DNA from: Geosiphon pyriformis uo1 | Taxonomy: Eukaryota; Fungi; Glomeromycota | Direction of reading: 5' to 3' | Assembly (NCBI GenBank): GCA_016748015.1 | Contig: JAAOMT010000466.1 | Span: 26,222 to 89,778 of the forward strand | Length of the DNA stretch: 63,557 bases | Shown: positions 1-63,557 of the stretch, piece after piece | How the letters are laid out: each line of letters opens with the position of its first letter | Position numbering within the stretch: position 1 is the stretch's first letter | Program-made: the position numbers and the translations under genes | The notes under the pieces: model-generated | Databases searched by the model: none | The model's input: only the letters and a program-made list of their open reading frames with translations | Told to the model about the DNA's origin: nothing

Positions 1-188
1 AAAGATATAACTACTTCATCTATTTTTATAGCGAAAGGATATTCTTTCTGTGATAGAAGTTTAGCTATTTCTTTTGGGTTTTGTAAACCTTGGGGGAGTA
101 ATTACTTTTCAAAAACTTAAGAGGTTTCGGAGTCTGATGCAAAGTTATCATTACCAGTTTGGTTTGTTAATTTCTTGTGAGAAAGCAT
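1..188 (-). pseudogene. 5' end of a degraded ORF running off the window, possibly a retroelement ORF1
   Basis: ATG at 186-188 reads MLSHKKLTNQTGNDNFASDSETS*VFEK*LLPQGLQNPKEIAKLLSQKEYPFAIKIDEVVIS. It has two in-frame stops and a pyrimidine-rich leader. No diagnostic motif. Confidence 0.2.
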
Positions 189-3100
189 TATAAAAGGTTG
201 ATTGGAAATAAAAACGGGAAAATAAATGAAAGTTAGAGTTGTATAAAGAGTAAGGAAGAGAGTATGAAAGAAATCGGGTTGCTAAAGGCTAGGGTAATAT
301 TAGCTTTTAATTAAAATTTTCAATTTTCAATTTGCCTACTTTTCTTAATTTTTTTACTTTTTCTTTAGCCAAATTTGGAAACTGAGTAATACTTGATTTA
401 ATTTCGTGCCTTTGCTATTGCTATAAAGTTTTATTAACTATTGAAGCTTTGAAATTCTACCATGGAACCAATAAGAAACTATGATTATAATTTATGATGA
501 AGAAATAGCCAAAATACGTTAGCTCACAGAAGAAATTGACACTAGAAAAAGTAATATTTTTTAATAATAATTCTAGTAGTAATTATTATTTATTTACAGG
601 CATAATTACAATTTCGTCTTTTCTGGTGTTATATTTTTTTGAATAAAAGATTTCGTGAATAATTAAGTTAAGTATTCATTCTAACTGTTTTTCATTACAT
701 TATATATAGAAAGTCTCGCCGTATTACAATTTGGTACATGTATTTATTAACTCTAAATCTCACACATTCTCGCATACAATTCGTCAAGCAAATATGAAAG
801 CATATATACGGTTATAAGAATGATCAAATATATTAGAAGCGATAATAATAAAACAGAGTTAGACCTGTACAAACAAAATTTTAATTCAATTTGAAAGTAT
901 TAAACTGTCACTAAAGTCAAAGCTCTAAATAATAAAGGAATAAATGTTTTTATTAAAATCAAATGCATGTGTTTTGATAAACGGTTTATTCATATTGAAA
1001 AGTATTTCTTCAAAAACTGTACAAAAAACTGTTTAAAATTGACCAAACAAATTAGAATTAGACCATAAAAGATTTGAGATGAGTATTTTGCCTGATAAAA
1101 GTAAATTTTTACTATTTGGGCTTGATAAAAACCTATATGATTAGAGCACTTTTGACATATCAACAGATTAAGCCAAAAGTTAAAATTGTGGGCGGTGGAA
1201 TTCTAGAGTTATTTTAATAAAGGATAATATTATCAACAACTTTTAACAAACAATTTTTTATACTGTAAATAATACAAATTTCAATAAAATAATAATTAAA
1301 ACTAAATAACCAAAGAAACAAAAAATTGGTTACAAGAAAATATTCTAAGCATATTCAATTGCTTTAAATAAACTAAAAATTAGATATTTCAGCAATGTTA
1401 TATTTAACTGCTTGAATCATAATAAGTAATAATAAAAACGTTAAATATATTAAATCTTAAAGTTAAATAAAAGCTTCAATTGATAAACTGCTGATCAACG
1501 ATTTTAAAAAGTTCAAGTTTTTGAAAATTTATATATTAAATTTCTTATATACAAATTTTATCTGTTGAATATTTTTAAAAATAATTAAGCATACATTTTG
1601 TATATTATTCAAAAGTTATATTGATTTAAATAAATAATTTTAATGGCAGAATTCATAATTAATAGTTTTAATCATTTTGAAAATAGATAATTTTACACAC
1701 CTGTGCATCAAGATCTGTATTTATATTTAATATTGTAATAAACCATTTTTTTTGGTTATTATGGTGGTTTGGACTTAATGATTAAAAAACACATTTGTTG
1801 AAAATGTTAATTTTTAACCAATTGACTTATTAATCAAATCATTTCATTAATTATTATACTAATATAAATAATATAAAGTTTTCAATGCTAAATATAGTAG
1901 TAAATGACAATTTAAGAAAGAATTAATTTATTTTAAGCAAAAGAGATCTTTAATAAAAACATTAAGCCAAAGAACTTATGAAATAAGATCATTTTGTTTT
2001 CATTTTTATCTTCAAAATGAACTTCAAGTTTCAAGGGCCTTCAATAAATTTCTTAAATTGGTAACTATTAGGAAGGTAATTTTCACAAATTCTATTGTTT
2101 TTTAACTTGACAATTTAAAAAAATCAAATATTGGATAAATAAATCTTACTGGGTACTTTAAATTTTGAAAATAAAATACTTTTTTCAAAGTTTATTTTTT
2201 AAAGCATGAAATTACAATGAATCTTCTTAATTCTAAAATACTCTTAAAGACAATGATTAGAATTTTCAAAAAAAATAATTGCTAAGACAAAAATAATTCG
2301 ATCAAAATTATTTAATAATTTGTTTATTCCTTAAATTAAGTATAATTTTGATCTTTTTATATGTATTTTGAAGAAAAATTCAATCTCAAGAATTTGTGAA
2401 TATTTGATGTAGTTGTGAGCAAGCTAAAATTATTGGAAACCTCTGTTAATGTGATCCTTTAAGAAAATTATTCCAATATTTTAACACTGTCTTGTGCAAA
2501 AAATGTCTAATCAATTTACTTTATTTTTACAGTCTTTTCTAATTTAGAAGTTCTATTTTGCAAGATTTGAAATACATTTTTCAATACATGCTTTAAAAAA
2601 AAATTGGTTAGCATTAATAATTTAAAAACAAAAAAAAATCTCGGGTCTAATTAAAAGTTATCATGCAAATCTGAAAAGATATTATAAAAAAATTAAAATA
2701 GTAGCGAAAATACAATTAAATCAGGACCAAAAAGTTTATTTTTCAATATTGCATTTGGTTAAAAAATTATAAAGCAAATAAAAAAAGCTTTCTTCAAAAT
2801 AGAATGCTTATATATGTTGTTCGAACTAATTGCTAAATGTGCTTGAGCCAAATTTTTTACTCAATCTTAATTTTTTTTATTGCTTATTTAATATCACATA
2901 AGATACATATTAACTTACAGAAAATTATTATGTTTCAAGTAATGATTTATCAATAATAAAATAATATTTTTTATTTAATTCGAGAAATTTTCAGATCTTA
3001 TTTAAAAGCCAATTTTTTCTAAAGCATTTTCATATGAAAAAATAAATTTGACAGTTTTTGTAATTGAAAATAAAAAGTAGATATAGACTCTAATTTTTGT

Positions 3101-5418
3101 TATTTTAAGTATTCTTTCCAATGTCTAATTATTATTAAACAATATGCAACCACCATAAACAGATAATTGTCATATAACAAGATATCTTAAAAAGAGTAAA
3201 TTAATTAAAGAAAAATTAACTAATAAATTTTTTTTATGAAAAATATGTTGAAAATTTTAAAAGTAAGCTTAGGTTTTTTAAAATTTCCAATAAATTTTTA
3301 TATTTCTTTAATATTTAGCTTTTTAACTTCCAAATTTGCCAAGTAATTTAATGTGCTAAAAGCAATAAAATATGCAGAATTACTGCAAAACATTTTAGCA
3401 CTTTTTGTTTTTTGTTGTATTAATTTCTGTTATAATAATAAATAATAAATACCAAAAAATTTATAAAAAGCATTTGAACTTTATTTGAATACAGTAAAGA
3501 TAGAAAGTTTAGTTGTATAATACTTTGTTTTTATAGTAGATTAAAAATAATAAATAAGCAGAAAATAAGCAGAAAATTCATGTTTACTAAACAAACTTAA
3601 GAACTTGAAAAAATTAAATTATTGCTGGTGATAAAAAAATTTTTTAATTTAAAATCGAAATTGATTAAAAAAATTCAAATATATTTGCTGTTATTAATTT
3701 GAAAATTCTAAGCTTATAAAGAATTATTTTTATTAATACTACTAAAAATTTTTATAACAATCTTATAAAACTGTTTATTTTTACCAATAAATTTTTCTTT
3801 ACTTTGGTTTAACTTTTTAGTATTTATTGTAAAAAACTGATGTAGCTTTTATACTTTATATGTTAATCACTTTTTTACTTGTTTATAATAAACAACTACA
3901 TTTAATATAGTTTGTTTTTTAACTTTTTAAAAAATTTAGTATAAAATTTTCATTTCAATATAAGAATAATGCAAATAGATTATTTAAAGATAAAATCTTG
4001 GCAATCTTAGATCTTTAGAGTCTTATAATAAGATTTTTTATTATTATTATAAATAATACCAATTTATTTGCATTGCTAATAAGTTAAAGCTTAAATAAAT
4101 ATCAATGTCTAACTTTTTTAATTTTAATATCAAAAATTATAAAATTTTAAAATATTATTATAAATAGATATTTAATTTAAGATTTATTGAATTATTATTA
4201 GCAAGCAATAAATGAAATTTTTATTACAAATTACTTTATATTAAAGTATTTTTTGATAAAGTTTGTGTATCCATTGAAATTAGTTTTATTTAAAAATTTT
4301 TACTTTAAGCATTTTATTTATATATAATAAATATGATATTTTGTTAAAATATTAAAGCTTTAACAAATGTAATAATAAAACTATTAAGTTTAAATATATA
4401 TTAATTCAGTGCTTTTTAACAAACCTCGATTTTTTTTGGGCGTATTTATTAAAAAGCTGGTATTTTTTTAATGCATTTGTGTAGTAAATGGTATTTAAAA
4501 TTTATTTTAATAAATTTTTAATTTGTAAAAATGAACAAACAGCTTAAAAACAAATTTTAATAAACCAAAAAAAGTAGTTTTGTATTTAAAACAAATTAAT
4601 CAAAATTTTACCATTTGTGATAATGTTAATATTCAGAAGTTTTTCACCAAATGCAATTTTTCTTTAAAGTATTAGTCTCAAAAATAGTTATATAAAAAGT
4701 TTTTTCAAACTTGAAAATAATAATAATAATAATATATTTTAACAATAATCGGAATTAGATAACCAACAAATAAAACATGTTTAACCACATATTTGAGTAA
4801 CAATATTACTAATTTTATAAACTATACAGCCAAAAAGAAAATTAACCAATTTAACCTTAAAAATATTATATGAAACAATTACTTTTTTTGACTTAAAATA
4901 AAAAAGATCTAAATATTGTTTTTTTATATGAAAACTGAGCAGTAAGCAAAAGCAGAATTAGCAGATTCAGATTCCTTAATACAAACAATAGCATATTGTT
5001 ACAAGCCAGTAGGTTTTAACTTATCAGCAGAAACCTTTCAAGTATCTTTATTGAATATTTATTAAAAGAATTTTTTACATTGTTGCACACTAAAAACTTA
5101 AACACCATTTAAAATCTATAATTTGAAGTAATTAAAAAACACAAATATCTATTTAAAAGTTGTATTTCTGTTGCTATTCAGCTTAAGAGCATATTATGAG
5201 TTTGGTCTGTGATAAAAACCTAAATTTTAAAAATTATAAGTTGTTTGATAAAATGTCTTTTTTCAAGTTTATTGATGTTTTAAAATAGATATATGTTATT
5301 CTTTAACTTTATTGTGGGGCCTAAAATAATAGGCTATAAAATATTCCGCCAGTAAAATTTTCTGAGATAGACAGTACAACCTTCAGACAATTTATAATTA
5401 AATTAAATAAAAGCAAAT

Positions 5419-6915
5419 TTATCTTTTTATGATTTGAAAAACTTCATACTCCTCGACAGAAAAATTCACCCGTTGATTTTCTGATCCAAGTAAAGCATGT
5501 TCATATCGACCTCCCTTTTGACAAAAGCAGTTTGAACTATTTTTAAAATCATTGCCACATAATCCAATATTGGCATCTCCAAAAGTGGGTCCATAAGCTA
5601 CCCCACCCCAAGGTCCGGATCCTGTAACAAACTTGCTAAGCATAGCATTTTCAGTTTTATCATCTCCAAGAGAAAAAATAAAACTTCCTTTTCCCTCCAA
5701 CCAATCATCCTTAGAGTGCCAAGATTGTGGGTTAAAGCCGCCAATTATCTGACCAGTTCCTTTCACTTTGATTACGCTAACTGTTGCTCCTTTATAATCG
5801 CATAGTCGATGAAAATCCGCTGGGGTAAATCCGTCTCGACTGCCTCGAAGTAACAATTTAAAATTATTTTCAAGTTGATTTCCAAAAGGAGTATTGTCAT
5901 CTTTGCCTTGAATCCAATGATCAAGCTGTTTTATGTTTTGCGATTTAAGAAGCTTTGTATCAATATTTGATCGAGAACAACGTAATGGCTGAGCGTCTAC
6001 AGACTTTTGATGACTACCCGGTACGAGATAATGATGTAAAAGATCTTCATATAAAGTTCCAGGTAAGATTCTCGCAAATGGTTTTACTTTGTGATAGAAA
6101 TCAACTGAAGATATGTTAAAGAACCGGATTAAAGGTAGAAGCCTTTCGATGGATTCCTTAAAGGCGTTAAAGTTTTCATCTGTCCAATAAAGAACTTTTT
6201 TCGTCTGAATATCGCTATCCAATTTAGCAACTCCCCATTCTACAATCTTTTCCCATATTTCAGTTTCTTCCATATTTATTTCATCCTGGGTTAAATTGAG
6301 ACAAGAGCATTTTCACTAAGGGAGGTAAAATCTTGCGAGTTGAAGACTATAGCTGGATTTTCAACAGCTATTTCGGTGCAGAATTTTTGTAACTTTTTGA
6401 AAGAATCATGCATAAATGAAGTTTTCTGCAAAATAGCAAAATTTTTTTCTAGCTCTTTTGCACGGTGTTCAATCAAATAGTCTTCAAGATGATCAATAAT
6501 GTTTTCTAGAATAAGCTCATCAGCGGTAACAAGCAATTCTAAAATGGTAGGTACTTCATGTTTATCAAGAGAAATCTCGCCATTATAAATGTATCTGCAG
6601 GAAAACAAAACAGTGAATCTTATCTTGCCCCAAATATTCGAAGGAAATGAAAACCCTTACCTGAGAATTATTTCAAAAATCTTTGGTGAGATATTAGGTT
6701 TAGGGAAGATAATGATATTCTTTTCCCTTTTAATCCAATTGCTAGAGTGCGACAGCAAAATATGGTGATCTTGCTGCTAAAATTTGGGAATGAGCATGAA
6801 AAGTTCTAATATTGGGCGCTTCGCCAACTATAATTCTAATATCAGTGAACTTCTGACTGTTAAATAAATTCCCAAAATCATTGGATAAAGCGTGAAAGTA
6901 TTGTTGGGGTGACAT
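5419..6915 (-). pseudogene. BTB/POZ-BACK-TLDc protein, copy A (frameshifted)
   Basis: Nearly identical to 15008-16507 over BTB/BACK, with an intron at 6595-6660 (GTAAGG..TGCAG). A 2-nt deletion near 6745 (GCACTCTAG vs GCACTCTCTAG) and a 1-nt deletion near 6293 (ATTTAA vs ATTTTAA) each create a stop. TLDc motifs LLLRGSRDGF, FHRLCD, IIGGFNP, GPTFG and EYEVFQI are intact. Confidence 0.85.
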
Positions 6916-7571
6916 CGGTAAAATATGAGAGGTCTTTTTCCCTGCGCATCAGTATTTTTGCTAGTTATATACTTATTCGGAGTTGGAGTCACATGTTAAT
7001 CTGCACTTTATCGATTGATCGATTATTTCCGAGTTCCCAATTAAATATTTTCTTCGAGATCAAGATTAAAATATCTAAGCAGTCGAATTTTCAATATACT
7101 ATATAATAATAGCATTTTAAAAACATATACTTTATTTATGTTTTATATTATTTATCTATTATAAGTTTATAAGTTATTATTTTGGCAAAATAAGATTGAT
7201 TTTACATCCAGATTTTTATTGACTAAAACTTTTTCTTTGTTATATTTTATTCTCAAACTATCGAAAAAATATTTTGTATTAAAATAAATTATTCAGAAAT
7301 TGGTAGATTTTGGTTATTTTTACATGTTTACATTTATCTTTCCAAATATTTCAGATTGTTTAATCAAGAAGAATTTTCAATTAAAAGAGAAAAAATATTT
7401 TGCTAATAAGTTTTTTATCTATAATAAAACTTAGTGATCAAATTTAATTATATACCCAAAAAAGTTTCAAGTAAACAATTAACTTGGTAAATAAAAAGTG
7501 TGGCCTTAAATCAGTAAAAAAAAGCAAAAAGAAAATTATTTTACACATGAAAAATGAAAATAATATCCCAA

Positions 7572-7730
7572 AAACATTTAATAAGAAAAAATCTGGATTA
7601 TATCGTACTCTTTAACGGCGCGGGCACATATAATGAGCTAGTGAATATTGCCAGACGATATACAAAAAATGGTGTGATGTTGTGGATATACTTGATAAAA
7701 ACTTACAAGGTAGAGAATCTATTGATCTTT
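7572..7730 (+). pseudogene. C-terminal fragment of an A32-like DNA-packaging ATPase
   Basis: Reads LIRKNLDYIVLFNGAGTYNELVNIARRYTK, then after a frameshift in the A-run WCDVVDILDKNLQGRES. This fits the IRxNxxYxxLF region after the arginine-finger motif of A32-like ATPases. Walker A/B motifs are absent. Confidence 0.45.
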
Positions 7731-8280
7731 CTAATGAGTAGAGTGTGGTTTAGAGATGCGAGAATTTTCTCTGCCTCTTGCAATTCTATCTTCTTTTCTT
7801 CAACCTCACATCGCAATTTTTTATTAGCTTTGACACGCTCCTCATGATCATTAGTAATTCCTCGCATAAATTTACCAAAAGTATTTTCATTATATTCCAG
7901 TAATAGTTGACATAAAACATCGACCTCTTTCTTAACCCTACGATTGATCTCTTCCTCATGATCGCATGTATGGGTATTAGTATCTGAAGTTGTATTTTTT
8001 GGTTAACCATGTCTATATGTGTCTTGACACTAGCTTTGCTATTTTACGATAAATTTTTAAGTGGTTCTATAGTTTGGATTTGTTTTTTATGCTTCCTATT
8101 TAATTCTTTTTTATATACCTCTAATGTATGGTGCAAATAAGTCTCAATTTGATTACATTTTTCAGAAATTTGCTCTGAAGTAATGGGAGACTTATAGTGA
8201 TATAAAAGCCTGTGGTATGCCCTCTTGACTAGACTTTTTGGAAGTTTCGCTATAATGGAGTTGTAATCAGGATGAAACAT
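7725..8280 (-). pseudogene. Intronless hypothetical protein with a C-terminal coiled coil (MFHPDYNSIIAKLP-type repeated Glomeromycotina ORF)
   Basis: ORF 8044-8280 continues past a stop and a frameshift into CDHEEEINRRVKKEVDVLCQLLLEYNENTFGKFMRGITNDHEERVKANKKLRCEVEEKKIELQEAEKILASLN. Confidence 0.55.
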
Positions 8281-8455
8281 TGATTATTAATTTGCGCGCA
8301 AAAAGTTTGTATGCAAAAGATTTACCGACAACAATCAATAAAAAAATAACTATTAATGGCAGGCCGACTCTGAGTCATAAATAAAAGTCTAAAGTACTAG
8401 CCCTCAGGAATACCTTAGATAATTTTAAATAAATATATATATATAGGGAATTGCT

Positions 8456-8740
8456 AAATCGACCCACCTGCAACATGTGATATTAATATATACAGAATTT
8501 TAATATTTATTTATTAGTAATTCTAATAAATATTAGTTTATTAAAATAAAAAATAACTTTTTCTTATATAAAATTGAATATAGATTATATATATGTGCCT
8601 TAAGTAATTTATAGTGTTTTATAATTAAAAAACACTTCGTTGTGGACAACCATAATATTCGTTAATATGTTCCTATATATAGTTGAATACGAAACTATGA
8701 CGTAAAATGATATCACGTGTTGCGGGCGGTGGGTCAATTT
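8456..8740. mobile_element. MITE-like element with ~30-bp imperfect inverted termini
   Basis: AAATCGACCCACCTGCAACATGTGATATTA (8456-8485) is the near reverse complement of TGATATCACGTGTTGCGGGCGGTGGGTCAATTT (8708-8740). The interior is AT-rich and non-coding. No target-site duplication was identified. Confidence 0.5.
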
Positions 8741-8872
8741 TATTCTGTGATAAGTGTTGATCAAACATTCGTGTTACGCAGACATTTTTTTTAATGATCA
8801 CCATATGATGTTGCCCATTGTGATATGTGTATGTAAAAAATAATTAATCAATCTCCATATCTATATTATTTT

Positions 8873-9790
8873 CTAATTGAATTTCCTCCCCCTGGTTTTC
8901 AATATGCGGTGTGAGAACTTTTTACCCCTTTCTTTAACGATCTTAATTTCATTATCGGTAAATTTTCGAATGGCTGAGGGGTGAAGGGTGAAGGATCTAA
9001 TTCGTTGTATCTTATCTCTACCTATACCTTCGGTACTAAAAATCCTGTAAGTATTTAAAGCCGAGCGTTTTCTCTTGTTGAAGATATTACGAGCAGTATC
9101 GGATGGAAACTGACGTCTAATTTCATTATTGAGCATAATCTTGGCGGAACGAAGTGGATTTTTAGACTTTAGCTCTACCGACTTGTCCTCTAATGCTTTT
9201 CCAAGAAGGTAATATGAGTCAAGAATTTCGTATTTTGTGCGGGTCATCTCACGTGTTTGTTTTTCGAGATTCTTCTCAGCTTTAAGGATTTTGTCGTGTA
9301 GTTTAGGGAAATTCATTTGTGGAATTGAGGAATTCTACCTTCTCATTTTCTGGATCAGGTAATTGAGCAAAGACTATTGGCCAAAGAGATAATTCTCTGA
9401 GAAACTTTTCCACTTTCCAGTTTTTTTCTTGTGGGTTTAAGTCGTCATCATCATCATCAAGATAGATAGATTGACGACAACGAGGACAATCCGGGTTTTT
9501 CTTTAGAGAGTTGACAATGCATTTAAGATGGAAGGTATGTTTACAGGTTAATTTCGCGATCGGTTCCAAGTTGGCTCCATTGGGTTCCTATAATGGATCT
9601 GAATCGTTGCATAAAGAGCACGTTTCAGGAGGCGTTTTGCGAGGTTGTCGATCCAGTGGCTTGAGCGATATTGCCATCATCCGGTGAATTAGGCGTTGCC
9701 CGTATATTGAGACCCAAATATTTCTTCATCGATGCTAAATGGCATATACTGCGTTTGCGAAGCGGTGGGATTGGATCTTTCTGTTTCCAT
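8873..9790 (-). pseudogene. RING-H2 finger protein with a helical C-terminal domain
   Basis: CSLC..(in-frame TAG)..LTCKHTFHLKC..CPRC gives the C3H2C3 RING-H2 pattern. A frameshift near 9310 joins ORF 9303-9569 to ORF 8873-9316 (YYLLGKALE..IGRDKIQRIRSF). Confidence 0.7.
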
Positions 9791-10549
9791 AGATGTTTTT
9801 GATTTTTGAGTTGCAATTTTTGAGAGATGGGAAAAATGTAAGGGTTTTTATACTTCGTGTGTGAATGCGTAGCTACTTGTGATAGTCGTGAAAATGACTA
9901 GAATCCACCAGAAGAAAACTGGAATGAATACTATTTTCACACTCTCAGAAAAAATAACTCAATTAAATTGCGTAATAATATACTTTTTATTCGAATAGTT
10001 TGGTATTAAGGAGTTTAGATAAAATTCAACCAGTTCAGATTGAAATTAGTTGCAGTTTTTCAAAATGATGAAATTTAATTTATTAGTTATCATAAAATAT
10101 TGGGCTTAAGATAAATATTATTTTTATTGTTTGAATGGAAATTATGAGAATTTATAGAGCCAAAACACATTATTATCAAATTTTAAGCTTCAGAAAAAAA
10201 GCTATTGAAATTTATTAAAAATTAACAAATAAACAGTCTTGAACTGCTTCAGATCATTTTTCAAAACTTAAGTTATTTTACTTAAAGACCTTCTATAACT
10301 AAAGCTGAATAGCAATTGCTATATATAACTTGTATTTAAATATTAGTTATAGCATTGTCTCTAAATTTTTTATTCATGTATTGCTGCCCAATATTGTTAA
10401 TGCAATATATCTTTTTAAATGTTTAAGTAATTTTTACATTATTAAAAATAGAAAAATCTTTAGTAACAGTATTTTGTATATTTTAATTAAAAAAATATTT
10501 TTCTATGTTAAACAAAAATATATTTGTTTTAGAATTCAATTTTATTTAG

Positions 10550-12420
10550 TTGATTAATGTTACGAAGATTATAACAACTAATAATTAATTAAATATTGTG
10601 CTATATTAGTTTTGTAAAATATATGATCTGTTGTTAATACTCTGTTAATAATAAATAGTCTTTTTTATCGACTTTAATAAATATTGATTCAACATAATTT
10701 GATAAGAGCTTTAATAATTTATGGTGTTGTATATAAATAACTAGTTTTTTTTCTGTTACTATTAACTTGTAATAATTTTGAATTAAATACCTTAAATAAT
10801 TACATAATTAATATCTTTTAATTTTTTATTATTATTCTTATTAATGTGTTTGATTTGATTAGTAGTTATTATACACTTGGTTATTATATTTTGTTAATAA
10901 TAATTAATTACATATAGAAAAAATATTTATTTTTTTATTGGTTATTTTTTAAATGCATATTTTTTCTAAATGCATAAATATAGTTGGTTTTAAGAATATG
11001 TATTTATAGAAAAATTATTGTATATATTTTAATAAACAGTTTAACAAATAATCTACTTTGTATAATTTATTATTAAACATATTTGAATAGTCTTTAAACC
11101 AAATTAAATAATAAATAGCTAAATTTTGTTTAGTTTACTAGTATTTAAGCATATATTATACTAATTAAAAAACTTAAATTTTAATTCTTATTAAACAAGA
11201 AACATAATTAGAAATTAAAATATTATATGTAAAATTTTTCGTAAATTATTTTAAATATAGATTAATATACTTTATTAGCTTAATTATATTATTAACAAAT
11301 TTAACAAAACAATTTATTTAAGTTATATAGAAAAATAATAAAAAATTTAGATTGAGTCATCTTATCAAAAGTTTATATTTATGGCTTATTAATAATACTA
11401 TATAACAAATTAAACAAAGCTTAATAACTTATTATTTAACTTAACTAAACAGTTATTAAATATGTTTTATAATAAACTAAACTATTTTATTAAGAATTTA
11501 TATTTATAACCTGCCAATAATAGTATTAAACAAATTAAACAAAGCTTAATAAATTATTATTTTATATAACTTAATAATTATTTAAATGTATTTAGCAATA
11601 AAATAAGCGATTCTACCAAAATCTATAACAAAATAACAGAATTAAAACTTGTTAAACATATAGACTATATAAAAAAAGTTATAAAATATTTAATTTTTGT
11701 TATTTTGTATTACCAAATAATAAAAATAGCTTTAAAATTTTATTTATAAATAGTTTTAAAATTATAATTATTAATCAAAACAAAAATATGATTAACTATA
11801 TTTAAAAGATTATAATAAATTTGCCAATTCTTTTATAACTTAAAAGTTTTTTTATATTTTTTATTAAAATTTTTTGAGTTGAACTTGGAATCTATCTAAA
11901 ATTTAATATTCAAATATAAGAGTTATTATCTTATAAAGTAATAACCAAATTTTTTATATAATAAAAATTTTGTAATATTAAGTTTACAACTTTCCAAATA
12001 ATTAATGTATAGAAATTAGACCACTTCTCTATTAATATTGTTGTCAAGTGAAAATTGAATTATTAATTAACATGAAATTATTCTTATAATTTATATTATT
12101 AATTAGTACATAATATTATTTTCAATTTATTACTTATTATTTAACCAAATTATTAAATATTACTATTCAGTTAATAACTCAATTTGTACAATACACAAGT
12201 GTAACTAAATACAATAATCAGATTATGTAATATCTTAGACTATATAACCTTTAATAATTCACTAAAATATTTAGAAATTTGCCAAAATATTTAAAATATT
12301 TAATAGTTTACTAAAATAACTTATAGTTTGCTAAAATATACATTTACTTCATTGAGATATTAACAAAAAAAAGTGTTAAAACTCAGAATAGTATTATAAC
12401 AAATTGTATAAAAAAATAGT
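10550..12420. mobile_element. AT-eroded retroelement relic, possibly gag plus an LTR-like end
   Basis: Extreme C/G depletion. Residual LNYFIKNL near 11480 resembles the LNQFIRGL-type gag motif. 12170-12415 is similar to 32610-32825. Confidence 0.3.
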
Positions 12421-12699
12421 TTCTTTTTTCAAGAAAATATATTTTATTTTAGATTAAAACACAATAATTAATTAATTACTACAAATTAATAAAATAAAAT
12501 CTTTGAAAATTCATAACGCTTAATAATTCAATACTGTTTCAAAAATTATTATCTTTAACTAATAATTTGAAATTGATTTGCTACAAATTTCAATAACTTT
12601 TTTGGCAATTCTAACCTGCACAAAAGACATTTTTTTTATCATTTCTTTTTATTTTAAATTCTTTTTTTCTTTTATTTTTTAAATCACTGGGTAGTCAAC

Positions 12700-12816
12700 A
12701 GTTAAAATTTTCTGTAAAAAACTTGACTTTTACAGTAAAGTAACTACGCATTCCTGAAGAGCTTATAGTTGAAGATTTGTGTAAAAGAGTTGACTTTTAT
12801 TGCAAAGTAACTACAC
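12700..12816 (+). repeat. Two-copy imperfect tandem repeat, ~68-bp period
   Basis: TGTAAAAAACTTGACTTTTACAGTAAAGTAACTACGCA recurs as TGTAAAAGAGTTGACTTTTATTGCAAAGTAACTACACA. Confidence 0.6.
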
Positions 12817-15007
12817 AAAGTAATTTGCACAAAATTAGTCATTTCATTATAAATCCAATAGCACAAATAATCAAAAGTACAAAAAGATATTTAAAGATAA
12901 TTAGCTTATCAGAAATTTAATAGCTTCTATTAACAAAAAAATTTAATAACAATTTGGCATTAACAAAATCAAGAAACATGACAAAAAATCTCCAAACACA
13001 GTGTAGTCTTAAGTTCTAAAAACATTTTCATTACTTTTTAGATATTTTTTATGGGATTAAAGTCGATTTAGTAATTTTATATCTTAATATACCTTGGTGT
13101 CTAGATTATTCAATATTCTTATTTGAAGTGAAAAAATTATACCAAAATAAATTTCCTCTAAGATTTCCAAATGTATTGATCCAACCTAATTTTTCTGACT
13201 TTAAATTTACTGGATTTAATATAAACAATCATAAATTTTTTTCTTCTTTTAACAAAGAAAAATAAAAAAACCAAACTATGTTATGTTTTAATTTTATTTC
13301 TGAATTTGTTTTCTTTTAACTTACCTGCTTCATTATAAAAAAAATTATATACCCAATTTGTAATATTTCTGATAAGAAAATGAGATCGAAGTGACCTGAA
13401 TATTATTAGTTTGACAAAGTTTATTTTGAGAAATTCTTCAAAAATATTTATAATTTTAAACTATTAAAATTGAAAAATATAGTAATTAAATAAAAAATAC
13501 AAATATTAAATGAATGAAACAAAATTGAATGGGTTTGATTTTATTAAAAAATTTTTAGTAGAATGTTCTTGAATTCTATACCTTTTCTCTATAAATTTAT
13601 GAAAAAGTTTCCTAAAAAGCCATACCCAATTCAATAAGAGAAGAAAAATTAATTTTTAGCTCGCTGATCAAAGTTTATCGGCAACGGAATTATCCTTAGA
13701 AGAAAGGATACTAAATCAATTATTTGTTAGTAATTTGGAACAATTAAACAAATATTTCTCAATTATAGACAAAAGGTTTTTAAAACTTACAATTTTTATG
13801 ATATAATACAACTGAATTTTCTCATTAATTTAGCAAAAATCATTTAAAGCAAGTTATTTTATTATTTTCCAGACTGCCTGAAGACATTTCTATGAAGTTG
13901 ATAAAGGGCAATCGAATTATAAAGTTACAATACTATATATATTTTATTGATAGCATTCTACACTTTGCTTAAAATATTTCAATCTATATCATAACAATAA
14001 TAATAATAAATATAAATTTATTGTAATTAAGAATTAAAAAATCTTAGTCATCCTAAAAATTTTGTTTGGAAATTTTTTAGTTTGCAAGCGTTTTAGGAAA
14101 AGACACATTTGAATAATTAGCAAGAATTATGGAGTTTTTGGATTTCGTTTTCTATATGATTTAAGTTTTTCTCCAAGAAAGGATAAAAGAATTATAGTTA
14201 AAATGAAATATCAAGATAATAGATCAATCAATTTTGTTCAAAAAATTGCTTATTGTGAATAAAATATTTCAATATCTTAAAATGGAACTTAAAAAAAAGG
14301 TGAAACTTTGTATAATTCAAAAGTGTATAATTAAATTTGAGGAAATCAAGTAAAAATTGATGACTAGCTTTATCATAGATAAAAAATTACTGGCAAAATA
14401 ATTTTTGAAAATTTTTTTAACATTGAAAATCTTAAGATGAATATAAGCATTGGAAAATAACCAATGTCTGATAGCGTATTTTAAAACCACGCTGTTTTTA
14501 ATTAGGTATTAAAAAATATCCTAATAAATTTCAAAATGGTTTGATGGTTTGAAAATAAAATATAATAAAAAAAAATTTCATTCAAGAATATTTTGGATTC
14601 AAAATCAACAGTTTATAAACCTTATTTTGCCAAAAAAGAACTATCGCAAGGTTTTTTTGAGACCAAAAGTTTCACTCGATTATGGTTCATTTTGGGCGGT
14701 AAAAATCTGTTTATAGTGCTAATAAAAATTAATTCAAGTGTTATATTTGATTAAAAAACCGAAAATTCGGCTGTTTAGATATTTCATGCTTTTCAAATAG
14801 CGGCTCTGATGATTTGATTGTAGTAAGTTGCAGAGTCCCTTGAGATTCATCTCTCAGAGATAATATTAAAGGGACCAAAATAATGGGGACTCGGAAATAA
14901 TTGATCAATCGATAAAGTGCAGATTAACATGTGACTCCAACTCCGAATAAGTATATAACTAGCAAAAATACTGATGCGCAGGGAAAAAGACCTCTCATAT
15001 TTTACCG

Positions 15008-16507
15008 ATGTCACCCCAACAATACTTTCACGCTTTATCTAATGATTTTGGGAATTTATTTAACAGTCAGAAGTTCACTGATATTAGAATTATAGTTGGC
15101 GAAGCGCCCAATATTAGAACTTTTCATGCTCATTCCCAAATTTTAGCAGCAAGATCACCATATTTTGCTGTCGCACTCTCTAGAAATTGGATTAAAAGGG
15201 AAAATAATATCATTATCTTCCCTAAACCCAATATTTCACCAAAGATTTTTGAAATAATTCTCAGGTTAGGGTTTTCATTTCCTTCGATTATTTTGACCAA
15301 CATAAGATTCACTGTTTTGTTTTCCTGTAGATACATTTATAATGGCGAGATTTCTCTTGATAAACATGAAGTACCTACCATTTTAGAATTGCTTGTTACC
15401 GCTGATGAGCTTATTCTAGAAAACATAATTGATCATCTTGAAGACTATTTGATTGAACACCGTGCAAAAGAGCTAGAAAAAAATTTTGCTATTTTGCAGA
15501 AAACTTCATTTATGCATGATTCTTTCAAAAAGTTACAAAAATTCTGCACCGAAATAGCTGCTGAAAATCCAGCTATAGTCTTCAACTCGCAAGATTTTAC
15601 CTCCCTTAGTGAAAATGCTCTTGTCTCAATTTTAACCCAGGATGAAATAAATATAGAAGAATCTGAAATATGGGAAAAGATTGTAGAATGGGGAGTTGCT
15701 AAATTGGATAGCGATATTCAGACGAAAAAAGTTCTTTACTGGACAGATGAAAACTTTAACGCCTTTAAGGAATCCATCGAAAGGCTTCTACCTTTAATCC
15801 GCTTCTTTCACATATCTTCAGTTGACTTCTATCACAAAGTAAAACCATTTGCGAGAATCTTACCTGGAACTTTATATGAAGATCTTTTGCATCATTATCT
15901 CGTACCGGGTAGTCATCAAAAGTCTGTAGACGCTCAGCCATTACGTTGTTCTCAATCAAATATTGATTCAAAGCTTCTTCGATCGTATAATATAAGACAG
16001 CTTAATCATTGGATTCAAGGGAAAGACAAAAATATTCCTTTTGAAGGTCAACTTGGAAATGATTTTAAGTTATTACTTCGAGGCAGTCGAGACGGATTTA
16101 CTCCAGCGGATTTTCATCGATTATGCAATGATAAAGGAGCAACAGTTAGCGTAATCAAAGTGAAAGGAACTGGTCAGATAATTGGCGGCTTTAACCCACA
16201 ATCTTGGCACTCTAAGGATGATTGGTTGGAGGGAAAAGGAAGTTTTATTTTTTCTCTTGGAGATGATAAAACTGAAAATGCTATACTTAGCAAGTTTGTT
16301 ACAGGATATGGACCTTATGGTGGGCCAAATTGTGGGCCCTATTTTGGAAATGCCAATATGAGATTGTTTGGCAATGATTTTAAAAATAATTCAGAGTGCG
16401 CTTGTCAAAAGACAAGTTATTATGAGCATGCTTTACTTGGATCAGAAAATCAACGGGTGAAGTTTTCTGTCGAGGAGTATGAAGTTTTTCAAATCATAAA
16501 AAGATAA
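15008..16507 (+). CDS. BTB/POZ-BACK-TLDc domain protein, copy B (intact; 477 aa after removing intron 15265-15330)
   Basis: BTB (DIRIIVG..FHAHSQILAARSPYF..IFEIILRYIYNG), BACK (FKKLQKFC..FNSQDFTSL..EIWEKIVEWG..LPLIRF) and TLDc (LLLRGSRDGF..IIGGFNP..GPYFG..VEEYEVFQI). The 66-nt GT..TAG intron is at the same position as in copies A and D. Confidence 0.93.
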   Translation: MSPQQYFHALSNDFGNLFNSQKFTDIRIIVGEAPNIRTFHAHSQILAARSPYFAVALSRNWIKRENNIIIFPKPNISPKIFEIILRLGFSFPSIILTNIRFTVLFSCRYIYNGEISLDKHEVPTILELLVTADELILENIIDHLEDYLIEHRAKELEKNFAILQKTSFMHDSFKKLQKFCTEIAAENPAIVFNSQDFTSLSENALVSILTQDEINIEESEIWEKIVEWGVAKLDSDIQTKKVLYWTDENFNAFKESIERLLPLIRFFHISSVDFYHKVKPFARILPGTLYEDLLHHYLVPGSHQKSVDAQPLRCSQSNIDSKLLRSYNIRQLNHWIQGKDKNIPFEGQLGNDFKLLLRGSRDGFTPADFHRLCNDKGATVSVIKVKGTGQIIGGFNPQSWHSKDDWLEGKGSFIFSLGDDKTENAILSKFVTGYGPYGGPNCGPYFGNANMRLFGNDFKNNSECACQKTSYYEHALLGSENQRVKFSVEEYEVFQIIKR

Positions 16508-18559
16508 ATTTGCTTTTATTTAATTTATTTATACATTGTCTAAAGGTTGTGCTGTCTACCTTAGAAACTTTCAGTGACGGAATATTTTGTAGCCTACTAT
16601 TTTTAACCCACAATAAGTTAAAAGAGTAACATTTATCGATTTTAAACATCAAAAAACTTGAAAAAATACTTTTTATTAAACAACTTACAATTTCTAAAGT
16701 TTAGGTTTTTATCACTATAAAACGTTTTTAACTGAATAGCATTAGACGTATATTTGGGTTTCTCCGCTAGCTAAAATTATAGATTCTAGATCGTGTTTTA
16801 CTTTTTACTATGCAATAATATCAAAAAAATGCATTTAATAAATATCCTCGAAAGAGTAAAAGTTTTCAAAAACAATAGAATAGATTTTATTAAACAATGA
16901 TTTTTTTATTGAAGGTAATAGAAATTCCTATTATTCAGAAGAAATGCCTTTCAAATTATTAGTGACATTAAAATCTCATTTTTCCGTTTTATAATAATTA
17001 TCTGCTGAAATTTTTTACTTTTCCTATTAAATATAGAATTATTAAATATTATTTTAAGAATAGCAATTTCAATCAGATACCCAAAAATTGGGTTCAACTT
17101 TATGGTTAGTGTCAAAAAATTTCTATTATATACTTCCATAGCAGCGACCAGGCTAGTAGATAACCTTCGATTCTTTTTTCTTAAAGGATGAGTGTTATTC
17201 TATTCTCACATAACTTGCAACAGTTTACCATGATAAATTATCAATATCAGTAATTAGTTTCACACGTCGAATTAATAGTCTTGGTATATATTAAAAAAAA
17301 TAGATATTTTTGGATAAATAATAGTGAATATGAAAATTTTATCTAGATATGGGTTTTTCAAAGAGATACGTTATATAGCTACTAAATAATTCGGAAAATT
17401 TTCTCTATTAGACTTTAGGCCTCCTAAGAAAAGATCTTTTTAGAAACTGGAGGTCCTTATTATTTAGCTAGCCACATGTTACTGTAACCCTTTAATAGAT
17501 TTACTCTCTCTATATTAAAGAGCTATAGAATACATATGTTAAGTTAGAAATAGAATATTTGAGAATACGAGTTGTAGATAATACCAAAATTCCAGATTTC
17601 ATCTCATTTTGTTTTGTTTTGTTTGTGTTTGGCTTGCATTATTTTATTTATTTCATTATTTATGGACTGGTGGTAATTAATTAATTGGTAATGTATCTAA
17701 GAAGGTAAAATATTCAATATTGACGATCATCCATTGATTCTCTTCCGTCCCTGACTGTTTTATATAGAAAAAATGGCACAAATATTTAAAAATAAGTTTA
17801 CATTATTTTGTTAGATAAGGTTTTTTAATCCTATTCTTCTTTAAAATTATCAAACTATTTAAATATGAGCTTAATTCAAAACTAGTTTTTTTGTTAAAAA
17901 TAGACTGCTTAGAATTTTTCTATATATGATGCATAAAAATGAAACGGCGAATTTTACGAATCCTATGCTCATTTAATTAAAAAACTAAATGTGTTATCAT
18001 TATTAATAAAAAAAATTATAAGCTCTAGAAAATGAAGATACTGCATATAAAGATTTCACAAATATATTATTACTCGATTAAACTGTTAAATATCAATTCA
18101 ATTTATATGTAAGTAAAAATACCGAACCTAATATATAATAGCCTTTTAAATTGTGACTTTATTTTAATTAATTGTATATGTATTATTAAACAAATTTTTT
18201 TAAAATACATTTGGTTATTTTCGATTATAATAGCTTCATGGGCTTTAAAAATTTTCTGATGAGAAATAAAATATAGTCTAGTCAATTATTTGAGCAAGCT
18301 AATGAAATTTATGATTCTAAATATTCATGTGAATGAAACGACTTTAATGAATTATGTTAGTTTACTATCTTCACATCATGCTAAATATTAAAGTGAACAA
18401 AACTAATTAAATCTTTCACATCTTTTCACAGTTTTGACTAATTAAATTACTTTTGATCTTCGAGTTAAACCCAGGCATTATATATATAAATAATTTTGTA
18501 AGTAATATTAAAAACTTTTTTAATATCTTAATTAAATGGCTCTCCTTTTATTATCGTCC

Positions 18560-20430
18560 TTCTTATCACCCTCTATCTTTGCAAAATGAAATTTATAAAA
18601 GCAAAATTTATAGCGTGAAAGGATTACTTGAAGCACCAGGCCAGATTCCTATTATTGATAAGTTTCTGAAATTTTGCATTTTTAGCAAACCTTATGATAT
18701 CCGAAGATTGAGCAAAATTTTGTAAGACATGTCTCTTTAATATGCATAAAAAGTAGTAAAATTTTAATATTCTTCATATTTGTTGGGAATTGGTTATTTT
18801 ATTAAAAAAAAATTAATGCAGTTAGGTAATATTTTTATAATTTATATCGGTTCTTGAGTGCGCTTTATTATTATAAACAGTTCTAAAATTATTAAATATT
18901 TTATTAAAAAATTTAACTATAATTGTATAAAATAGAAAATTTTACGACTTAATTGGAAGTGTAATTTATTCCACTAAAAAATTGGTAACTTTAATAAAAT
19001 ATTTCACACGGGATAGGTGCTTTTTTAATTCGCTGATAAAGGATAGAAAAGCAAAGACATTATGTAGGCTATTCCTTATTTATGGTCATTATTATATTTA
19101 AAATGTAATATTCTTAATCCTAAATTTTATAGATTATAGTTTTTTAAATCAATAAAAAGTTGAATCTTATTCTAACCTGATGGAACAAGGCAACAATTAC
19201 CTCATCAATAAAATTTAAAGAATGGTAACGAGTTAGATGGTAGCATCGATCTTCGCCTCTCGCTTTACCTCATTCAATATTATGATAAATATCCTTTTGC
19301 AATTCAAGTAGAAGATTTTTGTAATTTACTTTATAAAAAATAAGAGCAAAATTATACAAAACTCTCAAGACTACCAGCTTTTAAAATATACTACCAAATC
19401 TATTTTTAATCTCATTTTCCTTTCCATTTCGAAAGAAGCTCCTAAAACCTGATAGAAATACATGACAAATTGGAAATAGTAATGCCAAGCTTATTAAAAA
19501 GAATAAAGAATGATATGGTAAAGAAATCATGTATTTCTCGAGATGTTTTTGTAGAAATTGAATGAAGGTTTTATTGATGGGTTGACAGTTGCAATAAATT
19601 TATATTGCAAGGAAAAGTGAGTTCATAAATGATATTTGTTAAAGAATAATTGCTATTATTATTTGAATAGATTTATTGAAACATATCCAAATTTATATAA
19701 AATTTCTAAGAAGGCATTACACTTACTATATATTGGATTATTGCAATTTTAACCAATCATTCAGAGTTTCAGCAGAAAGTGCACAACGAATTAGTTAGAT
19801 GTGAACGTTTACCAACCATTTCTGATTTTAAATCACTATATATATCCGATTACTGCTTAAAAAACTCTTTTTTGGATTCCTTTAGTTCCTTAACTTTTTT
19901 ATATTGCACTATGTTATTTTTTTTCTAAAATACTGCTTTTAAATTCATAATTTTCTATTATTATTATTATTATTTTTAAATTCCAACACCAACTATATTT
20001 CTTGAACAAGATGATGAATATTGAGGTTATCACATCCCAAAAAATTTATGCATAAATTTAAATGCTTATGTGTTAGATTTTGACAAAAATTAGTATAAAA
20101 ATTGTGACGTTTTATATCTGGATCAATTTCTTGATTCAAAAGAAAATATATGAATTTTTCGGAAAAATATGCCCTACCCGAATCGAGATATTATTCTTTT
20201 TGATTGGGAGATGAATGTATTAATGAGTCTGTTATAGATTCATATCATTTTACTCTACATTTCTGAAAAAGTTTTCTTTTTAATAGGCTGAAGCAGAAAT
20301 ATTGTATATTTTAAGTGGGCTACTTTGGACCTTTAAAATCGAAAAACGGGATGCTTTTTCCAATTAACCTAAACAATTCGTTCAAGAGTGTGCTTCAGAT
20401 TCCTAGTCCCATATGATGTTTGATTCATTT
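18560..20430 (+). pseudogene. Cytochrome P450 pseudogene
   Basis: P450 motifs survive in order: APGQIPII (~18635); I/J helix TLTIYWIIAILTNHSEFQQKVHNEL..RLPTISDF (19720-19830); DDEY*GYHIPK..NLNAY (20010-20070); a decayed heme loop near 20200; and AEAEILYILSGLLWTFKIE (20287-20343). There are many stops and frameshifts. Confidence 0.8.
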
Positions 20431-20659
20431 CGACATTAAGATATAAAATTTTTAATTTATATTTAAAATATTGAAGTTTTTAAGATTATATATTAGAGTT
20501 CCTTAAAAATTTTTTATCATCAATATATTACTTTTATCTATGAATCTTTGAAATTAGAAAGCTTTCATGATTATAAGTTATTAACCTATTGAAAAGTAAT
20601 TAACAAAAAACTTGTATCTAATTTTATATTTGCTATCATCTTTAATTTAATAATATGAC

Positions 20660-21045
20660 ATTTCTTTTAAATCTCTAATGCATTTCTGTCCAAATATTAT
20701 TTAAATTGATTAATCAACATTTTAAAACAAGATTTAAGAAATTTTAGAAATATTAGCTTTGCAAATTTTTATAAACTATATTTTAAATTTTTTAATAAAT
20801 TACATTGATAATATTTTAATAAATTATATATATAATGTAATAAGTAATTTTCTAAACTTATTTTAAAATTTTTTTTAATTATCAAAATATTGAATAAAAA
20901 AAAGAAAGTTAGTAATTGTAAAAAATTCATTAATTAACTAAAATATCTAAAAAAAACCAAATTAATTTTAATTTGTTTTTTGAAAAATTAATTATAAGGT
21001 GACATTATATCATGAGGAAAAATAATTATAAATAATATCAAAATA
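20660..21045 (+). repeat. Dispersed AT-rich repeat, second copy at ~36630-36968
   Basis: Shared colinear strings TAATGCA.TTCT.TCCAAATA, AAAATATCTAAAAAAAACCAAATTA and TCATGAGGAAAAAT.ATTA.AAATAATAT. Confidence 0.7.
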
Positions 21046-21069
21046 AACTATTTTAATCAAATACACAAA

Positions 21070-22104
21070 AAATAAAAAATATTATCGATTAATATTAATT
21101 TTCTGATCGTAAAATAATCAAATTTATATAATTTATGTAATAAATGTAGTTAAAATATATGTTACAAAATATCTAAATTGTAATTCATTTTAAATGCTTT
21201 TTTGAGTGAAATTTAACCGCTATTAATTTGAAATGGTATTTAATTATTTATTGAAAAAATTATTCAAAATAAATTTTATTTCAAAATTTTTGAATCAATG
21301 AACTTTTAATCTTTTATTTATTTAATACATTTTTTAAAATTGTATTGTGAATATTTGAAATTATTTAAATATTTTTTATAATTAAAAAATTATGCTGAAA
21401 TAAAAAAAAATCCCTCTTATTTTTAATATTTATAATAAATAATTCTGTTTGAAATAGACAAAATCACTGATGTAACTGTCCTAAAAGGAGTATTAGCACA
21501 GCAAAATACTAATGATTACCGCTGCTTGCCCTTTGCTTTGCTCGGTATTATCGGGAATTTAGTAGCGGACGGAATAGTATTTTTTTGGTCATAGTGTTTG
21601 GAGAATTTCCGGTGCGTTGGTTATCACCTAAAGTATGAGTATTGATGCACTGTCATAAATTTAGCTTAGAAAAATTCAGCAGATAGTGTACCTAACATGC
21701 TTTTCGCATGCTTATACGGCTAAATATTTAGTAGGGGGATTATTAAAGTTTAAGCCTCTTTTCTCATTGACACCATCTATAACTGAATTCCTCTAATTCT
21801 TGACTAGTTAAAGGAGCAATGATAATTTGCCCGTAATTATTAATTTTGCCACTAGTAGCTAGAATTTTCGATTTCGATTTTTTGCTTTTTATAACTTGAT
21901 TTGATTTAATTTACTTTTAAATTGGTATCAGACGGGAAGTCCAAAAAGGGCTTCTATTTGAATAAGAAATGAAAGTGGTTCTTTTTTTTCTTCCTTTACA
22001 TTTGCATCATAATCTATATGGAAGATAAATCATAAATTCCGTATTAATTTGAAAAAAAAGTGCAGATTCGATATTGTTCTATTGTTCATACTAATTTGGA
22101 TAAA
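21070..22104 (+). repeat. ~1 kb direct segmental duplication, partner at ~50235-51247
   Basis: High identity over 21430-22104 vs 50550-51247 (e.g. GCTGCTTGCCCTTTGCTTTGCTCGGTATTATCGGGAATTTAGTAGCGGACGG) and lower identity on the left. The minus strand looks like a decayed gene end. Confidence 0.92.
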
Positions 22105-23709
22105 ATTTAATTGCTGGTCTAAAATTGTTGGTGTTTAGAGTTTTTTGGTAATAAAAACAGCATTAAAGCTGTCTTTAATATTTTTTAATAGTTTATTTCA
22201 TTTAATAAATTTTCAACACAGTTAAATTCCAATTATTGTTTAACCAATTTCGGAGTAATATAGTTTTTTCATCATGTTAAAAAAAAAAATAATAATCTTT
22301 TTTAAAAATTGATATAATCAAAAATATTTTTGGCAATAACTTCTAAATAAAAACCAAATTTAAGTAAAAAATATCAAATTGTTTTGTTTTTTTCATTAAA
22401 ATATTATTTTTAATTAATTTTTTTTTAAATTCGAAAAAAAAATATGAAAATTGGTTCTATTGTTTTACTTAAATGTTTCTTATTAAATAACTTATAGAAT
22501 AATTTTGGAATTATGTAAGTTTTTATATTTAAATAGTTGTTAAATTAACATACAACTGATTAAATTAGATGTTAATTTTATTTATTTTTATGTAGTATTA
22601 TTATAAATAAAAAATTTATGCTAATATTTATAATAATTTTAATTTATTTTTATTATTTTTTATTTATTAATTTAAAATTTAAAATAATTTTGTTTTGATT
22701 TCTGAAACCCTTTCTTGTGAAATTTTATTGAATTATTATTAAATCAAATTAAATTTTGATGTTTTAAATTTTTAAAATGGTTTTGGGATTTTATAGTTAA
22801 ACAAGTTTTTGATTAAAAATAAAAGATAACTGCAAATCACATAAATTTAAATAAAATAAAAGTATAATGATTTTATAAAAAGATTTATTTTAAATTGCAC
22901 AAAAGTAACTGCTTAATATAAACAGTTTGTTTGTAAAAAAAACTTTTTTAGACAAGTTTAAATGTTAAATCATAAACAAAACCAAAAGACTCAAAAAAAT
23001 TTATTTTTAAATTTTAAAATTGCTGAAACTTTAAATATTATCATAGTGCATTTGGTTTTTTGAATATTTTATTACATTTTCTTTTAACTGTTTAAAATTA
23101 TTCCAGGTTTACGATTAAAGTCCAAGTTGAAATTCAGACAGCTCTAAAAAAAAATATTAAAAAATGCATAAGGTATGATTGAATGTTTTAACGTTCAGTA
23201 ATTTAATCGATTTCGGTTGTGTAAATTTTATTTTCAAATTAGCTAAACAAAGTTTTTGAAGTAGGACCATTGTCAATATTTTTTCATAAAACAATGTAAC
23301 TTGAAAAATTATTATTTTTCTTTTATATACTTTTTTAATAAATATTAAAAGAGGATTACTACGGTATGCTGATTACATAAAATACAACATTATCTGATAT
23401 TTTTACGCATTTAGCGCATGAAAGTGAAGCAGCCCAATTTTACAGAGGTTTTTCGGCGGAAATCTCAATAGAATTTTCCGTGCACCTTTGCTCAAGGTAC
23501 GCAAGTTGACTCAGAAAAAGTACACATCTAAATTTAACGATTGATTTTGGATTGGAATGTGTAGAATATTCGACAAAAAAATATATTTCTCTCAAATGAA
23601 TTTTTTAATTTTTCAAAGAAAATGCTGATTAAATAGCTTGAAAAGATTAGTCTTTTTCAAAAATGATGTACTTGCAATATTTTAAATGATTGAGATTAGT
23701 TGAGACCTT

Positions 23710-24680
23710 TTGCTACTTTCCAGGATGAAATTTTATCAATTAAACTAGCACTCTAATTCTGGGCTCACTAGCTAGTTTTTATCTTTTTGAGTTGGCTCTT
23801 AATTAACATGATGGCCAAAAAGAACATTTTTATCGAAACTAAATATCTTACAAGAACTATTATCATAAATACATTTAAGCTTGAGATTTTCATAAAGTCG
23901 AATATTTTCTTTAAAATTTCAAGTTTTTTAAACTTGTTGGATTTTATGTTACCCATTACGTTTGAGACCAAAAAATATCGAAATAAATTTTTCAGCTTGA
24001 ACAAATCGGATGCAGAGAATTCGAAATCTTTTTTTGATACGAAAATATTTTCTTGAATTTTTGAATTAATGAAATATTCCATTTTTTAGAACAGCTCAAC
24101 TTAAAAATCTAAAAGCAAAAATCAATTTCCTTTTTAAATTTTTCGAAGATTTGTCAAAATTCTCGTTTTGGTTATGAATTTTATCGTGAGGTATAGTCTG
24201 GTTAATTTTTTGGATGATAAAGCTTATGGCGCTTTATGTAAGCATGATGAAAAAATCAAAGGCTCTTATTTCCTTGAAATTTTGATTTCTCAAGAGAATA
24301 TTCAAAAGAGGTACAATATTTCACAACTTCTTTATGGGCCCATAAATTTATCATGGTTTAGTTATATTGAAACTTCGAATCGAGTCAAAAACATCGAGTT
24401 TTGTGATCATATTTTTACTACATTAACAAACTAGGTAAACTATTAAACGTAAAAGGGTAAAGGCTGTACTTGTACAAGACAGAACGAAAACTTGAGCTTA
24501 TTGGTGTTCATATGGATGTTTTTAGCAACGACATGAAGATTGGTTCTCTCATTCGAATGTTCATAAACAAAACTAGCGGACGAACGAATCAATTCTCACC
24601 GGTGAGAGTTATTTTAAAATTAGTAATTGATGCATGTAAAAAGATTTCCTTTAACCGAATTTCACGAAACTGGAAATAAA
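23710..24680 (+). pseudogene. Probable F-box/LRR-type pseudogene
   Basis: FQDEILSI..SWLLIN resembles the F-box consensus LPxEILxxI..SCLLVN. Downstream FLEILISQENIQ and VKNIEFCD resemble LRR-like repeats. Multiple frame breaks. Confidence 0.4.
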
Positions 24681-24852
24681 AAAGTTGTATTTTAATTTCA
24701 AATCATTTTAAAAATAATCCATCAATGTTCAAATATAAAAAACAAACCATATCCTGACTTTTTTTCTCATATTCGAATATTTTTAAAGTTAGCGCACTAT
24801 TAATCAAGTTAAAATGTTTTTTCGGGGGGTTATATCTGATTATTAAATCTTC

Positions 24853-26194
24853 TTATTGACTTGATCGCTTTCTTCTTTTGATGGTTTTGATTGGGATATA
24901 AATTGGAGCATCGTCTTTGCGTTTTTGAGTGTCCTCAATGTCTAGATTCTCAGATGAGTGCTCTGACAGAGTAGATGTTGAAGTCGATCTTGGAGAGAAT
25001 GAGTCTTTGACATTGATTAAAGACAACGATGTGATTGAAATTGGGGTTCGACGAGCTCTATCGTCTTTTCGAATCGATATTTTGATACCTTGTTTGGCAA
25101 AAGCTTTTGAGAGCTCTGTAGAATCTGAATATTATGATTGATACAGTGTAGATGAAAGTTTAACTTTTGAATCATGCGATTAGAAAATTTCGAATAGGAG
25201 ATGGAGGGTAATATTAAATTTTGAAATTATACCAGTCATCCCAGGGAATTTCTTGGCACTATATACCGTAAAGGGCTTTGTAAAAACATCTGCACTTATT
25301 AGAGAAACTACACGGCTTTCAAGGTGCCCGCATCCCCTATGAAAAGAAATGTGAAAATGTCAAAAATATTTTAAGAAAGGAAAAAAAAATGAGCTATTGG
25401 GCAAATTTTTGAATATGGCAAGTGCCTTATTATGGCACTTTTCCAATGGGAAAATTAGTTTTTGGAAAATTCAATGAATTCTCTCGAAAAACTTTACATA
25501 CCCAAATAAATTGCTAGGAAGAGCTGTAAAAGAAAAGTGCAAGGTATATTGACCTTCCGTTCGCACGGATAAATCTTGAAAAATAAAATAAATTCCCCGC
25601 TGACCTTCATGATTTGTCAAAACATAGGCATTCGAATTAATTGATCCGACTAATGTTCGAGTGTGTGTTGGTGAATTTAGAGAAATTATACTGGAATTTA
25701 TGCTCTTTGAATGGTGTGGGATCGAGGCAGGATTAACTACTAATGATCGTTCTTCCTTTTGATTTTTACACCAAAGGTCTGCGTGAACTACGTAGCGCTC
25801 CCAAGGAACTGAGCTATAAAATTAATCAGACATTTATTAGGTAAAAAAAGATTATTTACCGATCTCTTTTGATCATTTACTTCTCGGGAACTGGACTGCC
25901 GTCAGGGTAGGTTATTTTTAATTGAAGAATGGTGGGGGGGTCAATGGGGCGACGATCTTTTTCACCGAACCCACACATTCTTGCACGGATTGGCTGTTGG
26001 CATACTAATAATTTGTAACTTTTTTTTTTGTCGATATGAAAAGAAACAAAATGGTATAATTTATCAAAGTTTTTTAGTTTAAAAAAATTTTACAGGAAAA
26101 AAAAATTCAAAGAAACATACGTGATTGGACATGTTTCTTGATTGGAACCATGTGATCCATGTCCTAATGATCTGTATGGCTCTAACAAATTCAT
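24853..26194 (-). CDS. Velvet-domain transcription factor (VelB-like), 5 exons, 299 aa
   Basis: Exons 26121-26194, 25881-26018, 25502-25813, 25233-25336 and 24853-25124 total 900 nt with GT-AG introns and no internal stop. Motifs: [91 protein letters not shown]-terminal KRRKR. Confidence 0.93.
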
Positions 26195-26942
26195 TTAACG
26201 AATGGTAACAGTTGGCTAATGTGAAAAAAACCATTTTCAGTGAAGGCAAGGATCTTTTTTAGAAACTTTGGAACAATATCCTAAGTCAAAATTCGTTGCA
26301 AAAGCCAGAAAGAAAAGCATGTTCGCAATACCTTAGTGTTTCGAATGAAGAATGACAAAAGGTGATTTAAAAGAATGAGTTTGTCGAAACAAGAATTAAA
26401 ATATTCTATATTCAAAAGAAATTAATGCCCCAGAAATTTTTTTATTTAAAAAAAGTGTCATTTTTATAAGCTAAATTAATTAATTTTTAATATTTGAGAA
26501 TGAGATTTTAAAATTTTTTAAATATATATGTATAAGATTAGACCGAGACTATTAAGTTGCAGTGTCCAAAACCGTGCAGATTGATTGTAGGTTTTTCTTT
26601 GTTCGGACTAAGAAAGTTATTTTAATATGCTAATTAAAAAGCACAGACAAAAGCTTTTATAATTTTTCTAATAATAACCATAAAAACTTTTTTTCAAAAA
26701 AACATTTTAAAAAAAATATCTGTGTAAAAAAGCTGGCACCTAGTTAGGATTATTTGGGAACGGGAAGTTGCATCGATCACAAAATAATCTAAGAATCGTG
26801 TGTGTGAAAGTGATTTTTTCAAGTGACACACATGTCAATTTTAATATCTCCCTTTGTAAGCTAAGATTTGCAAACAATCATGCACAAACGAAAATTATCA
26901 AAAAGCGAAACATCATCATCAATAGTGGTTAGATTTCATTAA

Positions 26943-27061
<119 letters not shown>

Positions 27062-27191
27062 AAAAGGAACTGTCTCATGTACTTTGTAGATTTTTTTTTA
27101 ATTAGAAATAATAATTTTCAACCTTTTAAAAATAAAAAAAAATGATGATGAATGGCTAGAATAGAAGGACCGTTTTTAAGTGAACTACTGC

Positions 27192-27241
27192 CATCATTAC
27201 CATCACCATCACCATCACCATCACCATCATGATCATCATCA
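27192..27241. repeat. (CATCAC)n / (CAT)n microsatellite
   Basis: Directly visible in the sequence. Confidence 0.9.
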
Positions 27242-28744
27242 AAATCGAGTATGCTGAAGACACATGGAAAACAAATTGAATCTGCAGGGTAAATTAATTA
27301 ATTTTTTCATTTCCAAAAAACTTAACTAGTGACCCCAAAAATGGGGGAGATAAAAGTTCCAGAAGAGAGAACTTTTGGACAATGGATAAAAATATTTTTC
27401 CCGGAATTTGGGGTAGTAATAAAATAGACAAGTTTTCGTAAAAATGAATGAAGAACAATATTTTTCACCGAAAAAGGTTCTCTAAGGTTTCAAAAAACCT
27501 AGTCGCAAGCTAAAAAGTATGTAAGAGTGAAATTACACAAAAAAAACTTCTGCATGTAAGAGTGGCGAAAGGGCTGAGGGCCAACAGCCCGTTTTATTAA
27601 TTTAATCTTACCCGTTTCGTAGGTATCTTGGCAAAAGTGATCATAATAATTGGTGACCCGTGAACCATTTTTATAGCGATACTTTATTATTAAAAAGAAA
27701 TTTCCTAGCTACCCGGGTATCAATGTCACAGATGATCAATATAAAATTGATAGAATATATCTTGATGCATTAATAATATGCTTGGTAAAATTAATTATTT
27801 TCTTTCCGAGTTCTATTACTAACAAATTTGGTAATATTTTACGCTTAATTGCCTGATGCATAGTTGTTACCGATACATAACTGGGACCTGTTGTCCCCGA
27901 GTAGTTCAGGGACAAGAACCCAGAAATTCCCGGGCATAAAATGGGATTAAAACTTTCATGAATAATTGATTCTTTGAATAAATAATATAAAAGGCATGTA
28001 TGTGGTATATGAATAATTTTTTGGGCGTTTTATGAATTTAATCCAGGAAATAGCTTTAACCCTATTTCCTTAAAAATTTTAAATTAATTGTTTATGATCA
28101 ACGGATTACTTACTATATTAAATTCTATTTAGGGATTTAAGTTTGATCAGTAAATTCACTATTGTATACCAATTTAGCATGTATCCACCTATTAATTGAA
28201 CACATTTGCAGGGAAATACATTTTTCTTTTAAAACTTTAAAAATTTCAAGTATTTTTTTGTTTGTCAAATGATTTTGAACATTAGAATCATTGAAATATA
28301 TATATATATATATTAGTTTAAATCTCTGCATTATGTAAGTCATGTTCCGGACTGAAAAATACATTCTCTCAATTCTAAACACTAAAGTAATATATTAAAA
28401 AAGAACAGAGAATTCCTTAACTTAATCCATGGTATTAGATTTTAATAGTTTACGTGCGTTTTATAAATAAATAGTTGTATTTGATTAAATCATTACCCTT
28501 CATGTTATAAATTTTACGTTGAATATCGAAGATTAATAAATTTTTAAGGTACAAATATTTGATTTAATACACAAAAAAAAAAAGGTGTTTGAACACCTGA
28601 GATTCTCAAAATGCATATATATATATATATTGATTAATAATAAATTTCAAAATTTTTGGTTTTTTTTTTTAAAAAAATAGTTTCAAAAGAATTAGAAAAT
28701 TTTATAATATCTACTTTTAACATTAGGAAAGAAAATTTTTTTAT

Positions 28745-28774
28745 TTCAATTTTTGGAAATTTCTTTGGATTTGT

Positions 28775-28813
<39 letters not shown>

Positions 28814-28883
28814 GACTATTCAATTTTTGGAAATTTCTTTGAATTTTTATTAAAATATATATATATATATATTATATGACTAT
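28745..28883. repeat. Two-copy tandem duplication of a ~70-bp unit containing (TA)n
   Basis: TTCAATTTTTGGAAATTTCTTTG..(TA)n..TTATATGACTAT occurs twice with different (TA) lengths. Confidence 0.9.
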
Positions 28884-29577
28884 ACAATTTAATAATATGA
28901 ATTATTAAATTGAATATTGTTTTCTTTTGTTCAAATCTATATAATAACTAGATTTTAATTAAATTGATGAAGTTTTGAACACATGAATCACAAAATCTTT
29001 TTGCAATATAACCTTAAATATTTATATATATTAGAAAAAATTTTTAGAATGAAAATATATGCGTTACTATCAGGGGACGAATATGCAAAATAATAAAAAA
29101 TGTCATAATGAATATATGTCATAATTTAATATATTGCATGAATGATAATTTATTTTCGTTGTTTATTTTATTGCATTCTAAAAAAATACCACAATAAAGC
29201 TCTTTCCTCATGAGGTCATAATTCACGCATCACATTTCCAAAAAGGTCAATGAAAAAATTCGGATAAAAATGCTTTCATCTGGTTTAATATAGCAAGTTT
29301 TTTGAGAATCGCGGTAATCCTTCTAAATTATGAAAAAATAAATATTATTAAGTGACACCTTTTTAAAACCGGAATAAATTATAATTTTAAAAGCACATTG
29401 ATGTACTATGCATTAATAAATTTTTCTATTTTATTCTATTTCAAATGAAAATATACTTTAGTAACCAAAAATGGGCTAGTTAAAACATATTTTTTTAAAT
29501 CTTGACGTTTTGTTTCAAAAACTTTTTTAGGAAATTCCTTTTTGTAAAAATTTTTGAAACAAGTTTTGCTTTATTAA

Positions 29578-29578
<1 letters not shown>

Positions 29579-29614
<36 letters not shown>
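29579..29614. repeat. (GATT)n microsatellite
   Basis: About 8 GATT units. Confidence 0.9.
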
Positions 29615-29615
<1 letters not shown>

Positions 29616-30999
29616 CGATGGATGAATGGATTTAAGTTTGATAAATAATTAGGTTTTATATTGTTTTTATTCTTGTTTATTTGTAATTTGAATTCTATTA
29701 TAGCCATTAAAGCTTTGATGTATAATGAAAAAATTTTCAGTTATTCACCTCTTATTATGACTAGAAATTTCTTAAAAATAAAAAAAGTGAGGTGATTAAA
29801 TAAATTTCCAAAATTAAAACAGCTATCTGACAAAAAAATTTTGATTGTATCAAAGTAATATTCCTTCATATATATATTGAATATTGTTTCGAAAAAAGTT
29901 TAATATATAAACATACAAGATACATGTACTTACACATTTTTTTATTAATTATGTCTGCACAATATTTGGAAAAAGTCAATAAATTCTTTTAATAACCAAA
30001 AAATTATCGAAATTTTGATCAAAGATTTTTTATAAACAATGTTTTAAAAAACTTTTTTATGAGGCTAAAGATCTGTTTATTTTCTTAAAATCTAGTTAAA
30101 TAAACTCTACTTATAACAATTATGTTGAAATAATCAGAAAATGTAAATCATTAATTAAAAGAATAATATAGAACCTTTATCCTGATTTATAAATAGAAAA
30201 ATGACGAAAATTTAGTATTTCTGAATAAATTGTAACATAAAGCGATATCTTTTTCTATTGTTTGTTTTTAAGTTCATCAATAATATTCATTATTCTAATT
30301 GGACCATAAGTCAGTTTCAAGACATGTATCAACCAAAAATTGATTATGCTAGCTGCAAAGGTCGCAGCACTCTCATACAGTAGCCCATTTTTTGAATTGT
30401 TTCCTCAAAAAATATATTGTGAATATGACTAATCCACTTTAAACAGAATTTGTTTAAATGATCTTTTTTTTGCTATGCAGATATCCAAAAAAATTACTTT
30501 AATGTATATCTAAATATTAATCTATTTAATTCCATTTTTACTTGATAAGAGCTTTTTTATACTTCGTAAGCAAAATCTCTGTTTTTTTAAGCTTCAAACA
30601 AATTAAAATTCCTATCTTAAATCTATTACTCTTCAACTGCAGTATCCAAGTTAAACGGGTAATTTTTTTATAACCTAAACAATATTTGATATTATAGGAT
30701 ATTCTTCAAAAATCCCTGCAATGAGCCTTTCTTTAAACGGAAAACCAAGACTTGAAATGATAATCCTTGTTCAAATACTAGCTATTTTAAAATATTTGAA
30801 TTATATGAAACTTGTTTTGTAATTGTAATTTTTATGGTTTTTAATATATATTCCTTCTTTCTTCTTTAAATGAAAATTATGAATAATAATAATTTATCCC
30901 TTTTTGAGGTAAAGAATATTGTAAAATAAATAAATTGCTCGATAAAAATTGAATTAAAAAGATAAAATCTCTTAAAATTTTATATAAATTTTATATTAG

Positions 31000-33900
31000 A
31001 TGTAACCATTTTTGTTTGATTGTTATTTTTCAAATATAATTGATGTTGAAATTATTTTTAATTGCAATTTTATTTTCAATTATAAAAATAATTTTTATTT
31101 TAATTTATATGTAATTCTAAAGTTTTTTGTAATGCTTATATTTCATTAATTGGTGTTGCTAATTTGTAATATTGTTAGAATTTATTGCTATTCACAGATT
31201 CATTTAATCGATTGTAAAAAACTTGAAAACTTGTTTTTATATATAGATTTTTTATTAAGCTAATATTTTAAAACAATTTAAATTAAAACAAATTTTTTTT
31301 TTCAAATCAAATAATAAAAAGAAAAATTATTGTATTAACTAACTACTTTATTTTATAGTTTTTAATTAAACACTACTTTTTTAAATATTTGACTAACTGC
31401 TTATTGATTATTCAAATCTTTTTAGAAATAAATATTATTAAACAGCTTTTATTACTATTAAATTTTTTTTAAATAAATTATTACTTTATTCAAATTTATA
31501 ATAGCTTTCAATAATAATATTTTGTTAACTATTCAAAATATTTAAGCTGCTTTTGATTAATATAATATTACCACTTTTATTAATTTTTTCAAGATTTTAA
31601 AAGAATTTTTAAAACTTTTTATAATATTATTTATAACTAGATTTAAGAAAGTTTAAAAACTTTAATTTTAATATTTAAATAAACAATAAAATTAAAAATG
31701 CATCTAAAACCCCAAAAAAATTGAAAATTAATTAATCTTGTGTTTTTTAAACTCTTTTGTATAAAAAGAAATTTTACTTTGCATATAAATATTAAATTTG
31801 TTGATAAAATTAAAATAATTAATAAATGCAATAAAAAATATAATTTTTTTCTAATTTTAGCTTTTGTTTTTCAAATTCAAAATTCGAATAAAATGTTAAT
31901 AAATTAATAAATTGTCAATTTTAGTTAATTATTAAAAATATTGACTAAAGTTGTTAATGTTGTAAATACATTGGCTATATTTTTTTATCAATTTGTTTAA
32001 AATAAAAATTTAATTAAACCAATTTTAATTCCAATATTCACGTATTAATATTGAAACTAATAGACGCATTTTTTTAAAAAAAAACAAAATTTAATTTAAT
32101 TTTAATTTTATTTAATAATAATAAATTTATAGAAATTTCAGTTTATATAATATTTGAACAATAAATAACTTATTTTTCATTAATTAAAATAGGGTTAAAA
32201 TTTTAAATTTTTTTTGGTAAATTGGAAATTCAAATAATAATTAAAAATACAACCTTTTTACTAAAAACACAAAACAAATTTCGATCAAGAATATTTTAAT
32301 TGTATTAAAAAAAGATCACTTAAGAAAAACAAATGTAATTAAACAGGTATTTAAAATCTAATTAATTTATTTAAAGTCTTATCCATGCAATTACTATAAT
32401 AACAAGTTTATTAAAAAAAATAAAGCCAATAAAAACTTGTATTTATACAAAAAATTAAAAATAAATAGGTATTTTCAATAATAATAATATGCAAAAAAAA
32501 CTTTATTTTTATGTATTAATTACGATTGGTACTATACAAATATAAACCGAAAATTAACTTGAAATTTTAATATTATTTCATATTTTGTATTAATAGTTTT
32601 ATTATTAGTTATATCTGATTTGTGTAATAATGTGCAAGTGTAATTAAATGTTACAATTAAATTATGTCTTACTAAACTATATCACAATAAAAGATTGCCA
32701 AAACATTATTAAAATTTTTTATAATTTGTTATAATTACATTTGTTTTAAAAAAATATAAAATTTTTGTGAAACTAATAGTATTCATTCTCAAAATAGTAT
32801 TATTTAGAAATGTATAAAAACACTTTTTTTTCACAAAATGTATTTTAATTAAAATTTAAAAATTTTTATATTTAAAAATAAGAGTTTTAAAATAAAACTT
32901 AAAAATGTTTTACAGTTAAAGTTATAAATTTGTTAACAAAAAAATTGATTTTAGAAAGCTTGCAATATACTCTTACTAATTAAGAATTTAGTTGCTTCTA
33001 TATAATAGCATTTTAAATACACAATAACTTCAATATTTAATAATCTAGTTTTTTTTTCATTTTAAAAACATTAAAAAAATTATTAAGTAATTTAAACTAT
33101 TTTTTAAAACCAGTCTTTATTGTATCAAAAAATACAATAATATACATCTTTTTTAATTTTTGAAAAACAATTTTTATTAAAAGGTTTTACGAAAAATTAT
33201 ATAATTAATGTTTAAAAAAAATGCAGATAAAACCAATTTTATTATGTGAGAAAAAAGAAATAAAATTTTGATAAAATAATATAATAAAAACTATAAAGTA
33301 ATTAAACTAAGAGCAAAATTTAGTTTATAATTTTCTTATTTTTTAAATAATTCAAAAAACACTAAACAATAAAATATTTATTAGTTTTAAACAATGTCAA
33401 TTTTTATTTATTTTAATAAAAAATAAAAAAAAACTTTACATCTAAACATATTAAAAAATAGAAAGTGCAGTTTAACTTAAAATTATAAAATGCTATTACT
33501 GAAATTGCTGTCTGTTTGCTGAAAGTTTTAATTCTTTGAATTTTAATAATTTTTTTTCTATTATAATGCTAATAAAGCTTTAAATAATTTTTAATATAGT
33601 AAAATAATTTAATATTTAATTATTTAAATAATTATTATATAAATTCTACAGGTTTACTTTTATTAATCCAAAATTTATTTATGCTAAAACAATTGTTTTT
33701 AAGATTTTTTGAACAGTATTTAGTGATAAAAGATCTTTGATATAATAAATATTATCTTAAAAAATTACAACCAATTTAAAATCAAAATAGGTTTTTTAAT
33801 AATGAATTTTACTTTTCATTTTTTTAATTTTCTATTAGTTTTACAAGTTGTTATTTTGAATAATTAAATTATTTTTATTAAATCATTAAAATATTAAAAA

Positions 33901-36900
33901 AATTTACAATTTTAAGCTTTTTTCTTTTTTAATTTTTATAATTACGACCAAATTAAATACTACTTTTTTTTATAGTAATTAAAAAACAATTACTTAAAAA
34001 GCATTATTAATAATAAAAACAGCTAAATAGAATATGATAAAATGGTTTTATAAATAAAACAACTATTAGTTAGTTTATAAACACTTTTTTGTTTTTAATT
34101 AAAAGTTTATTTTCTGTTAAAGTTTTCTATTAAAACCAGTTTTGGTATTAATTGTAAAAAGCTCTAAGTTTTTAATTCTAAACTAATAGTCAAGCCATTA
34201 TTTTTTATTGTTATCTTTAATATTATTTTCAAATAGCCAAAAAATATAGTCAAAAAACAACTACCAACTCTTATCTTATTAGAAATAACTAAATTTAAGA
34301 AAAATAATTTTTCAAAATTTTTAAATCTTTGATATTAAATTTTTTAAAAACGTTAAATTACTATTACTGTTTCAAATTTTGCTTCTTTTTTTTTAAGTTA
34401 TAAAAATTTAACTTTTTATTTTTTTGGTATTTTTATCAATTCTGTATTATTAACATTAATTAAAATAATTTGTTTAGATTTAACTGTAAAAAACAACAGC
34501 TATAATATATTTATTAAGATAAATACAAATTAACAAATAATTGTGTTACTTAATATAACTATTTTAAAAAGATTATTATTAATTAAAAAATTAAACAAGT
34601 TGTTTTTTAATACATATTTTTAATTAATTACATTATAAAATTATTTAACTTAAAAATTAGATTATAATATAAATTTTAAACCTATTTTTTTTTAAAATAT
34701 ACTGTTAATTTTATAATATATAAAATACCAATATTAATTCTCAAAGAAATTTTAAATATGTGGTTTTTATTTAGATGTTTAATATTTTTATAAGATTATA
34801 TTTGCTTATATTAAAACTGTATTTTAGCTGTTATCTAATTTTATTAATAGTAAAATTATTATTATAGTTAAAACTTTATATTATTTATTTAGTTATTCTA
34901 TTTTTAAAAGTAATTGCTAATATAATTATTAATTTAATCAATAACTTAATCAATAACTTAATTATTATCTTAATTTTTAATCAAATTATTACTGTAATTA
35001 TTAATTTGATTATTGATTTTTTTAAGAATATATAAATAAAATTCTTAGGAATATAAAAATTTATTCACACTTAAATTAATTAATTTAAATAAAAATTAAT
35101 ACAATAATATCAATTTTTTTTCTTTTTTTTATGTTTTTTCTTTTTTTTTCTTAATTTGTATAATTTACTAAAAAATACAACCATTATCTATTATTAAATT
35201 ATAAAAATATTGAAATAAAACACATAATTATAACAGCTGATTTTTTGTTAATAGTAAAAACTTTTAAATTTTTTTGTTATTTTTTGAAAAGAATAGTGAT
35301 TAGAATATTTATAAAATTAATCTTGCAAATTAAGTTCTTACAAATTTAATTCACTTATTAAGTTGAATTATTTTTTTAATTATTTTTATTTTCATAAAAT
35401 ACTGTTTTTTTGTTAATTATTAGCAAATTATCTTTAATTATAATATTATTAAGATTAAGTTTTTTATATAAAATTGCATTTTAAAATTTTTTTAATATTA
35501 TTATTAAAAAATACTTTTAAGTATTTAGCAAAATTAATATTATTAAATTACTAAATTTGTTTCTGTTTACTAGTTAACTTTAATAAAAAGATATTTTTAA
35601 AATAAAATTAATAATATAATTACTTAGATATATGATTAAACATATTTTGTTTTGTAATTATCTAATTACATTTATTATTAAAAAGCTATTATTGTTTTTT
35701 TAAGTTTTAAAAATTTTTGAATATTACTGTAATTAATACTAATACTTCAAAAATTTTGTATTTAATAAAAAATGTTTAAATATTAATATAATTTGAATTT
35801 ATTTTATAAAACTGCTTTTTTTGCTTTAGCTAAGCTTATTTTTAAGCTACTTATTATGTTTAATATTGTGATAAATTGTTTTATTAATTCAGTTTTTTAT
35901 ATATAAACTATTATTTAATTTTTTATGTTTTAATTTGTAATACTTAATAAATATTTTGTATTTAGATTAGATTTTTACAAAATTTTAATACAATTAATAA
36001 TGAACCAATTAATTTTTTGTAATATAAAACTATTTATTTATTGGTTATTAAAGACAAATCCAATGTAAAAATTAGTTTTTTTTAAAATTCCAAATTGAAA
36101 AATTTAATAATCTGTTTGTTAATTTAATACATATTAATAAAATAAAAACAAAATACATAATGTAAATAAGTTTTTAATAAGTAATAATACATTAATTGTT
36201 TGTTGGTTTTATAAAATTTGCAAACTATAAGATAATATTTAACAAAAAAAACAGAATTTGATTGAGTAAATATGTTTAAAAAATATTGATGCAAATTATT
36301 TTATTAGTAAAATAGTTGTGAAAAACAATTTTTGGTTTTTAAGTTTGTTTAGTATAAATAGTTAATTATGTTTATTATAAACTTATATATAATAGAAAAT
36401 TAAACTTAATTAAGTAATAAAAAATTTGATTAATAGCAAAAATTTTACAAATTTAATTTAACTTAATTGAATTTTATTGAACTGTTTAAATTTACTTAAA
36501 ATGCTTAAATTTTGCTTGAACTAATTAAATTTTATTAAAATTCTATTGTTACATATTTTGAAATATTGTATATGATTTACATATAGAATTTATTTACTCT
36601 TTATAGATTTTTAATTTAATATATAATAATTCTTTTTAAATTTGTAATGCACTTCTATCCAAATAATATTCAAAATAATTATTAAACATTTATAAACAAA
36701 TTTTTGAAATTTTAGTATTTTTAGCTTTAAAATTTAACATACTATATATTTTTATATATTTAATGTAATATTTAATTATCTAAACTAATTTAAAAAAATT
36801 TTTAATTAACAAAAATGCTGAATAAAAAAATAAAGAGTTAGTAATTATAATAAAATTTTTAATCAACAAAAATATCTAAAAAAAACCAAATTATTATTAA

Positions 36901-39900
36901 TTTGCTTTTTAAAAAACTAATGAAAATTGGTATTATTTCATGAGGAAAAATTATTACAAATAATATTAATTTAATTAATAACTTAATTGTTAACTTAAAT
37001 TATTAATTTAATTATTATCCTTTTGGAGTTTAAAATTTTTTAACTTCAAATTTGTTATTTCTTTTAATTTAAAAAGACGAAGATGATTTTTTACTACAGC
37101 TCAGAATAGTTAGCTCAAAATAATATTCAAGTAACAATACATAAAAAACATTATGAATATTAAGATATTCAGACAATTTTAATTCATAAAAAACTGAATT
37201 TATTTGCCGAACTATTGAAAAAAATCTTAGTCTCTTATAGTTTAATTTTTCACAAAACTTAGTTTTTTTGATATTTCAATATAAAGGTCATATTTTTTTG
37301 TCTATTCTAAATATTAAAGCTCTTTCTTTTTATTTATCTGTTTTTTATTTATATTTGAAATTCAAATTCTCTTGAATTTTTTTGTTTAGATAATGTGGTT
37401 TTTAGCAAAAAAAATTAATATTTCTTTAACTATTGAAAAACTAAAATATATATTTTATTTGTAATTAACAAAAAATGATGTTATTGTATGCAAACTCTGT
37501 TAATAACAATAAGTTGAGCCAATTATCTTGTTAATAATTAACCACAAATATTGCTCTAAGATTTAAGAAATCTATTCAATTTGACTATTGGTTTAAGAAT
37601 AGAAAGAAGATCTAAATGTTTAAGAATATGAAACAAATTGCATTTCATAATTCAAACTATTTTATCTGGAAAACTGTAAAGTTTAACAATATTTTGAAAA
37701 ATTGATTAGGTAGTGTTCTCAAAAATTATAGCTTTTGTACAAAATATAAAATAATTATTTTGATTAATTAATTTACCACAACAAAAATAAGTTTTTCTTA
37801 TTTATTATAAACAAATTTTTTATAAAATTTATTAAAATAGATTTCTAAAAACATTCTAAAATAAATAATAAATGTAACACTCCAAAAGATTTTTAAAGAA
37901 AAACTTTAAATCTAAAACAAATATTACAAAATTTTATGTAATTTTTAATAAATTAACACTGTTATAGCGACTATTAATATTTTTTACAACCAATTTGACT
38001 ATTTTATTGACTTTAAAATGGCCAATACGTCAATTATGGTGATTTTTTTATTTAAACTTTGATAGAAAACCAACAATAAGAAGATTATTTATTGTATTCT
38101 AAGTTTATATATTTGTAATTATAAATCTTTTAATTGTTTTAAAAAGTTCTAAATTTAAACATACAATTAAAATAGCTGCAATTTTGAATTGTTTAGACAT
38201 TAATAAAATTATTTGTTTTTAATTATAAATTTTCTTTTTTTTAGGTTTAAATTCTGAGCAATATAAAAAAACATCTATTGTATTCTATAATATATAAGAA
38301 TAATAAGAAATCACAAAATTAAAATCAGTCATAAGAATAAATTATTAAGCTTAATATTAATTAAACATTCTAGTTATTATAAAATATTAAAAGTTTTTAT
38401 AATTAATTTTCTAAGCAAAAAACATAAATGTATAAAAAATAAAAAAGTATAAACATTTAGTAGATCCAAACTATAATAATAATGCTGCCATAATGCCAAA
38501 ATTTTTATTTTTATTGTATATAACTTATTAAAATCAACATAAATTAAATCAAAAACTATAATAAAAACTTTTTTTAAAACTTAAAATATAATATTAACTT
38601 GTAAAATTCACTTAAATATTCTATTTTTTTATGTTAAAATTATTAATAGAATGGTAATTTAAGATAATCTAATAAAATTTTCAACATTTTTTATATAATA
38701 AGATGTTATTTTAAAACTATTTAAATTTATAAAATATCTTCTAAAAAAAATATATACTTTAAAACTTAACTTAAAATTAATTAAATTTACATCTTTTTAA
38801 ATTGGTATATAATTTGTATTGTCTTAAATATTTAAAACTATATATATATGTTTTTACAATTTTTTTAATTTTTAAAATAGATTAAAATATTGTTAAAATA
38901 ACATATTACAAAATAATTCAAATAATATTGTTTATTAAAAATTAAAAAACAATATATGTATTTATTAATCCAAATAATATTATTAAATATTAAAAATTAT
39001 CATAATATGTTCAAAAGACTATTTTTAATTTATTTTTTAGATTTATATTAAATTATAGACATTGCATAAATTAATTTTTATAAACATCTAAGTTGTACAT
39101 AATTAATCCAAAAAATAAAATATTAAAGTAATAAATAATAATTTTTATTATAATTTAATTAAAGTTTTAGTAGTTAATACACAACTTAAGAAATTATTTT
39201 TTTAATAAAAAATATTAAATCATTTGCTAAAAATCTTTGCAAATCTCTAATATTTAAATAATAATTTACACTTTAATTTTTTATCTGTTGTAAAAATAAT
39301 AGAATAAATTAGTTAAAAAAATTTAAGAAACAATTGATATATTAAAAAAAATATCCTAACAAATTTTTATTGGTATTATATTTTATTCTAAAATATTGGT
39401 TAATTTAATTGTGTAAGTTTTCTAATTAATTATTAAGTTTTTTATTTAATAATTTCTAGAAATAAGTTATTAATAATAACTTTTAATAATATATAATAAT
39501 ATTTATTTATTATTAGTATATTTTATATATTTGTAAATTTTTATTACTAAAACAAAAATAATGTCAAACTTAATTTAAAAATCTAAAGCTTAAAAAAATA
39601 ATTAAAACTTAAAATAAAATTAAATATAAAACAAAAAATTTTATTAAAACCAAAATTACTATTAAATACTTAGCAAAATTCAAAACTTATTATAACAAAG
39701 CCTATAGAATTTAAATTAGAATTTTTAATAAAAACTAAATTTACAATTTTCTGATTTAAGTTATTAACAAAATTTTGAAAACATAAAACAAAAGCTAAAT
39801 ATCTAAATACATAGTTTTTATTGTATTTAATTTAGTTATTTTTTAATTTTATTTAAAAACCAGTTATTATAACAAAAAACATTTTTAATAACTTTATTAA

Positions 39901-40150
39901 GAGTTATTTACTTAATATAATTGACAATAAATTTTACACATTATTGTAAAAACCAAAATCAAACTAATTAATTAATAACTTTTTTTTTAATTAACATTGT
40001 ATGTAGTTAGTGAAATTCAATAACATATATTGTTACAAAATAATTTTTTTGACAAATATAATATAATTGGTTAACCAAAACTTAAGTTTTATTTGTATTA
40101 CCAAAAGTTGTCTTAAATTCTGATTAAAAAGCAAACTAAGTAAGAATTGT
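31000..40150. mobile_element. Long tract of AT-eroded transposon relics, family unresolved
   Basis: Very low GC with almost no CG, CC or GG dinucleotides, the same texture as the identifiable LINE relic at 58740-61400. Contains copies of two dispersed repeats. Confidence 0.45.
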
Positions 40151-41254
40151 TTCTATGAAAATTAGTTAATAAGTTTCTAAATTAATTAGGTAATAATGAG
40201 AATAAAGTTGAATAACAAACCAAATCTGATTGATAAAATCCTAAATTTTTTTAGGCAATTGATTTTGAGTTTGAAAGCTATAAACTAAGTCGAAAATAAT
40301 TTAATCTACTTTTAACTAGACAAGAAACTTCTGTAGATCGGTATTTTTCTACTGAATTACCTACAAAGCTTGCATGACTTTAATATGAGTAAATAAAACT
40401 GTTATAAAAAAACAAGAAGAACTAATAGAACTATATAATAGATAAATAAATAGCTAATCAAAAAATAGTTATTCATTAATCTAATTTTTTCTTATATATC
40501 TGAATCTTTCTTCCAAATCTTAATATTTTACAAACTTGAAACAATAGTTGGCCTAGTTCTTGATATAAAAGTATATGATTCTGAAAAATATTTGGAAATA
40601 TAATTGAAATTGCTATTATTATAATAATATTAATAATTCAATGTTTTATAAGAAAGTAAAATTTTTAGAGGATTTTAAGCTTTAAAGTAAATTAAATATT
40701 TAATAACAATTATTCATTTATGTTAATAGTTTTATTAGATTATTTTTTCGAAAATGAAAAATGAGATTTTAAAAGAACAGAGCAAAAATAGAATCTTACT
40801 AATAATTTGAAAACCATTTTCAATTGTTTTCTGCTGAATAATAGAAATTTCAATCACAGTCAATAAAACGAAACTAACTTGATATCAAAACATATTGGTT
40901 AATAAAAATATATATTCTTTAAAAAACTTTTACTTTTTTCGTGTCTTTAATATTTATTCAAGCATTTATTATTATTATTATTGCATCATAAAAAAGTAAA
41001 CCAGCTTCTAAAATCTATATTTTAAGGTAGCAGTATCCATTTTAAAGATTTATTTCTAATGCTGTCAGCTAAAGAGCATTTATAGTTTTAGCCTGTAATA
41101 AACCTAAGCTTTAGAAATAAGAAGTTGTTTGATAAAGTCTCTTTTAAGGTTTTTTGATATCTAAATAGAAAAGCGTTATTCTTTTGACTTAATTGGAGGG
41201 GGCTTAGACACACAACCTTCAGACAGTGTATAAATAAATTAAATAAAAGGAAAT

Positions 41255-41645
41255 TTATCTTTTATGATTTGAAAAACTTCATACTCGGCAGAAAAATAAA
41301 CAGCTCCATTTCCTAACCCAAATAAAGCATGCTCATAATAACCTGTCTTTTGACAAGCGCACTCTGAACTATTTTTAAAATCATTGCCATATAATTCAAT
41401 ACTGACATCTCCAAAAGTGGGTTCATAATTATAACAACTATAAGGTCCAAATCTTGTAACAAATTTGCTAAGTATAGCATTTTCAGTTTTATCATCTCCA
41501 AGAGAAAAAAAAAACTTCTTTCTCCATTTAAATGTTTATTTAGAGAGTGCCAAGATTTCGGGTTAAAGTCACCAATTATCTGACCAGTTCCTTTCACCTT
41601 GATTATGCTAATTTTTGCTCCTTTATCATAACAACATAATCAATA
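41255..41645 (-). pseudogene. TLDc-only 3' fragment of the BTB-BACK-TLDc family, copy C
   Basis: Reads DKGAKISIIKVKGTGQIIGDFNPKSWHSLNKHLNGERS..SKFVTRFGPYSCYNYEPTFGDVSIELYGNDFKNSSECACQKTGYYEHALFG..EYEVFQII. It has frameshifts near 41510 and 41260 and is 5'-truncated at ~41645. It shares the 3' flank of the other copies. Confidence 0.88.
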
Positions 41646-42200
41646 TACATTACATTTTGGGATCCAGAAACAGCTGATTTTGGTCCTAATTTTCTACTCC
41701 ATCAAAGCGAACCAACTGTTAAAGTCTTTGAATATTTTTCTGGTTGTGATACTCAAATAAATGGTGCTCTAGGATATTATTGTCGCCTGGGAAGCATCCA
41801 AATATCATTTCTTCGAACTCGGGCAGTATTAAATACGAAACGGGAAAATTCTATGGTGATAGTGGTACTTCATAAGTTTTCTCATTAGTAAAAAAGTCAA
41901 AATAGGCGCTCGATTTACTCCTTGCTTGGTAGAAAATAAGGGTTTTAGCTCTCTTTATATAAAAACGTTTTGATGACACTTTCAATATTAAGAAAATATT
42001 TTCATAAATGAACTCACAGGATCAAAAACACTGATGCACATATTAGATATTTATCGATTTTAATATACATAGTATTCTCTGAACCCAAAGATAATTCCTT
42101 CAAAATCCATAAGAGATTTTAATTATTAGAGTTTATTATGACTTTCTTATACATTATCACCTTAATCGTAAAATTTTACTTTTAAAAAACAAAATCTTCA

Positions 42201-43294
42201 AAATCGAAGAAACAAATAAATTTCCCCGAATATTAAATTACCATATGGTGTTTGAGATAGTGCTGCTGGTATAAGAAACAATCTTATTTTTTTCTTCATA
42301 TATAATGGACAAACTGAATATCTTCTTGTTAATATATTCCCTGTGGATATGGTCACACTGCAAATACAGCCAAATATTTCCTTTACTGGAATGAAACCAA
42401 GGTGTGACACTTCATTTGCTCAGTTTTCAGGATCAAACGCGTTTTTTCTAAGTAAAAATTCTGCAATTTTTTGAAAAAATTATGCCTAATTATATTAATC
42501 TCTAAATTTATGGTGGATACCTGTTACAAGATATGTCACCAGCATGTGGCAATACCCTGAACACACTCCAAGTTTTCAATATGACATTTCATAATTTGAC
42601 TCAAGAACACAAAATTGTAATTAATATTCCTTCCAATGATTTCAAACTGCCAAAAATAAACAATTTGGATATGAATGCAAAAAATAACGAAGCAGATCCA
42701 AATATTCGGAATCAAGAAATCGGTATATCTGGAGAACCATCAAATCAAGACTAAGTATCATCCAAGTCACGATTGCCAACCTGGCTATTTATTTCAGTTC
42801 TAGTTACGGCTATAGCTATCAGCTTAATATTTTTCGGTCTTTGGCTTTGCCGCAATTGAGCTTTACGACCACGAGCCTCTTTCGGAATCACCCAACTACT
42901 CTTATCACCACGTGGCCCAATACCAACAGCTAATCAAACTTTTTTAACAAGACCTCATCCATTAACCTTGTATAGTATCCCAAATATCCAAGGTGGTGAA
43001 GAAAGTCCATAACGAGGATCAGATTTTACATCAGATCATGGATTTGATTCCCCGAGGTGACAAACAAAATCAGATGAATTTGAAACGGATGATGATGACC
43101 TGGCGGTAATTGGTGAGGCCACACATGTACACACACAACCATCGTCCCGAATATCTGTTATCTTTCATCCGATCGAACAAGGAAGTAATAGTGATATGGT
43201 TGAATTGTTTGAGAACTGGAATTTAAGTGGGGGAAATTTTACAATAGCTACTGGCGGAGTAAATCGAAAGGTGATTTGTAGGATACATGTTTAA
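42201..43294 (+). pseudogene. 5'-truncated Kelch-like, single-pass membrane protein pseudogene
   Basis: Kelch-like KLPYGV*DSAAGIRNNLIFFF and NAFFL/GG segments, a transmembrane stretch WLFISVLVTAIAISLIFFGLWLC and a low-complexity tail. The in-frame stops are shared with the right-arm copy. Confidence 0.6.
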
Positions 43295-43930
43295 AATTGA
43301 TATTTAAATGGAATAGTTGAAAGAATAATTGCATGAATAGATTGTTTCTAGCGTTATATTAATATTGTATTTTTAAAAAGTTACCGATTTAAAGTAATGA
43401 TTCGATAGAATAATATTTAAAATAAGAAAAACAGAAAGTTCCTTAACTGACAGTTGTTTGGCTTTACGCTTTGAGTCTAGAATGGTATAAAAAGAAGATC
43501 AATAAAATATTGAGCCAATACGAGACAGCGCGAACCACAGAAAGCATATGCTAGTCTGGATTGCCTCCCACTTGACCAGTAGTCACGGGATACATCTCAT
43601 GCCAAGAAAAGCAAAAGTGAACGCCACAGAGAAGTTAAGACCCAGATATTCTTCTTCCCCATACTATTAGAATGAGGTATAGCACAATTGCTGTGAAACA
43701 AAAATGTGCATGTCATGGTGAACATAAAACCTGGATGACTCTTCTTCCCTATCCTATCAGTATAGGGAGAATCACCTTCGCTAATTTCTTTAAGCATTTT
43801 CCACTTTCCCGAGCACGAAGCTTATAGCGCGAAGCTTATAAGCACGAATCTCAGAAAAATGTGAAAAGATACTGACCTTTAACTCTCGTTCCAATGCTCA
43901 ACGAGTTGAACATCGACTTCTTAGTTTGGT

Positions 43931-44155
43931 GGGTAAGTGTGAGAGAGGGGTAAGTGAAAGAGAAGGGTAAATGAGAGAGAAGGGTAAGTGAAAGAGAAGG
44001 ATAGGTGTGAGAGAGGGGTAAGTGAGAGAGAAGGGAGAGAGAGATAGAATGGTAAGTGAGAGAGAAGGATAGGTGAGAGAGAGGGGTAAGTGAGAGAGAA
44101 GGGAGAGAGAGATAGAATGGTAAGTGAGAGAGAAGGATACGTGAGAGAGAGGGTA
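43931..44155 (+). repeat. Polypurine minisatellite, ~17-18-bp unit GGTAAGTGAGAGAGAAG
   Basis: About 13 units. Other copies at ~45635-45894 and, inverted, ~46457-46612 have different lengths. Confidence 0.92.
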
Positions 44156-44750
44156 TATTGTTTAACTGGCATTGAGAAAAAGAACGATAGAATCACGTTT
44201 AGTGGATTGAGTCATATGATTTCAAATCCTATAATTGGCTGAATCAAATCATGACGATTCACATCCCCCTTAAACCGTGGGACCAACATTTAAGTCAGTC
44301 CTTCCCCCTTGCCTAAAAAGTCTGATAAGAGAGCAAAATAAATGGTCGCAGCAGGCACAATCATTAAGAATATGGCGTCCATATCTCGTAATACACTAGA
44401 CTGAATAATATAAATGGCCGCAGCATAAAGAACATGGTGTTCATATTTCATAGCCGAAAGCAATAGCAAAATACAATCGAAAGCGCCTCCAAACATTAAG
44501 GCAAATTTAGTGTTCACTATTACTCGAGTCCGATAGAGCTAGAATCGTTCGCTGCATATACAAAATGAAGAGATATTAGTAGGAGCCATAAAATATATTA
44601 GCATCGTTTTCATGTTTTATTTATTTAATAAAAACTTGTAGCGAAATAAAATATAGGGTATTTTTTCTGTAAATTTTGTTTTTTCATTTAGTTAATATTG
44701 ATAATGTATTAATATATTTTGTTAAAATAAAAAAAAATTTTGATTAAAAA

Positions 44751-45246
44751 AATCAAAATCAAAAATAAACAAAAACCATATTAATGCGTCTCAGATTATA
44801 CAGGTAATTTTAAGCCATATTTATAAACAATGTTTTTTGTTTATATTTTATGATTTTGTTTCTGATTATAAAAGATAATTTAAATCGCAAAAATAAAATT
44901 TCTAGTTCAGAATTTAAAGCCTGATTTGACATCTCCATTGTCGCATTTTTGATGTTGCTGCAAGTAGTTAGTGTCCCAGTTGTTGGTGTGCTCCCACTTG
45001 CTCACGGCACGCTTCCAATAATCGCGGTAGGCAACTTTAACTAAAGTTGTTTCCGGTAATCCACCTCTTAGCATGTTTGTATTGGTGATAAAAAATGAAT
45101 TTTGTTAAGTTTAAAAAACAAATTTATTTTAATCAGAAACAAAATCATAAAAAATAAACAAAAACATTGTTTATAAATATGATTTAAAATTACCTGTATA
45201 ATCTGAGACGCATTAATATGTTTTTTGTTTATTTTTGATTTTGATT
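44751..45246. repeat. ~118-bp inverted repeats (44751-44868 / 45130-45246) around a ~260-bp core
   Basis: CATATTAATGCGTCTCAGATTATACAGGTAATTTTAA vs TTAAAATTACCTGTATAATCTGAGACGCATTAATATG. Each arm is itself partly self-complementary. Confidence 0.9.
44907..45074 (-). CDS. 55-aa small ORF of unknown function in the hairpin loop
   Basis: ATG..TGA ORF MLRGGLPETTLVKVAYRDYWKRAVSKWEHTNNWDTNYLQQHQKCDNGDVKSGFKF. It nearly coincides with the GC-richer island between the inverted repeats. Confidence 0.3.
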   Translation of the reverse strand: MLRGGLPETTLVKVAYRDYWKRAVSKWEHTNNWDTNYLQQHQKCDNGDVKSGFKF

Positions 45247-45247
45247 A

Positions 45248-46253
45248 NNNNNNNNNNNNNNNNNNNNGAAGTAAAGACCCAGACATTCTTCTTCCCCATA
45301 CTATTAGAATGAGGTATAGCACAATTGCTGTGAAACAAAAATGTGCATGTCATGATGAACATAAAACCTGGACGACTCTTCTTCCCTATCCTATCAGTAT
45401 AGGGAGAATCACCTTCGCTAATTTCTTTAAGCATTTTCCACTTTCCCGAGCACGAAGCTTATAGCGCGAAGCTTATAAGCACGAATCTCAGACCACTTTC
45501 CTACCACAATGTGTGCGCATATGTCTGATCAAAACATAGTAGGTGCTCACATCCTCTGAAAAATGTGAAAAGATACTGACCTTTAACTCTCGTTCCAATG
45601 CTCAACAAGTTGAACATCGACTTCTTAGTTTGGTGAGTAAATGAGAGAGAGGGATAAGTGAAAGAGAAGGGTAAGTGAGAGAGAAAGATAGGTAAGAGAG
45701 AGGAGTAAGTGAGAGAGAAGGGTAAGTGAAAGAGAAGGATAGGTGTGAGAGAGGGGTAAGTGAAAGAGAAGGGTTAATGAGAGAGAAGGGTAAGTGAAAG
45801 AGAAGGATAGGTGTGAGAGAGGGGTAAATGAGAGAGAAGGGAGAGAGAGATAGAATGGTAAGTGAGAGAGAAGGATAGGTGAGAGAGAGGGGTATATTGT
45901 TTAACTGGCATTGAGAAAAAGAACGATAGAATCACGTTTAGTGGATTGAGTCATATGATTTCAAATCCTATAATTGGCTGAATCAAATCATGACGATTCA
46001 CATCCCCCTTAAACCGTGGGACCAACATTTAAGTCAGTCCTTCCCCCTTGCCTAAAAAGTCTGATNNNNNNNNNNNNNNNNNNNNNNNNNNNNNNNNNNN
46101 NNNNNNNNNNNNNNNNNNNNNNNNNNNNNNNNNNNNNNNNNNNNNNNNNNNNNNNNNNNNNNNNNNNNNNNNNNNNNNNNNNNNNNNNNNNNNNNNNNNN
46201 NNNNNNNNNNNNNNNNNNNNNNNNNNNNNNNNNNNNNNNNNNNNNNNNNNNNN
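45248..46253. other. Assembly gaps at 45248-45267 and 46066-46253 (a third at 56434-56615)
   Basis: Runs of N, all inside repeated sequence. Confidence 0.99.
45268..46065 (+). repeat. Third partial copy of the arm sequence, between two N gaps
   Basis: Direct copy of ~43631-44326, but it carries the ~66-bp segment ACCACTTTCCTACCACAATGTGTGCGC.. that is present in the right arm and absent from the left arm. Confidence 0.9.
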
Positions 46254-48405
46254 GTGCCTGCTGCGACCATTTATTTTGTTCTCTTATCAGACTTTTTAGG
46301 CAAGGGGGAAGGACTGACTTAAATGTTGGTCCCACGGTTTAAGGGGGATATGAATCGTCATGATTTGATTCAGCCAATTATAGGATTTGAAATCATATGA
46401 CTCAATCCACTAAACGTGATTCTATCGTTCTTTTTCTCAATGCCAGTTAAACAATATACCCCTCTCTCTCACCTATCCTTCTCTCTCACTTACCATTCTA
46501 TCTCTCTCTCCCTTCTCTCTCACTTACCCCTCTCTCACACCTATCCTTCTCTTTCACTTACCCTTCTCTCTCATTTACCCTTCTCTTTCACTTACCCCTC
46601 TCACACTTACCCACCAAACTAAGAAGTCAATGTTCAAGTCGTTGAGATTTGGAACAAGAGTTAAAGGTCAGTATCTTTTCACATTTTTCAGAGGATGTGA
46701 GCACCTACTGTGGTTTGATCAGACATATGCGCACACATTGTGGTAGGAAAATGGTCTGAGATTCGTGCTTATAAGCTTCGCGCTATAAGCTTCGTGCTCG
46801 GGAAAGTGGAAAATGCTTAAAGAAATTTGCGAAGGTGATTCTCCCTATACTGATAGGATAGGGAAGAAGAGTCGTCCAGGTTTTATGTTCATCATGACAT
46901 GCACATTTTTGTTTCACAGCAATTGTGCTATACCTCATTCTAATAGTATGGGGAAGAAGAATGTCTGGGTCTTTACTTCTTTGTGGCGTTCACTTTTGCT
47001 TTTCTTGGCGTGAGATGTATCCCGTGACTACTGGTCAAGTGGGAGGCAATCCAGACTAGCATATGCTTTCTGTGGTTCGCGCTGTCTCGTATTGGCTCAA
47101 TATTTTATTGATCTTCTTTTTATACCATTCTAGACTCAAAGCGTAAAGCCAAACAACTGTCAGTTAAGGAACTTTCTGTTTTTCTTATTTTAAATATTAT
47201 TCTATCGAATCATTACTTTAAATCGGTAACTTTTTAAAAATACAATATTAATATAACGCTAGAAACAATCTATTCATGCAATTATTCTTTCGACTATTCC
47301 GTTTAAATATCAATTTTAAACATGTATCCTACAAATCACCTTTCGATTTACTCCGCCAGTAGCTATTGTAAAATTTCCCCCACTTAAATTCCAGTTCTCA
47401 AACAATTCAACCATATCACTATTATTTCCTTGTTCGATCGGATGAAAGATAACAGGTATTCGGGACGATGGTTGTGTGTATACATGTGTGGCCCCACCAA
47501 TTACTGCCAGATTATCATCATCTATTTTAAATTCATCTGATTTTGTTTGTCACCTCAGAGAATCAAATCCATGATCTGATGTAAAATCTGATCCTCGTTA
47601 TAGACTTTCTTCACCACCTTGGATATTTGGGATACTATACAAGATTAATGGATGAGGTCTTGTTAAAAAAGTTTGATTAGCTGTTGGTATTGGGCCATGT
47701 GGTGATAAAAGTAGTTGGGTGATTCCGAAAGTCATAAAGCTCAATTGCGACAAAGCCAAAGACTGAAAAATATTAAGCTGATAACTATAGCCATAACTAG
47801 AACTGAAATAAATATGATTAGCCAGGTTGGCAATCGTGACTTGGATGATACTTAGTCTTGATTTGATGATTCTCCAGATATACCGATTTCTTGATTTTGA
47901 ATATTTGGATCTGCTTCGTTATTTTCTGCGTTCATATCCAGATTGTTTATTTTTGGCAGTTTGAAATCGTTGGAAGGAATATTAGTTACAATTTTGTGTT
48001 CTTGAATCAAATTACGAAATGTCATATTGAAAACTTGGAGTGTGTCCAGGGTATTGCCACATGCTGGTGACATATCTTGTAACGGGCATCCACCATAAAT
48101 TTAGGGATTAATATAATTAGGCATAATTTTTTCAAAAAATGGCAGAATTTTTACTTAGGAGAAACGCGTCTGATCCTGAAAACTGAGCAAATGAAGCGTC
48201 ACACCTTGGTTTCATTCCAGTAAAGGAAATATTTGGCTGTATTTGCAGTGTGACCATATCCACAGGGAAAATATTAACAAGAGGATATCCAGTTTGTCCA
48301 TTATATACGAAGAAAAAAATAAGATTGTTTCTTACACCAGCAGCACCATCTCAAACACCATATGGTAATTTAATATTCGGGGAAATTTATTTGTTTCTTC
48401 GATTT
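46254..48405 (-). repeat. Right arm of the large inverted duplication
   Basis: Reverse complement of 42201-44358. Confidence 0.95.
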
Positions 48406-48690
48406 AAAGTATATATTTCACGTGAGATTTCTAAATTAGGATTTATTTGGAAAGTAGTCCTCTAATTGCCACAAATCGTCTTTAGACGAGATTATTATTC
48501 TACTTCTTTGGTGCATTAATGAATTTCTGCGAAATTTATATCAGTTGGAGGTATATTTAAGATGAGTAGTTTTTCAACAATCTTATTATCCACTACAAAA
48601 GATTTTCAGAAGAAACTCATGCTTTTTTGTGCCTCGCTCCAAGTTCATGGAATACACTTCCATCATAGTTTTCATAGCATTCCATCAAAC
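47316..48690 (-). pseudogene. Kelch-like, single-pass membrane protein pseudogene (longer, source copy)
   Basis: The frame continues across the duplication boundary: EISREIYTLNRRNK*ISPNIKLPYGV*DGAAGVRNNLIFFF..SDAFLL/GGCPLQDMSPACGNTLDTLQVFNMT, then the TM segment. The 5' limit is approximate. Confidence 0.6.
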
Positions 48691-50234
48691 AAACCAACAA
48701 ACAATAATTTTAAATTTTAAAAAAAACTTTGTGATAAACAAACCTGCAATAGCACTATATTTATGAAAAAATAATTGAAAAATTTATTATTGTCCCACGT
48801 TTTATAATAATAGGTACAAAAATTGAAAGCTCAAAAATTGAATACCTGGCACTTTTGCAAAAGTCTTGGTTTCAAACTTCTTGAGACAAATGTAAATCAT
48901 TAAAGATAGACACTCAATGATTTAGGCTAGTTTAGCTTATGTTACATAAATAATTTAATGCTTTATGAAGAAACAGTTGAAGTCTTTCAGGATTTTTTAT
49001 GTGAAAAGAGAATTTATGAAATGCTAACATGAATGCATATCTCGTATAATTTTGAATTTTTTTTGTAATTCTGTTCGACTTCTTTCCTGTGTCTTATCCT
49101 GATAAAAAAATTTTTAACTCTTTGCAAGCAAAAATTAAATGACATGAATATTCATCTAACATTTAAATAATTTCAATTTTCTCTTATACTTGGCTTTAAT
49201 ATGAATATGAAATGTTTTAAAAATGCATAATTTTATAATTTTTGAAAAAATCATAAAAAGATATTGGTTAAAGTTTTAGCATTCAAACTTCTTTTTTATT
49301 TCAATTCTAAATATTTTTTATTGATAAAGCTTTGAGCATTTATTAATTTTTAAAAAATTCATTTTGGTTTCATTTCTTATCAACTTTTTATAATCACTAA
49401 TTTTAAAATGTGTAGTTTGAGTTCAAGTGTTTTATTTATATAATCATTTATCTGAATTTGTATAGACAGAAAACAGTAAATTAATTTTATTTGAAAATTC
49501 AGCTACACTAATTCAATAACAAAATATCATTATTATAATAAACTTGAAATTCCGTTTCAAAAATAATCTTAAATGCCTGTAAATAAAAAAACTTTGCTAT
49601 AAAACTAAGTAATTCATCAAGTAACGACATTATTCACGAAAATAAAAATTCTACAAATCTTTAAAATGTTCAAATTTATATGAAATTGGGGAATGAAGGA
49701 TTGTCAGGTAAGGTTACATTCAATTAAATCATGTCGATATTTATTATTAGGAAGTAAATAAAAGCATAGTTGTTTTTTTTACTATTGAATACAAGATATC
49801 GCTTTTATATGCAAATATTATTACTTAAGGTTAATAATATTTTTTTAATCACAATGAGATCCCTGTTTTGGGATATTTACTAGAAAACTGCTATAGGGAA
49901 AGGAAACTAGCCAAAGTTCAAGTAATTTCATTGTGTGAAAATCCAATATATTTGAGATGGACACCATATAAATAAAACTAAATAAAACTAAATCTTACAA
50001 TTTATGATCATAAGATATATATTGTAGTCTTTTAATAAATACTTCTTTTTTTAAGTTTATGATTTTTATTGAAAAAAAAACAATACTTATCGCTTAACAC
50101 TAATATCATTTTAAACTCTCAATTTATTTTTTTCATTTCTAGCTAAGATATTGGTTACTTTTAAAAGATGAATTCATAATTTTTACTTATTAACCATTAA
50201 TAAAATAAAAATAAGTTTTTTAATCACATACCTT

Positions 50235-51247
50235 AAAAGTAAAAAATATTATCTGTTCGTATTAGATTTTTATCATCGCAAAATAATCAAGTTTATTAAA
50301 TTTATATAATAAATGTAGGTGAAATATATGTTGCTTTATAGGGTGAAATTCAACCGCTATCAATTGAAATTTTATTAATTATTTATTGGAAAAATTATTT
50401 CAAAATCAATTTATTTTACAATTTATGAATAAATTAACTCTCAATCTTTTATTTAATTAATATATTTTTTACAAATTCTTTCAAATTATTTAAGTATTTC
50501 TTGAAATCAAAAAATATTGCAGAAAATAAAAAAACATCACTCTTATTTTTTAAGATTTATAATAAATAATTTTGTTTGAGATAGATAAAATCGCTGACGT
50601 AACTGTCCTAAAAAGAGTATTAGCACAGCAAAATACTAATGATTAACGCTGCTTGCCCTTTGCTTTGCTCGGTATTATCGGGAATTTAGTAGCGGACGGA
50701 ATAGTATTTTTTTGGTCATAGTGTTTGGAGAATTCCCAGTGCATTGGTTATCACCTAAAGTATAAGTATTGATGCACTGTCATAAATTTAGCTTAGAAAA
50801 TTCAGCAGATAGTGTATTTAACATGCTTTTCCCATGCTTATACGGCTAAATATTTAGTAGGGAGATTATTAAAGTTTAAGCCTCTTTTCTCATTGACACC
50901 ATCTATAACTGAATTCTTCTAATTCTTGACTAGTTAAAGGAGCAATGATAATTTGCTCGTAATTATTAATTTTGCCACTAGTAGCTAGAATTTTCGATTT
51001 CGATTTCGATTTCGATTTCGATTTTTTGCTTTTTATAACTTGATTTGATTTAATTTACTTTTAGATTGGTATCAGACGGGAAGTCCAAAAAGGGCTTCTA
51101 TGTGGATAAGAAATGAAAGTGGTTTTTTTTCCCTTCCTTTACATTTGCATCATAATCTATATGGAAGATAAATCATAAATTCCGTATTAATTTGAAAAAA
51201 AAGTGCAGATTCGATATTGTTCTATTGTTCATACTAATTTGGATAAA
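50235..51247 (+). repeat. Partner of the 21070-22104 duplication, with an expanded (TTCGAT)n
   Basis: Direct sequence match. TTCGAT occurs 5 times at ~50993-51022 vs twice at ~21867-21878. Confidence 0.92.
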
Positions 51248-51421
51248 TGGATATTTCACCTCAATACATTTTACATTTCAAAAGTGCTGTAACACTTGTG
51301 TAAATTAAACTTAGTATTGCTTATATACAGGTAGTTTAGACACATCTGACAATTTTTGGCGAAGGTTGATTTGAATAGATGAAAAAATCCATGACATATA
51401 TTCCCACGTATGCAAGTTCTG

Positions 51422-52600
51422 AATAGCTTTGATATCAAGGTTAATATAATTTCCTTCGTTATTGCTTGCGTATAGCTCATTTTGGATTTCAGTGATGCTT
51501 ACAGTCATATTTCCAGCTTCTTCTATTTCTAAAGAGACAGAACGAGCTGATAAATTCTAATTTAATCAAATCATTATTTAGAAAGTGGATTCTTAATTTT
51601 GGCAATAATTTAATATGAAAATTTTCTGAAACTTACATAAACCTCAATATTACCATTAATTGACTTAATATTTAGTCCAGAATAATTATACATTGTAGGG
51701 TTTTCCATTATGTTCACATTTAAATTTTTCATTTTCAAATTCGTTATGGTGTTGTAAGGGTCTTTTAGCTCGATTGGAAGATAAATATCTATGTTAATAC
51801 TTGCACATCTACGTAATAATGTATCTATACTAAGCCAACTATTCCCAGTGTCCGAAACGCTTGGCAAATACTTTGTTTAAGCGTTATTTAAAAGTCTTAT
51901 TAGATATATAGTTTAATATTTAAATGCGTTTGATAAAATTTACTTACAAAAGTTAATTCCTGCGCATCTCTACCTTGAAAAAATTTATGTTTGAGGGCCT
52001 TTTTTTGAAGTGTAATCGATTTAAAATCAACTGTAATATTTGTTGTAGTCGCATTATTTTGACAAATAAAAACATTTCGGGTCAAATGAAGAAAGCAATA
52101 GAATTTACTTAAAATTATTAATTTTTTTCAGATTGAAAGAAATTGAGTTTTTTAGACTTACGGTATAATTAATACCAAATGCACTGATATCCAAGTCCCT
52201 GAATATTAATGGATCATAATTTAAATGAGTTGCAGGGCCGTTAGAAGGATTCAAAATATTGCATCGGTGCTGAATAATAAAAATCAGAATCCGTATAAAA
52301 AACGGTTAAAAATTGATTTATATAATGTTTACTTTTTTAATTGAAGCATTCCCAATCTTAAATACCCCAAAAATTGGTAATATATTCCAATTAAAGCCAC
52401 TATGACAAAAAGAAAAATAACTCCAATAAGAAATGCAATTAAAGCTATGGAAAATAATAGAATAGGCCTTTGCCCATCATTTTAAAGAATCTGTTAAAAT
52501 CTTTTAAAAAATTGATTAATATGTAGGCTTTGAATACCTTGCATTTTAACAAAATTAATGCGAAGGTAGTCTTCACAATAAAGAGATATTTTTTCTGAGC
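51422..52600 (-). pseudogene. 5' part of an N-terminal-TM, DUF4097/adhesin-like gene (inverted segment)
   Basis: Exon-like blocks with GTAAGT donors: TM ILLFSIALIAFLIGVIFLFVIVALIGIYY; LNYDPLIFRDLDISAFGINYT; INIDIYLP..LNIKSINGNIEVY; NLSARSVSLEIEAGNMTVSITEIQNELYASNNEGNYINLDIKAI. There is a TAA before the TM and one apparently missing acceptor. Confidence 0.6.
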
Positions 52601-53021
52601 ATCGTTAAATAGTTTTTGTTTATGCGGGTGAAGAAGGATAAAAGTGCAGAGGACAAGGTTAAAAAGAAGAGATTGATTATGCTATAGGTTCGTATAAATA
52701 TTTCTATGAAGGGATAAAGACAAAGATTATCTCAAAAGTTTTATTTTTGCAAAATTATATTGCACTCTAACATTATTAATACCATAAATTTGTTTTTCAT
52801 TCGTGTCCATATTTGATGCAAAAAAAGTTTATGCCTTGAAAACAAGTTTATATGAGCGATTTAGCGATTCTTTGAACCTTCGCTCACAGATGGAATTCCT
52901 TTTATTATCGCACATAAAATCATAATTCCTTTATTATTTCAAAAAAGGTAGAATTTATGATAAATATAAATCTTTGATATTTTCCTAAAAAGTAATTTTG
53001 TAATCTGACAAAAAGGTTTGC

Positions 53022-53352
53022 ATTACTGGTAAAGGATTCCCTAGAATAACAGCTAAAACAGAGAAAGGAGATTTGTGAGAGATATATTTATTTTTATAAA
53101 TTTTTGCAAACTATCTTATTATTCCTAATAATTAAATTTAAAAATCCTTCATATGATAACCATACTTTTTCGGGTATATACAATCTAACAACAAAAAAGG
53201 GTGATATTCTTATCAAATATCTAGATGCTATAAGTTTTCAAAAGCAATATACCAAGAAAAAATTTGAGACCCTTTGTACTGTAGGAATTGAAAATCCTAA
53301 CTCAAGCTTAATTGCAGATTCGACTATTGGGAATATTTATATTGAATTTTAG
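53022..53352 (+). pseudogene. 3' part of the same adhesin-like gene
   Basis: ITGKGFPRITAKTEKGDL, a GTGAG donor, then FSGIYNLTTKKGDILI..SSLIADSTIGNIYIEF*. These have the same (T/S)xxGxI beta-repeat pattern as the minus-strand part. Confidence 0.6.
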
Positions 53353-56008
53353 AACTATTATTTTTTGTATTAAGTATTCTTATAAAAATTACTTTTATTA
53401 CATTTATTGTTATGGTTTTTATTACATAAATTTGCTTCTTCTAAATTATTTATGCCTTTCTAAACTTTTTAAGCATTTGAAGACTTAAAGGATATATCAG
53501 ATTTCGCTTCCATATTAGTGAAAATACGCGTTTTTCAACTGTATAAAATATATAACTAAATTTGAAAATAGGTTTATGAAAGATATTTTCGTGGTTTTAA
53601 ATGCATTGTTAAGAAGTTAAAAAGTGAATGATTTATATTTTTAATTGAATATTTGATAAATTATTGAACATTTTAACAAATCATTAAATATTTTGGCAAA
53701 CTTTTCAATATCACGTAATTTGAGATATTGCATAATCTAATCATAAAATTTATGCATTTGTGGCTGTACAAATCAGAAAAAAAATCTATTAATAATCTGG
53801 CTATGTAATAATTGAAGATTTATTGCTAAAATATAATATAAAACAGTAATGTATGTTAATTAAAAATGGGAATTAAGGAATTAATTTTAGGCTCAAATTT
53901 CAACTGGTAGCAGCATAAAAAACAGAATTAAAAAATCAAATCGAAATAACACATCTTGGTAATAAAGTTTTAATAAACATGTTTTTAAAATAAAAAAAGA
54001 CTTTGCATCCTCAATTTAAATAATAAAAAATTCAAAAATCTATAACAGCGTTAACTATTAGAAATTTTTTACAAAATTTTGTTTTTTTATAATGGTTTAT
54101 TGTGTTTAACAATATATTTTAACAATAATAATAATAAACAACCAAAAAATCGAAAATTTTTACCATATATTTGGCCAATTATATCATCATTTTATTCAAT
54201 TTTTTAAATTGATGTAATTTTATCTGTTATTGGATTAATGATTTGTCAACCAAAACTGATTTTTAAAAATGCACAGTAATATATTATAACAAGATAGTTA
54301 AATTTAATTTAACAACAATAACTCTACTACATACTTGAAAATATTCTTAATATTATCAGAAGATGTGCCAAAAAATGTCGCAAAAATGCAATAGCAACAA
54401 ATAAAAAAATTGATTCTAAAATTTGACAATTTTGAGTTTATTAAAAAAATAATTAACAAGTGTAATTCTGGTGACTGCATTTTAAAAATTTTTAAATGCC
54501 AATTTTATACAAAACAATTTTATATTGTTTTTAGTAACTAAATTAAGCCAATTTTTACTTAAAAAACTTTTGACTATTAATAATAATTTTCTTTTTAATA
54601 AATGTAACAGCAGCAAAAAAAATGTTGTTTAATTTGCGTTTATTTAATAGATTTGTTGCTGTTGTTATTTTATTTTAAAAGAATGTTATTGTTTACAATT
54701 AAATTGGAACTGAATGTTTTTATTGGCATAATTGATAAAAAATAAGATTTGAAAAAAAAACTGGTTTTAAAACAATGGTAACAAAATCAAAGTTCTTAAA
54801 ATATGACAACGATTTTTATTTGATCTTGTATCAATTATACAAAATTCTAATTTTTGGATTCATCTTTATAAACTTTTAGATTTGCTATAGCCATAATGTA
54901 AAGTATTAATTAAACTGCAAAAAATAACTACAAAATTATGTAAATTGTATATTGCTTTGAATAAATTACTAAGATTTTTGTAAATTATTAAGATGAATAT
55001 TTTTTTAATTATATGATTACATAATTAAAAAATTGGTGGTCTTAATAACAACAATCTTTAATTTTATTCCTATATATTTTACATCTAGAATACTAATATT
55101 AGTTAATCTAAAACTCAACCAAATAACAGTATTAAATTAGCTAATTATACACTAACATAGTAAAACACATAATAATCAGCTATAACCAGCTATAACAGAA
55201 AATAGTTAATAATAGCATAGAATAGCAATATATAGCACAGAATAATAGCAGAATTATCTCCAAATAACACTTTATAAAGCCATCATATATTATTAAAAAT
55301 ATGCATAAATACAAATAGTTATAGTAAACAAAAAGAAAAACTCATCAAAAGACTATTAATCTTGTTTTTGAGTTTTGTATTCATCTTTTCTTACATTCAA
55401 ATTAAATATTTCTTACGAATACATAAATTACTCACTTTTGTTTATTATTTAAATTCTTTCTGATGCTTACTGAATGCAATTAGCATTTATTCATTAATAT
55501 CTTGACCAATAGCTCTTGATTATAGCTATTAACAAAATTCTAATCTTTTAATTTTTTTCTTTATTTTCTTGTCTTTTGTTATATCATCTATTAAACAAAT
55601 AAGTGGTGAAATTGACATTAACAATAACGTGAGAGAAGATGCATGGCACCAAGCATATAAAAATTATATTATTGAATTAGATAGTTCCTTAGAAGAGTTT
55701 CTCAATTGAGCTTTGCAAAGCAAGACCCACTCTTATCAAATATTTATTAAAAGCATTTTTCTAGATTATTGCAGAGTAAAAAACTAAAAACCTTCTAAAA
55801 CCTATAATTTTAATTAGCAAAGAAACACAAGTATCCATTTAAAAGTTATATTTTGATGCTTTTTGATGTGTTAAAATTAATAGATTTTATTCTTTTAACT
55901 TCATCGGGGGCTTAAAATAGTAGGCTATAGAATATCCGCAAGTGAAAGTTTCCAAGATAGACAGCACAACATTCAGACAGTGTATAAATAAATTAAATAA
56001 AAGCAAAT

Positions 56009-57030
56009 TTATCTTTTTATGATTTGAAAAACTTCATACTCCTCGACAGAAAAATACACAGTTCCGTTTTCTGATCCAAGTAAAGCATGTTCATAATCAC
56101 TTGCATCTTGACAACAGCAGTGTGAACTATTTTTAAAATCATTGCCATACAATCTAATATTGACACCTCCAAAATAGGGTCCAAAATCTGGCCCACCATA
56201 AGGTCCATAACTTGAAACAAATTTGCTAAGTATAGCATTTTCGGCTTTGTCATCTCCAAGAGAAAAAATAAAACTTCTTTCTCCATTTAGCCGCTGATTC
56301 CTAGAGTGCCAAGATTGTGGGTTAAAGCCACCAATTGTCTGACCAGTTCCTTTCACTTTGATTACGCTAACTGTTGCTCCTTTATCATCGCATAATCGAT
56401 GAAAATCCGCTGGAGTAAATCCGTCTCGACTGCNNNNNNNNNNNNNNNNNNNNNNNNNNNNNNNNNNNNNNNNNNNNNNNNNNNNNNNNNNNNNNNNNNN
56501 NNNNNNNNNNNNNNNNNNNNNNNNNNNNNNNNNNNNNNNNNNNNNNNNNNNNNNNNNNNNNNNNNNNNNNNNNNNNNNNNNNNNNNNNNNNNNNNNNNNN
56601 NNNNNNNNNNNNNNNTTCTAGAATAAGCTCATCAGCGGTAACAAGCAATTCTAAAATGGTAGGTACTCCATGTTTATCAAGAGATATCTCGCCATTATAA
56701 ATATATCTGTGAAAGAAAGTAAAACATATGAATTGATATTGGCTAAAATATTTGAAGTAAATAATACCCTTACCTGAGAATTATTTCAAAAATCTTTGGT
56801 GAAATATTAGGTTTAGGGAATAATATGGTATTATTTTCCCTTTTAATCCAATTGCTAGAGAGTGCGGCAGCAAAATATGGTGATCTTGCTGCTAAAATTT
56901 GGGAATGAGCATGAAAAGTTCTGATATCGGGCGCTTCACCAACTATAATTCTAATATCAGAGAACTGCTGACTGTTAAATAAGTTCCCAAAATCATTAGA
57001 TAAAGCGTGAAAGTGTTGTTGGGGTGACAT
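56009..57030 (-). CDS. BTB/POZ-BACK-TLDc protein, copy D (interrupted by an assembly gap)
   Basis: MSPQQHFHALSNDFG.. exon 1, intron 56707-56773, YIYNGEISLDKHGVPTILELLVTADELILE, N gap 56434-56615, then an intact TLDc ending EYEVFQIIKR*. No lesion in the visible sequence. Confidence 0.8.
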
Positions 57031-58739
57031 TGGTAAAAGATGAGAAGTCTGAGTGAGGTCTTTTTCCCTACGTTCAGTATTTATGCTATTGACACGTGGT
57101 CGTATAGTTGAAGTCACATGTTAATCCGCCCTTTATCGATTGATCGATTAATTCTGAGTCTTTAAAATTCCCCATTATTTTGGTCCTAACTATTTTCCTT
57201 GAGAGATAATTCTCAAGGGACTCTATAACTTGATGCAATCAAATCACCTTTAGAGATTAGAGCCGAATTTTCAGTATTTTTTGATTGATTTAAAGATATT
57301 TTTTGACCTGAACTATCAGCTGAGTTGGTAAAAAAAAAGATGTGGCCTCAAAATCAGTAAAAAAAAGCAAAAAGAAAAATATTATTTAAGTGAAATGAGA
57401 ATACCAAAAATGATATCCCAATAATTTGTAGCACAGATTCCTAAATTAATTCGGTTTCTATATATTGGCCAAAGAAATTATCTATTACTTCTAAGCAATA
57501 AATTCTATCAAAAACTTGAAATTTTTTTTGAATATTTCTCTTACAAATATTTTTAGTTGTGATTAAAAACCGAATTTTTGAAAGATAGCTTGAATCTTAA
57601 GGTTCAACAAAATAAACAAATTTAACTTGAGCCAATAAAGTGGGAGTTTATATTTGCAATTTTAGTATCAATTAAGTAATCAAAATTAGTGTCACCAAAT
57701 ATCCATAAAAACTAAGCATTAAATATTTTATAAATGTTCATTAATTTCAAAGCTTTTACTTTCAATTTTTACAAATACAGTATAATTACTTATTATAATA
57801 CACTCACAAGAGATTCCAAAATAAGTATGGCTTATGCTTTTTTAATACTTAGTTTTCAGCTTAAAAATTTAATAATTAAATATATATTTATAAAATATAG
57901 CCAAATTTTAAACAAGATTAATAATATAAAAACCAGTTTTCATGGTATTTTAAGTACCAAAAATAAATTAAAAATCCAATTCTTAAAAATAAAATCTTTA
58001 GCAATAAATATATATATGTAATTATTAAAAGCAATATTATATAATAACTAATAAATAAGCAAGTTTACAAACAACTTATCAGTTAAAACAATTTATTTAT
58101 TAAAACAGTTATTAATAATTACTATTTTTATCGCAAAATTAAAACTGGACAAAAAGATATAGTTAGAGTTTCTTTAAATTACAATAAATACAATTTACAT
58201 TTAAATACTAAGATTATAAAGTTTTTTTTGTAATAACCAGTAATTTTTTGTAAAAACTTTTTTAAAATAAATATTAAAACCAATAAAATTGTAATTTGAT
58301 AAATTAGTTTTCAGATTGCCATTTATATATTATACTAAAATAGTTTTTATTAGATTAAAATTTCTTGCTAAAGATTTATTTACAAACTAAATAACAATTT
58401 TATTTCTAAAATAAAGTGTATTAAAAAACTATTAACAAAAAAATACTATACTTTAAAAACTATTTATTATACTAACCAAAAAATTGTTCAAAAAACTAAC
58501 AAATAACTTTACAGAATATTAAAGTAAATTTTATAATGTTAACTTAAACTTATAAATTTATTGTTTAGCAAATAAAAAATCTGCGAAAAATATTATCAAT
58601 ATTTGTAAATATTATTACACAAATTATTTTTTTTATAAATTAAATCTGTTTAAACTATACAATAAAGAATAATACAAAATTGGATGTAATAAGTAATTTT
58701 TTTTTAATTCACTTAATTTTAACATAAATAAAAACACAA

Positions 58740-61400
58740 ACTCTTGTGTTTTATGACTACAATTAAAACAAAAAGTAAAAAAACTACATCTGATATCTCT
58801 TCTAAAATATCTAATAAAGTTTTAATCAAAGAAGTTTTCTCTATTATAAAAACAGCTAGACAAAATGTCTTAAAAGCTTTTTTCATAGTTAATAATAGTG
58901 AAAAATTATCGTTAGTGGTCATTATAGCTTTTTTTTTGGCTGGTTTTTTATCAATCAGAGTTTTTTTAAAAAACATACTTGGATTAATTTTAGTGTTGCT
59001 TTTATTTCTTTTAAGAGTTCAAAAGTCTTTAATAAAAAACTAATTACTAAGCTGATCTTTTTTGCTTTTGTTGTTGCTCTTAATACCACTAATATTTCTT
59101 CTTTAATAATAGTCAAAAAAACCAAAAGCTTAAAAAAACAGCAGTAGTTGTTTGCTTTTATTATTGTTATACTAAATCTATTTATGGTTTTTAATAAAAT
59201 TTTAGATGAGATTTTTATTATATTATTTAGTGTATTATCCAAATTAAATCAAGATCAACCACTGGCTGTATTGCTAAATATAATGTCTTTTAACAAATTT
59301 TTGACAGTTTTAAAAGCAAAACAACAATTTTTTGTTAAGTTATTTGTTCTTAAAAACTGGGTTAACCAAATAGAAACTAAATTATTATTATTTTTTTTGG
59401 TTTTTGGTGCTGCTACTAGTAGTGCTTGAAAAGTTATTGTTAATTATTAAAGATTTACTAAGTGAATGATCTTTAATTTAATGCTAATTACTATTTTTAA
59501 GATCAGATTAACTTATATTAAAGCTGTTTTTTAGTTTGTACTTGATTTCTTGAATATAAAATCGATTATAAAAGGCAATATAAAACTTTTTTGTATAAAG
59601 TTTGCTTTTTAATAGTCTTTAAAAACTGTGTTTTTAAGTAAGCTTGAAACTTTTATTTATTTAATCACTTTTAAGATTGCCAAATTTTTAGTAGTTTCTG
59701 AGTTTGGTTTTTTTTTACTGTTGTTGTATTGTATAATATGTTTTTAAATGTATTTATTGCTGATATTAAGATAATTTTTGGTGTTTTTAGTGAAGTTGTT
59801 TATATTGTGCTAAAGTTTATTGATGTTTTACAATATATAGTTGTTTATTTTAAAAAATTAAGTGTTGTTGTATTTATTTTTAATTACTAATCAGTTTTGT
59901 TGAACAAGAATAATATTTAAATAATCTTTTTTGTAAATTAAAAAAAGACAATTTGTCTTATAATAAGTTTAAAGCCAAGTTAATTAACCTTTTTTCGGAC
60001 TATATTGTCTTTAAAATCAATGAAATAATTGTTTAAATTAGTAGTTAAACTTGTTTTATTTCTTGCTTACTTGATTTCGATCATTATTTCTAGTTTGTAC
60101 TAGTTATATTTGGTTCTTAAAGTAATTTAAATACTGTTGTTGCCAAAACTGGTATTCTAAGAAAAAATTACATCTGATAAGAAATTTTTAAAAATTAATG
60201 CTATTTTAAAATGCCAGAATTTGGATTATTTGACTATAAATTATAAAATATTTTTATTCTAGTTGTTTAATCTTTCCAAGATATTTGTGTTTTATTTTGT
60301 TAATACTAAGTTTTATGTTATAGCTGCTATGTCTAAGTTTTATTTAGTTTTTATTTCTTTCATTGGCTTTGTTTTTTTTGCTACAATTATATTCAGTAAT
60401 CTTATGATATCCTTTTAATTAATTTTTTTAAAAGCTAATTTGGCCAAATTTTCTGCATTAATTAAATTTATTGTTAAACTTGTTGATTCTCTAATTATTG
60501 TATTTGAACAATTTGTCAATAATAATATGGTTTTAAGTGAAGCATTTAATCTTAAGATTAATAAAATTTTAGTATATATAAATGTTTTTAACAAAGCTAT
60601 TAATAAGCTAAAACATAAGATAATTGCTTTGAAGACTAAATATAATTATAAGAATATTGAAATAACTAATTGTTAAATGAGTTTGTTTACAATAGATAAT
60701 AATATATTTTTTAATTTGATGTTATTTTAAGAACATAAATCTGTTGCTATAAAAATTAATGCATTAAAAACAGTTAAATTAGTTAATAATAGTGCTATAT
60801 TGTTTAAAATTGTTTAGAAAATGTTTTCTTTGAATAAATTTTCTTTTAAAATATTAGTATAATATAGTTTAAATTAGTTTAAATAGTTAATTATATGTAA
60901 AAAGTACATAAATTATATTTAGCATTGGAATATTTAGTTTGTTCTTAATTTCTAAATAGTAGTTAGATTATATTTATTAATTAAAAAAAAACTTAATATT
61001 TAAATGCATTTTCTTTAAATTAAATTTAAACAAACTTTTTATTAACAAAAAATATTAAAATACTTGGATATTTTTTTATTAATAACAAAAATAAATAAGT
61101 TATCAATATTTAATAAAAATATCTGATTTTTTGGTTAATAAAAATAACCATAGTTTTATCATTATTAATAAAAATATTATTAATCTTAAGTAACTGTTTG
61201 ATTATTTTTAATTCAGATTGTATTATTAATAAATATATTAGCTGTTAAGTAAAAATTTAAATCGAATTAAGTCTTAATTTTATTAATTTTTGCCATAAAC
61301 TTGGTATTAATTTTGTATTTATATAAATTTTTATATCTTTTGACTTTATATATAAAAAAATTATAAAAAATTCTTTAAAACAGTAAAAAAAAACTTTTTT
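58740..61400 (+). mobile_element. Hypermutated non-LTR (LINE) retrotransposon relic: ORF1 plus an RT-thumb fragment
   Basis: A long ghost frame (IFKIRLTYIKAVF*FVLDFLNIKS..FKAKLINL..TCFI). The decayed zinc knuckle CQNLDYLTINY (60212-60244) is C-x4-H-x4-C after CAT>TAT and TGT>TAT. KYLDIFL (~61058) matches the RT KYLG motif after GGT>GAT. Confidence 0.65.
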
Positions 61401-63557
61401 TAATTTAAATTATTATGTACTCTGTAGTTAATTATTAAGTAAAAATTTTTAATTTATTAACTTTATTATTATAAATATTTTACACATTTTAATTTTAATT
61501 GAATTATTTTTTATATAGTACTAACTTATTAAGTTATAAATTTTTTAAATATTATATAAACTAATTACAATTTTTAATTCTTTTTAAAGCATTTTTTATT
61601 ATTGAACTTATCATAAAAATAAGAGATTAAGTTATTATTACAAAAAAAATTAAATTTACTATAAATAAAAAAATCTAATTAGAAAAATATTTCAATTAAA
61701 ACATAAAATAAGTATTTATTAAAACTTATTTCTACTTACACAGTTTAAGAATTATTAATATTTAAATTTTTTTTGTATAATTTAAAAACCAATTTATATA
61801 ACAGACATATATTTAACATATTTAACAACAAACTAAAACAGTATATAACAACTTTTTAAATTAAGCTAATTATTAAAATAATAACTTATTAAATCTTAAA
61901 AACAAATCAAAATTGTCTATTTTGTTAGTAAATTTATTACCATTATTATTAATTTTTCATTTTTAATTTTACTTTTTCTAAATTAAATAACTACAATTTT
62001 GTTATTAATAGACACATTTAAATTTTTATTATTATTATATTATTTACTTAATTTTGCTTAAAAAAAATAATAATAATTTATGTTTTAAATAAAACTGCAA
62101 AACTATATTTAATTTTTTTGTTAACTTATTTATTTGTTTTATAAAGTCAATAAAACTGTATTTTTAATTAACAAATTATAATTTCATATTTTTTAAAACA
62201 AACAAAGAAATTTAATATTTATAGATAAACTAATACTAAGAAAAGCATAAAAAAAAACTTTTGTAACTTAAATTTAAGTTTTTCTATTAAAAAAATAATA
62301 AAATAATAAAAACTTATTTTTTAACATAAATATACAATAATTATTACTTAGCAAGTTTAATAATATTTTTTAATTTGATTGAAAACTTTTTTAACAAAGT
62401 TATAATTTATAGTAATATTTAATTTATTTATATTTAATATAAAAAGACAAAACCAAACTAATTAATACAATTCTACATTTTTGAAAACAAAAACTGTATA
62501 AAAAACATTTTACTGAGATTTTTTAGTTTTAAAACAAATAATTACATATTTTATACAATTGTAAAACACCAGATTTTAATTAATTACATATATTTTATAC
62601 TATATAATACCAAAACATCAAAAAAATTATAAAAAATTGTGTTTATTAACAGAATTCAAAAAATTATTTGACACTAATTTCTTAATATTTATGTTTGTTA
62701 ATATTTCTAATTTTATATTAATATTATTATAAAAGCTGTTAATTTTATTATTCTAAAACACAGAGTTAAAATTCTTATCCGATTCAATTATTTGTATATT
62801 CAAAGAACAAATCCAGAAATCTATTACTAATATTTTAATAACAAGCTTTCTGGTCTTTTTGTCTATTTTATTCGAATATATTTAAGAGTATTTTTCTTTG
62901 CATTAAAATAAGTTTTTTTTTACAATTTTTTAAAGCAGAATTAATTTAGAGTTTTGTTCAGGATTCAAAACATTAACTAATTAAAATAACAAGTACAAAT
63001 GGAAAATGAAGATAACCAATTACAGTTGGGTCTATGAAGAGCTGTCTAAATATAATAGATAGTAAAATAATGCAATGTTTAAATTTTATCAATTAATAAT
63101 AATTAATAATACAAATATATTAAAGAGAGGGAAATTGATATAAATTAAATAAAAATTCATAAAAAATAACCTTTAAAAAAATCAATCATTTGCAAAGTTA
63201 AAACACAACTTGTAAAAATTGGTCGGCAAACAACATCACAATTTCATACTCGAGTGTTTCAGTATTTTGCGTAATCCCATATATTGAACAGATCAGTTTT
63301 AAGTATTCACCTTTATTAATAATATTAATTGTGACAGCTCTTTGAATATTTAACTATCAACAGTGTGTAAAAGTAAAAAAATGATATCATTGTAAATGGA
63401 TAATATACAATAAATAAATAATTAGGTAAATATGAATTATATATATATAATTAATAATACTTTTTTTTACCTCTTTAACACTTCTGAACTGTTCGTTTTT
63501 ATATTTTTATTGCTATTTCATTTTCTCCATATCGTTAATATTCCATTGAACCATGAT

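What the first reader, a model, noticed from the sequence alone, without database searches (positions are those of the whole stretch)
16307..16426. Hypervariable TLDc segment on an invariant BTB-BACK scaffold: candidate diversifying Cullin-3 adaptor / recognition system
Seen: copies A and B are almost identical through BTB/BACK and differ at only 1 codon in the ~57 codons just before this segment. In these 40 codons (A: 5500-5619) I count 16 amino-acid-changing codons vs 3 synonymous, and 9 of the 16 have 2-3 changed bases (TAT/TGG, CCA/GTA, GCT/TTT, TAT/CGA). Copies C and D vary at the same positions, while the framework GP, P.FG, GNDFKN and C.CQ is kept. Known: BTB-BACK proteins are Cullin-3 substrate adaptors, BTB families are expanded in Glomeromycotina, and nematode MATH-BTB and F-box families show this conserved-adaptor, variable-binder pattern. 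Inference: TLDc acts here as a diversifying substrate-recognition surface, possibly against foreign (endobacterial, viral or symbiont) proteins.
Basis: partly seen in the sequence, partly recalled or inferred. Interest (0 to 1): 0.82.

Follow-up and report, generated by a model that had tools for sequence, protein, structure and literature searches.

The report
Diversifying TLDc face on fungal adaptors
The fungus Geosiphon pyriformis carries well over a hundred copies of a likely ubiquitin-ligase adaptor gene in which one face of the end domain (TLDc) changes about three times faster than neutral, as expected of a family that must recognise many changing, possibly foreign, targets.

Summary
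The counts are right: 16 amino-acid-changing against 3 silent codons between copies A and B in 16307-16426. The window is Geosiphon pyriformis, and the genes belong to a BTB-BACK-TLDc family with at least 150 TLDc matches. Across 54 paralogues about 18 TLDc codons are under positive selection (omega about 3). The signal survives multi-nucleotide, site-rate and recombination controls, vanishes in BTB-BACK under them, and recurs in 24 Rhizophagus irregularis paralogues. Selected residues alternate along strands b7-b9 and fill adjacent loops, probably the surface with which the TLDc protein mEAK-7 binds V-ATPase (mapped partly by hand). Corrections: copy A has two frameshifts. The near-identical block before the segment is a recent conversion tract that hides another hypervariable loop (16214-16225). 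The scaffold is not invariant across the family. Best reading: Cullin-3 adaptors with a diversifying target-binding face, reshuffled by gene conversion, like nematode MATH-BTB genes. Cul3 binding, expression and targets are untested, and the phi-x-E motif is imperfect. The scan reported the same family and reading earlier on other contigs of this genome; no paper describing it was found.

The parts
15008..15264 (+). Copy B exon 1, N-terminal part of the BTB domain
   Evidence: Pfam PF00651 E=6.7e-15; ATG and GT donor in the sequence
15265..15330 (+). 66-nt GT-AG intron, in frame and stop-free in B; same position in paralogues
15331..16507 (+). Copy B exon 2: rest of BTB, 3-box/BACK, linker, TLDc, stop; B is intact (477 aa)
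15521..15709 (+). BACK domain match
   Evidence: PF07707 E=1.9e-8
15965..16495 (+). TLDc domain
   Evidence: PF07534 E=1.8e-15; model matches NCOA7/OXR2/mEAK-7 TLDc, Z 19-21, rmsd 2.0-3.7 A
15968..16072 (+). Second divergent A/B patch (codons 299-333); mostly a mosaic boundary effect, only codon 304 scores as selected
16133..16284 (+). Tract identical between A and B (codons 354-404): recent conversion or shared donor
   Evidence: Sawyer-type test p=0.0025
16214..16225 (+).
   Evidence: aligns to mEAK-7 Lys315-Phe318
16301..16309 (+). b5-b6 loop, selected codons 410 and 412
16325..16342 (+). b6-b7 loop (418-420) and outward residue of b7 (423); 9-15 residue types per site in 54 copies
16349..16369 (+). 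b7-b8 loop (426, 427) and alternating residues of b8 (430, 432)
16394..16408 (+). Alternating residues of b9 (441, 443, 445) between the conserved cysteines 442 and 444
16451..16456 (+). Selected codons 460-461 just before b10
5419..6915 (-). Copy A, head-to-head with B, about 95% identical; frameshifts near 6748 and 6296 as assembled
56009..57030 (-). Copy C; assembly gap 56434-56615 in the scaffold part; TLDc is a mosaic of two other paralogues (L008 codons 337-445, L006 codons 445-474)
41230..41633 (-). Copy D, TLDc-only pseudogene remnant with stops and frameshifts

Best explanation
B is an intact member of a large birth-and-death family of BTB-BACK-TLDc proteins. BTB-BACK probably dimerises and docks on Cullin-3 (inferred from structure). 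The C-terminal TLDc domain stands where Kelch or MATH stand in other adaptors and grips the target with the outer face of its second beta-sheet (b6-b9) and four adjacent loops. Selection keeps favouring new residues on that face (shown statistically), and gene conversion swaps loop-sized blocks between copies (shown), so the family holds a repertoire of specificities on a constant frame. The targets are most likely fast-changing cytoplasmic proteins of non-self or selfish origin (endobacteria, viruses, mobile elements, symbiont), marked for degradation (inferred, not shown).
For: Architecture and fold; BTB-BACK closest to KBTBD2, KLHL11, SPOP, KEAP1; a Cullin-3 gene is in the genome. Family size. 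Selection, 54 TLDc copies: M2a vs M1a 2dL=300, omega 3.4 on 13% of codons; M8 vs M8a 229; with multi-nucleotide changes 206; intact genes only 172/125; codons 405-467 on their own tree 126/93, 95 with free branch lengths; with site-rate variation plus multi-hits 44 (p=3e-10) against 0 for the scaffold. Two separate sets of paralogues pick the same sites (7 shared of 10 and 16, p=1e-6). Neutral mosaic simulations 0.5-9.5. R. irregularis: 2dL 49/28, omega 3.4-4.1, same face; scaffold 0 in 11 genes. Strand alternation. Recombination. Precedent: Thomas 2006 as cited in PMC4334554.
Against: No binding, expression or target data. The b4-preceding loop reads W-I/V-K-R-E rather than phi-x-E. Synonymous rate in the variable loops is about 1.4 times background, and the strict cross-validated test against the same codons' own dS is not significant (omega 1.5, p=0.13-0.14). 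Only 32 of 62 gap-free loci pass a strict intactness filter (some failures are end-alignment artefacts), and about 40% of scaffold codons fit omega=1, so constraint is loose. BTB-BACK folds also occur in non-adaptor roles; NPR1 is among the fold hits.
Confidence: 0.58

Rival explanations
1. Escape or decoy rather than recognition: the TLDc face is what a parasite effector binds (TLDc proteins regulate V-ATPase), and the copies diversify to evade it or act as baits that drag it to the ligase.
For: Selected sites overlap the inferred V-ATPase-binding surface, while the glycine loop that contacts subunit B (mEAK-7 Gly276, here Gly341) is invariant.
Against: A bait should resemble the real V-ATPase regulator, but the family is only distantly similar to the genome's own mEAK-7-like gene; no such effector is known to me.
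Confidence: 0.13
2. A variable sensor that does not use Cullin-3, for example a dimeric receptor or a self/non-self (vegetative compatibility) determinant.
For: Imperfect phi-x-E motif; loose constraint on the Geosiphon scaffold; same selection signature expected.
Against: Intact BTB plus 3-box plus BACK arrangement matching Cul3-bound adaptors; strong purifying selection on the Rhizophagus scaffold (omega 0.13 on 95% of codons).
Confidence: 0.12
3. No adaptive diversification: relaxed selection on surface loops, locally higher mutation rate or older conversion tracts, in a decaying multicopy family.
For: Many broken copies including A; local dS 1.4 times background; cross-validated local test not significant; as a block, codons 412-451 have omega near 1.
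Against: omega>1 class survives rate-variation, multi-hit and recombination controls; dN at selected codons is 2.2 times the dS of both those codons and their conserved neighbours (site choice circular); same sites in two paralogue sets and same face in another order.
Confidence: 0.09
4. Specialisation on the fungus's own proteins or on oxidative stress and V-ATPase control, for example around the photosynthetic Nostoc symbiont.
For: TLDc proteins bind V-ATPase (PMC8608904) and TLD families are expanded in alga-hosting ciliates (PMC11834939).
Against: That ciliate family is mostly under purifying selection; a conserved self target predicts a conserved binding face; the family is also expanded and selected in Rhizophagus, which hosts no photobiont.
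Confidence: 0.08

Closest known systems
Nematode MATH-BTB and F-box adaptor families (Thomas 2006, cited in PMC4334554)
   Same: Large birth-and-death family; positive selection in the target-binding domain, not in the cullin-binding domain; proposed to degrade foreign proteins.
   Different: Fungal; the variable module is TLDc, C-terminal to BTB-BACK; clear segmental exchange between copies.
BTB-BACK-Kelch and SPOP Cullin-3 adaptors (KLHL11, KBTBD2, KEAP1, SPOP)
   Same: BTB, 3-box and BACK in the same order and fold.
   Different: TLDc in place of Kelch/MATH; phi-x-E motif imperfect; multicopy and fast-evolving.
Canonical TLDc proteins (OXR1, NCOA7, mEAK-7, yeast Oxr1/Rtc5)
   Same: Same fold (Z 14-21); core glycines and the C-terminal E-V-F strand kept.
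   Different: Few conserved genes that bind V-ATPase; here the likely binding face is hypervariable and the domain is fused to BTB-BACK.
BTB/POZ high-copy genes of Glomeromycotina (bioRxiv 10.1101/2021.03.30.436303; PMC9453076)
   Same: This family is part of that known expansion; databases already annotate the BTB-BACK-TLD architecture.
   Different: Those papers list the expansion with unknown function and do not mention TLD or selection on it.
TLD expansions of Tetrahymena utriculariae and Paramecium bursaria (PMC11834939)
   Same: Tandemly expanded TLD family in a host of photosynthetic endosymbionts.
   Different: Mostly purifying selection (2 positively selected residues), read as oxidative-stress adaptation; no BTB-BACK mentioned in the passages read.

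Membership tests
BTB-BACK Cullin-3 substrate adaptor | BTB domain | tested here: met
   PF00651 above cut-off; hits to KBTBD2, KEAP1, SPOP
BTB-BACK Cullin-3 substrate adaptor | 3-box (two helices after BTB) and BACK | tested here: met
   PF07707 above cut-off; model helices 131-136 and 138-147 follow BTB; fold match to KLHL11 and KBTBD2
BTB-BACK Cullin-3 substrate adaptor | Hydrophobic residue / phi-x-E motif in the a3-b4 loop | tested here: inconclusive
   Loop is W-I/V-K-R-E in most copies: hydrophobic residue kept, Glu displaced by two against KBTBD2, in register against KEAP1 with a one-residue gap. The phi-x-E rule itself is from my own knowledge.
BTB-BACK Cullin-3 substrate adaptor | Cullin-3 encoded in the genome | tested here: met
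   L111 best matches Cullin-3, E=3e-22 against 1e-14 for Cul4; C-terminal exon only
BTB-BACK Cullin-3 substrate adaptor | Physical Cul3 binding and substrate ubiquitylation | not testable with these tools
   needs experiment
TLDc domain | TLDc fold and profile match | tested here: met
V-ATPase-regulating TLDc proteins | Conserved V-ATPase contact surface | tested here: not met
   Equivalents of six of eight mEAK-7 contacts fall in hypervariable loops; four of the eight equivalences are hand-anchored
Rapidly diversifying adaptor family (MATH-BTB/F-box type) | Positive selection in target domain, not in cullin-binding domain | tested here: met
Rapidly diversifying adaptor family (MATH-BTB/F-box type) | Clustered copies, birth and death | tested here: met
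Rapidly diversifying adaptor family (MATH-BTB/F-box type) | Foreign targets or induction by infection | not testable with these tools
Directed diversifier (DGR-like or donor-cassette conversion) | Base-specific mutagenesis or a dedicated donor | tested here: not met
   All six substitution types occur at selected codons; copy D shares only one short tract with another copy

The most novel reading that the evidence does not exclude
Glomeromycotan fungi have an intracellular, immune-like surveillance repertoire in which the V-ATPase-binding face of TLDc was repurposed as a variable antigen-binding surface on Cullin-3 adaptors, diversified by point selection and loop shuffling, to police proteins of endobacteria, viruses or symbionts.
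Probability: 0.35. Interest if true: 0.82.

Novelty: new variant of a known kind. Interest (0 to 1): 0.58.

Why it matters
The BTB expansions of arbuscular mycorrhizal fungi have been listed for years without a function. A defined set of about 18 residues on one face gives a direct test: swap them and ask whether bound proteins change. It would also show TLDc, known as a conserved V-ATPase-binding module, acting as a variable recognition domain, and point to how coenocytic fungi that carry bacteria in their cytoplasm (own knowledge) might control foreign proteins.

Tried and rejected
Chance clustering rejected. Recombination as sole cause rejected by simulation (9 replicates). Multi-nucleotide mutation and site-rate variation lower but do not remove the signal. 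Pseudogene noise rejected: intact genes alone give the same result. Directed hypermutation and copy D as a dedicated donor not supported. The cross-validated test against local dS was inconclusive. Profile alignment of the family to the second exon of the genome's mEAK-7-like gene failed, so four contact equivalences are by hand. Thomas 2006 itself was not held. Literature searches for BTB with TLD/TLDc in these fungi found nothing. The big protein search was not used; it was not needed.

Full report
Source and layout. The closest homologues are Geosiphon pyriformis proteins, and the assembly size (128 Mb, 792 contigs) fits the published 129 Mb, 795 scaffolds (PMC9453076). The window holds four related copies. 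B (15008-16507, +) is intact, 477 aa, with one 66-nt intron. A (6915-5419, -) is head-to-head with B. C (57030-56009, -) has an assembly gap. D (about 41633-41230, -) is a TLDc-only remnant. Pfam gives BTB, BACK and TLD above cut-off. The genome has at least 150 TLDc matches (lower bounds), many in clusters.

Observation. Three things qualify them. A carries two frameshifts as assembled. A and B also differ strongly at codons 299-333. The quiet block before the segment is a tract shared by A, B and L006 (codons 353-404) that covers codons 381-384, which are among the most variable in the family. The A/B contrast alone therefore mixes selection with mosaic history, and needed a family test.

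Selection. I fetched 90 loci and built codon alignments per exon: 54 open TLDc domains, 32 genes intact in both exons. I wrote GY94 site models; the M0 likelihoods match IQ-TREE within 0.3 units. For TLDc, M2a beats M1a by 2dL=300 (omega 3.4, 13% of codons) and M8 beats M8a by 229. Allowing double and triple changes leaves 206. Intact genes alone give 172 and 125. The scaffold gives 10 and 3 (codons 87-290) and 4 and 0.1 (exon 1). With gamma site-rate variation and multi-hits together, TLDc keeps 44 (p=3e-10, omega 2.6) and the scaffold drops to 0. Free branch lengths do not change the result (95). Sites with posterior above 0.9: 304, 381-384, 410, 412, 418-420, 423, 426, 427, 430, 432, 441, 445, 461 (460 in the model without multi-hits). 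Under the harshest model only 383, 384, 427 and 461 stay above 0.9. Two disjoint paralogue sets pick overlapping sites (p=1e-6).

Weak points. dS in the variable loops is about 1.4 times background, equally at selected codons and their conserved neighbours; dN there is still 2.2 times local dS, but that site choice is circular. The non-circular version gives omega 1.5 and p=0.13-0.14 in each direction; ten to sixteen codons carry few silent changes, so it has little power.

Recombination. PHI is significant in most partitions (p=0.002-0.008), and 31 of 276 pairs have identity tracts at p<=0.005 against 1.4 expected. Copy C joins the L008 type (337-445) to the L006 type (445-474). Neutral data simulated on six segment-specific trees gave LRTs of 0.5-9.5, far below 206. 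Tree dS does not single out TLDc (4.1, 2.7, 3.6-3.8) whereas dN does. Fourteen loci have N gaps, mostly inside BTB-BACK, as expected if recent scaffolds are too alike to assemble. Some mosaics could be assembly chimeras; these cannot create new residues.

Generality. In 24 paralogues from Rhizophagus irregularis clusters, TLDc gives 2dL 49 (28 with multi-hits), omega 3.4-4.1 on about 4% of codons, at positions equivalent to 384, 429, 441, 443, 448 and 463: the same face, mostly not the same codons. The scaffold of 11 such genes shows none. Across about 120 mostly Rhizophagus homologues, entropy at the Geosiphon-selected positions is 2.6 bits against 1.1 elsewhere (p=1e-6). The pattern is therefore not tied to the Nostoc symbiosis.

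Structure. The TLDc model (pLDDT 90) matches NCOA7, OXR2 and mEAK-7. In the published topology b6-b9 form the second sheet (PMC8329711). Variability alternates along b7, b8 and b9: Tyr423 has 14 residue types between near-invariant Pro422 and invariant Phe424; 430 and 432 have 11 and 13 between hydrophobic 429 and 431; 441, 443 and 445 flank two conserved cysteines. I read this as the outer face of the sheet; no coordinates were available, so exposure is inferred. mEAK-7 contacts V-ATPase with Pro316, Gln317, Tyr341, Thr354, Tyr367, Lys384, Gly276 and His277 (PMC9263379). By profile alignment Pro316/Gln317 equal 382/383 (selected) and Gly276/His277 equal 341/342 (conserved) (weak at E=0.035; consistent). 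By hand anchoring on strands, using the mEAK-7 sequence, Tyr341, Thr354, Tyr367 and Lys384 fall in the b5-b6, b6-b7, b7-b8 and post-b9 loops, all hypervariable here. Five of eight equivalents are selected sites against 11% background; this is indicative only, since I chose four equivalents myself.

Mechanism. The full-length model of a close paralogue matches Cul3-bound KBTBD2 and KLHL11 and SPOP, with a 3-box position as described in PMC3597819. A Cullin-3 gene is present. The a3-b4 loop keeps its hydrophobic residue but not a clean phi-x-E. Shown: architecture, family, selection on one part of TLDc, segment exchange. Inferred: dimer on Cul3, TLDc face as target grip, foreign targets.

Comparison and novelty. 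It works like the nematode MATH-BTB and F-box families. It is a probable but unproven member of the BTB-BACK Cul3 adaptors, and it fails the surface test for V-ATPase-regulating TLDc proteins. The architecture is in databases and the BTB expansion is published. I found no paper on selection in this TLDc family within the searchable library, which lacks most subscription journals. Two earlier follow-ups of this scan reached the same reading on other contigs of this genome. I saw them after the Geosiphon tests were done, and they are not independent support.

Method note. Remote searches used references only: the window ORF that reads through the in-frame intron, exon pieces, or proteins returned by the tools. 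A spliced translation of B was made inside local scripts to locate copies in DNA already held; codon tests were run exon by exon. Copy A was not read through its breaks.

Verdict. Real, robust, a new variant of a known kind. Interest 0.58.

Noticed in passing
window 42201-48405: Long inverted repeat (arms 42201-43855 and 46755-48405, 96% identical) with nested repeats and N gaps near 45248 and 46066-46253; an earlier scan note calls it RIP-like.
   Followed up: no
window 21028-22104 and 50196-51247; 20638-21041 and 36607-36969: Dispersed direct repeats (86% and 74% identical), probably mobile-element remnants.
   Followed up: no
window 8873-9316 (-): 147-aa basic ORF between copies A and B with no Pfam match.
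   Followed up: partly
L091 (G000:C689:828679-832023): The genome's own mEAK-7-like TLDc gene, with the contact residues Pro316, Tyr341 and Tyr367 kept; a natural control for the family.
   Followed up: partly
loci L002, L010, L011, L016, L017, L022, L023, copy C: Assembly gaps fall inside BTB-BACK of recent copies, so the family is under-assembled and copy number is a lower bound.
   Followed up: partly
Geosiphon scaffold versus R. irregularis scaffold: About 40% of BTB-BACK codons fit omega=1 in Geosiphon against 5% in Rhizophagus; constraint on the recent Geosiphon expansion is much looser.
   Followed up: no
ESM Atlas cluster: A BTB-BACK-TLD cluster outside these fungi (100 members, the few with a phylum are Cnidaria); the architecture may be wider than Glomeromycotina.
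   Followed up: no
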